Positions 1 to 64,000 of a DNA stretch of 64,000 nt are shown in pieces; within the stretch, counting starts at the first letter, position 1, and the number at the start of each line of letters is the position of its first letter. The notes under the pieces were generated by a model that saw only the letters and a program-made list of their open reading frames with translations, was not told the origin of the DNA and did not search any database. Source of the DNA: Haplodiscus bocki (Eukaryota); the NCBI GenBank assembly GCA_965655095.1, contig OZ296656.1:13330001-13394000 (forward strand), read 5' to 3'. The position numbers and the translations under genes are program-made.

Positions 1-939
1 ATGGAAATCAACACAAAAAAGAATATTAATTGGACAATTTGGCATGATCTGCTTATCATTTTTCCAATCTACGGGACAAAATCAATAAATGTTCCCTCTA
101 AGAAACAATTGAAAAAATATCAAAGTCAGTTTAGACGTTGATAGGAACTTCAAAAGTGTAGCTTTCTTGGTATTCCCTCAGTCTGGGTATCACAGAGTGA
201 CATGTTTGAGTCGAAGTACTTTTCAGGTAATTTTTTGACCTCAGAGGAACTAGGGTGGCGAAAAGAAATGATACCCGAAAATTGAAAAAAAAAGCTCAAA
301 TTATTACCTCTTTAATTATTTTTTTTTCGGCCGATTCTTTGACTTTTCTGGGTTCTTTTTAGAAAATCGAGTTTTCTCCATTTTTTTGAAGATTATCGAG
401 AAATGCCAATTTTCTTCAATCACATCGGAAAATGAATCATTTTTGCGAAAAAAGATAGAGCCCACTAATCCAAAAGTAAAAACTTATGTCAATAAAACCG
501 TTTTTTGGTATAAAAAGATACGATTGCGTAAACGGGTATCCAAAATAAATATCATAGCCGACAGCGGGGTTCAAACCGATCGCCTCTGGCTTCTCAATTG
601 CACTGACGCCCACACATATTTACTATTCAAGGCACTAACGGTTCTTCAAAGTGCGCGCGCATAATGCTGAGCGTGATGGGCAGTTTCAGGAAAAAGAAAA
701 AACTGCCTACTGAGATGAAGTTTACCCTCGAAAAACTTTTTTCGACGGAAAACAACAAGACTGTCGTCTGGCACTGGCATACTTTCCGCCCCTAATTTTG
801 TTCAAAATGCGTTTTAAAAGATGGGAAGCCTTTCTTGAACAAGTGTTTTTTCGAGGAGTACTTTTTGAAAAGTATATTCTGGACGAATTATATTTTCATA
901 AAAATTTTTGGATTTTTTGCGGAAAACTTTTCGACTATT

Positions 940-2370
940 GGCGAAAAATTTTTGGCATTGTTGTCAAAGCTGCATTCTACGTGTCCAGAGGAACATCTTG
1001 AGGAAATTTTTTTTTGAAAAAAAATTAAAGTTTCATCGTTAAAGTCAGACTGAGTGGAAAATTTTCTGTCTTTTGGCGAAAAGCAATCACCATGGTTGTC
1101 AAAGCTGCATTCTACGTGTACAGAACATTACAGCGTTTTGAAAAAAAATTCAAAACGGACGCTACATCCTTCAAAAACGTGAACGCAATTGGTTAACATC
1201 GGGTTTGAAAACTGCACCATTTGAGTCGATGATTTCACTTCCTTTTGAAAATGGGTAAAAATATTAATCTTATCATCCTCGTTATTTTCTTGCACCAGAA
1301 TCCAAGTACATTCAAAGTAGGAAAATGTCAAAAAGTACAAACGCCCTTGATTCACACACTTTTCTGCAAACTTACACCTGTCAAAATTCTGTTGCGGTTC
1401 ATTGCTTGAATTGGAATTTTTTGCGGCTGAAAATGTCAGAAAATGCATGTGTTTGATTATTCTGATTATAGACAGTCAATTCTCCCTAAAAAAAGCCGCC
1501 TACATTTTTCACTCAATGTCTCAATCGACAATTACCTACCTGTGAAAGATGTTGTTTTTCATACATTGGTTGGCGTTCCTTGGAACGGCAATCAGACAGG
1601 CGGGAACTTCCAAAAAATCATTTAAGTATGATGTTTTTTATATACCAACTCATTCTTTCCAAACTACCCGCTGGATTTTTCCCGTCATTGTCGCAATCGA
1701 AAAATTTTTTATTTGCAAACGCATACTCAACGTTGAAACATCGGGTTTCGTTCTTTACAACGAAAACGAACTTGCCGAATTTTCATGAACGTTTAATTCC
1801 TTATATTCAAAGTCTTTTCCGTCGGAAATACCCGCTACATTTCCTCCATCAAAGTCTCATCGACGATTTTCTAATTATAGAAAGTTACACGAATATTCTG
1901 CGTTTCTTTCATTGTATTGCAAAGCTGTTGGACCGAAATTGCGAAAAAAGCGCAAATGCTTTTGTTTTCGAAATTCAAACTTTGTCCAAATTTAACGGCT
2001 GTTTTTTTATCAAGGTGTCGAAATTTTTTTTTGTCGGTGATCGCTCGATAAATATATTGCGGAAAATGTTTTACCATTGGCAGCTTTATAGGGGGAAAAT
2101 GGCGCAAAAAGCCATTTGTAGTGGTTTTTCTCGACACTCGAACTACTGTTTCTCTAAAACTACCGGCTGGATTTCCAGTATCATGGTCTCACTAGACCAT
2201 TTTGAGTTTCCAGGTTTTTCAAGAAAATACTGTCTGATAAACCCGTAATAACAAGAAATGCATGAAGCAATGGCGGAGATGATATTCTCCATCATTGGTA
2301 AACCGATTGGGTCTATTTTCGATCCATCAATCTTCGCCCCTGTCGACGGAAAATATCGCAGTGCCACTAG
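940..2370 (+). mobile_element. Non-autonomous repeat-rich element, Helitron-like 3' end
   Basis: Internal degenerate tandem units (ctgcattctacgtgtccagaggaac; aaactaccggctggatt). Ends gtcgacggaaaatatcgcagtgccaCTAG; the same terminus occurs at 31121-31151 and inverted at 39975-40015. Confidence 0.4.
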
Positions 2371-4920
2371 ATTAAACTGTTTGCACTAGATTATATAATC
2401 ACCATGTCTATGAGTTTCCTTTGCTAATGCGAAGGCTTTTCAACCCATCACTCAAGGAATAGTTTTTTCTGAAGTCAATCTGATCGGTCAGTCAACCAGT
2501 TCCGTCAACTAAACTTGTCAGTACAAATATCACTTCGCATGCGTTAGTACAGATAGCTAAAACTGAGAGCATGCTTTTTACACAAGCTCGTTGAAAAGTT
2601 TTCAAGATTAATTGTTAGATATGACGTAACATTTTTTCATGCTGAGTTCACCTTATTGGATGACTTTCGTGTTTTCAGAACAATTAAAAATACCAGGTGA
2701 CTCTGCTGATTTGACACAATGAGACGCAAAACATTGTTTGTTGTCAAAAAATAAGTTGATTTCAATTTTTCAGATTCTTTCAATTATTCAAGTTTAATTC
2801 AGTACGTCCAACTCGTTGAAGGGTCTTCTCTATTGTCTATGCCGGGGGACGGTGAAGTGGCTTATTAGAGAAACCTTCGTCGACTCAAAAATGTCACCAC
2901 AGCAATCAAGAACGCAACTTTTGGAAGTTGGCTAAGTCTCTTCTATAACGTTTTTCAATCTGTAAGGACTTGTTTCAAGTTAATTCTGGTAATATACATT
3001 TTCTTGTAACTAACCATTTTGTGTTTTCAAAAGTAAAATTTGCGGTGAAAATGAAATATGCCGATGCATTTCCTAAAACTGTCCTAATTATCTTTACCAT
3101 ATTGCAACCCGTGACACAACCTGATCAAAATGATTCAGCATAAAATGCCATTCAAAAATGCAAAATGTTACTCAAGTTTAGTATTAAACATGATTTACAT
3201 TCTAGGGTGGAATGAAATTTTTGTTAGCAGGCAGCGGTAGTAGACTTATATTCCTACTTTTAGTCGCTCCGGGACATGCCCTGAGAATTCCTTTAATCCG
3301 GTTCAACATCAACAAGAATCCTTGTTCAAACTCACGACCCGTCATGCCTGCAAACTAAAAACTCAAAACTCCTGCCGTTTCCTATTCATTTCTGATGATT
3401 ATCCTTTTCAAATGAGCTCAAATAAACTGCCAGTAGGCAAAAATAGGCACCAAAAAATGACAGGAAGCCTTGAGTTAGCAGGTTTGCTAGTTGCCAATGA
3501 TCAAGGCAAACGAAAGAGAATGGATTTCTTCGCAGGAGACGAACATTCACCTTCGAAAACGAACACAAATTCATCTGAAAATCGATTTCCGACTAAAATT
3601 TCACCGGCGGCCTAATAAGTTTTGAGGAGCTGCATATGACACCTGAACGAGAGTTTCAAAAAGTATACGAATCGCAACGTATATGAAAAATCGCAAATGG
3701 AGCAGAAATTGGGAAAAATACAAAAACTTTCATCAAAGCCACAATTTTGAAAGGTGAAACTAAAAACCGTAGTGAAATATTTTCGAACAAGTCCTGAACT
3801 GAGAAACGCAATCTTCAAGTTGCATAAAATCGAGTTAAATTTACAGAACAATAGCAAACCAAATCTTCTTGGTACAAAAAACGATAGATCAGAATCTCAA
3901 CTGTCTGTTTTTTGCATATTTCAAAGGCCAACAAACCGATAAAGATGACATGAATCTAAACATTGTAACTGAGAAAAAACATGCATTTGCGGTGCTGAAT
4001 TAGTTCATAACTAACATTTGATAACTTGCAAACTGTAGTTACGTAACAGCGCAAAGTTGAGGTTGGACTGGGATGATTGGATAAGTGAGAGTTGCATGTA
4101 GAAGTTCTCGGCCAGAGACTCAACGCCTTCCAAAATCTCTGAGGCTGTCTTCATGATTCAATTTTGGACAATATTTATACACATGCTTCCATTGGACAGC
4201 ATGTTTTCGTGGCGGGAGCGATTGCTGCAGTTTAGAATGCTGCAACGTTGCAACCATCCATCAAATATCAGTTGTCCCTTCTTTTCTAGTCAATGCAGGA
4301 GCCAACATAGACTACAGTACGACTCTTACTACTACTATTAAACTACAGTATATACTACAATACTATAAAGCAGGACTATTGTTCGCTCTTGCTTACATGG
4401 TGTGGTGGTGTGCTTCCTTCATAAATGCAGCGAATAATATTCGGCGCTTCGTACATGTTCCGTGTCTGTAGTGCAGTTCTATGTATCTCCTGTTACGTGA
4501 CGTAGATTACGTTCCATGGCATCGCCGGTCGCTCCCGCTTTTCTTCTATATCTTTATTACACTGTTCTTTTTCCTGGTCTCCCTCCATTGGCATCATGTA
4601 CGTAGGTACGTTATTTTCTGCTTTCGCCCCCTTAAAAGGAAATAATATTCCATAATACAATGAAATGTTCCCCAAAAAGGAATGTTTCAATATGTGTAAA
4701 TGTTGGATTGATGGAACCACGCCAACAACAATAGTAAAAATAACGAAAATAAAAACAACAGCAGAAGATTTAGAACGCAGAAGCGAAGAGCAGCAAATTT
4801 TTTCAAATGAATTCCAGCCATTTCATTTTTTCTGCTTTACATTAGTAGAGTAAGCCCGTCATACAGAATGGAGAGCAGAAAAGCCTTGCACTTGTACTCA
4901 TACAAGGTACACATAGCAAT

Positions 4921-5165
4921 TGTGACATGCTATTAAACCTGCCTCTGTTACCACTACCAGGAATGGAGCAGTTGAGAGCGCTGAAATTAATATTTCTTGT
5001 TCTACTAGTAAACCACTATCCCTATATTTTCCCACTATCCCTACCCCCTCGCTTGGTTGTTATACTCCTTGCTCAAGTTGCTACTTGCAGCCGCCTTAAG
5101 CTTCAGGCCTACCTCTAATACTGAAATATCATTCATTCAGATTCACAAAATGGCGTGACAGGATA
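4921..5165 (+). mobile_element. Possible short LTR plus primer-binding site
   Basis: 227-bp segment TGTGA...TCACA (4921-5147) followed by aaaTGGCGTGACAGGAT, a PBS-like sequence. No partner LTR identified. Confidence 0.3.
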
Positions 5166-6377
5166 CTCAATAGCATGGTGAAACAGACGCACACAGAAAT
5201 ATATGTCATGCACGGAAATGCAATCACGAATAAGGAATGATAGTCCCGAATATATTATGTAGGTATTGGTATGCAGCGTGGATCATTTGAAGACATAGGG
5301 GACGTAGAACGAGAGCGAAGAATTTGAAAGCCAGGTAGGCATGAATGAAGGCAATACTACTGCGTAAAATAGAGGTATCTGTATAAGGGGAAGATATAAA
5401 ATAGTGAATGGTAGAGAGAAGTAGCATTTGAGTGCTGCTTATTAAATAGCAGTCAACTGACAGTCCAACACAGCAGACAGGCTTGAGAATGTTCATTAGG
5501 GGTGGGAATTCATATCACACAGGGGAGAGAATAGTACATACACAGAGGTAATACGCTATGTCTTCAATAGTGCAATGCCAAATTAGCTAACTTTCCTAAT
5601 TGCACTTTTTCATTTCCTCTTTGCTGGATTAAAACTGGGCTTTTACCTCAGATATTGAAGGACATATACATTACATACTAGTCAATACGCAGAAAAACGG
5701 CAAAAGAAATGACAAACACGTACGTAGGAATTATACTACAGTATAGTACCTGCCTACGTGCCAGTATAGTACCTGCCTATTTTGTTCTGAACACTGCTGT
5801 TGTATCTTTTATATTTTTGCTACCGGTGTAGTTATTTTACGTTCCACGCACTCAAAAGCACGTTCTGTCGCCCTGTGTAGCACGTTTTAGGTAATGCAGC
5901 GATCGGATTTTATCAATTTAGGTGTCCTTTCAGCAAGCTGTGATGTAAAAAGCCAAGCGGAAAGTTCTCATTACGGAATATAGAAAAAAGTTTAGGATAG
6001 GATGTAACCGCAGCAAATTGCATCAATTTGCACTTTGCCTATTTTTAGAGAAAACTACTCCGAAGAAGACAAAACAGTATGTATTTTGATCGAAAACGAA
6101 ATATAACCAAGAAAAAACTTGATTCAATTTGAAAACTTGACCTGAACGTCACATAATTAAGCCCAATTTATATCGTTCCAATTTCTATACATGAACATGA
6201 TTCATTTCGCTGGTTCAACTCTACTCATCAGTTGAAACTTCGCTCTCATTCCGAGATTCTTCATCACGAACGAAGCTATGGAACTGTTTGAAAGTTGTCT
6301 TGAGTCGTTTCTCACCTTCTTCCATTTTTTCCATCGATTTTTGCAAGTCTTTCCATATGGACTAAAAAAAATAAACA

Positions 6378-7980
6378 AATGTAGCGCACGACTTGCTAAA
6401 CTCACTCGCTTTTTTCATTCGGCATGATAATCATGACGCCATAGCCGAACAATCTCTGAGTTTATTCTCGTTTTTATTAGCTTGCTACTTGCTTGCTTCG
6501 TTCCTTCGGCAATGACGTCAGAAAAACTTTGATAGTTTTGAAAAACGCAGACAACGTTTTACATTTCCACTATACACTGCTCCCAGGTTGAGCATCACAA
6601 ATCAGATTTTAATTGCACTGTTGGAAACGCGACACTTTCAACAGCCAATAAATAGGAAAATTTTCATCGCCTGATAATATCAAATTGATTGACCCAAATC
6701 AACGTTTAAATACAGGAGCGCGTAAAATGATGAATTGAATGGTCCTGGACGCTGACAGCAAAAGTCTCACAGTCTTTCGGAAATACCGAGCTCATACGCT
6801 ACCAGTTACGTGCACTTGAAATTTTATGTTGGACAATTAAAATGAGATTATGAGATGTATATGTGAAAAGATGGCTGATTTATACTAGCTATTCAAATAA
6901 TCTGAGTTATATGACACTTAACTCGGAAGGTGTCAGGTCAAAATCTCCTTAGTTAAAATCTCCTATGCCAAAATCTCCTCAGTCAAAATCTCCTATGTCA
7001 AAATCTCCTAAATTATTGAATAAAGTTTTTGGCTAAGAAATTAAATAATTGAGCTTAAAGCTGAAGCATTTAAGGCTAATTACCTCTAATTATTTAATTA
7101 GGACTACCATTATATGTCGCATTGGGTAATATGGCATTAGTTATTTTGGCATTGGGTATTATGACTTTGGGTATTATGTCCAGACGACACCCATTTCTTG
7201 GTATTTTTATTATTTCAAAAACACTTCTGTACTCGGGCTAAGGGCATTTTCAGTATCAGGGATTCCGCAAAAATGCTTTCAGAATACCGTCGAAAATACA
7301 ATTAAGTTCTGTTCATTAGAGTGTGTTGTGTTTGCATTTCTGAAAATTATGGTTGAAATATGAAAAATAATTCCACATCTTCCATAAATAAGCAAAGGGG
7401 TATCCCAAAAATTTTTAGTATTCGTTTTTTGCGAAAGTTTTTATTATTTGTGTTTTTATTTTTTTTAAAATCATTCGTAGGCAATTTGTAAAACTTATCG
7501 GAAAATTTTCTTTATCGGAAAAAAATTGAGAATTGTACGATTGCACAACTTTTTTGAAAAAATTATGGTTGTTTAGAATTTGACTTCCGAAGATGAACAT
7601 TTTAGAGATGCAACTTGCAATAATATAGAAAAGCTCTGACGACAAATTATCGGTATAATTTCTAAACCATTTTCTTAATTGGTGGCAATTAGTTAAATAA
7701 TTATCTTAATTAGGTTCGTGCGTCTTGGCATAAAAATAATTTAGGAGATTTTGACCTAGGAGATTTTGAGTTGGGAGATTTGACATGTAACCAACTCGGA
7801 AACGCTGTGAATATAAGATTGTTTTGACAATTTTGCTTTTTCTCAAATATTACTGAATGAGATAGCGAGAATCGGTCAAGTAACATTTCCGAGCGATGAA
7901 CGGAAGTCAAATCAGCGTATGCAAATTCTTCAATAAAACAGTTGGCTGATTGTGCGATCGGCGAATTGAACGTCGTCCTT
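6378..7980 (+). repeat. Dispersed repeat copy, interrupted by the MITE
   Basis: 6378-6540 and 7860-7980 are reverse-complement homologues of 23570-23725 and 23270-23390. Confidence 0.65.
6929..7792. mobile_element. Foldback/Mutator-like MITE with 9-bp TSD
   Basis: Exact TSD aactcggaa at 6920-6928 and 7793-7801. Inverted ends (ggtgtcaggtcaaaatctcc / ggagatttgacatgtaacc) built from tandem ~14-15-bp (gt)caaaatctcct units, 5 left and 3 right. Confidence 0.85.
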
Positions 7981-9381
7981 CAAATTCAGTTTTCGACTCG
8001 ATTACGCATTATGCAGTACGAGTAGAGAAATTGATGCACACAAAATTGAACAAGCCGGGAACTTCCCAAGTCCACGCCGCCCGTAAGGTTCAAAATATCT
8101 ATGGGGTACTGTGTTTTTCGGACAAAACAATCGGCAAATTCATGTTTATTCTGCGGGAAAATTTTGTCGAATTTTGGTGAAGGTACTTTTTGGAACGATA
8201 TTTACTGTCCGAGAAAATCACTATTTTAGAAAATTTTGGTATATGACTTCGGAAGAAAATATTGTGTATGGTAGGGGGTATCACGATAAACTTCGGACTG
8301 AAGTTTCTGATTTTTTTTCGTACATATAGGCATTTTCTCATTCCTGACCAGCAATTTTGGATCTGAAATTATTGGGTACCCTTTGATGTCTCCCGAACAC
8401 TTCGCCGTGTCAGAGCGCTAAAAAAGTCACTGTAATAGTCATGCATTTTTGTAAAAGCGCCGACTAAAACCAAAATCCTTTCCAAAAGATGGACAAGTTT
8501 TTCTAAACTTCTAGGAAATATGATTTTCCCGGCTGACGAGTTAATCCGATTTTATCTGGTGGCTCTCTAACATTTAACAGGTTTTAGATCCGAAGAGTAA
8601 AAAATTCTCAAGATTTAGCATGTATTGCAATCGATGACTTTCCCTAAATTTGCATTCATCAACCTAAAGATCACTTATTTTGACAAACTTCAAAAAATTC
8701 TGAAACATTTCTACCATAAAAAAATGCGATTATACCAAATGTTTTGTCCCAAAAACCAATTTTTCAACAAAGGACTCCTCGTGGATAATTTGAGCCTTAC
8801 CGGCTACGGGCAGTGCCCACTTGGGCCGTTCCTGGCTTGTTTTTGCTTATCTCTTACGTCTGGAAAACAAAGCGGGGTTATCAAATTCGAATCTCCTCTG
8901 TCTGAAGTTGTCCTGTCTGCTTTCAAAATATGACGTCATTGTTACGCTATAATGTCTTGGTCCCATACGACCAGGGAGGATGAAAAAAGAAAGATAAAAT
9001 AGCATGATTGAACGAACATACATAGAATTTGTGCTCGAATGAAGAGAGCTCTTGGCTGTTTGCCTCGAGGAACGCTTTTGAATAATGCGAGTCTTTCATT
9101 TCTTGCAAATGCGCTTTTTGTTGTTTCGTCTCAGCTTCGTGCATCAATTTTACCAATTTCTCTAGCTCTTCCGCCCCTCTGCGAATGAAACCTGCACAAA
9201 CAGTTTCAAAACCAGATATTATTCCAGGCTGCAATTTCCAGCACTGACCATTCATTGCATCAGTCACCAGGTAACAATTGTTACTGCCAAAAACAATTTT
9301 GTGATTCAAAATCTACTGCGCCATTGATGAATTTATTTATTCTTGAAGCAGTAATAATATGATAGTTGCTTTGGTTTCTAC

Positions 9382-9879
9382 TGTAAACCGGAGGTTTATG
9401 CTAAATTTCTCATTTGCGCATAAGTCTCAAAACAGTTTATGAAAAGAATATAATTTTAAAAAAAGGTCTTTTACAAAAGCTGGAAAATTCCAAGTCATAA
9501 CCTTTTCTGACTCAGCTGTTTTTATAAATAAATCTTAGTGAAAATTCAAGACGCTTTGTCAAGTGAATTTCGTAGGGGAGACCAAAGGAAAAGAGAGAAA
9601 AGAAGAACTATTGCCCCTTTACGTTCCGCATTTGATCGTTGTTAATGCTAGCTTATTTTTCTCTCTAGCTCAGGACAGTTGTTGTCACGCGGCTTTTCCC
9701 TATTGGCTGGGCGTTGAAAGAATTATCTTTTGCAATTTTATGTCAGCGCGTTACTATTCGCTTAGACAATCCAAATGCTCGGATAATTCCTCTTCGGATA
9801 TTATTTCTTTCTGAGTCAATTTCCCTGGACAATCTCCTTCAGGAAAAGGAACTAAATTAAACGGTAGCGCATTGTTATA
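9382..9879 (-). repeat. 3' LTR
   Basis: Aligns end to end with 15834-16322 (tgtaaa...gcgcataagtctcaaaacag...acggtagcgcattg). Confidence 0.9.
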
Positions 9880-10044
9880 ACTCACCCCAGTTGATAGAGA
9901 AGACTGCATTATTCGTAATACTCGTCAACTAATATGCAACAATAAAGTATAAAATTGTAAGGGTTATATAAATCATACAAATCAAGATTAATGGTTAAAG
10001 AAAAGTTTCAGTTTAATGAAGAGAAAGTTAATGAACAGGAAAGT

Positions 10045-11654
10045 TTACGGGTTATGAAATGTTTCAAAGAGTTTAACAGTTTTGAATTTTTCTTGGCGAG
10101 TTTCACTTATTTTGTCCAGTAGGGACATTCTTTGCATCAATTGGCCAAGGGGGACGTACACATTTTTGTGTCCAGTTCGGGTGTCTTTTGAAATTGTAAG
10201 CAGTTGGATAGTAGACTGTCGAAAGTCGGGTTTTGATATTCCCTCGTTTGACATTGAAAATTGATTACTTCTTGTATTGTTCTAAATACCAATTTTCAGC
10301 ATAGGTAAGGAGCGCGTGTACACATTTTTCCGATTTTTCATATTGCTGGCCGTCAACAGCTTGGATTAGCTGAATGGCTTCGGCTCTTTGGACGTCTATC
10401 TCCACTCTCATCACTTGCAAATATTTAACGAGCTTCTCCATTTCTGTCTGCTCTTTGATTTGAGTGGCTTTCTTGTTCAAAGTGAAAACGTTCATTGGCA
10501 AGGTCATATTCGTCAAGTTCTCGTTTCAAGAGGATATTTTTCTTATTGGACTCTAGCAATTCAGATTGAATGGACTCCACTTTGGAGGTCGCTTCATCTA
10601 ACTGTTGCTTTACTTTTATTCTCTTCGAATAAATCAGAAGTGACGCGTTCTGAAATCTCCAAATTAGACTCGGCTCGATCAGCATCGAGTTTAGCAGTCG
10701 CTCGTGAGCGGTTAGCACATCTCAAGGAGACTTTCAGATTATTTAGTTTTTGGAGGAGAGCCTTGTTTTGTTGTTCAAATTCGGCTGTTGCGAAGTCGGT
10801 ACTCTACAATGATGAAGTCAATTGGGAATCAGTTAGAGTGTCCCATATTTCAGTTTCTGTTTGGATTCCAATCAATGCCGTTTCGGTTGAATTGGACCGG
10901 TTCATATTGAATTGGAAGTATTTCGGGTATTACATTTCAGATCTATCTGACTGGACGAAGTACTTGGCAGGTATGATGATGAAGAAGGGCTGTTGGAGAC
11001 TGGATTGGGGTCGTCTGGGAATGCAGTGACGACACCAAAGGGAGCTTTTATAAGGAAGTTTAAGTCATGGTTGCAAAAAAGGTATTTTTTTCATCAGGAA
11101 TCCTGTCCTTTACTATCCATTGGTTAAAGTCTTCAGGGAGATTCACTATTAGAGAAGAACTTCGATTGGCCGGGATTACAACAGAGCAATTCAATTTTTT
11201 ATTGAATAGTCTAACTTCTCCAATACTTCTTGGCAAAGACTATTCATTTCAACCTCTACGAATCGCGTATTTGAGAATTGTTATATATTGTGGATCACCG
11301 GTGTCAAAATTTAACTCCCGATCCCTGTGAATTTCCAATCTCTGAGACTTGGGAATGATTTTTATTATTCGGGAGACCATCATTCAAACGTGAGGAAACA
11401 CGTGCAGGTCTTTTTCCATCATCGAGTCTCATTGACAAACGATGAGAGGGATTGAAGTCCTTACAAAGTCTCATTGACTTATTAGTAACTACCTTTTCAG
11501 CTGAGCAAGCAGCAGTTCGTTTGTGAGCATTCTTATAGAGTTCTACATTTTTGTTAATTCGTCGGGCTTTTCGGGATTTGAAGGTAAGATTAGGGGGTCT
11601 CAAATCGTTGGGAATGAATCCTTCACTTTCGAATAAATCAATCAAGTGAGACAT
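10045..11654 (-). pseudogene. Degenerate accessory ORFs between env and 3' LTR (basic ORF-A, coiled-coil ORF-B, 69-aa ORF-C)
   Basis: ATG-initiated 11304-11654 continues through stops to about 10900. Heptad-rich EFEQQNKALLQKLNNLK...VKQQLDEATSKVESIQSELLE...EMEKLVKYLQ spans 10900-10265. MSNEGISK...HNP at 10045-10254. Same strand as env. Confidence 0.5.
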
Positions 11655-11741
11655 AATGAAAGTTCTGAAAGTAAATCAAAAAACGTGAATAAACGAAAAT
11701 TGAAGATAAGTTGCAGAGAATTAGACAACTAAAACTATTTG

Positions 11742-14167
11742 TCAAAGCGAGTAAATAATTGAATCAACAATTGAATTGTTTTCGGGTTTTTCCTCTTTCT
11801 CTAATTTTTCGAGTTTCTTTTTTCTGAAATTACAAAAAAAATTAAGGTGGGGTAAAGGAGCATTTCCGTTACCGTTAGGAGTATTTCCGTTGTTAGAAGT
11901 ATTAGGAGCATTTTCGTTAATACAATTATTCAAAAAGGTATTTGAAGTATTGGGAGCATTTCCTGAAGAATGATACACATTAGAATCATTTCCTTCTCAT
12001 TCAGTTATGTTTGAACTAATCCGAATTGGATTGTTCACAAGATGTACGGGAAGGTTCTTTTTTCTTCGTTTTCTTTGTACATTGGTGCAGCTAAGGTTTC
12101 ATTACCTGTAACGTTCTGCATACGAAGATCACCATTATTTTTGTGCTCATCACTTTCGTACATTGGAGTCTGTAGTGAGAGAACAAACAAATGAAAAGTT
12201 GCACCAAGCATAGTTCTGACAAAACCAAAAGTGGCACCGGAAACTTTTCGAATTTCAAGTCCTCGAAGGACACTTACAACAACGTCAATAATAAACTTTA
12301 CAAAAAGGAAACAAGCGAAAAACGTTTCCAAAACATTGAATGTAATATCCCAAACGACCAAAAGCTTCTTTAAATTTGTCGACGAAAAAGGCGTCAAAAA
12401 ATGATCCAACAAAAGTCCATCATCTACACTCAAAAAGGCGTTTTAAGTTTCAAGGATTGGAAATTCGAACTGTATCGCCTTGTGTCAGAATGTTTCTTGT
12501 AGGCTTCTTTAGGACAGTGTCGGAAGCCGAAGCATGGATGTTATCCCAGAAATTTTCCATTTGCCTGCGAGTATACATTCCAGCAGGCCTAGTGTCAAAA
12601 GTAGGAAACTGAGTAATATGGCCAAGTTCAGTTGGCTTGAACAACAAAGTTTATTAAAAGGAATGGGATCAGGTAAAAGTTGATAACAGGAATTGTCATT
12701 CTCAAGGTCAATTTGAAACACATTAGTGTAATCACCCAAACAGGGTATCTCGGATGCGGAGTAATAAGTCTGACGTTTAATAGGATCTACAAATTTAGCA
12801 ATCCTTTCAAACAAGATCGGAATCCGATCATAACATTTATCAAGCACTTTTAGAGGGGACAAAAATTCAGTACAATGATACAACCAAACGACAGTTCCAT
12901 CGGTGTCTAGAAACATAGACCTATTTCCAGTTAACATATAACCGGCAAGCCTGGTGTTTCGCATTGCTAACATTAAAATTGTTTACATTTGAGTACGCTC
13001 AAGTTCGCATTGATTTTGCAAGAGCGTCATTTCTGAATGTCTCAGTTGCTTGGTGTTGATATACATTATATAGTCCAATTTTGTTCCCAAGTGCTATTCA
13101 TAATCAATTTCATTCGCGCCGACAAAACGAAAAGGTTGTGTGCCAACCCATTTGCCGTTTACTTCGGTAAAACTTAAAGACGTATAAGAAACCTGGCTAG
13201 TGTTGTCAATCGAAAACTGAAATGCATTAGATGAATATTCTTTTGTTCGTAATTCTCCACGTGGCATTGCAAAACCTCCTTGGTAATTCACAGACTTTCA
13301 AAATTTGTTTTGTACAACCTTTCAGGTTTTCCACATAGCTCATATTTCAGGGAAAACTTTAAGTTCTATTATGTTCACTCCTTTTCCAGTGTCGTTGAAT
13401 TCACTAAGGAAGAAGTACTGATTTTCCTTTTGATCCGTTGTCAAAGGATAGTTTAATATTTTTGCATCTTGTGTGAGAAATTTTGTCAATACACAATTTT
13501 CTGGAGTATCCCATGTAGATGCAAGAGTCGAGAGCAGTGGTCTCGCAACCACCCGCCATTAAAAGGCATGGAAATTTCTTCCTATCCCCATTGGAAACCT
13601 CTTTGGTCCCGTAATTATAGATTAGGTTGACACGTTGCATTAACGCTTCAAAAGTGTAATGTTTGATTTGGCCGCTGGTATATTCAGTTGTTGAGATACC
13701 GGCTTGGCCATCATTGAATTTTGATTGTGTCTTTACATCAAATTGAATGAGAACATCAAAATTTTCATCAAATGATGTAATTTTGATTTTTTTTGTATTT
13801 CGATGGAAGTCTACACATTTCAGGTGTGACTATCATGTCATAAGTGATGCTATATTGATCATGCACGTATGACGTATCAGAGAACATTCCACAATTGTAT
13901 CGGAAAACATGCACCTTGACAGAACACATTGTTGCGATAAATTTTCTGATAGAGTGTAGTAGTAGCCAGAGCGATATACAAATTTTCAGGTGAACATTTG
14001 CATTCAGCTACTTTGTTTAGTAAGTACATTCGATTGTCCTGCATTTTGGTACAATCGCAATGAGAAACAATTAACTCTAGCGACACATTGTCTTTGTTAT
14101 CAACTTCAAGAGTATCAGTTAGGAAAACAAAAAAAAATATAAAGACTAATAAGTTATTATGCGTCAT
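11742..14167 (-). pseudogene. Chuvirus-like / gB-type class III envelope glycoprotein, frameshifted
   Basis: Signal peptide MTHNNLLVFIFFFVFLT; N-terminal LIVSHCDC...YLLNKVAEC; central LAGYMLTG...GTVVWLYHC...CYDRIPI...FVDP...C...YQLLP...AGMYT; C-terminal TM FVKFIIDVVV...RGLEIRKVSG...LGATFHL. This follows the chuvirus-G Cys/motif order as I recall it. Spread over ORFs 13877-14194, 13404-13640, 13340-13552, 13094-13291, 12509-12973, 12450-12647 and 12035-12433. Confidence 0.75.
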
Positions 14168-14739
14168 TGCTGATTTGAGAAAAATGAAAAACACTAGATG
14201 TTGTGATTGTACAAAAACACCAGATGTTGTAGTCGTACAGAAACATCAGATGTTGTGGTTAAATAGCTGAAGTTATAAATAATACAGATGCGTTGAAGAG
14301 CATAGGATTTATTTCGAATGACTTGGAGTTTTTCTGTGATTAGTAGAGAAAGAGATTGAAAAGTAGTAAAAGATAAGAAAAAATTTGGAAGTATGGCTTT
14401 CCGTACCACTCGCGAGGAAAATTTCGTAAAGTTCCTGCGTTTCTTGAGCGTGGAGTTCTGCCAGTACTAGTTGACTGACAGTTGTTGGGATTAATACTAG
14501 AAGTGTGGGGCAAAGGACTAGGTGTAGTCGGCTGACTAGTTATGACTGGTGATTCCGGTTGAAATGAAAGAGGAGTGTGAGGAGATCACTGCGGAATACC
14601 AGAATCAGTTGAACTCGTTGAAAGATTCGGCGTCGAATGGCAACTGTTGTCTTTAACAGGCGACTTAATAGTCGTATCCATTCGTGACGGTACATATGTG
14701 TCAGGAAAACGCGGGAATGATCGTGTATATGTTGTCTTT

Positions 14740-15010
14740 CACCCAACGTGTTTCACTCGCGTGCCATGTCATAGTAGCTTGTAGTGAGTCAAACCGTTCG
14801 GCGACTGGTCCTCGTGAGACATCCAAAAAGCGCTTTCCTTTGGTCGTCATAAACAGTTTGTATGTTATTTTCAATTGTTGCAGGTCTACTGCCTAAAGAG
14901 GAACTAATTTTGTTTTCTAGTAAGCGAATGAACGCTGTCGGGTCTTCACTTGAGTCAATCCCGACAAATTTCTCTAATGCTAAATCTGGATAAGCTACAG
15001 CGTTCGCCAT
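14740..15010 (-). pseudogene. gag N-terminal fragment
   Basis: MANAVAYPDLALEKFVGIDSSEDPTAFIRLLE..., then after a frameshift RGPVAERFDSL (retrotransposon gag L-x-G-x-A-x-x-W-type motif). No RT or IN motifs follow before env. Confidence 0.6.
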
Positions 15011-15490
15011 TTTCTATTTAATAAATTTAATTGTTCCAATTGTGTGCTCACGTTGTGCTCTTTGCGTTTCAAGTTGCTTTAACTTGATTGCACTCTTTTG
15101 TTTATCGGTTAATCACGACATTTTGTTATTAGCTTTTGCAATAACAGTCAAAATTCAGCGTACACTCTTAGACGCACAAAAATGTCTCACTTAAAATGGT
15201 TCTGTTCCTTTGGGTTAGATCCAATTTTTGAGTATCGGAGGTTCTTTACTCCTTTGCAAAAAAAACTATAGTGTCGGAGTTTCGTGGCTCCTTCACAAAA
15301 TGAAATTTTCTTGTTGGGGTTTCTCTGATCCTTCACAATCAATTTTGAAAACAGTAAATTTGGACGCTTCTGCGTATTTAAGCCTTAACACTGAATAATT
15401 CCAAGGCAGCAGGCGAGGTGAATCTTGGGCTTTCCAAATTCTTGCTAAAACCTCACAGGGGTCGTGCAATTTAAGATTCACTCTAGCGAA

Positions 15491-15690
15491 AGAATAAATT
15501 CTTCCACGGAATCCGCACACGCTAATACCGAAGCTAGCGTAGTGGATACAGGTTAGAATCGGGTACCAAGAGTATATTGTGCAAATTAAGGATGACTCTT
15601 GTGTCAGAACAAATCCTTCCACGGAAGCAGCACACGTTAATACCGAAGCTAGCGTTAGTGGATACTGTTTAGACTCAGTACTATAAGTAT
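15491..15690 (-). promoter_or_regulatory. Duplicated 85-bp structured leader element (candidate packaging/dimerisation signal)
   Basis: Copies at 15491-15575 and 15606-15690. The sense strand forms ACGCTA-GC-TTCG-GT-AT-TAGCGT, a cUUCGg hairpin enclosed by TCCAC/GTGGA, between PBS and gag. Confidence 0.5.
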
Positions 15691-15833
15691 GAATTTTGAA
15701 ATATTTGCTTTAAATATTTCAATTTTGCAAGATGGAACCCACTCGGGAAAAAAGATGAAAATTGTATGCTCGGTGTTTTGGTCATACAAATTGCGGAGTG
15801 TTTTTTGTTCTTTGCTCTGGTCGCACCGGATGT

Positions 15834-16322
15834 TGTAAAGCGGGGATTTATGCTAAATTTATTTGCGCATAAGTCTCAAAACAGTTTATGAAAAGAATTT
15901 AATTTTAAAAAAGGTCTTTTACAAATGCTGGAAAATTCCAAGTCATGACCTTTTCTGACTCAGCTGTTTTTATAAATAAATCATAGTGAAAATTCAAGAC
16001 GTTTCGTCAAGTGAATTTCATAGGGTTGTTTAAAGAGAGCAAAGAAGAACTATTGCCCCCTTTATGTTCCGCATAGGATCGTTGCTAATGTTAGATTATT
16101 TTTTTCTCTAGCTCAGGACAGTTGTTGTCACGCGGCTTTTCCCTATTGGCTGAGCGTTGAAAGAATCGTCTTTTGCAATTTTATGCCAGCGCGTTACTAT
16201 TCGCTTGGACAATCTAAATGCTCCGATAGTTCCTCTTCGGATATTATTTCTCTCTAAGTCAATTTCCCCAGATAATCTCCTTTAGGAAAATGAACTGAAT
16301 TAAACGGTAGCGCATTGCTACA
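15834..16322 (-). repeat. 5' LTR
   Basis: Second copy of the LTR, TGTA...TACA; followed on the minus strand by the PBS-like sequence. Confidence 0.9.
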
Positions 16323-17883
16323 TTTCTAAATGTAGTATTCGATTACTTTCTGATAAAAGCAAGTCGTTGAGAATAAATTTTCATCAACCTAGAAAAGTCA
16401 TGGACCAAAGGCAAGAAATTTGAATTAAAATGCCTGAAAAGCCGTTGAAAATGGACCCTGTCAGCTCCAAGTATCAGCAAATGAGATTTATTTTCATAAA
16501 TTCAGCTCAATATCGACCTTAAACTAAAAAGTCCTAAACCCCACGAACCACTCTTGAGCTAGCAAGGATTTTTTCACTGTGACTACAAAATGACTTATTC
16601 GTTTACATGATTCATAATTTGGTTTAAATTTTAAATTAAATGAATCATATAAATTAAATGATAGGCTGAAAATGGTCACAATGTAGCACAGCCTCAAACT
16701 TCCATTTTTCCTAAAACTCCAGTGTTTTCCATGGCTCAAAAAATTTCTAGAGTAGAAATATAAAATATCAACCATGGGCGTTTGCTTGATTAGAGCTATC
16801 TTTAGAATTGAGAGCGGACTCCAAATCTCTTGTCACTTTTTCAAGCCGCTCCGGACCATTTTGATAAAGAGCAAGTTCTTCGCTCTCCGAAACCGCTTCC
16901 TGCCCAATAGATTCTTCCACATGATTGCTGTCTTGGATATATTTTTGGAATCCGTTGCTAGAAGTATTCATATCTTCGAAGTCGCACATGAAGGAATGCA
17001 GATCTTGAAAACTTTTTTTTGGTCTACGAAATCGAAAAGCCCTGAAATAACCGAAACTGGGACAAAAATACAAATCACATTTATTAGGGTATCATTTCAC
17101 TACATTTAAACACGTCTAGCATCATTTGCATTATTCTGCTTCATAACTTTGATGGAATTTTGTTTCACTTGCTGTTTCAACTGTCTTGACAGAATGAAAA
17201 CCATGAAACTTCAAGTTCTGAAGTTGAAAATTTGATGGAAATTAAATTTCAAAAAGGTCAAATCCAGCTGACACTCTGAATGAATTATCATTGAAAAAAA
17301 AATCATTTCTTTTTCAATTCGAAAAACATGGATACGGAAAGTTTTCAAAGCGCTTTTCTTGAATCTTCCCAAAAAGTAATTTCATTCACCCAAAAAGCCT
17401 TTTCTGAATCTCATTTGTCGACTCGATTTCTCCCGGTTTTCTCTTAAACTCGTCTCAAAATCCAAGCGTAAATAATCCGGTTTGAAGACTCACCTAATAT
17501 CACCGCTAACAGCTGACTTTCAGGCAACGGAAATTCATTGTTGATTCAACTCCGATAGTTTCACATTTAAAGGAGAGCATCAAAACCAAAAATGGACAAA
17601 TGACATCAAAATGATTGTTAAGACACTTCCGAAAACGTTCACGAACGAGCACAGCCGAAATCAAAAACACGTATTTTTAAAATATTTACAAAAATGTCTC
17701 TAATTTGACAAAGTTTCGTTAAAAAAGATTTGAGCAAGAAATTTTCGAATTCGGAAGTGAACAAATTATAAAATTGTCCCCGGATTTTCAAATATTGGCG
17801 TCTAAAGAGGCTTCGCGTCGTTGTCTCTCCACTCGCCTGAAACCTATTAAATAAAAGGCTTGATAAAAGAAAAATTTATTTAC

Positions 17884-18274
17884 ACAGAGGCGAAGCTGTG
17901 CTTCGCAAGATTTCCGCCAAAACGAAAACTAATGAATGAATCGACCACATACAACTAATTTTCTGAGGCGCCACGATACCAGAAGGACTACTGATTACAG
18001 GTGTACAGAAACTCAGTTATTTCTTCCACAATTATATACAAGTACGAAAGGCTATAATAATTCATTCACCTGATATTTTAAATAGAAAATACCAATTCTC
18101 AAGCAGCAATGGCACGCTCAGTTGAGCATGCGACAGAAGCTCGAGAAGTCCCAAGTTCGAGCAGAGGCAACTCCCTCCTCTCTTTGGTCAAAATCTAAAA
18201 ACTTGTGCGAGTTGTGAACGGACCGGGAAAAAATGCAGAAGCCTATGATATAACACCTGCTTGGGCAAGTATAA
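17884..18274. mobile_element. ~390-bp dispersed element with internal tRNA-like A/B boxes (Helentron/HINE- or SINE-like), copy 1
   Basis: Homologous to 20137-20517. Internal tggcacgctcagttgagc...gttcgagc; ends gcttgggcaagtataa. Confidence 0.6.
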
Positions 18275-20136
18275 AAATTAAAATAATTTACCGGTCAAAT
18301 TACTCATTCCTGATACTAAATGCACGCCAAAAGTGCATGTTAGGTTTTCCTGCGAATTCGAGCTAGCATTTAAGCAAGCCAAAAAGAAGTTAAGTGCAGT
18401 TTGCTAATTTCTTGCAATTTGATAGATGTTTACTGTCGCACTCTATCTGTGTCCACGACACCTGCAATAGCAAGTGCAACAAAGAGGCGAAACACTGATT
18501 TGCAGAGCTTGCTACACGTTAGGAGCTAACATTTAAACTTTTTCGAGCAACAGTGTTCATGGAAATCACTTTATAGAGGATCAATCTAATCTTAAACAAA
18601 TGGAATTTAAATTAAGAATTTGTATAAAAAATACGAAAAGTGAAATCCCTGGAGCAACCTAAATTAACAAATTGTGAGTAGTGCATTATTTGCGAAAGGA
18701 TGTCATAAGTGACTTCCAAGAGACAATCATAAAAACATCATAGGGGTAGTGGTTATATCAAAACTAACGAAGAACAACAAATTTGAGATTCGAATTGCTG
18801 TTTATTCAAAGTGAGACAGAAGATACCCAGTTAGTCATCAAAACCTTCGAATCCGACTGATCAATGCGTAATATCTCGCATCTGATCATTAGGTTTCCAG
18901 AACAATTTTGATCAATAACGCAACAATTCAAGAAAAACATTTTGAAAGTCAAAAAGAAAAAAAAACGTGAAGCTTTGTACTTTGAAGTAAATGGCACGCA
19001 AAGAAAGCCAAAACTGCCCCTGATGGTAACAGAAGCTTCTCATTATTCACTGATTGAATCAGGACACAAGATAAATGCAACTCCAATGGTTGCCTTGAAC
19101 AATAGCCATTTAAACACGTAGAATAATTCGTTGACTTTCCACATAAACATTTCAGCAAACAATACCAAAAACACCACCCCTTTCTTGCATTGTACAGTTA
19201 ATACGTAGCACGTGTTTAAATATCCTTCAAAGTAGCGCCGGGTGGACGCAATCGGAGCGAGAGTCTAGGAGCATTCGTTTCAGTGAGAGGCGCGAGTAAA
19301 AAAGCCTTTAATTTTCTCAATTACGTGTCACTATACTTTGTAAAAAGTTACAATACTTACCAAATCTGCAACTTGGAAGATGCTCCGGGCAGGGAGTGGT
19401 CGAAAAATCTCTGGACAAACGCAATTGGGCCACTGATCGTCACGAAAATTAGTTAAAATGAACGACTCAAAAAAAATCTATGATTTTTCAATTACAATTC
19501 AAAATTTTTCCCTACCAAAAACCAAGTTCAGCATTCGTTCTACTTTGCGGATGCTCTGGGCAGCAAGTAGTTCAAAACTTTTAAGAGGGACGACATCGGA
19601 TCATTAGAAAATCATTTTAAACGAAAGATGCAAATACAAAATTAATTAAACTTCAAAATATCAAAAACCAAAAAAACTCCATTTGCTCCCAAAAACGCCT
19701 AGAGTGCGACTACTGTTTTACTCAGCACAGCTGACAGCTACCATCTGCTCAATATTTTTTCGATTAGTAGCAATTCCATCAAAAATTTCGGAGAAAAATA
19801 CGTACGAGAACACGCATTTAGAGTTTTCTTAACTTGCTATTACAGGCAAAGTAACTGGCCTATAATCTGTGGTTTGCTCTCTATTTCCACTAGTACTTGA
19901 TTGAAATGCAATGCAGATAAGTAAGCAAGAAAGCTGAAAAATGGGCCACGCGATCGGATTAGCAACAAACAGCGAAAATGAACTCTCGACAAAAATTTAA
20001 GCGAATTGGAGACGCAAGGCAACAAACGAAAGCCGTCGACAAAGCACTTCGTGTCGCTGACTTATCATGCTCAGGTGGAAGAGGTCCAAAAAATAGCTAT
20101 CATCCAGAGCAGCTGATGTAAGGGTCAGCATTTACG

Positions 20137-20517
20137 ACAGAAGCGAAGCTGTGCTTTGCAACACTAACGCCCACGGAATACTAGTGAACAAATTGACTAA
20201 ATATAACTGATCTTTTAAGGGGGCAACGATACTACGAACACTACTAATTACAAGTGTACAGAGACTCGGTTAATTCTTAAACATTTATATACATGTCAGA
20301 AATGCTATGAGATTTTATTCGCTTGACATTCTAAATAAAAACACTGATTCTCAACGACAATGGCAGTCAACGGAGCTCGCGACTGCGGCGGGAACGGTCC
20401 CAGGTTCGAGCCTAGGTCACTCCCTTGCCTCTTTGCTCAAAATTTAACAACTTTTGTCAGTTTTGAACGGATCGGGAAATAAAGACTGTGTTATAACACT
20501 AGCTTGCGCAAGTATAA
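20137..20517. mobile_element. Same element, copy 2
   Basis: acagaagcgaagctgtgc...ggttcgagcc...gcttgcgcaagtataa. Confidence 0.6.
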
Positions 20518-21973
20518 CCATACATTCCCAATCCCTGTTCATTACTCCATGTTAATATCATTTAATCCAGCCTTCATGTTTCTCATGGATTTTGTGTTTA
20601 TTCCACGAACCTGCCTTTCGCTTCCATGAGTTTCATGTGGCTTTATTAAATTCCATTTTTAATTCGATGAATTTCATTTGTATTATCTCCATTTTCTATG
20701 AACTTGATGTTTAAGTTGATTTGATTTTTTCTGAAAGTCGTATTTAATCCTAATGCAGTCACCCCTAATTAACATTGGCGTTTCAGTCGTAATCATTAAT
20801 CCGAAATTCTGTCTCCTAGAAAATTTAACGGTTCCTTCAAAATTCTTCACTTCTTTCAAATAGGAACGAGCCAAGAATGGCCACATTCGGCGCCGAGTAT
20901 AAAGCTTAAAATACTTGTAGGGGTAACCATTGTTGCTGCTAAGTTTGTGTTCGAAAACGTGTATTATCGAGAAAAACAGTATGTTTGGGCAGCTAATAGA
21001 AAGCGTTGGCTGACTGAGATTGTATCTGAGTTCCATCAACCTATTTTCAACATGAAACGTCAAAAGTATACTCACTTTGTCGAACTGGTGTAAAATCAAT
21101 TTATTTTGGCGGTTATTTATCTCGGCAAAAAAATATGCTTCGGGGACAACACGGATATTGAAGTGGCGGATGATCGAGAGATGAGTGGGGGTATCTGAAT
21201 TCTTTTGGTGTTTGCCTTCCGATTATTTCCCAGTTTCTGAAAAGGCGGGGGTATCACAAAATTTTTCCGTCTTTGCTTTTCAAAAAAAGTTCTAGTAGAT
21301 GCAAAGGAGGGTTAACACGAATTTATTTGGAGGTTTCGAAAGCTATGGTACATCAACACCATTAATTCGGCCAAATTTGTAAGATTACGAAAATTGGATG
21401 GATCCGAAGTGAGAAAATTGTCTTCAAAAAAAAATCCGTATAACAACGATAACTTTAATAATACCTCGCTTTTCGTTTTTCCTGCACGATTCGCGTAGCA
21501 TTTTCGAGAAAACTTTGGGCGGATAATCGAGGGCACAGAATTTTTCAGCAAAAAATTGAAAGCGTAGTTCTTGTTAAATTAATTATAGTTAAGATAATTC
21601 CGTTACCACCGATAAGTTTAATTACCCCTCTTTCCGCCAGCATTTTTGCAAGACTTTTGGGTTGTTAACATGGCTGATATTCGAGAGACAGATAATCGAG
21701 GGATAACTGGAGGTACTACGAATATTTCTATATGGTTTTCCGACAAATTGCCATAAGCGGTATTTTCAAACAAGAATCAACTAAACCCTCCCTCAATCGT
21801 CCGCCACCCGATTTTTCACCAACATTCGCGTGTTGACAGACATAATTGGCCAGAAATCGAGTGGCAGATATTCGTAGAAAAACCAGGTACTACGACCATA
21901 GTTTTTGTTTCGGCAGAAAACTAAGTATACTAAAGTTCAGTAATCCCTCGATCTTTCACCACGAGTTGCGTAG

Positions 21974-22580
21974 CATATTGTTGGCGGATGAACGAGCGCA
22001 TATTGTTGGCGGATAAACGAGTACATATTGTTGGCGGATAAACGAGTCAATATTTTTTGGCGGATGAACGAGTGCATAATGTTGGCGGATAAACAAGTGC
22101 ATATTGTTGGCGGATAAACGAATGCATATTGTTTGGCGGATAAACGAGTGCATAATGTTGGCGGATAAACGAGTGCATATTGTTGGCGGATAAACGAGTG
22201 CATATTGTTTGGCGGATAAACGAGTGCATATTGTTGGCGGATAAACGAGTGCATATTGCTTGGCGGATAAACGAGTGCATATTGGCGTATAAACGAGTGC
22301 ATATTGTTGGCGGATAAACGAGTACATATTGTTGGCGGATAAACGAGTCAATATTTTTTGGCGGATGAACGAGTGCGTAATGTTGGCGGATAAACGAGTG
22401 CATATTGTTGGCGGATAAACGAGTGCATATTGTTTGGCGGATAAACGAGTACATATTGTTGGCGGGTAAACGAGTGCATATTGTTTGGCGGATAAACGAG
22501 TATATATTATTGGCGGATAAACGAGTGCATATTGTTTGGCGGATAAACGAGTGCATATTGTTGGCGGATAAACGAGTGCG
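21974..22580. repeat. 25-26 bp minisatellite, 24 units (GCATATTGTTGGCGGATAAACGAGT)
   Basis: 24 GGCGGATAAACGAG cores counted. A variant block at 22021 recurs at 22322 (12-unit higher-order period). Confidence 0.95.
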
Positions 22581-22921
22581 TTGGCAGCATTTTGTTCTTT
22601 CAATTTACGAGATTAAAAAAATACGAAAGAGTTGGTCGGTTCGAAGAGCGTCTCACGAAAAAAATAGTCACTGTAATAGCCGACATTTTTCCTAAAACGC
22701 CGACTAAAAAGGCGTTTAAAAAAAGTCGCTGCTTATATCTTTTTACATTTCCTCCAAGCTGTTTTAGGTTGAATAAAATTGGATAGACGAAAATATATTC
22801 TTTAAAAAGTTGATTATCTCACAGTAATAAACTGTCTAGATAGGAAAAACACACAGTTTAGTCTAGTTTAATTCTCTGACACGGTAGAAATTCAAGTCCG
22901 GGGTAGGAGATTGAAGGGATG

Positions 22922-23164
22922 TCACAAGTTGAAGACGAAACCAGAAATTAAAGCTTCGTTAGCACTAGGAGGTTCGAAGATTCGAACATTTTGAGGGTTG
23001 ATCTGATTCATGACATTGAAAGGCCATCTTCGACTGAAATACACAGATTCCCCCACTATCCAATCGGGATCATCCTTCATTATTTCCGCCTCCACTTCTC
23101 TGGTCTCTTTCAAGTCTCGCAACTGTCTCCGACCTGTCTCGGCAAGCAGCAGAGGATGCATGGC
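22922..23164 (-). CDS. NDUFA13: NDUFA13 (GRIM-19), coding exon 2
   Basis: Acceptor ttcctttttcag|GCC, phase 0. [42 protein letters not shown] matches ALLPLLQAETDRR...EEAIIMKDVPDWKVGESVF of NDUFA13. Joined with exon 1 it gives a 151-aa protein; intron 23165-41047. Confidence 0.92.
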
Positions 23165-23269
23165 CTGAAAAAGGAAAATTTCGAAAGACGAGATATTTTT
23201 GAAACCTACCGAATTAATGTGATATTTAGCCGAACCTGACTCAAGCGAGAAACATAAGCGAGTCGGGGT

Positions 23270-23725
23270 GCCGTTCAACTAGCCGACCGCTCTATTAACC
23301 GACTGTGCTATTGAACAATTCTGCATTTCGCGTATGACTTCCGCTCATCGCTCGGAAATTTTAGTAACCGAATCTCGCTTGCTTAGCCAATAATATTTGA
23401 GAAACACTCGCAATTCGGTTCGTAGAACAATCGATTTAATGAGCCGTCGGCCAGTTGATACGTCACCACATATGATATTTAATTGCTCGCAAAAAAAAAG
23501 AGCTCAGATAGAATCCTATATAAAATGGAGAAAGTGAACCGTGTCTCGGCTTTCAAAACTCTCCAAATTTTTGTGACGTCATTGCCGAAAGACCGAAGCA
23601 AGCAAGTGAATATAGCGAGGCAATAAAATTAATAAAATCAAGTGATGGTGTATCGGCTATGGCGTAATGATGATCATGCCGAATGGAGAAAGCGAGTGAG
23701 TTCATCAAGTCGTCCGCTACATTCA
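23270..23725 (-). repeat. Dispersed repeat, inverted copy of 6378-7980 family
   Basis: For example, tgacgtcattgccgaa...agcaagcaag and cttccgctcatcgctcggaaa match the reverse complements near 6500 and 7890. Confidence 0.65.
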
Positions 23726-26079
23726 CACACCTGCTTTATTTATTCAGCGTGATAATAGTGACTTCGAATAGAAAAAGACTTGAACACATTTTCAAAATAT
23801 TTTGAACAGATTGAAAATTTAATCTGCCGATGTGGTAGAAAGCTTTGCTAATAAATATAGTCATGATTTAAAATAATGCGACTAGACACTAATAAAACGT
23901 CAACTTCAAGCACGAATAGCCTCGGAAACAATTATTTTGGACAAAAAAAGCAGAAGCAAAATTTTCTCAGAAATTTTAGAAGACTATAATTGTGTTGCTT
24001 TGAAAAATTTCCCACAAATGGAGCAAAAATTAGAAAATGCGTTTTTCTGCCGAATTTTTTGTAAAATTCATTACATTAATAAAACTACTTTTGGAATTTT
24101 ATTCAATCGATAAATGCCCCTGACTTTTGTTGATATCATCTGTCGGCGCAAAAGTTTTCAAAAATTTTTCCAGAATCCATCTTGAATCTACTAAAGTTTG
24201 AAAGTCAATGTATTAAAATAGGATGTTAAAATTATACCTTTACTTCCTGCAATTTTTTTAAAAGGAGATGGAAAAAGATGAAAGTTTTGGGGAACAAGCA
24301 AAACCAACAAATTATCCAATTTGTTTCTCGCTATCTTCCGTCATTGTCAAGATTTCTTAGAGAAACTGCCAAAATTATTCAAAGTACGCAATGCTTGCAG
24401 AGTTTATCTACAAAATTTTGGGACGCAATTTTGTATCTCTTTGAAGTACTTGTTTTGGCAAATAAAATAACCATGTGGTAGCCCTTTCAATGGACTTTCT
24501 CACAGTACCTTTGCTTATTCTGATCTCCTACTATTTATTTTTCCACTTAGGATTTTGTAAAGCGTATCAAATTGCTTAGTCGCACAATTTTGAATCATCA
24601 CTGTATAAAAACTAAAGAATTTTAAATCTACCTAATTTTGTAAAGTTCAAGTTTTGTTGGTGAAAAGCAATGGATAAATTAATTAACGTTCAGTGTATCT
24701 TTTCCCATTTCAGTGGAAGAATAGGAAAGTTCTAGAATATACTTTTGCAAATAAATGTCCAAGACGCACTGTTGGAAATCAAAACTTTGCTGCACCCACA
24801 ATTTTGCAGCTGAGCGGATGCGAAATCAGTCATAATTTTGTTTGAAGGGAAATCAAAATTGACAAACAACAAAACATAAAATCAACAAAGCGCTAAATAA
24901 TCGAACACCAAAAAAATTTGAGTGAATGTAGATAGTACGTAACAAAGGCTAGTCTAGAATCGGTCAAATACGCCACCATTGAGGTGCTTTTAAAATGCCA
25001 AACGAAGATTCTATTTCTAGAAAAATTGTGAATTCCAATACTAAATCTTGAAGAAATCACTTATAAAACTCTTTTTCTCAACGAGGTAAAAGGGAACCAA
25101 AAATCCGCTACACAGGAAACTTAGGGAAACACCTACAGAACCCGTCGCTTTAAAAACGCAATTTGTATTTAATGCCACAGTAAAGACCTCAACTTTCTCA
25201 TATAAAAATTCTACCAACAGAAATTTAACACCAAAAATATACGATGATTTAACAAAAAAACAAGATATCACACCTTGATGTGATGGATGCCTGCTATTAC
25301 GAAAAAATGTCGCAAAATTTGATTGATTGATATTCCCAATAGATATGAAAGTCTTCTGTAAATAAATTGGAACTTATTTGATTCGTTTATCAATTTCAGA
25401 AACTGAAAAATTGTCAAAAAGCCTGGAACGGCTCAAGTCGGAGCAGCCGTCCCAAAATATATAGGGGACTGTGTGAGGAAACAAAAAATTGGTTCAATGA
25501 CGTTTCTCTCTCGTTTTCACAGTGGCGCAAATTTAGTAGGGGACTTTCTAGTGGCGCAAAGGGACTCTTTAGTACAATATATACTGCCTGAAAGCCATTG
25601 GTTAAATGTTTGATAAGCCTTTTGTAAAACTTTTTGGTATGTATAAAGAGGTATCATAGGAAAAAAATTTGATACCGTGGTCCAGTTTTTTTTCAAAACA
25701 AGAAAGGATAGTTCTTGCCGCGTTCTTGGTCTTTAGTCCTTAAAAGGAAAAAATTTGAAATGCAGTGTCTCGACACTTCTTCTGTGCGATGGAAAATGAA
25801 GCCGATTTTAACAGTCGGGCTCTTTTTAAGAAGCACCAAATAACAAATCAGGTTTTTGCCGTAGACTGGGGGCTAATCTCCTGAAAGATTACACATGCTC
25901 TTCAAAAGGACTGCAAAACTTTGCCTAACATAGATATCTTGCTGCTCAACCTACGATTGGGACAGAAAATAAACGTGACAGACGCTTACATTCAATCAAA
26001 ACGTGAAAATGACAGTAAACTTATTGGGTTGTAGTGTAAAGGGTAATAAAGACGAACAACGTCAAGAGTTTGAGTTAAT

Positions 26080-29000
26080 TCAGGAATCATAAGACAAGTT
26101 TGAGCGCAGCCATCTTTCGACTTCATATGACGTCATTCCTTTTCTGTTAGCGTAATCTTCCACTTGGTCTCTGGCGATTTTTCCGACTGAAAAGTAGTTG
26201 CTTTTAGGATGGGAAAGAATCAAAGCACAAACAGAAGCAGGTGGGTTCATAGCCAAAGATTCCGTCAAAGATATTCCAGTGTGGGACTCGATTTGCATGA
26301 GATGCCACATGGCGCGTTTCTCAGTATGGTCCGGCTGAGTCGGGTAGCCCGGAGCGGGTCTTATTCCAAAATATTTGACTTTCAGAAGGTCCTGACACGA
26401 CAAATCTTCGTGTTCGGAATACCCCCAATAATCTTGTCTTACTTTGGCATGCAGGTATTCAGCGAAGGCTTCGGCTAGTCGATCTGCGAGAACTTTGACC
26501 ATGATAGAACTGTAATCGTCGTTTTGGTTCAGGTAATTATCGGACATGACTTCGACACCTTCGCCTGCTGAAACGGCCATGAACCCGGCGTAGTCTTTCA
26601 TTCCGACAGGAGCCACAAAATCTGACAGACATTGATACGGTTGTTTTGGATCAGCCTTCTCGGCTTGCTGACGCAAGCCGTACAAAGTTGTCATGACTTC
26701 GGATCTGTTTTCATTTGTATAAAGAACAACATCATCCTCGCAATTTGGGCTGCGATTTGCAGCATAAAATCCAACAGTTCCTCTCAATCTGATCAATTTT
26801 TTCTCCACAATTTCGCTCAGCATTCTTTGGGCGTCATTAAAAACGCGTTTTGCTTCTTGACCCACGTCGGCATCTTCAAAGATTTTGGGGTAATTTCTGT
26901 TTGGGTACTTCCCACGAAGTTGCCAGATATCGAAAAATGGTTTCCAGTCCACGTATGGTATCACTTCGGTCAGTGAAATGTTGTCAAAAACTTGGAAGCC
27001 CAAAAATTTGGGGGCTTTCATGGGTGGTTCTTTGGTCCAATCTATCTTGAAGGACTTAGATCTCGCAGTTGATAGAGGTAAGTATTTTCTATCTTTCAAC
27101 GTATCGTAATATTCATCACGGATTTCTTCGTACTCTTCTTTGATGTCTTCGATGAAATCTTCCTTCATGTCTTCACTCAACAACGTGGAACAAACAACCA
27201 CCGATTTGGATGCATCCAAAACATGCACAACTGGGTTTGAATAAGCTGGTCCGATTTTGACTGCCGTGTGTTTTTTAGAAGTCGTGGCTCCTCCAATAAG
27301 CAAAGGAACCTCGAGACCATTGCGTTCCATTTCCTTAGCCACATGAATCATTTCATCAAGAGACGGTGTGATCAACCCAGAGAGGCCCACAATGTCAGCT
27401 TTATGTTCAATCGCACTCTGCAAAATTTTCTCACAGGAACACATGACACCAAGATCGATGACCTTGTAGTTATTGCAACCCAGAACAACTCCCACAATGT
27501 TTTTGCCGATATCATGCACGTCTCCTTTTACAGTCGCAATCACCATGGTTCCTGCATTACTCACTTCATCTTCTCCAGTCGCTCCTGAAAGTTCCCGTAT
27601 TCGTTCCTTTTCGGCCTCCATGAAAGGAATCAAGTGGGCCACTGCCTTTTTCATGACTCTTGCTGATTTGATAACTTGCGGCAAGAACATTTTACCTTCG
27701 CCGAACAGTTCACCGACTACCCCCATGCCTTTCATCAGAGGTCCCTCGATGATGTTCAGAGGTCTGGGGTATTTGTCAACATCGACTCTAGCCTCCTCTA
27801 CGTCTTCTGTGATGAACTTATCAATGCCTTTAACAAGAGCATGCTCCAATCTGTGTTCAACAATTTCGTCACGCCATAGATCGGCTTTCTCGTCCTTTTT
27901 GCCACCTTTGCCATATAGCCTCGCAAACTCAAGTAACTTTTCAGTGCCTTCTGGGTCTTTATTGAGAATAACAGCCTCACAAAGATCCAAAAGTTCTTTC
28001 TCAATGTCGTTGTACATAGGCAGGTTGCCCGCATTCACAATGCCCATGTCCATACCAGCTTTGATTGCGTGGTACAGAAAGACACTGTGCATCGATTCTC
28101 TGATTCGTTCCATTCCTCGAAAGGAGAAGGAAAGGTTCGAGAGACCGCCACTGATTTTGCAATAAGGCAGAGTGTCTTTGATTCTTTGAGTTGCCTCAAT
28201 GAATTCGACTGCATAATTGTTATGTTCTTCCATGCCAGTGGCAATGGTGAGGATGTTGGGGTCAAATATAATGTCACGGGGGTCAAAGCCCACTTTTTCG
28301 GTCAAAATCTTGTAGGACCTTGCACAGATTTCAACTTTTCTGTCTGCCTCAGCAGCTTGGCCTTCTTCGTCGAAAGCCATCACAACAACAGCGGCGCCAT
28401 GCTTTTTGATGGTTCTCGCTTGTTCCATAAACTCCTTCTCTCCTACTTTCAAAGAGATACTGTTAATAATGCACTTTCCTTGCGTGCATTTCAAACCCGC
28501 TTCTACAACTTCAAACTTTGAAGAATCAATACATAATGGCACTTTGGCGATTTCAGGCTCAGATGCAATGAGGTTGCAGAACTTTTTCATCGCCTCAACC
28601 CCGTTCAACATGCCTTCATCCATATTGATGTCAAGTACCTGAGCTCCACTTTCCACCTGTGCTTTTGCGATGCTCAGAGCTTCTTCGTAATTGTCACTCG
28701 CAATTAATTTTGCAAACTTCCTGGATCCTGCCACATTGCACCTTTCACCTATGTTGACAAACATTACTTGAGGCCCAATATTTCGCGTTTCAAGGCCCGA
28801 AAGTCTAAGATCAGGTGTCTCAATATATTCCGGGACTCGTGGCTTTATCCCTCGTATCGCCTCCACGACTGCTTTGATGTGATCTGGGGTCGAACCACAG
28901 CATCCACCAATGATATTCACCAGCCCACCATTAGCGAATGCTACAGCATGTTCTGCAAAGACTTCCGGAGTTTCATCATACCCGCCCATTGCATTTGGAA

Positions 29001-29868
29001 GACCGGCGTTGGGATAACATATGGTGAACTTTGGAGTATTTTTCCCAATGGTTTCAATGAACGGTCTCATTTCTGTTGCACCGAGAGCGCAGTTGAGTCC
29101 AACGCAAAGAGGGCTACAATGAGAAACACTGACAAGAAACGCTTCTCCAGTTTGACCAGACAAAGTTCTTCCACTTTTATCAACAATAGTTCCACTGATC
29201 ATCAACGGAACCTCGTTGTAATCTGAATCGAAGAGACTTTGAATTCCATACAAGGCAGCTCTTGCATTGGCAGTGTCGAATATAGTTTCCACCAACAAAA
29301 CATCAACTCCTCCATCCAGAAGTCCTCGCGCTTGCTCACTGTACGCATCAACCAGTTCATCGAAAGTTATGTTTCTCATATCAGGTTGTTCAACTGAGGG
29401 TGAAATGGACAACGTCCTGTTGGTTGGTCCTAAAGCCCCGCATACAAACTTGGGTTCGTTGCATTGGGCCATGACGTCGTCACGAGCACGACATGCAACT
29501 TCGGCGGCTTCTTTATTCAGTTTGTAGACCATATGTTCGAGACCATAATCAGCCTGGGCGACCCAGGTTCCACTGAAGGTGTTTGTTGAGACGAAATCGG
29601 CTCCAGCCTCGAAATACTGTTTGTGAATGTCGTAAATCAAATCTACTTGAGTCATCGCCAAAATGTCGTTGTTGCCCTTTAAAGGTTTGTCGTGGTTCAC
29701 GAAAAGGGTACCCCGAAAGTCCTCTTCTTCTAGGGTATGTTGTTGGATCATTGTCCCCATTGCGCCATCGCAGATCATGATACGTTGACGCATGATAGAA
29801 GTTAGGACTTGAAAAATATCCTGGTTGTTGCATGAGTTTGTATTACTTGAAAACTCTCGGGGGGCCAT
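26080..29868 (-). CDS. MTR: Cobalamin-dependent methionine synthase (1262 aa, single coding exon)
   Basis: All four modules are present: Hcy-binding ([14 protein letters not shown]), pterin-binding ([13 protein letters not shown]), B12-binding ([24 protein letters not shown]) and activation domain ([17 protein letters not shown]). Eukaryote-type [10 protein letters not shown] segment. Confidence 0.98.
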
Positions 29869-32579
29869 TTTACTATTGATCGGTAACTTTATTTATTGCT
29901 TTGACAATTGCTCTACTTTTTGGGAACGAAATTCGTATGAGCAAAAACTGTTCCAAGCTTCAAACTACATGCAAAGAGATCTAAAAATTAAAGTGAAATG
30001 AAGCTGCTACTAGTTTTCAGACAAAGATAATCGCGGCAAATGCAGTTGAACAACTTCACCAGACGGTTTATTTGCAGTTTCTCTGATTAACAATTAGAGA
30101 TTGTAGAACTCGATCATTTTAGAGCCCGTTCACACCGGTATCGATCAACCTTTGTTCGCTCGTCCATGGGAATAGGAATTACCCACCAAACTAGAACTTT
30201 TGCTTCACAAATTCGCAAACTTTCCATCCAAGATAGCAAACAAAGTTTACAAAGCAGCGACAGACTAAAGAACAACACCGAAAACTAATTTGTGATAAAA
30301 TTTATCTTTGACATGTTGCATCTTGGAAGTACAGAGTAGAATTTCACCCTCCTTTAAGAATGAAGCCCTTTTATTCTTGCAAAGTAATTAGTAACATGAA
30401 GATTAGAAATTTTATCTATTGATTTTGAGTCATGGTTTTGAGCTGACATAATGCTAGCGTAATGTTAGATGATATAAAGAAGTTGAACAACGCTTTGGGT
30501 GAAAACGAACGAAGTCTTCTTCAAGACGCACAACAAAAAAAACTTGACATCGATTTTATTTAGCAGGCAAAAAATTGAATGGAAGAACACGACCGCAACG
30601 GCGAAAAATTGGCTAACAAAGTGTTGAAAACTATACGATGTTTGAAATTTCCAATTTAGATTTGCTTAATGAGCCCACTAGACATTTCAAACTAAGGGTT
30701 GTTCTTTGCTTGTTATTTCCGTCGAAAAATAATACAAAAGGAAAATCATTTCTTCAGTATGTAGATTTTTTTTCCGGGATTTGCCATTTCGAAGTGACAT
30801 GTTCGAAGTCCGAAAAAATTTAAACATGAATTTTTTTCCAAAAAAAAGCTCCCAAGAAGTTACTCTAGCCCAGAAAGTTACACGTAGAATTCAGTTTTGA
30901 CATCCCTACCGAATTTTTGGCTCAAATAATAATAAGTCCAAATAAAAATCAAAATTTTTACATTTTTCGAAAAAAAACGCTGAAAATGATTCTCTGGAAA
31001 CGGAGAGTGAGTTTTGAGAAAACCGAATTTTATCTAATATTGTACTCACTGTGCTAATACTGGGCCTCTTCGCAACGTAGGATACCTACGTTTATCTCGA
31101 AAATTCCAGTCATTTCGGACCCGTCGACGGAAAATATCGCAGCGCCTCTTGTTCATACTGAATAAAATTTGGCGCGTAGATAATTCATTTCCTCGATCTT
31201 CATTATTTTCCGCTATATTTCAATATGAGTGGAAACTCAACCCGCGCGTTTTTTTAACGTTTACTTGCTAATTCTATGACATTATGAATTTATAGGTTTT
31301 CAAAGTTTTAATGACCAAATTATAGCAAATTTGGCGTAGAATGCGGAAGAAATTGTAAGGTCTCTTGAAAACGTACGAAAGTAGGATTTTTTGAATAATG
31401 GACTTTCCAAAAATTTAGAAAAAGCAAAATTGATCTAAAATGCGGCTAAACCGGTAGCATTTCAAAATGCCTTTTTGCAACCAAAATGAGGGTTTTCTTC
31501 AAGAAAAATACGAAAATTTGGGAAAATTAGCCAATGCGATGTGGAACGTATATAGAAGAGTAATTCTTCCAAACAAGCTTTTTCGACTCCGCTGGAAGGC
31601 GGGAAACATCCCGGTGGCAGCCGGGGGTGTCTTCGTATTTTTCGCCTCAATACGAAAGAAAAATCATTCACTGACTACGGTAGTTCTTTTTTCAGTCCAA
31701 TTTTGCCAGTTCATTATTAGAGAGTCAAGGAGTCTCGGTAGTCGGGCTATCACAAAGATTTCTCAAGATCTAGATAGGGGTTCGAAAATCGGTTTTGCCA
31801 TTTTTTTGTGGCATATCGTCTCAAATTTCTACAGCAACATTGGCAGGACAACAGGGTTCTGAAGCGCTAAGTACGGGTTCGAATTCCACTTTTATTCATA
31901 TTTTTTTGCTTTATTATCGCAATTTTGAGATTAGTTTCTTCTATTCGAATCAAAAAGATTGTTTTCTTCCCTCGAATCAAAAAGATTCCGTCAAAGTTTT
32001 TTTTTCACTTTCCGTCAAACCTTCGAAAGGAAAATTTGCAATTCATTAGTCAAGTTTTTGTGACCAGAAACTTGCCGTCGACACGCAGACTGCGTGTTGC
32101 AAACTTGTTACCGTTTTGAATAAAACATGTAGGCGATGTCTACGTTATTAGGTAGTTCGCAGGTAGGCATTCCAAATCCTTTAACAGGCCGACTTTTGAA
32201 ATAATACACCGTGGATACTTAATAGGTTTCTTCGATATTACCTAGGCGCTTTTTGGGCAAATAGTTTCAATGATTTAAAAACCTTCCGTTTAAGCACCAC
32301 TTTTTTCAAACTTTTCAAAAAACCGGAAAAAAAATCAAACCATCCGACAATTTAAGACTTTCTGAAGAGTATAAACTCCTTATAAAAAAACTTACAAACA
32401 AAAAAACCGCGGTTGTTTTTCCTAAAAAAACTACCTCAAGTATCTGTGTAGTGTTTTTTTCAAGATCTTCAACACCATACAAAGCAACTTGAAAACATTC
32501 TGCCTGCAACACGTAATTTTGTTATCTCTCAACCGGCAAGAAGAAAAAAGGTCTGGAATTTATCATTCCCGATCTTCAG

Positions 32580-34380
32580 TCATTTTTCTCCAAAACTACC
32601 GGATAGATTTCTTCCATGAAGGTATCAACTAACAATTTTGAACTGGTAGGAGGTTATTCGATATTATTCTTTTAGCTTCCGTTCCCCTCACCACAAGTTG
32701 ACGATTCGACAATGCCAAAAACTGCTAATAGTGATGTTTAATCTCGATATTTAGAGTCAATTTTCTTCAAAACTGCAAGCTATACTTCTTCCATCAAGCT
32801 CTCAATCGACAGTCTTCTACTTGTAGAGGATCATTCAAAACAAATCTATGGGTTACACTCCTTGCCTTGGAAATCTGAAGACCTAAATTGCCCGAAAACT
32901 TTTGGCTGCATTTTATCCTTGAAGAAGTCAACTGACAATTTTTGTACCTGCAGAGTTATTCAGTCATCGAATACTGTATGTCCTTAACTGCAAAAGGATC
33001 CCGACAAAACGAAATTGCCAAAAATCGCTTACTGGTATGGTTCGTCTTCATACTCGAACTCGATTACACTCAAAACTACCAGCTCCGTTCCTTCCATCAA
33101 GGTGTCAGTCGAAATTTTTTTGTACTTGTAAAGTTAGTCAATTAGCGAAACTTGCGTTACCTTAATTGTAATTGAATCCCCATTGGCTGAAAATGCCAAA
33201 AATTGCACACTCGTATGATTCTTCTCGATATTAAGACACGATTTTCTTCAAAACTACCGACTGGATTTGTTCTGTGAAGCTCTGAATCGAAGATTTTCCC
33301 ATTGTAGACGATTATTCCGTAATGTATTCTCTTGAAGTACCGGCCCGAATACTTCAATATCTCAATCAACGAACAGTTAGTTTTCTAAGAGATTTAACTT
33401 TCAAACTTTCGGTTTCGATCTCGCAAGAGGATTCTGATAGGGCGAAAGTGCCAGTAATTCGAGAAATTATTTTCCCTGAAATTCAAAACGGCTTATCTCC
33501 ACAAATACCAGCTGCAATCCTTGCATCACGGCGTCTATCAACAATTCTTGTACCCTTATTTCGAATATTGCGTTTCCTTAATTGCATTGGAAGTCTGATA
33601 GGCCAAAATCGCCCAACATTGCATACTCGTATGATTCGTTTTGATATTCGATACTCGATTCTTTCATGACTACCGACTGTATTTGTTCCATAAACGTCTC
33701 AATAAAAGTTTTCTACCAAAATATCATGTAATAGGAAAATCTTGGGTGGAAAGTCCTTGCATCGTAAATCCGAGGGGCCGAAAACGCCAAAACAAAAAAT
33801 GGTGAGTTTTCTCAAAACTCAAACCTGAATTTGCCTGAAGTAACGGCCGGATTCTTTATACCAATATACCAATTTATTAATCGGAAATTTTTTACATGTA
33901 AAAAAAACATTTCTCAGATCTTGAGTTCCGATTCTTACAACAAAAACCTTCAGCTAGATAACTGTAATCCAAGTCTAAAATGACCACTTTCTACAAGCAG
34001 AGCGTTACTACAACAAAAATTCGGGTATTCACTTCTGTGCATTGGAAAGCGTACGGACACAAATTACTTAAAAGTCGAAATATTGATATTTCTCAAAATT
34101 AAAACGAATTTTCCCACAACTACCGGCTGACTTTTCTCCATCAAAATCTCAATCGACAGATTTCCATATATGAAACGTTGCTAGCTAAAGACATTGCGGA
34201 ACATGTACTTCGCATTCGAAGCTACATAGGGCGCTAATGAGATAATACCAAAAATTCCATTTGTAGAGGTTTTTCTCGACACCAAAGATAACTTCTCCAA
34301 ACCTAACGGGTGGATTTCCACTATCGAGGTTTCATTAAAACAACTTTATAACTTCAGGAGGTTATCCACAAAAGTAGAAA
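32580..34380 (+). repeat. Degenerate ~120-130 bp tandem repeat family (aaaactaccggctggatt...ccatcaagg..tcaatcgac)
   Basis: Core motif recurs at 32591, 32769, 33249, 33669, 34118 and 34300, and also at 1660 and 2157. Confidence 0.55.
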
Positions 34381-37300
34381 AGCATCACAGGCTTTGTACT
34401 TTGCTCTGGAGCACTAGTAAATTGATAGAGCAAACAAATTCATGTAGCAATGATGTTATTTGAGGAAAACCTTAACAGAGTGGAGAAGCGGAACATCGCA
34501 ACATTCTAACTTGTCCGTTGAGATGAAACAAAGAAGTACACATCAGAGGTCCTGACGTTTCAAAACATGATCCGAGATATAATCGATACTTTCAAAACAC
34601 ACATGCGAAGCAGTGTTTCTCAACACGAAGAAAAACTAGTGGACAAATCGAAGAAGTATAATTGATTTTGAAAGGGGCCACAGTACTGCGAGAACTACTG
34701 ATTTTACAATTAAACAGAAATTTACTTACCTCAATTGTGTATATGTAACTTCAATAAATGCAAACAGCTATAGGAGTTAATTCGCTTTATATTCAAAACA
34801 AGCCCAGGCGCTGGAAAATAGGCCACGTGATGAAACTTTTGCAACTGAGCGAGAGCGCATGAACCAAATAAAGACAACATTAGAATGTATGCACAAAAGC
34901 GAGTTGATCCCAAAAAACTGTAATAAAACAATTGCTTGCGCAAGTAATTATTACAACGACTGTCAACCAAAAGCTTGTTCGAAAAAGTCGAATTGAGACA
35001 AGTACCTGATACAGTTCCTCGCACGCAAACATTTAATCTGTCTTGCCTTTTGAGGATTTTGCGCAGAATAAAAACTAAGTATATGCCAGTTTCCGATTCA
35101 CATTTTTCCATTGAGTCAGAATGCGTGAAAGGTAGAAAGGAACATTTTTCGATAATTTCTCCAAACATTTGCAAAAGCTGACCATAAAACTTTGTAGTCG
35201 GGCAAAAAACATGCTGGTGCTAGCCGGGTCGTCTTTTATATTTTGCTCTAAGGCAATAGTACGTAATTTACATGAATTACAAAGAATGTAAGAAAACTGT
35301 GAAAAATATCAACTCTAGAATGCAACACTTCAACAAAATTGTCGTTGACATGAAATCAGAACTCTACTCTTCAGATTCCGATTGCTCTTTTGATTTTGAC
35401 GAAGACTGTAATGCAGAGGGAAAAGTACTTCGGAGCACAAGCCGCGATCCTATTTTGGTTTGTTAAGGAACAAGACGGCGGGCTACCACCGGCATATTTT
35501 CCGTCCTCCAATTTTGTCAAAAACTTCCTTTTAAAAGGGGCGAAAACGTATTTTTCGAAATAGTCTCATTTTTTTCCAATTTCTCCAGTTGAAAATCTTT
35601 TTTTTTCGCCAAAAAAACTCACAATTAAGGTGGAAAAGACATTTTAAAATATCTTTTGATACGCACTCTACAACAAATTTTCCATCTTTACCGAGTTCGA
35701 AAAAAAATCAAGATTTTTTCAATAAAAAACCCAACTTTCGTACGTAATTCAAAAATCTTACTATTTGTCTCATTTTAAGGCAAATTTGCAATAATATGGT
35801 GATGATAAAAATCCCATTCTACCCGGATATATGGCAAGTAAACGTAAAGGAACGCACCGCGTTGAAGTAACGATTTTTCTTCCATGTTATAAATATGGGG
35901 CGGAAAATAATAATTTGGACATCAAAGTTCGATATTTTTTTCGGCAATGTGAGATAAAATTTTTCTGATGAAAAAATTAGGGAAATCTACTTATTTTCCA
36001 GGACAAATTTTCCAAAACATCAAAAGCTCTCCCTTTCAATGAGCCTTACAGGTGGCGCCTACTTGAGCCGTTCCCGACTGTTTACTCGATACGCCATACA
36101 GGAAACTTAAATGTACGACAGCAAATCTAGTCGAAAGAAGAAAATAAAGTCGAATCGAACATCGGCTATTATCAATTGACAATCATCGGGTAGAAAAATA
36201 CGTTCGCGTTGAGTAGATGATTTGCCTCCCATGATATAAATATGGCGGAAAATAACAAACCATGCACTACTATACTTCATACTTCTTCTGATTTTGTTAT
36301 TAAATACTCATTTCCACTTGATTGTAAAGCAAGCAATATGAGCAAAATCTCAAAATGATTCGTAGTCAATTTTTTTGTACTTGTAAAGTTAGTCAATTAG
36401 CGAAACTTGCGTTACCTTAATTGTAATTGAATCCCCATTGGCTGAAAATGCCAAAAATTGCACACTCGTATGATTCTTCTCGATATTAAGACACGATTTT
36501 CTTCAAAACTACCGACTGGATTTGTTCTGTGAAGCTCTGAATCGAAGATTTTCCCATTGTAGACGATTATTCCGTAATGTATTCTCTTGAAGTACCGGCC
36601 CCAATACTTCAATATCTCAATCAACGAACAGTTAGTTTTCTAAGAGATTTAACTTTCAAACTTTCGGTTTCGATCTCGCAAGAGGATTCTGATAGGGCGA
36701 AAGTGCCAGTAATTCGAGAAATTATTTTTCCTGAAATTCAAAACGGCTTATCTCCACAAATACCAGCTGCAATCCTTGCATCACGGCGTCTATCAACAAT
36801 TCTTGTACCCTTATTTCGAATATTGCGTTTCCTTAATTGCATTGGAAGTCTGATAGGCCAAAATCGCCCAACATTGCATACTCGTATGATTCGTTTTGAT
36901 ATTCGATACTCGATTCTTTCATGACTACCGACTGTATTTGTTCCATAAACGTCTCAATAAAAGTTTTCTACCAAAATATCATGTAATAGGAAAATCTTGG
37001 GTGGAAAGTCCTTGCATCGTAAATCCGAGGGGCCGAAAACGCCAAAACAAAAAATGGTGAGTTTTCTCAAAACTCAAACCTGAATTTGCCTGAAGTAACG
37101 GCCGGATTCTTTATACCAATATACCAATTTATTAATCGGAAATTTTTTACATGTAAAAAAAACATTTCTCAGATCTTGAGTTCCGATTCTTACAACAAAA
37201 ACCTTCAGCTAGATAACTGTAATCCAAGTCTAAAATGACCACTTTCTACAAGCAGAGCGTTACTACAACAAAAATTCGGGTATTCACTTCTGTGCATTGG

Positions 37301-39621
37301 AAAGCGTACGGACACAAATTACTTAAAAGTCGAAATATTGATATTTCTCAAAATTAAAACGAATTTTCCCACAACTACCGGCTGACTTTTCTCCATCAAA
37401 ATCTCAATCGACAGATTTCCATATATGAAACGTTGCTAGCTAAAGACATTGCGGAACATGTACTTCGCATTCGAAGCTACATAGGGCGCTAATGAGATAA
37501 TACCAAAAATTCCATTTGTAGAGGTTTTTCTCGACACCAAAGATAACTTCTCCAAACCTAACGGGTGGATTTCCACTATCGAGGTTTCATTAAAACAACT
37601 TTATAACTTCAGGAGGTTATCCACAAAAGTAGAAAAGCATCACAGGCTTTGTACTTTGCTCTGGAGCACTAGTAAATTGATAGAGCAAACAAATTCATGT
37701 AGCAATGATGTTATTTGAGGAAAACCTTAACAGAGTGGAGAAGCGGAACATCGCAACATTCTAACTTGTCCGTTGAGATGAAACAAAGAAGTACACATCA
37801 GAGGTCCTGACGTTTCAAAACATGATCGGAGATATAATCGATACTTTCAAAACACACATGCGAAGCAGTGTTTCTCAACACGAAGAAAAACTAGTGGACA
37901 AATCGAAGAAGTATAATTGATTTTGAAAGGGGCCACAGTACTGCGAGAACTACTGATTTTACAATTAAACAGAAATTTACTTACCTCAATTGTGTATATG
38001 TAACTTCAATAAATGCAAACAGCTATAGGAGTTAATTCGCTTTATATTCAAAACAAGCCCAGCCGCTGGAAAATAGGCCACGTGATGAAACTTTTGCAAC
38101 TGAGCGAGAGCGCATGAACCAAATAAAGACAACATTAGAATGTATGCACAAAAGCGAGTTGATCCCAAAAAACTGTAATAAAACAATTGCTTGCGCAAGT
38201 AATTATTACAACGACTGTCAACCAAAAGCTTGTTCGAAAAAGTCGAATTGAGACAAGTACCTGATACAGTTCCTCGCACGCAAACATTTAATCTGTCTTG
38301 CCTTTTGAGGATTTTGCGCAGAATAAAAACTAAGTATATGCCAGTTTCCGATTCACATTTTTCCATTGAGTCGGAATGCGTGAAAGGTAGAAAGGAACAT
38401 TTTTCGATAATTTCTCCAAACATTTGCAAAAGCTGACCATAAAACTTTGTAGTCGGGCAAAAAACATGCTGGTGCTAGCCGGGTCGTCTTTTATATTTTG
38501 CTCTAAGGCAATAGTACGTAATTTACATGAATTACAAAGAATGTAAGAAAACTGTGAAAAATATCAACTCTAGAATGCAACACTTCAACAAAATTGTCGT
38601 TGACATGAAATCAGAACTCTACTCTTCAGATTCCGATTGCTCTTTTGATTTTGACGAAGACTGTAATGCAGAGGGAAAAGTACTTCGGAGCACAAGCCGC
38701 GATCCTATTTTGGTTTGTTAAGGAACAAGACGGCGGGCTACCACCAGCATATTTTCCATCCTCCAATTTTGTCAAAAACTTCCTTTTAAAAGGGGCGAAA
38801 ACGTATTTTTCGAAATAGTCTCAATTTTTTCCAATTTCTCCAGTTGAAAATTTTTTTTTTCGCCAAAAAAACTCACAATTAAGGTGGAAAAGACATTTTA
38901 AAATATCTTTTGATACGCACTCTACTACAAATTTTCCATCTTTACCGAGTTCGAAAAAAAATCAAGATTTTTTCAATAAAAAACCCAACTTTCGTACTTA
39001 ATTCAAAAATCTTACTATTTGTCTCATTTTAAGGCAAATTTGCAATAATATGGTGATGATAAAAATCCCATTCTACCCGGATATATGGCAAGTAAACGTA
39101 AAGGAACGCACCGCGTTGAAGTAACGATTTTTCTTCCATGTTATAAATATGGGGCGGAAAATAATAATTTGGACATCAAAGTTCGATATTTTTTTCGGCA
39201 ATGTGAGATAAAATTTTTCTGATGAAAAAATTAGGGAAATCTACTTATTTTCCAGGACAAATTTTCCAAAACATCAAAAGCTCTCCCTTTCAATGAGCCT
39301 TACAGGTGGCGCCTACTTGAGCCGTTCCCGACTGTTTACTCGATACGCCATACAGGAAACTTAAATGTACGACAGCAAATCTAGTCGAAAGAAGAAAATA
39401 AAGTCGAATCGAACATCGGCTATTATCAATTGACAATCATCGGGTAGAAAAATACGTTCGCGTTGAGTAGATGATTTGCCTCCCATGATATAAATATGGC
39501 GGAAAATAACAAACCATGCACTACTATACTTCATACTTCTTCTGATCTTGTTATTAAATACTCATTTCCACTTGATTGTAAAGCAAGCAATATGAGCAAA
39601 ATCTCAAAATGATTCGTAGTC
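33113..39621 (+). repeat. 3.25-kb tandem duplication (33113-36367 and 36368-39621)
   Basis: The ORF track repeats with offset 3255. About a dozen substitutions and one 1-bp indel seen by eye; aatt microhomology at the junction. Confidence 0.95.
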
Positions 39622-39711
39622 AATTGTTCAATAGTCTAAAGGTCAAGGATTGCAGAGTTCGATTTCAAGTTCACTGTCCTTGACTAATTCATTTTGTTTC
39701 AGTACATGACA
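39525..39711 (-). repeat. LTR fragment related to the 60934-61237 LTR
   Basis: gtcaagga...tttcaagttca.ctgtcc...tgtttcagtacatgaca is shared with 61168-61237. Left boundary uncertain. Confidence 0.6.
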
Positions 39712-39974
39712 CATGAGGTTTAGGTGACATTTTTTCAAAAATCCCAAATGTGGAAGAGGTCAACAGCGGTCATTATTCTAAACATTTTGATACCGTTTTT
39801 CATCGATTACAAGTTGCCCTCAAACAGCTCTCGATTAGAAGCCGCACATATTATTTTCCTTCAAGTTAAATACGAACAGCCCTCGGATAGTAGGTGCAAA
39901 TTAGAAATGATCGCGCAAATTCGATTGTCCGCAATTTAGTCGAGAGACTCAAAAATGGTTGATGATAGTATACA

Positions 39975-40530
39975 AACAAGAAACGCAGCACCGCTGCGGT
40001 ATTCTCCGTCGACGGTGGGTAGGAAATGGCTCTAAAATGAAATGGCTGGAATCTTCAGAAAAAACATAGGTACCCTAGGAAGCAAGGAGGCCCGCTTAGC
40101 ACAGTAAGTACAACATTAGACAAAAATTGGAATTGTCAAAACACATTTCTACGTGTCCAGAGGAACAGTTGCAGCAACTTTCCGAAAAATCTAAAGCTTT
40201 TGAATTTTATTCGGACTTCGAGCCGGAAAAATTCGACAAGGTTGTCAGAACCTGCAATTTACGTGTCGGGAGGAACATTTTGCTGAAAAAAGAATATTTT
40301 TTTTTACTTCGAGCGAAAATTTTTCGGACTGTGTGCCAAAAAATCAACAGGGTTATCAAAACTGCATTCTACTTGTCCGGAAGAACCTTTTGGGGAGAAA
40401 AAATTTAACAAAAACTATCAATTTATATAAAAAAATTCGGACTTTGAGCGAAAAACTTTCCGACTGTGACCGGAAATTTTTGGGCAGGGTTAAAACTGGA
40501 TTCTACGTGTTGAAGGGGAGCATTTTGATC
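39975..40530 (-). repeat. Inverted copy of the ccgtcgacgg-terminus repeat with ctgcattctacgtgtcc units
   Basis: aacaag...gctgcggtattctccgtcgacgg followed by degenerate tctacgtgtccagaggaac units as at 970-1130. Confidence 0.5.
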
Positions 40531-41047
40531 GAATGATTTTTTTTTCAAAAATCAAGCAGTTGACGGAGCTGGAATTGGCGGAGAGGAGCAAAAAGCTACA
40601 TATTGAGGGAATGATTTTCCTGTCGCAATATATTACGACGAAAAATTAGACTTAGTCTTCACAAATTTCGAACTCAAAAACATCAATTCCAATGCTTCTT
40701 TTCCCGGAATTATCTTCAGCGATCATCTCGGATCATATCAGATGACAACGACTGAAGCGACAGGATAATTTGAGATTATCAAAGTGAAATAAATGCCGTC
40801 CTCGATTAGAAGTCGTCATAATCAAAGTTATTGTAGTTTTTAATACAACCCGCGGTTTGTAACCGATTAAAAACGGTATAAGACACAGTCAAGACCGTTC
40901 ATCACGAAGGATAAGTTATACCGATCGCATGCTATTTTGGTTTTGCTGGAAAACAAGTCCGGTTATAACGGAGCCTAACAATTACAAAAAATCCGGCCTT
41001 CCAGCGTGCGTTACAAGCGAACTGTAATAATATCAGCATTAACTTAC

Positions 41048-41260
41048 ATGATGAACTTCGTACTCTTCTCTGCATAGTTCTCTGTACATTTGTGTTTGGC
41101 GAATGATGTGATATTGTCCCCATATGGCCACTACAGCCACAGTGCCCAATGCCTTCAAACCCCACCCAGATTTCGCCCACACACCAATGTTTCTTCTCCA
41201 GTTGAATATGTCATAACCTCCAGGGCGAGGCATCTCTTGCCTCGGGGGAGCCGAACTCAT
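41048..41260 (-). CDS. NDUFA13: NADH dehydrogenase 1 alpha subcomplex subunit 13 (GRIM-19), coding exon 1
   Basis: MSSAPPRQEMPRPGGYDIFNWRRN plus hydrophobic helix matches the NDUFA13 N-terminus (QDMPPPGGY). Ends CAT|GTAAGT, a phase-0 donor at 41047. Confidence 0.92.
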
Positions 41261-42101
41261 CCCAAAAGAAATCTGAAAATCATATCGAGATGTTCACACT
41301 TGGAATTTTAGTTACAAAACTAGATTCAAATCAATGTTACACAGCAAGTAATATTCAATTTATACAGGTCTAAGAGCTTAAATTTCAAATATGATGAAGG
41401 GGCCCAGTTGCCGAATGTTCCACAAACAAAAGTTGTTTTTGCTGCCATGATGCATAATTTACTCACTCTTTTCCCCATACATAATTTTACAGAATATCCC
41501 CGCCCACTTAGAACTTAATTTTCCTGCAATCATAAAAACCTAAAATTTTGCGTCTTCGTACAAAAGCAAAAACATTGCAGCACAATCATTTTAGCTCAAA
41601 AACTAATTGTCACTTTTATTCAAAACCTTTTTTAAATACCTCATTTCAATAATTTTTCAAAACCGGCTTTTTAAGCTGTTCAAAATGATGTATTACACCA
41701 CACAATTCAATTTCCTATCTGATACGTTTTTAACTTGATACTTCAGAAATAATTCATGAATAAATTAGGAAACGGATTTTTAGACAGGCGTCACTCAGCT
41801 CCAATACACTCAACGTGTACTACTTTCTCAACATGAGCAGATACTTGATTGATTAATTCTCAGCATGGTTGAAAAAGAAAACTTGTAAAAAACGACGTTA
41901 ATTGTATAACACTCAAATTCATCGATGAAATCACGAATTGTTTCTTACAATACAAGTAGCGTGCATGCAGGAATATGTATTGTTCTATTTATTGCAAGTT
42001 TGTTCTCCTAGAGTCGGTTGATTACCGAGCTGCTTTGTTGTTTTAGTGACACTTCAAGAAGTAGTCCTGGTAAGAACATGTGACATGTCAGCCCAGGTCA
42101 G

Positions 42102-42878
42102 TTATTTGTTCTCTTCATCCTGATCGTCCTGAGCGTTGTCAGATGTCCAGAGAGTCAGGTTATCTCTCAGCAATTGCATGATCAGGGTGGAGTCTTTGTA
42201 ACTGTCTTCTTTGAGTGTATCCAGCTCAGCGATCGACTCGTCGAATGCCTTCTTGGCCAGTTTGCACGCTTCGTCGGGGTTGTTCAAAATTTCGTAGTAG
42301 AACACCGAAAAGTTGAGAGCCAAACCAAGACGGATGGGATGGGTGGATTGCAGAGTTTGGGCTTCCTCGGTAGCTTGTTTGTAAGCATCTTCAGCCTGTG
42401 ATGTCACATCCGACTCAGATCCCTCGCCCTTGACTTCGGCCAAATATCGGTAATAATCACCTTTCATTTTCAAGTAGAATACAAGACTTTCACGACCTTT
42501 CGTTGCTCTTTCGTCATCCTTATTTTTCTCGGTGGTAGAGTTTGGAATGAGGAATTCATCCAATAAGCTGAGAACTTCTTTGCAAATGGTTTGCAGTTCT
42601 CCTTCAATTTTCTCTCGGTATTCCTTGGCCAGCTCGATTTTGCGCTGGTCTCCACTAGTCTTGGCCTCGATGCTGCTAATTACTCTCCAAGACGCACGTC
42701 GAGAACCGACAACATTTTTGTACGCAACGGAGAGCAGGTTTCTTTCATCGGTGGACAGCAACTCTTCGTTCCCCAGACATCTAGTCACTGCTTTCATCGA
42801 AGCAGCCATGTCATCGTAACGTTCAGCTTGCTCAGCAATTTTAGCTTTAGCAACGTGTTCTTCTCGAGGTGAAGACAT
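42102..42878 (-). CDS. 14-3-3: 14-3-3 protein (258 aa, no intron in CDS)
   Basis: Signature motifs [63 protein letters not shown] and [22 protein letters not shown]. True start taken as AAA-ATG at 42878. The ORF-track extension to 43004 crosses a splice acceptor (attttcag, AG at 42904-42903). AATAAA on minus strand near 41990. Confidence 0.97.
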
Positions 42879-43389
42879 TTTGATAATGGGAATCAAGAGA
42901 ATCTGAAAATGAAAAATACCACGCACACAACTGCAAAAAGAGTAAAACTTGAAGTCATTACCAATTTTGTTGCTGTCACTGAACCCATTGCAAACGCTAT
43001 GCAAACATATTCATGAATAGTAACTAGAATGACTCATTTCAGATGCAAACATGTACAAAGAAAAGTCACGTAGACAATGAAAATTTAATTTGGAAAAAGA
43101 AAAATTCGTTACGTTGAAATGTTTGCGCATGGTTGCTCTTAGCCGTTGGCAGACTTTGCCCTGGACCGAGGACAAGGTGTGCCCGAGGTCAGTGCTAAAA
43201 ATACCTTGGGATAGAACCATGCGTCAAAAAATATTTTCAAGCAAGCTGAGACGGGAACCCCTCGAAAGAGTTTTGACTTGCTTCCTAATCATTATTGTCT
43301 CGAAACAGTGTTCCGTAGCTCATTGTTTATTAATACTGATTATCGAAAACTTCCATTCCAAACTGATTTGAAACTTTCAATGATGACTG

Positions 43390-45175
43390 GTTTATCGATT
43401 TTAATATGGAAAAGTTTTCCTATTATCGATCGACATCTACACATTTTTTTTTTCAATGAAATGGATGATTTTCGAGGAGCTTGCAATCTTCGGGGAAGTC
43501 AGCTTAAGAAAATGCTTCTGGCGGTCGAAGATGAGCTATGAATTGTTTTTTTTCACACACTGAATTTGACTTCTGAAAGTCAGCGGTCGCTCGAAAACAA
43601 TAGATGCCGAATTGCAAAGCAAACTGTAAAAGACCATCGGCCCGCGCATATTCTTACTCAAACATTCAAAAAGATGAATACTTCGGAGTGACGGCCAATC
43701 GCTGAAGAGCGGAAGCTTTGGAAACCCGATCGCTACCACAGATGACGCTAGAGTAGATACCAAAGCACAAAGTCCTCTATAGTGACGAGTCTTTCCAGAG
43801 TCTCTGATTTCGTTGTGGCGTAAGAGTGTAATGCCACTTTTTGGACAATGCAGTGCATGCGAAATCGTGGCCACATGGGCAAGTTTTAGGTAGGTTTCTG
43901 GGCTCAATTCCGTATCTTAGGTGTAATCCGTCTCGAAATTCTGACTTGTTCAGGTTAAATCCATATTTTGTCAGCGGCAGGACACTCAGCCAATTTAATG
44001 CTCCTTTCCCTGAGACCAGGTTAACAATTTGGCGTTCCTCATCGGTCAGCGTTTCTGAAAGTTTGTATTTTCCGACTTTCGGCTTTTGGGCTGTTTACCG
44101 CTTAACTTCGACTCAAGTTTCTTTTTGCTTTCGTATTGCTTCTGAAATGTTCCCATAAGTTAGGTGTTCTTGAACGTTTTTAGACTATAGTCTTCGGAAT
44201 GGTCTGTAGGTTTTAGGATGTTTAGCCCATCCATCTTAAGCGGTAACAAAAACAAATCCCGATCCTTGTCCGATATTGTTGGTTGGCTTCCGAGCGCTGG
44301 AATGACTTTGTAAGGGTTAATTCATTTCTGCAAGACATCTCCGCCAAAGTTGGTGTTGTTCTTTACATCAAAGACACTTTTTCTTGGACACCTCTTTTCA
44401 AACATGAGTATAGGTTTTGTGGCGATTTCTTAGCTGGTTGATAAATTTCATGCAGATTCTGTTGAATTCGTCTGTTTTCTCTTCAGTATAATGTTTGAAG
44501 GACTTTTCGCTGCAGATGACAGAGTCCAGGACTCTGGTACCATCTAAAAAAATTGATTGCTGTCTTTTGGAAGATTGTTCTGGCTTGATAGAGGGAAGCT
44601 TCTTTGACAATGAGGTGACATTTTGAGGCTTTCACGTTATAACCGAAGTGATTTCCGTGATTGATGACGTCGACGACCCGGCGCAAGTCATCCAACTTTC
44701 CTGCAATTGATCCGTCATCGACGTACCATCGCTGCCTGATTCGTTCGTTTTCGACTTTCAATTAGTGGAAGAACTGCGATGTCATACATTGCCATACGCA
44801 GGGGTTCGTCTTGTGTTGTGCCTTGTCTTGACAGCAGTTTTTTCTTATTTACGAATAAAGCAGACGTTTTAGAGTAGGAGTTGTATATTGCGTGAGACTG
44901 CGGGACACAGAATTTCGCAGTTCTTCATTGCCAGTCCGGTTCAACGAGTTGAAGGCATTATCCGCGTGCAATAGGAAAAGTGCTTCAGTATGGCTCTATT
45001 CAAACTTTTGGAGGAGTGAATGGATGGAGGAATTCCGCACTTTTGTCCAAGGCAGAGTTGCTCACTGGATCCGAGTTTGAGGAGATCTTGTGATATAAAA
45101 TTCGTGATGGTGCGGCCGATTATTCTTCGTAGGTCTTCTACACCTATTACGCGAACACTTGGATTTTTGTCTAAT
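43390..45175 (-). mobile_element. Degenerate 5'-truncated CRE-like (RT + RLE) non-LTR retrotransposon
   Basis: Fragments LRRIIGRTI, ADNAFNSLNR, QRWYVDDGSIAGKL and HALHCPKSG..RHNEIRD, with many stops and frameshifts. Confidence 0.75.
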
Positions 45176-46164
45176 ACTCTGACTTGAAATCCGGAATTAC
45201 TAGTTGAACTTCATCTCTCACGTCTTTTACTCTATGACTTTTCGGTTCTCATGGATTTCATACTTATTATCTATGAACTAGCCACCGCTTGTATTTATAC
45301 GTAGATGCTAAAACATCTGAAAAGTCATTGCGATGTTGGAATATCAAATCATTTCTTTTAGAAAATCAGGGATATGTTATAACGATATTCATTCCAATTC
45401 GATAAAAGTTGACTTGATAGCAAAGAGCAGTTTTTAAGTTTTTCAAAATCGCAGATACTTGTGCTCCAACTTGAAAGGATATCAATTCAGAAAACACGCG
45501 AACGAAATACATTACTTAAAACTTCATGAGTGAAAAGAAATAGGACAACCGGAAATATTCAAGCAACTGTTCTATATAATAATACGAAAAGCATTTCGAC
45601 TCGAGACTTGTATAACAAAGCAGGTCAGGTAATTGTGGTCGATAGGTTATGCCTCTGATAGTAGCTTCTTCGTGACATTTTTTTTCCAAATGGTTATATG
45701 GAGTGCTTCCCAGTGCTCATTTAGCCGTCGTTTGATCTAGCTGAAATTACTGGTACAACTCTCATGGATAAAGTGTTGAACGAAATACATCTGTATTGAT
45801 GACTCATGTATTTCCAGATCGAGTAAAGATTTGATGCGTAGCAGCTATCGAAACAGCGATGGTGGAAAACAGCAATTAATGTTACATTAGATTCGAATTT
45901 CAATAACACTTTTTTTTCTGAGCACCGTTTGGAACAATCAATTTTATGTAATCCTGATGAAAGAGTTATACCATTATAATAAAATTTGCCAAATCCCAGT
46001 TTAAATCTATAACACGCGGAAAACTCTCAATATAACATACACGTTTTCATGTCTTTAATCACATGGACCGTCCTCTTTGACGTTCGTTACCCCAAGGTTA
46101 AACTATAATTAATTAAATTACAATCAGTTAAACAACTGCTGCATAGACAGTTTGATCAGAATTT

Positions 46165-49100
46165 TCTTTATTATCTGTTGGAACGACCCACATGGGGGCT
46201 GGGAGTGCTCTATTCAGTGGGGCAGTGGGGTCTTCTCCAAGGTCGATTTCCGTGCGCCCAGCTAAATGCAGGGACCCTCGAAACCAAAATTTGTGCATTG
46301 GCGCGCATTAAGGTGCAGCTCAGTCTGGTGAACAGCGCGCGTTTGATGTCTGCCTTGGCCGATACCGTCTGCATTGCTACCCTCGACGAAAGGCTATCAA
46401 GGAAGACGCTTGCTTCGCTGCCCCAACCTCCGTATGTGGAGACGACAATAGGGATGCACTCCCAACCGAGCTCACGACATTTAGCGTCATTGTTTCTGTG
46501 TTTTCTGTCAGCTGCCTCCTCAGTGATTAGACCCGGGATGATCGCTCCTTCGATATTGGAATTGTTGAGCGGATTCACCACGGTAACATCTAGAGCGGCA
46601 TCTCTGCCAAGATTCCATGTCGGCAACAAAATGTCTGCCGGTCGTGTCTGATTTAGATAGCCTGACCCTGCCTCCAGTGTTGGGTTCAATTGGGCTCTGC
46701 GACAGTAATCTGCAATGCAATCACGTAGAGTGTTGTGCCGCCTGCATATGCCTGGACCTCTCTTGCAGGTCAGCGCGTGTTGCCCAAATTGGTCCAGTGT
46801 CTCGCTAGGACATGAGCCGCAGGTGGCTTTCTCTGGGAACAAGTTGAGGCCTAGTCTCCATTTGACCAGCATGTGGTACTCATTGGGCGAAAATGCAAGT
46901 CCTAATTTTTTCGATGGCTGAGCCAAGATCCAGTCGCCTGCATGTGGTTCGGCAAGGCTTGTTAGTCTGGCTTTTTCCACCAAGGAACCGCTTTCTATAA
47001 GACTTTCGAACTGATGATGGTCAATTCTCTCTGATAGGGGTTCTTGTCGGACCAGGTCTGATGCCTGATACGTCGCTTGATTGTCTCCGATTTTGTCATT
47101 GTAGACCTCTATAGCGTCATTGAGAAGGCGGAGGTCGGGTTCAGTACCCATTGCACTCGTGTGGGAGGATATGAAAGCCGCCGAGGAGTGCTCTTCAACG
47201 GAGCGAAGGCCTACACCTCCCAATCTGACTGGTAGCTGTGCCTGAGTCCAAGATCTTTGAGTGGTGTTTACGACTACGCTTTCCTCGTAGCAGCGTCTCA
47301 CCTTCTTGTCAAATTCTTTGAGAGCTGGACTCGCGGTTCGAGGCGGCACTGTTCTCGCTAAGTGCCCTAGTTTGCAAAACGAAGCACATGTGAGAAGTAG
47401 AGTGGCAGCAACCTGGGGGTTTTCTAATTGCGGTAGTCTCAATAGGAGCTTTTCTGCATCGTTTGCTTTCCTAAGAATGTAGTCTCTGCAGAAAGTGTCG
47501 TCACCGATAGGAGAACCTAAAATTTCCAGATTGGGCTCGTGATGCTTTCTCGAGATGTCGGCTGGAAACGAAGAAAGGTCGGATTTGCTGTACAGCTCGC
47601 ATTTGCTCAGCTTGACGTTGAGACCTGTGATTGGCGTCGCGTCATTCAAGATTCTCAGTAGCTTCGTTACGTCACTCTTAGTTCCACAGAAGACGCCATC
47701 GTCGAGGTACCAGCAGTGGAGGAGCAGCTGGCATTCTGCGTCAATGTCTTTGACCACAGAATGGAGACCCAATGCAAAGAACAGTGGGACTAGTGGATCT
47801 CCTTGTTGCACACCGTGTTGTGAGCTTAGGCTTCCTAATATGTGCCATAGCTTGGGGTGGTCACCGTAGCAAAATTTTGCCCATGCTAGAAGTTCTGGAA
47901 AGTGTTCTTTACACTAGTTCATGATCAGGTTTCTGTCTACCGTGTTGAAAGCGTTACTCATGTCAACTTTGAACACCACGAAGTCATTGTGGTTCCAGTG
48001 TTTTTCAATCGTTTGCCGCAGTCGATGAGTCACCTTCTCTGTCCCGCTTGGGCATGCCACACCAAACTGTAGGGGTGTAAAGAATGCAGCTGCTTTCGAC
48101 TTCAGAGTTATGCAGGCATATTTACTAGTTAGGCGGCGCAATATTTCGCCCGAGGCTATGGGTCTAATATCGTTACCAGTTTTGTTCAACGCTGTGAGTG
48201 ACGCGCCCGCAATGAATGGCGCCATTGACTGGGGTGCAGCTCCTCGTAACAAAATGTTCACTACGTGTCGGAGCTGCGTTGTCAGTGGGATTGGTACTGT
48301 GGCTTCTTGTGCTTCCAATATGTGTTGAACTCTCAGCCCTGAGGGACCACATGCTGTGTTCTTCGGGAAGCTGTGGATTGCATTAGCCATGTCAAAACTT
48401 GAGTCTAACTGAAGGGCTTCAGTGTCTTCCCTGATGGCCGTGGGTCTCGTTGCTTGTGGGTGTTTTGCTTTGAGCTGTTCCCATGTTTCCTTGTTATTGG
48501 GAGCAATACCTGACGAGCTTAGTATCCTGCACGCTTTGCCGTACTGGCCGTCCGCGGCTGCCGAAGTTGCTGCATCCAGTTGGGCCTGGCCGTCTTGTGC
48601 ATTCTTTGATTTCCGGTTGGTCATTTTATCCCCGGACGCTTTGGCATTGGCCCATAGGGTGGACCAATCTCCACGCTCCCACCGGTCACAGAAGCCTTCA
48701 ATGGAAGGAAGGGTCTTCTTTCGACCTGCCCGCTTGTTGGACGGTAGCACGCATTTTGGAAGCATTAACAGCTTTGTCCACGCTGTTTCGTCGTTTTCAG
48801 ATACTACCTGTGACAGGCAGTCGTAGAGGATTTTGCCAAATTTCTGCCTCGCGCCTTTGGGGATGAGTTTGAGTGTTGGTCTCCTTAGGGACATTACGTC
48901 CTTTGGGGTTGGAAGGGCTTCCTCGTTGTTTGAGGTTAAGCCGTCAGGCGGGCGGTCGACGCCTTGGAATGTGCATGATCGGGAATGCGCTTCTCGCTGA
49001 ACGCATGAGACCAATTTCCTACATTTGCAGATGTACCTCCTCTGCGTCGCGAGCCATTCCGAGCTGACTTCCCCTAGGAGTAGACTTTTGCTGTGCTTTT

Positions 49101-49590
49101 CCATGTGGTCTAGCTCGCGCGTGGGCGCAATTCGTGCGTCACAAGTGGGTATTGGGCATTTCAAACCCGCGCCTGTGGCTTGCGGAGCGGGGGGTTGCGT
49201 GGCTTGAGTGCTGCCAGATTCTTGACTACGGTCCTTGATGGTGAGGCCCGCCATGGATTGTGTCAAACTGGTTGAGACATCTGTGCCTGGACTGCACGAG
49301 GAGTATGACCATGGCAGAAGAGTACCCTTCCATTTTCTGCTGACTCCCCGCCTTGTCTTCCATGACACTTTCCACCCGTCTATTGCTAGAGAGCTTATTG
49401 GCACTGTGTCTCGCCGTCCGTTTTCCCATTCGACGGTCACTAATGTCTCTCCTCCTTCCCGTGTGCGATAAGCTTCGTTGGGGAGAATGTTTGCCATGTG
49501 GTTGGGGTGGTTGAGGAAACTGCGACTCCGAGGTTGTTAACCCCTTGAAGTCACAGGGATGGACGGGTACAATGGGGGCGACTAATCTAT
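46165..49590 (-). mobile_element. Near-intact CRE-clade RLE non-LTR retrotransposon; single ORF 46210-49497 (~1095 codons) with one in-frame TAG at 47914-47916
   Basis: Two zinc fingers (CPIPTC..HMEKH; CKC..H..C), RT (DIRPIASGEILRRL, DMSNAFN, QQGDPL, WYLDDG), CCHC (CGSC..HALTC) and RLE (RHNTLRD, RPADI, DVTV, K). ORFs 47914-49497 and 46210-47811 share a frame, and the intervening 34 codons are open. Confidence 0.9.
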
Positions 49591-49950
49591 CTTACTGAAT
49601 GAAATCTTGAGTACATGTATTGTATGACTCATTTGATACAACCATATCACAACAACAAATCACACAAAATACATCTAAGATTTTAGTTGAGCACTTAATG
49701 CCTGAACACACTGAAAAAAGTTCTGCAGACCTGAAACGAGAGCTGCAGGACGAAAAAGCCAACAAACCAACTCCTTTACCATTACAATCACATTATAATA
49801 TTTTTCTGACTGCCCATATATGATCACAGGTTCATTGTTTCATACTCACTAATATAGGCTTCAGTACATCATCATCATCATCGGATTCTTCTAACGCGCG
49901 CATCTGCTCAGAGATGAGCACTCCAGCGCGCAGGAAAGTTGCCAGAATTG

Positions 49951-52711
49951 TCAGCTGTCCAATTGGAGTTGGAAGAGATGTGATTTGAGCTTCGTTTTAA
50001 ACCCATCAAGTGAACCCGCCTCACGAACTTCCAAAGGTAGTCGGTTGTACAATCGAGGGCCAGCCAAAGCAAAAGCTCCACGAGTATTATCTAGGCAAAA
50101 TCTTTCGGCAGTAAGTAGTTTCAAAGATTGTGATCTGAGCCCCGATGAAGAGTACTTCAGTAATTCTGTCAGGTATTCTGGGGCTAATCCGTGTAAACAT
50201 TTCCACACGAGTAAACATACTTTGAAAGTAATTCGATACGAAACTTTAAGCCAATGGAGTTGATGAATAAATGGCGTAATGTGCAAATGCGTTGGCAGTC
50301 GGAAAATCAGTCTGGCACAACGATTCTGCAGTTTCTGAAGCTTGGTAATCTGATATTCAGGAAAAGCGGAAAGACAACCATTGAATAGATCGAGATGACA
50401 GGTTAATAAGAGAGTTAATCAAGGTTCGAGATGTATGAATAGAAAGATAGTTTCGTATTTGCCATAGTTCTCGGAGAGTTAAATTGCAGCGTTGAATAAC
50501 AGAGTCAATATGCTTAGATAGAAGAAGTTTGTCGTTGCTAAGAATACAGCCTAATGTTTTCACAGATCTACCATCAGGAGAAGAAGGGTTTATGACAAGA
50601 ATTTCAGTTTTATCAGCATTCAGATCGAGATGGAGACGTTTGAGAAATGTTTTGATCTCTTGAATGAGAAGGTTAATGTCACTAAGTTTGGATTCACAGT
50701 CATTAATGTCAATACAGAGATGAAGTTGGGTGTCGTCAGCGTAAAGATGATAAGGAATGTTCAGGCGGTCGAGATAGAAAGAAATAGAAATTGTATATAT
50801 AGTAAACAGACTTGGGCCCAGGGTAGAACCTTGTGGGACACCACACAACACAATGTGAATACGAGAGCGACAGTTGTTGATCTTAACACATTCTTTACGA
50901 TTGCACAAGTAAGACGAAAACCAGTTCAAAACATTTCCTCGTAGACCAAGTTGCTTCAGAGTTCTGATCAATAAGATGTGCGATACAGTATCAAAAGCAG
51001 CGGTGAGATCCAGTAATAATAAAATTGCAACTTTACGTTTATCCAAAACAAACAAAATATCATTGTGTATTCTGGTAATTGCTGTTTCAATAGAGTGATT
51101 TTTTCGGAAGCCAGATTGAAATTTCGGTAAGAGGTTGTTCACAGTCAGGTAATTTACAAGTTGAGCAGCGACGACTTTTTCAAACAGTTTCGAAATGAAA
51201 GAAAGGTGGGACATAGGACGATATTTGGACAAATCTTCAGGATCAGCATTAGGTTTTTTCAACAGAGGGACAACAGTTGCTTGTTTGAGGAGTGACGGGA
51301 AAACACCAGAAGACAGACTAGTATTAATAGTAAAAACAAGGAACGGAATGATTGCAGAGAGAAAAGTTCGATTGCTAAAATGTTTAGTTGGGATAACATC
51401 GGCGTCAGTTTCAGTTAAGTTCATAGAGCCAATAGTTTTTTCTAGATCATCCGCAGTAACAGGTTGGAAAGATTCGAAGACAGATGTAGCAGCAGGAAAT
51501 TCAATAAGTGTGTTGCGATCAGGAGGAAAAGAAGCAGTTATTGAAGAAATCTTACACTCGAAGAAATCAATGAAGCGGTTAGACAATTCTTTACCACATG
51601 AGAAAGATGGAAGCTTGTGATTTACTTGGCGGCGATGTAAGAGCGTATTCGAGGCGTCGAAGAGTTGTTTCGTTGTACTACAAGAAGATAGATCAGTATA
51701 ATAGAGACGATGTTTGCGTTGAAGAGCAGAGAGGTACAGTGTACGAGCAGAGCGGTAGGCGAAAAGAGATACGTCCGTGCGGTTCTTGAGAAATGCATGT
51801 TCAGCTTTACGACGAGATGTACGAAGTGACTTGAGTTCAGCATCAAACCAAGGAGCAGACAGTGTGCGAGATTTTACAACGCGACGAGGGCAATGAAGGT
51901 CAAGGTAGGTAGCAGCAGAGTCACTGAAGTCACGATATAAGGAAGACGCGTCATCAGACGCAGGAACATAATTGCTAATGAAACTACACCAGTTATCAAA
52001 GTTGAACGAACGCGTGGATCTAATGCATTTTAAGAAATATTTAGGGCTTTTGTCGACTAACAGAGGAGTAGTAAACGTAATAGGAAAGTGGTCTACAACA
52101 AAGTCACATTCAGGAAAAATAAGCACATTGTGAATTGTCATGTAATCTGGAGCAATAATGAGATCGAGAGTGTTACCAGCACAATGAGTAGGAGCATGAA
52201 CGAACTGAGACAAAGAATAATTGGTTAAAAGACTCAGAAAGTTAGAAGCAAATTTCGATGTAGAGTCATTGACATGAATATTGAAATCTCCAACTATGAT
52301 GAAACATTTACGCCATAATAACTCATCAAGAAATTTCTCAAACTCGGCGAGAAACTCGGCCTGATTAGGGCGCGGAGGACGGTAAACTGCAAATACAGTT
52401 AATGTAACAGTACGTAACTTAAGAGTTATAGAAGCAGATTCAAATGTTTCGAACATGAAAGTGTTTAGGGTAGACGAGAGGGTTGACTTAAACAAGAACC
52501 CAACACCGCCACCACGAGAACCTCTAGGAAAATTTGCAGAAGTATAATCGTTATGTAAGAAAAGATGTAGAGAATAGCCAGAAGAATCAATCCAAGTTTC
52601 AGTGATAGCACAGATGTCAACAGATAAATCAAATACCCAATCGTTGAGAAGAAGTTCTTTGTTATTCACAGAACAAGGATTAACAAGAGCAAGTTTCAGG
52701 GAAGATAGTTG
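49951..52711 (-). CDS. L2 ORF2 endonuclease-reverse transcriptase (no ATG; one 1-bp insertion near 50404)
   Basis: Open in frame from the codon after the ORF1 stop: QLSSLKLALVNPCSVNNK... Removing one base near 50404 joins it to HLDLFNGCL...QKLQNRCARLIF...HITPF (49951-50286). Confidence 0.85.
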
Positions 52712-53658
52712 TCAATTGGATATCGGTAAAAGTTTGAAAAGGTCTGGTGGAGGCTTTGTGTGATCGAGAAGCATATCAACATTTGCATTAGGGTTGTAGC
52801 ATAGCTTGAGATTCCGAACTTTGAGATGAGACTTATCGACGCCAAGACGATGCAGGTTGTAGCGAGCAGAGAGAAGGGCTTTTTCCAAGATTCGGTTTTC
52901 CGGAGTACAGTCTTCCTTGACAAAGTAGCTGGTATCCTTGAGATTCTTCGCCTTAGCTCGAGCAAGGTCAGTGTGCCAGGAGTGTTGGAAGGTAACCACA
53001 ATGGGGCGCGGCTTTGTGTGTGAAGCGTTGTATTTCCCTCGACGGTGGAAGTGCGCGATGTTGTAGGTTTTAGCCTCTAGCAGATCAAGAACATTGTCAA
53101 TCTTGTCTTTTTCAGCAGCATTACGAACTGCTTTTGAAGAGCCAGCGGTTTCAGGGACGCCAAGAATCAAGAGGTTGTGAGAGATGTCGTAGTTCAATGA
53201 ATGTTGTGCGGCAGAAGGTGTGGTGTTCTGGGAATTGAGTGTTTGTGAGCAATCTACCAAAGGACGGGGGGAGAGCCAGAGACTCCGCCATCCACGGGCT
53301 GAGGAGCAGTAGAAGAAAGAGAACAGTTTTCAACTTTATAATCAAGTTTCTGGATTGAGTCACTGATCGTTGAAAGGTTGTCACAGATATTACGCAGAGA
53401 ATGCTTGACATAAATAGATGAACGTAATTCAGCAACAGCAAGTTTCAGCAAATAAGAAAGGTCGCCTTTAACAGCAGTATTACAATATTTTTGTAACGAC
53501 TCATCTGTATAAGAAAGAAGTTGTTGAAGGGTGGGGCAGTAGTCCCTCTGGAAAGAGGTAACCTCCACGCGCTCCAGGCACTCCTCGACCGACGGTAGAC
53601 GAACACGAGTTGCGGGTTGTGGGCCAGATAGTGCATCATTATCCAACTCCAGCGACAT
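52712..53658 (-). CDS. L2 ORF1 (coiled coil + RRM-like), one -1 frameshift at the C6 run near 53266-53271
   Basis: NLLILGVPE...HRRGKY..KPRPIVVTF...FVKEDCT is typical of LINE ORF1. Adding one C to the homopolymer joins ORFs 53254-53658 and 52712-53260. Confidence 0.75.
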
Positions 53659-55127
53659 AGCATCGGAAACTATTTAATAAGTTTATCACAACAATTAGGC
53701 TAAGTACGGGCTAAGTACGGGCAACGAACGAACGAAACCTGAAATTCCATTAACATCATGAGTTCTAGCGTTCTACAAGTCATTTAGAGCAAAGGTCAAT
53801 TAAGAATCAACATCGGTCACTTGAAGAGCATGGGTCGGTTTGGAGCACTAAAAATCTAAGTATGGTCCATGGTCGCTTCCGACTACAAAGTTCGTTGCAC
53901 TTGACAAGAAAACAATCCCGAGCTGAAACCACACCCACTCACACAAAACAAAAAGCTACGCCGTAAATTTACACCGGAATGTTACGTCATGTGCACTACA
54001 ATGCCCACAACACAAGAAGTTGTTGGAATGCTCAAAAAGACGGGTGTACACGTCAGTTGCAATTATTCTAAAATCAGTGAGAATGAGACACGTAAAATCT
54101 CATTGAGAACAGATAATACAAATGTGACAATCAGGCGACAGCCATTTCCGCCATGTTCATCCAAAGTTCCGGCTGAGAGCCGACTATATTGAGTTGATTG
54201 AGATTGAGTCTGCCGCCAAACATCTCTAAAGCTCAATTAACCGGTGCAGTTATAATATTGTCCCAGAAGCTGCTTCATGATTCAAAAACAAGATTTCACA
54301 AACTCAACAAAGAGGCGCAATTGCAATCCGACACTTTCCGCCAGAGGGGAGCAAAAAAGACTGCTCGAACATACAACAAATCAATTTCACAAAAATCCAT
54401 GATTGATAAAAAAAATCTCGACGCCGGAAGATTCGAAGCCGATAGCTTTAGAGAATTATGGGTTTGAAAATCGACAAATTAAGAAAATTAATTAGACCTT
54501 TTCGCGTTTTCGGCCTATTATATTCCATTTGGGCCAACAAAAAAATTCATTATAGGAGTCACTTAAAAGTATAACGTCAATTCAGAACTTGATAGAAATC
54601 AAATCCGCAGTTTTTGAGGAGGATGAGTTGGAAAATGGAGATACCTCTATCCTAGAAGCACCTTTGCCGCTGTTGGTCAATTAAGATTCCAATTCGGATG
54701 TAGAATTTTCAAGATAAATAGAAACGAGTACTCCACCTCGAGCAAAAAGCTATCAATTGACACTTGATGCAACAATGAAACAGGTAGAGGTACAGGAAAA
54801 CCAGTCTATTTTAATGAATCTCATCAAGAACAAGAATTTACAGGCCAGTCTGGTCCGCAGGAGTTAACTCCACGGAGGACAAACAATGACTTTCAATTCA
54901 ACACGAAAAGAAAGTTTATAGAGAGCTTGATAGAAACCAACACGGTTAGTATCAGGCAAGACGAGGTTGAAAAACGTGAGGAGCTAATAAAAGAAAACAT
55001 TTCTGGCCTTTTGAACTATCAAGATTCCAATGCTAAAACGGGGTTGATTGTTATTCACACCAATAAACCACAAAAGGAAGAAACCTTCCATTTGCAACCT
55101 TGCCTAATTGTTGTGAACTTATTAAAT

Positions 55128-55615
55128 TTTTTTTTTTAAATTTCAATAAAATTTATTTTGATTGATTTCAAAGTACAATTACAATTCAACTAAATCAAAA
55201 ATTGGACAGTTCAACTGAAATTAATGGGTAATGCCACTAATTCCTTCTCTCAGGAGCTTCAAGACATATAGAACACTTCTTCCAGACTCCTGGGCGTCGT
55301 CTCGAAGGGTCCCAGTCACGCATGATAAGTTAAACTGTTGCACGGCCACTAACACGCGTTGATGAAAAAAAGTTTTGGAGCGGGGTTCTCTGTTGTCAAT
55401 AATTTTCTTTGCCAGGCAATTGAAAAAAGTTTCTGTTTGAGTTCCGTAATTTCCTTGGACGTCGATAGGCGATTGGTTGGAAAATATATCCCCGCTCCTC
55501 GATATTTGCATATTTCAAGGTTTTTCGGGTTTCAGCCTCGGTTGAAAAGCTTCCCTGCTGTTGCGCTCTGTTCGGGGCAAGGGAATCCACGAAAGTCACG
55601 TCCCAAACCAACTTA
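55128..55615 (-). mobile_element. 3' fragment of a third CRE-like RLE element with poly(A)
   Basis: VWDVTFVDSLA...AETRKTLKY...FQPIAIDVQG...FHQRVLVAVQQFN..CVTGTL; A10 tail at 55128-55137. Confidence 0.75.
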
Positions 55616-55641
55616 TTAAATAGTTTCCGGTATGAAATGAC

Positions 55642-58560
55642 ATGATGAGCACATGGTCGTGTGGAGCTTGCAATAAATCAGTAACAGAGAGACAAGGGTC
55701 CATTCTATGCATTACCTGCGAATATTGGTTCCACAAAAAATGCACCAACCTGACAACCAAAGAAATCAAAAACCTTGAAAATCAAAACTGGACTTTTATT
55801 GAATGCTTAGAACGCCAATGTCCTCGCCTAGTGTACCCTAAGAGTCCTGGCCACATCTCGTCGAATGGACCAGGCAGTACAATAATCGAGGGTGGGGACA
55901 AAGATGACGGGGAACATGGAGACTCGCCGATGACATGCTGCTGGCACCTCACCATGTTCCATTGAAGACAGCAATCCCGACAGGTTCTGGACAAACCTTA
56001 GCTATTCATCCCACCAGAAACTGAACAAGATCTACGAGGAAATCGTACACTGGAAACCCATATTCTTCAACATCTTCAGAAAAAAAACTGGCGAAATCTT
56101 CCTGAAATGTCTGAAGACATTTCAACCCCTTGCAGAAAACACAAACCACCATGAAATGTCAATGAAGGCCGCAAAGGTACTCCCCCACCTAATTCCAGTT
56201 TGAACCACCGACCGACGTGACGGATCCGTTGATAAGTTTCTGCAAAAACGGCTACAACTCTGAAAAAATGGAGTTTCTGACAAATTTTCTGAAGAGAGCC
56301 ATTCACTACAGAAACGAATTAGAACGAAACGAAAACCACCTTCTGATGAGACGAAAGAATTCAACAGACAAATGAAGTCAAGAAAGGAAGCAAACGCCAT
56401 ACGCACACTCCAAAATGAGCAAAACGGTGGTGTCCTTGACCTACCAGAAAAAATCAACGGCGAAACCGTCTTGCAAATCCTCAAATCGAAATCCGTCGTC
56501 TCAACCGTACGATCCTGCCCCTTATCGTGGATGACTGGACAAAAACACTACCATACCACCCTTCAATATCCGACAGAACCGATGCACACGCCAAACGCAG
56601 GGCTACCTTTAAAACCAGTGGCGGCCACGGACCATTCGGAGTTGATGCCTTGAAATGGTGCTGGCATCTAACGGCTTTTGGAAGTCGCTCGGAATCCCTT
56701 TGCCGAACAGTAGCAAAAATAGCTGTAAGACTCCCGACTGAGGAACAAGATCCAACGAATGTGCAAGCTTACAACGCGTGTTGACTAAAACCTCTAGACA
56801 AGTGTCCCGGTGTTCGTCCAATCGGTGTTGGGAAGTACTTCGGCGGGTAATTGGTAGAACAATTGTATCCTGCATAGAGACAGATTTAAAACAACTCGTT
56901 GGAAACTAGCAGCTCTGCATGGAACAACGTTGTGGCATTGAACAGGCTATTCACTCACTGAGAGCACATTTTGTCGAAAATGAAGCTGTCCTTCTGATTG
57001 ATGCAACAAACGCTTTCAACCTCCTTAATCGCAAACTAGAGCTAAAAAACATAAAGACCATTTGCCCGGTTCTTTTTATTGCGGTAAAAAACTCATATTC
57101 ATCGCTATCGCCGCTTTATATGAACGGAACAACACTATGGTCAGAAGAAGATACCAGGCAAGGTGACCCGCTTGCAATGTGAATGTACGGAGTGGCAATC
57201 CTCCCCCTGATACAGAAAATCTCAAAGGTGAACGTAATCCGCAAATGGTACGCAGATGGAAATGCGTGTGGACGGATATCCGACCTATATGAAACGTTCA
57301 GGGCTCTGAAAAACCGAAGGCCCAAGATATGGATGCTTCGTCAACGCCCCCAAAACGCCAAGTGATAGTGGACAAAGAAAAAATGGACCTCACCCTGGAG
57401 ACTTTTGCGGATCAAACGTGCAAAGAACGCTCGGAACCAGAGTACTCGGCTGAGTCATAGGCACCCAAGAACCATGCGACGAAATCCTTGACAACAAAAG
57501 CACAGAGCAGAAAAAACTGCTATCAAAACTAGGAGACATCGCTAAAATGAAACCGGAAAAAGCGCATGCGTGCCTTACCAAAGGGGTGAAACACAAAGTG
57601 AACTTCTTTACCCGGACAACACCTTCCTCTTCAGTCTTTTAGAAACATTGGAAGCAATAATCAGAGAAAGCATCATTCCGGCGGCAACCTCAAGAAGAGA
57701 ACCCTTACTAAAAGACAGGGAAATATTCTCACTGCCACTCAAGTCAGGAGGACTAGGCATAGACTGCCCAGGAAACCATCACGACGACTACGAACTGTCA
57801 AAGAAGTTATCCGAGCCACTGGAAGACAAAGATCCTCTGACTGCAGAACTCTGGCAGAAGCGCAACCTCGATGATCTATTAAACGCGAGGAAGAAAATCG
57901 CTGAGAAAATTTCAAACATTAAAAGTGTCCTGAGCACTGAGCAGAGACATGCACTCGAAAGAGCATCGCAGAAAGGAGCATCGGCCTGGCTGAATGTACT
58001 CCCGCTGAAGCGATACGGATTTCAATTAAATAAATCTGAATTCCGGGACAATCTCAGCCTTATATATAAATGGAATCCAAAAAACGCCCCGTTCAACTGC
58101 TCATGCGGAGAGATTTTCAGTGTGACTCATGCCTTGGACTGCCCTAAAGGCGGCTACTCAATCTTCAACCCGCCAGCGACGAGCTGCCCCGAAACCATAC
58201 AAGACTTCTACAAATACCACGAAGAACTCAAAAAACTCAAGTATGAACAGAGGATTAGAGACGTCGAGAACAGCACTTTCAACACCCTCGTGTTTTCGTC
58301 AACTGAAGGCGCAGGTCCTTCGGCGGGTAAAATCATGAAACGACTGGCCCAGAAAATTTCCGAGAAAAAGGAAGAAAAATACTCCGATGTCATGTCATTC
58401 ATCCGGACGAAAATAGGTTTTGCACTATTGAAGAGCTCCTTTCTGTGTATCAGAGGATGCAGAGCCCTTAAATCGACAAACACCATAGAAAACGCAAACT
58501 TCTGCATTCTGGCCGAAAGTCAAATCGACTAAAGCTCAATAAGTTGCTACAACACATTTT
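55642..58560 (+). mobile_element. Degenerate CRE-like RLE retrotransposon with N-terminal PHD finger
   Basis: PHD CGAC..CITC..FHKKC..W; YEEIVHWKP; GVRPIGVG; DATNAFNLLNR; QGDPLAM; WYADG; HALDCPKGG; YEQRI..VE..TF. The RLE core appears partly deleted. Confidence 0.82.
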
Positions 58561-60933
58561 ATACATTCCAATATTCTTTAGATTCGTCCTTTTAATGACA
58601 ACCGCCTGGAGCCAAGATATAAATTCTATCTTTTTCCGTTTAGAACCTTCCCAGAACTCTGCATATGAAAACAATTAAATCTGCATAGGAAACCTATAAT
58701 TGTAAACAGCATTTAGGGACTCTACGACAATCAGGTTTCCAACGCAAGGAGCGAATTAACCAGTCTCAAAGACCTTGATTCTAGAGAAATTTTCAAGGAG
58801 GATTCGAAATCAATGGTGGTCCAGAACCTTGAGTTAAAAAATGGAAAGAATGTCAAAAGTTTTCGCCGTTCCCTGGCAATTTTGAAAAAGCTAAGATCCG
58901 AAGCATGGAACAAGATCCAAAACATTCACATCCAAAAGCCCCGTGGAAGGGAAACCTGTCGATATAAACAATGAAAACAAAATGTCTGTAGTTAAGGGGA
59001 AGACGAGTTTGAACTTCGTGGTAATCTGGATTTAGAAAATTCCTGAGCACTTTCGGACAGTCAGGATTCTGATGCAGACAACGGAAATGATTTTTTCACT
59101 GGTAGACCTCCCTACAAAAAGATAAGCTCCGGTTGAGGCCTTTATGAGAAATATCAATCCTCTTATCACGAATAGGAGTTACTCTCACGATGAATTAGTG
59201 TTCGAATTCCAAAAAATTATGGAAGTGGGAATTTTGAATGAATGAATAACAGATGTAAAGCAAAAGTTGCAATAAAAATGTGAAAGTTCCAGCTGGTACT
59301 TTGATGGGAGAAATTGAGCCTGTGACTGCGGAAAATTTTGATTTGGACCATGGAGATAAACCAAGTTTAATCAAGCATTACAAAATTTGAAGGTAATCAG
59401 TAGTTTGTGCAGGAATCAAAATTAGTGAATTTTGTGGTAGAACTTCTCCTGCTTTTGTAAATCTTTTGAATGAAGTTTCGAAGGAACAAATGATACATGT
59501 GGCTATGGATAACTATGAGTTTGAATATTGTTTGAAAACCAAAAAATTTGAAGTCTTCGGGAAAGCCAAGTTCTGAGGCATTGCACAAAACGGACAAAAA
59601 CACTTTCGAATGCTTGAACACAAGTTGAAAGCTTCGAATGAAGTTTCAGTGTAAAAAGTCAAAAAAGTTGTTATGGAGAGCAAAACAGTTCAAAAAGGAA
59701 GAGTCTTGGATTTTAAAAGCTTTTCCTTCTCGCATTATTGGTCTTTCAGATTCTTAAAGGACAGAAAAAAAGGAAGATTTTTTCGAAATGAAAACTTCGG
59801 TAAATTTGAAGTCATACGATTGAGCTATAGTCTAACGAATTGAACCTTTTATTTTCATGAAAGAAAAATGAGTTGGGACACCACGGAGGGTCAAGAAAAG
59901 TTGCGGTCTTTCGCAATCCCTCAATGTCGGGACCACTGATCGATATATTCCAGCCGAAAAACCTTTTATAATTTTTTAGTGTTTTTTACATCGGACAAAC
60001 TATAATGTTGACAAAAACTGATGCCGAAAAGGGGCAAAAAATGATCACCTAATTACACCCACAGGTGGTCTTTCAAACGGGTTAAAAAAATTGAATTTTT
60101 CAAAAATTTTTGATGAATTCAAGACTTTTTTCATTTTTTTTTGAAATTGGAAAAAAAAATTGTTCATCACGTCGAAGTGAAGTTAATTTATGTGGACGAG
60201 ACGGTCATTGTCTAGAAAAATTTATTGGGACAAATTTCTGCAATATTGTTGAAAACAATGATGTGGTAACGAGTTGCAGAAAAAATGTAGAAAACATAAT
60301 CAGCTGCCAGATTTGAGCCCACTAACTTTGACCTCCTGACTGCAAAAGGCACCTCGCTCATATGTAAGGCAGAGAACATCAACGGATCTTCAAACAGTTG
60401 ACGCGTCAAGGCAGAATCCGGAAAGAAACCTCCGACTACTTTTTTGAAAGCTTGCCTTTCGAGTCTTTTTTCGACAAAAGAAACAAGGCCGCAATCTTAT
60501 GTATTCTTATTTGAAATGTCATAGTTCTCTTTTTATCGAATGAAAAGTTCCTCTTTTTTCGTAGTTGTTTGAATTCGCAAAAACACGACAACAGCATGTA
60601 TATTGTGTCTGCGTACTGCAAAGTAATCAACATTTTTTTGCCCAAAGATTTGCACCGCAAACTTAAACTGCATTTTTGACAAAGAGTCTAATGTTTTTTG
60701 TTCTGCCACTGATAAAGAAAGTGTAATTTAAATAAAACCGTTCTACACAAATTGATCTTCTGGGCACGTAGAATGCAATTTTGACAGACGTGTATCATGT
60801 TTTTTGCCACAGTCCGGAAAAACATCCTTACTCATAATTCAAAAAAATCGTTTTGCCAAAAAGGTTCCCTGTGACAGATGGGACGAGGCTTTGACAACGC
60901 CTGCAAAAAAAAGTTTTAAACACTTTCTTCAGG

Positions 60934-61237
60934 TGTGAGTTTATGTTTTTCACCATTGGATACAGCAGTTTATTGGCGAGCGGACAAGATTCTTGGATGC
61001 ATGGATCACAATCCTTTTTGGTTAGTTGAGAGAACTTTTCAATGATTTTATTATTACTCTTCTGAGCTGTTGATTTTGAGATCAGCTCTCATCAATATTA
61101 AATAGGCATTATGAATAAATAATTTGGATAGTTTAAAATGTTGAAGTGGTTTAAAGTTTATTAAAACGTCAAGGAATTCTGAGTCTAAGTTTCAAGTTCA
61201 TCTGTCCTCAACTAAGGCAATGTTTCAGTACATGACA
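60934..61237 (-). repeat. 3' LTR of right-hand env element
   Basis: On the minus strand, polypurine tract GAAGGGAGAAAG is directly followed by TGTCATGTAC. AATAAA near 60970; ends ...CACA at 60934 (end inferred). Confidence 0.65.
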
Positions 61238-61654
61238 CTTTCTCCCTTCAAGACACTTCCGGCCTGTGGAAAAAGGAACATCATCCGGTTGGAGGAATCC
61301 AGCGTCGATGTTGGTTGAAATGTCTGAAACGCCCAAGTTGAGTTGATGGAGAGACAGAATGGACCCGATGAATTCCCAGATAAGTAGATAGAAAAGTTGA
61401 AGAAAAGCCAGTACAAGTTTTCCAATTGCTCAAAACTTGTCATGTGATCGTAGTTGTTGTGCCAGTCCCAGAGTGTTTTTTCGTCTCGTCTTGTGGTGTT
61501 TTTTTAGCCAGAAATTTACTACATTTATCTTTTAAATGTTACAGCAAACATTTTGATAACAGTGCATGTTTTGATTTTAATGATTTCAATTAATGATTAA
61601 CATGAGACGTCAAGTCAATCATGCGGGGGTTTCTTCTTTTTGCTCGATAGTTGT

Positions 61655-64000
61655 TTAGTGCCCTTCCTGGTGGGGCTCTGTTTTTTTCTTGAAAAAATGG
61701 TCATCATTAATGTAGGCAGGTTCAGGAGCAGAAAATGAAGATGACGCTGCTTGCTGATGAAATTCAGGGATAATCTTTTTTGGGGGAAGAGGTAAGATCT
61801 CAGCAGTTTTTTCATTTTGAAGGAGCAAATGATAATGTTTCGACAATTTTTCAGAAACTGCTGGTGAACTTTCATGAGGGACATGAAGTACCGGTTTGAT
61901 TGCATTCTTTTTGACTGCCTTTTTCGGAAAGATACGATCTTTAAGGTTGAAATGGTGATAAACATACATGAAAACAAGATGTATCACAGTGGAAACTATG
62001 AAAACAGTCACTGTCAAGGTAAAAGACACCTTGAAAGGAACATACTGGTTAAACTCGCGGGTAAGTGAGGGTTTCAAAAGTTTCATATCCTGTGCAAACG
62101 GGCGTGCTATTTCTACCAATTGATTGAATTAGCGGACTCTTGGACTGCTTATAAGTTTCTTTCTCACTGCTTTTAAAAGTGTCACTCCTGCTTGTGCTTT
62201 CGATGTATATAAGGGTAGGTCGTCTAACGGGGGGACTTGCATGATCAATGATTCAAGCGGGTCCGGCAGAGACAATCGTAACTTAATGGCCGGAATGGTT
62301 GAACATGAAGCAAGATCAGATCTTATGATGATATGCCCCGTGTGGATTTGCATGCCACACGCGAGGGTGATGATGCAAATATGGCAACCAACAAATGATC
62401 TTGATGAATTTGATGTTGCTAATGACGATGATTCGCGGAAAGTGAAATCAGCATTGGCAGATGTAATGAGCCAGATACCAAAACCGAGATTTGTAGCTAG
62501 TTCAATACTAAGTAAGGTGATAGCAGTAGTTTCACAAACAGCTAAAGCATCAATAGGACTACAAAAATACAATGTTGCAATGCAAGAAGGGTGTCCTATC
62601 TGCGTTGGGAAAGTTTCGGAGCAAATTCGGTACTTCGACGAAGCGAGACAGTGCTCAAACTGTTCCTCAGATAAGACGGACGATTCAAGTTTGTTTTCAG
62701 AAGGAGCTAAATATGGAGCTTCTATGTTCCAAGTAAGAGCCGTCTGAGGGTCTTCCGTAAAAGGAATCAGAATAAGTTTTGCTTCAAAAAGTGTAAAAAC
62801 AGTTTGCTGCGAAGCAAGCGGTATGTTAAAGGTCAATAGGAGTCCTCCTGATACCGTATTAGCGTCAGCGAGCAAGCGAGAATCATAATAGGACAAAAGA
62901 TCACTCGCCGGTATAGCAAGAGTGAGGCGATCCTCGGCCTTTGATTGCAGAAGACTGACACTATCCATGATCGCTAGCAGCGACTCCATAGGAATAAGCG
63001 ACATCGACAAATGTCCTTTAAGCAAAACAGGAATCGAATTTAAAATGTTCATGCGAAAAGCGAACAAAGCAGAACGGTAGCCTTTCACGCTGGCATGAAT
63101 CATTGAAAGTAAAGAAAAAAAGTATCAAAATTGAAGTTAAGTTGCTGGTTAGCGAATAAAAGTTGGTCGCAGTCACGTAAAATATGAAAATTTTGCTCAT
63201 AAACAGCCAATTGTTCTTGAATGATGACACAATTCTTGCCTTGGGTCGAGGCCATTTCGGATTGGATTGCGTTAGCAGCCGCTAGTTCTTTTTCTTTTCA
63301 ATAAGAAAGCACTTTTCATCCGTGTTAGTGATGAATTCGGTATCGTAGTCGGTAAGATTGTTCTGAAAATCAGCAAGGCGGCGTATATTTTCAGCATTTG
63401 CTTTTGATTGGTCTTGGCAGTTTCCAAAAAATCCACGTAAACCACATGAATCGGAACTACCTACACCAAGTCCCCCACCGAAAAGTCCAACAGCGGCAAG
63501 GGCAGCTAGGTCTACACCGGCACCAGTGCCGCGACGTTGGCGAGTAGACTTAGTAGGCTGAAGTGGCTTGAGGAACATAGCCGTTTCGTTACGATTAAGC
63601 GCAAGATCTAGTTGCGCTGCTGATAATTCATTATCAATCTGGTATAACATCCAATAGACGTTAAATCCAGAGTGTTGGTGGCGAATTGGCTGGAAAAATT
63701 CAAAGGGCAAAAGAGGGAAGGGGATTCCCACATAAGCGAAAGCTGTTGAATCATTTTTTCAATGTCCGGCTTCATCGTAAAGTCATAAGTCGGAAACGGA
63801 ACTAGAAACTCGACTCGAATAAATTTTTCTGTCAGTAAGATTTTACTGACTTCATTGAATAAAATCCCTTTTTCAATAAGATCGTCGGGAATTGAAGCGG
63901 CTTCGATGTTAGAAGCCCAATCACTTCGAACAGAAGCAGGAGTGAAGAGCGTGAAAAAAATTAGAAGCACGTTTCCAGGTTTAAAGGGTGTTGACTCAGA
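61655..64000 (-). pseudogene. F-type (class I) envelope glycoprotein of an LTR retroelement, frameshifted; element extends beyond window
   Basis: Hydrophobic signal LLIFFTLFTPASVRS; furin site RQRR followed by Gly/Ala fusion peptide GTGAGVDLAALAAVGLFGGGLG; heptad repeat; GHLSMSLIPMESL...LLSYY...FNIPL...FTLFEA motif of baculovirus-F/gypsy env; Cys-rich region; TM VSFTLTVTVFIVSTVIHLVFMYVY; PPT and LTR downstream. Confidence 0.82.

Follow-up and report, generated by a model that had tools for sequence, protein, structure and literature searches.

The window analyzed here is a 64,000-nucleotide stretch of Haplodiscus bocki (assembly GCA_965655095.1, contig OZ296656.1, positions 13,330,001 to 13,394,000). 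Its minus strand carries a 3.84-kb non-LTR retrotransposon (LINE) with two genes in one reading frame, separated only by a TGA stop codon (Table 1). At the junction the sequence reads CCG ATA TCC AAT TGA CAA CTA TCT TCC CTG AAA CTT GCT CTT GTT AAT CCT TGT TCT, and after the stop the frame continues with QLSSLKLALVNPCSV...ICAITETW. Two separate open reading frames, 52712..53260(-) and 50357..52669(-), share this frame. The first in-frame ATG follows only at codon 86, i.e., after the catalytic Asn (codon 11) and Glu (codon 38) of the endonuclease. The initial annotation had described this arrangement, with ORF1 ending in a TGA, CAA CTA behind it and the first ORF2 ATG about 85 codons downstream, and we could confirm it.

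Table 1. Features of the LINE copy in the window (all on the minus strand)
Position	Feature	Remarks
49867..53701	Full-length but defective APE+RT LINE copy	Ends shared by nine full-length copies at other loci with unrelated flanks
52715..53658	ORF1, L1-ORF1p-like protein	315 codons in most copies, from the ATG at 53658; intact in copy L046 (314 aa)
53266-53272	1-bp loss in a poly-C run (near 53272)	Breaks ORF1 in this copy
52712..52714	ORF1 stop codon TGA	In frame with ORF2; proposed readthrough site
52706..52711	CAA CTA	Fits CAR-YYA, the type I (tobamovirus-type) 3' readthrough context
49951..52711	ORF2 frame	920 codons, open in copy L044; ends at TGA 49953-49951 in the state shared by most copies
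52037..52699	APE endonuclease domain	PF03372 (Exo_endo_phos) 6e-14, PF14529 2e-10; first strand, LKLALVN, starts 5 codons after the stop
52681-52679	Catalytic Asn	Codon 11
52600-52598	Catalytic Glu	Codon 38
52454..52456	First ATG in the ORF2 frame	Codon 86; too far downstream to give a complete endonuclease
50543..51256	Reverse transcriptase domain	PF00078 (RVT_1) 3.2e-33, residues 486-723
50404	1-bp insertion	Shifts the ORF2 frame in this copy; reading ends at the stop 50357-50359
49896..49931	3'-UTR hairpin, GCGCGC...UGCUCA-UCUC-UGAGCA...GCGCGC	In the MFE and centroid folds, conserved in all copies; z-score for the whole 94 nt not significant (-0.37)
49867..49882	(GATG/ATG)n microsatellite 3' tail	Length variable among copies

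A small LINE family with an L1-ORF1p-like ORF1

The family comprises about 15 copies in the genome that are 92-99% identical. Besides the nine full-length copies, several truncated or rearranged ones share the common ends and have different flanks. The copy in the window and all other copies examined carry frameshifts or nonsense mutations outside the ORF1-ORF2 junction, and the two youngest copies share an ORF1 frameshift. The last insertions may hence have been made in trans.

ORF1 encodes a protein of the L1 ORF1p type. A profile of the family hit human L1 ORF1p (2ykp/2yko, E 1e-6) as well as 2ldy and 2w7a, whereas Pfam Transposase_22 itself was not reached. The AF2 model (pLDDT 76) has a long helix, predicted as coiled coil, at residues 63-111, an RRM-type α/β domain with pLDDT above 90 at residues 158-290 and a disordered C-terminal tail. 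The Foldseek top 12 for this model were all human L1 ORF1p.

The initial annotation had labeled the element as L2, and we keep this label as provisional only. The best hits outside the genome are 35–37% identical, unnamed or generically named teleost and metagenome proteins. The 3' stem-loop followed by short tandem repeats is of the stringent type found in CR1/L2 elements, but this feature is shared by several clades and does not single out L2. Close relatives of the family were not found: the next APE domain in the genome is only about 36% identical, and a word-based search with ORF1 returned only the same species, where two hits (L056 and L057) were the same insertions as the copies L051 and L045 in another assembly. 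A degenerate pattern search for G..K..LKIRNLKLY in JGI metagenomes gave two chance hits only.

Conservation of the in-frame UGA and its 3' context

We first asked whether the stop codon might be a mutation of this copy, one of three outcomes named beforehand as refuting a readthrough signal, none of which occurred. All 12 copies examined that span the junction keep the TGA, including the oldest at about 93% identity, and 11 of them keep CAACTA; copy L055 has CAACGA. There is no ATG between the stop and the APE catalytic residues, and contigs from sequencing reads showed neither a variant at the stop nor a joint across it. However, none of the read sets is recorded as RNA; four runs with over half of the sampled words have no library type on record and two coral metagenome runs look like DNA and do not cover the junction. 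From the base composition of the element, the chance of a CAR-YYA hexamer is 0.0023, and 1 of 918 in-frame hexamers in ORF2 fits it.

On the branch separating the youngest pair of copies from the older ones, ORF2 changes were 15 nonsynonymous to 13 synonymous (dN/dS about 0.37, binomial p 0.009), in a codon comparison that used column-wise majority states for counting (36 changed sites). ORF2 was therefore under constraint in a lineage that carried the TGA.

ORF1 has 436 remote homologues. From these we chose six, from six assemblies and 26–36% identical, by rank and by the length of the available contig only, without knowledge of their junctions. All six have a TGA stop with ORF2 in frame 0; the next codon is CTA in five (L061, L062, L065, L067 and L070) and CTG in one. 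Three of the six also lack any ATG before the APE domain, while L065, L067 and L068 have an in-frame ATG between the stop and APE, so that independent initiation is possible there. None of the 150 best ORF1 homologues (longest 434 aa) runs into APE/RT, and they all end at about this point; none of 120 ORF2 homologues carries the ORF1 domain, and N-terminal extensions of long ORF2 homologues were not ORF1-like. A sense codon at the stop was hence not seen in these sets. In contrast, relatives found at the level of ORF2 (P0003, P0017, P0012) have other arrangements with a different or missing ORF1 and do not have this junction. APE homology starts within 1-5 codons after the stop.

These data contradict the view that the TGA is an inactivating nonsense mutation in a former single-ORF element whose few copies were made in trans or are simply dead. 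The small family size, the defects in every copy and the ORF1 frameshift shared by the youngest pair would fit it, but it is very unlikely given the family-wide TGA, the TGA at the same position in six distant relatives and the purifying selection on ORF2. Moreover, with the nearest other LINE only about 36% identical in APE, no obvious helper exists.

We then counted junction patterns 96-126 nt upstream of TETW in the genome itself, each against a reversed-pattern control. TGACTA gave 562 matches versus 44 and TGACAA 154 versus 29. In contrast, TAACTA (44 versus 65), TAGCTA (21 versus 16), TGATTA (45 versus 26) and TGACGG (19 versus 29) stayed at background. Of the first 100 TGACTA hits, 86 were in frame, compared with 33 expected. 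At least 20 different sequences read TGA CTA ... [LIV][LIV]N-x-[RQ]-[SG]. They are candidate junctions identified by pattern only, without evidence on an upstream ORF1.

Proposed readthrough and alternative routes to ORF2

We propose, with a probability of about 0.72, that ORF2 is expressed by programmed stop codon readthrough. In this view, most ribosomes stop at the UGA and release ORF1p, a coiled-coil RNA-binding protein, whereas a small fraction would decode the UGA with a near-cognate tRNA, helped by CAA-CUA in this family and by CUA or CUAG in most relatives. These ribosomes would continue into the endonuclease/reverse transcriptase and make an ORF1p-ORF2p fusion at a fixed low ratio, as Gag-Pol is made. 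The sequence data establish the anatomy, the family-wide TGA, the conservation of stop identity, frame and +4 C across distant relatives and the genome-wide specificity for two leaky contexts; that readthrough actually occurs, its rate and the fusion being the active enzyme are inferred. With no spacer between the ORFs, the relative frame cannot drift without breaking an ORF, so frame conservation alone is weaker evidence than it looks, and the conservation of UGA and of the C-starting context carries more weight. The initial annotation had inferred an ORF1-ORF2 fusion at a fixed low ratio from stop-CAR-YYA, and our comparison supports this interpretation, except that the signal conserved across the clade is UGA-CUA(G) rather than CAR-YYA.

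Both contexts have been validated experimentally in animal cells. UGA-CUA alone gave 1.5% readthrough, and CARYYA after UGA gave about 15% in HEK-293T cells in an OPRL1 context (PMC4132726). We found no significant RNA structure at or after the stop (z-scores -1.25 for the downstream 130 nt and +0.76 across the stop), which fits a context-only signal.

Termination followed by AUG-independent reinitiation or non-AUG initiation is less likely but not excluded. Ribosomes would finish ORF1 at the UGA, the 40S subunit would stay on the RNA and restart within the next few codons, for example at CUG (codon 5), giving a free ORF2p. This is the mechanism that reviews give for LINE ORF2 (PMC5972666; PMC3708506; PMC3894237), and human L1 shows that a LINE ORF2 can be translated without an AUG by an unconventional route (Alisch 2006, as cited in PMC5972666). 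The CUG sits 4 codons after the stop, just before the first APE strand. Moreover, other L2-like relatives with ORF1 in a different frame also lack an AUG before APE (L060), so some AUG-independent route must exist in this wider group. However, reinitiation does not predict why the stop is always UGA (7 of 7 lineages), why the next bases are CUA(G) or CAA-YYA but not UUA or CGG, or why ORF2 is always in frame 0. At the junction there is no overlapping or adjacent stop/start such as UAAUG or AUGA, and no UGGGA-type motif occurs in the 90 nt upstream of the stop.

Selenocysteine recoding, or removal of the stop by splicing or editing, is very unlikely. UGA is the Sec codon, and Penelope-like elements with in-frame UGA are reportedly discussed in the literature (PMC8557442). 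However, an Rfam scan of the whole element at E<=1 found no SECIS or any other family apart from a weak snoRNA-like chance hit, and the 3' UTR is only about 85 nt. No GT...AG pair could remove the stop without also removing the catalytic Asn.

A broader reading, which we consider somewhat more likely than not, is that a large and old group of metazoan LINEs with an L1-ORF1p-like ORF1 (often with an N-terminal PHD finger) joined to APE+RT has no separate ORF2 start at all. It would express its enzyme only as the fusion, through UGA-CUA(G) and UGA-CAR-YYA, and non-LTR retrotransposons would have arrived independently at the retroviral Gag/Gag-Pol solution. The fusion would tether the enzyme to the ORF1p trimer on its own RNA, which would explain cis-preference.

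How LINEs translate ORF2 from a bicistronic RNA is an open question, for which the above reviews list reinitiation, an unconventional AUG-independent route and 2A skipping, but not readthrough. A literature search found no description of readthrough in metazoan LINEs. A conserved in-frame UGA in two validated leaky contexts, seen in dozens of families, most of them from pattern matches, and in unrelated assemblies, gives a simple and testable answer. If true, the ORF1p:ORF2p ratio would be set by a mechanism shared with retroviruses and alphaviruses, and the fusion would be the active enzyme. Annotators could then join ORF1 and ORF2 across TGA-CTA or TGA-CAR-YYA, and a large natural set of readthrough sites in non-bilaterian animals would be at hand.

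Comparison with known recoding systems

The gammaretrovirus MoMLV likewise has an upstream structural/RNA-binding gene and a downstream polymerase in one frame with a single stop between them, which gives a low fixed ratio of fusion to short product. MoMLV, however, uses UAG-G plus a downstream pseudoknot (type III; PMC13517186), whereas here the stop is UGA with a short 3' context and no detectable structure. The non-LTR element has no protease, so the fusion would probably stay uncleaved.

Among LINEs, silkworm SART1 also couples ORF2 translation to the end of ORF1 without a spacer, but it has an overlapping AUG (UAAUG) and needs downstream RNA structure (PMC5972666), neither of which is present here. 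Human L1 has an ORF1p of the same structural type and an ORF2 that does not depend on its own AUG, but its 63-nt spacer contains stops and there is no frame requirement; here the spacer is absent and frame, stop and context are conserved. The only explicit precedent that we found for a LINE is Paramecium LINE 'Group 3' (Guerin et al. 2017, PMC5405496), a one-sentence inference in a ciliate without context analysis, where the LINE clade and the ORF1 type (zinc finger) differ. UGA is the only stop codon in Paramecium. Arabidopsis ATLN LINEs are reported to have an in-frame amber codon between the ORFs (Noma et al. 2000, DNA Res).

The type I signal of tobamoviruses, stop-CAR-YYA, is fitted exactly by UGA-CAA-CUA in this family and by UGA-CAA-CCA in a second family of the genome. 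The classic cases are plant viruses with UAG, and most relatives of our element have CUA directly after the UGA instead. They thus match the type II signal UGA-CUA(G) of alphaviruses and of vertebrate OPRL1, OPRK1, AQP4 and MAPK10, which the family in the window does not, as a CAA codon sits between its UGA and CUA. The cellular type II cases add short C-terminal extensions, whereas here a 920-residue enzyme would be added. Type II contexts occur in five of the six relatives and in at least 20 families of this genome, many of them as UGA-CUAG, while UGA-CGG is not used. Relative L065 has UGA CUA ACC, the same nine bases as Sindbis virus (PMC13517186).

A TGA codon in frame between ORF1 and ORF2

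We read the minus strand across the junction and found CCG ATA TCC AAT TGA CAA CTA TCT TCC CTG AAA CTT GCT CTT GTT AAT CCT TGT TCT, with the ORFs on either side of the stop in one frame. The observation of the initial annotation, i.e., an ORF1 stop followed in frame by CAA CTA and the APE domain, therefore held. According to Pfam, the downstream frame contains an APE endonuclease and a reverse transcriptase. The first APE strand (LKLALVN) begins 5 codons after the stop, the catalytic Asn is codon 11 and the Glu of ITETW is codon 38, whereas the first in-frame ATG is codon 86. The hexamer CAACTA fits CAR-YYA. From the base composition of the element this has a chance of 0.0023, and only 1 of 918 in-frame hexamers in ORF2 fits it.

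The same 3.84 kb recurs with shared ends and unrelated flanks at about 15 places in the 1.5-Gb genome, at 92–99% identity, and ends in a GC-rich hairpin and a (GATG/ATG)n tail. Among the named sequencing runs, only coral and coral-reef metagenomes contained parts of the element. No copy is intact. The window copy has a 1-bp loss in a poly-C run that breaks ORF1 and a 1-bp insertion that breaks ORF2, copy L046 keeps ORF1 whole (314 aa) and copy L044 keeps a 920-codon ORF2. The copies form a near-star tree, plus one young pair, i.e., the window copy and L044, which are 99.3% identical. The ORF1 poly-C run varies in length: the window copy (−1) and L044 (+2) share the same net frameshift and the same T>C and delta-G changes, so their common source already had a broken ORF1, and the last insertions may have used proteins supplied in trans. 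A third copy, L049, has an independent −1 at this site.

We next asked whether the TGA is a nonsense mutation of a dead family. This is not the case. All 12 copies that span the junction, 11 in the genome and one more in a second assembly of the same species, read AAT TGA (ATT TGA in copy L008). Eleven of them read CAA CTA next, and copy L055 has CAA CGA. Moreover, on the branch that separates the young pair from the older copies we found 28 ORF2 changes, 15 nonsynonymous and 13 synonymous, with synonymous sites making up 24% of the total. This gives dN/dS of about 0.37 (binomial p = 0.009). We hence conclude that ORF2 was under purifying selection in a lineage that carried the stop at both ends of the branch, and we consider the nonsense mutation very unlikely.

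Coordinates of the element, its junction and further features
Feature	Position	Strand
Full element	window 53701-49867	minus
ORF1 stop codon TGA	window 52714-52712	minus
Poly-C run in ORF1	window 53266-53272	
5' end segment of the element (TAATTGTTGTGATAAACTTATTAAATAG)	window 53662-53701	
Two long ORFs directly 3' of the LINE	window 46210-49497	minus
PHD-finger ORF and following broken ORFs	window 55642-58532	plus
Second family with a CAR-YYA context, example in this genome (G000)	G000:C1:67486236-67486376	
APE+RT family with an offset frame (loci L029-L043), example	G000:C1:163876473-163876907	
Tandem TGACTAG...TETW pattern matches	G000:C2:38233041-38238362	
Two LINE copies (L065 and L066) on one contig	ena:ERZ26695794 ctg470862	

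ORF1 homologues and comparison of junctions

Pfam found nothing in ORF1. An exhaustive HMMER search, however, found 436 remote homologues, most of them 200–430 aa, and a profile of 40 of them hit human and mouse L1 ORF1p structures. An AlphaFold model showed a long helix, a disordered linker, a confident RRM-type domain and a disordered C-terminal tail, and its 12 best Foldseek matches are all human L1 ORF1p. Many relatives also carry an N-terminal PHD finger. None of the 150 best ORF1 homologues continues into APE/RT and none of 120 ORF2 homologues carries the ORF1 domain, i.e., among these sequences the two genes are never fused by a sense codon.

To compare junctions, we retrieved DNA for six of the best remote ORF1 homologues, chosen by rank and by the length of the contig carrying them before their junctions had been seen. 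They are 26–36% identical to this ORF1 and come from six assemblies. All six have a TGA stop with ORF2 in frame 0. This is in contrast to relatives found through ORF2 alone (P0003, P0017 and P0012; 35–37% identical), which have a different or missing ORF1 and do not share this junction.

Junctions of six remote ORF1 homologues (one locus or pair of loci per line)
Locus	Junction	Remark
L062	TGA CTA ACT	no ATG before APE
L061	TGA CTA TCT	no ATG before APE; an earlier TGA in this copy aligns with a Lys of the conserved KIRNLKL motif and is a copy-level nonsense mutation
L065/L066	TGA CTA ACC	in-frame ATG between the stop and APE
L067	TGA CTA GCA	in-frame ATG between the stop and APE
L068/L069	TGA CTG ACA	in-frame ATG between the stop and APE
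L070	TGA CTA AAT	no ATG before APE

L065 and L066 are two near-identical copies of one LINE, which lie about 9.6 kb apart on one low-coverage contig (22.7 kb, circular-flagged, 1x) and differ by a frameshift in APE.

To look for similar junctions in the genome of the element, we counted patterns of a stop plus the next codon lying 96–126 nt upstream of ACN GAR ACN TGG (TETW), each compared with the reversed pattern as control.

Matches to stop-plus-codon patterns upstream of TETW in the genome
Pattern	Matches	Control
TGACTA	562	44
TGACAA	154	29
TAACTA	44	65
TAGCTA	21	16
TGATTA	45	26
TGACGG	19	29

Of the first 100 TGACTA matches, 86 have a length divisible by three. The match starts show at least 20 different sequences that read TGA CTA and then the APE first strand and catalytic Asn, many of them with TGA-CTAG. 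The TGACAA set consists of the family studied here plus a second, abundant family, to which about half of the first 100 matches belong. It reads TGA CAA CCA ACT CTC TGC AAA TTA TCA TTG AAA CTA TTT TAC CTA AAT TCT CAA GGC, continuing in frame with APE to LKLFYLNSQG (match length 141), which is again CAR-YYA. The few LINE hits in the control sets are single mutated copies of TGA-CTA families. The matches are putative ORF1–ORF2 junctions. Moreover, four TGACTAG...TETW matches are spaced exactly 1728 bp apart; this is a tandem repeat and not obviously a LINE junction.

Stop-codon readthrough as the proposed mechanism

UGA followed by C is the leakiest stop context. UGA-CUAG drives efficient readthrough in four vertebrate genes, UGA-CUA alone gives 1.5%, and CARYYA after UGA gives about 15% in an OPRL1 context (PMC4132726). 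Alphaviruses use UGA-CUA (Sindbis: UGA CUA ACC) and tobamoviruses use UAG-CAA-UUA (PMC13517186). LINE families here keep exactly these two contexts, only with UGA, and in frame, as would be predicted by programmed readthrough but not by reinitiation. With a zero-length spacer, however, the frame cannot change without breaking an ORF, so frame conservation is partly structural, and the identity of the stop and its context is the stronger argument. We found no significant RNA structure at the junction and no overlapping AUG. AUG-independent reinitiation remains possible but unlikely. Recoding to selenocysteine or splicing is very unlikely, as neither a SECIS nor another Rfam element was found and no splice could remove the stop without destroying the active site.

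We therefore propose programmed readthrough as the mechanism, with a probability of about 0.72. The arrangement of the ORFs, the conserved TGA and its contexts are read directly from the sequences, whereas the occurrence of readthrough is inferred from them. The interpretation of the initial annotation, i.e., that the family makes an ORF1–ORF2 fusion by readthrough, is supported in this sense; its assignment of the element to L2 is provisional.

Reviews of LINE protein synthesis list reinitiation, the L1 route and 2A skipping, with no mention of readthrough. The only precedent we found is one sentence on Paramecium LINEs (PMC5405496). Arabidopsis ATLN elements have reportedly been described with an in-frame amber codon between the ORFs. 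The recoding mechanism itself is known, but in this class of elements it is not the accepted explanation. The family studied here is one member, with the rarer type I context.

Neighbouring and other retroelements

In contigs built from sequencing reads, the first ~35–40 nt of the element reach depths of 119,056 (X1) and 24,248 (X2), against tens to about 1,500 elsewhere, and have many unrelated flanks. This short AT-rich segment is either shared with something very abundant or matches loosely at 80% likeness.

The two long ORFs 3' of the LINE encode 533 and 527 aa. The first has a weak RVT_1 match (6.7e-6, below the Pfam cut-off), and this is probably another retroelement abutting the insertion. 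On the other strand, a PHD-finger ORF (107 aa, PF00628 1.5e-5) is followed by broken ORFs that appear RT-like by eye only, and this looks like a further degraded retroelement.

Loci L029-L043 represent a different, abundant APE+RT family. In 13 of 15 copies, the frame holding the APE N-terminal Asn (LFLNNIRSLKK) is offset from the rest of APE within or just before an A-run, with an in-frame TAG in 11 copies and TAA in 2. Two copies read straight through from an ATG (MFGNLKHCF). This is either a subfamily-wide 1-nt indel or a slippage-prone site.
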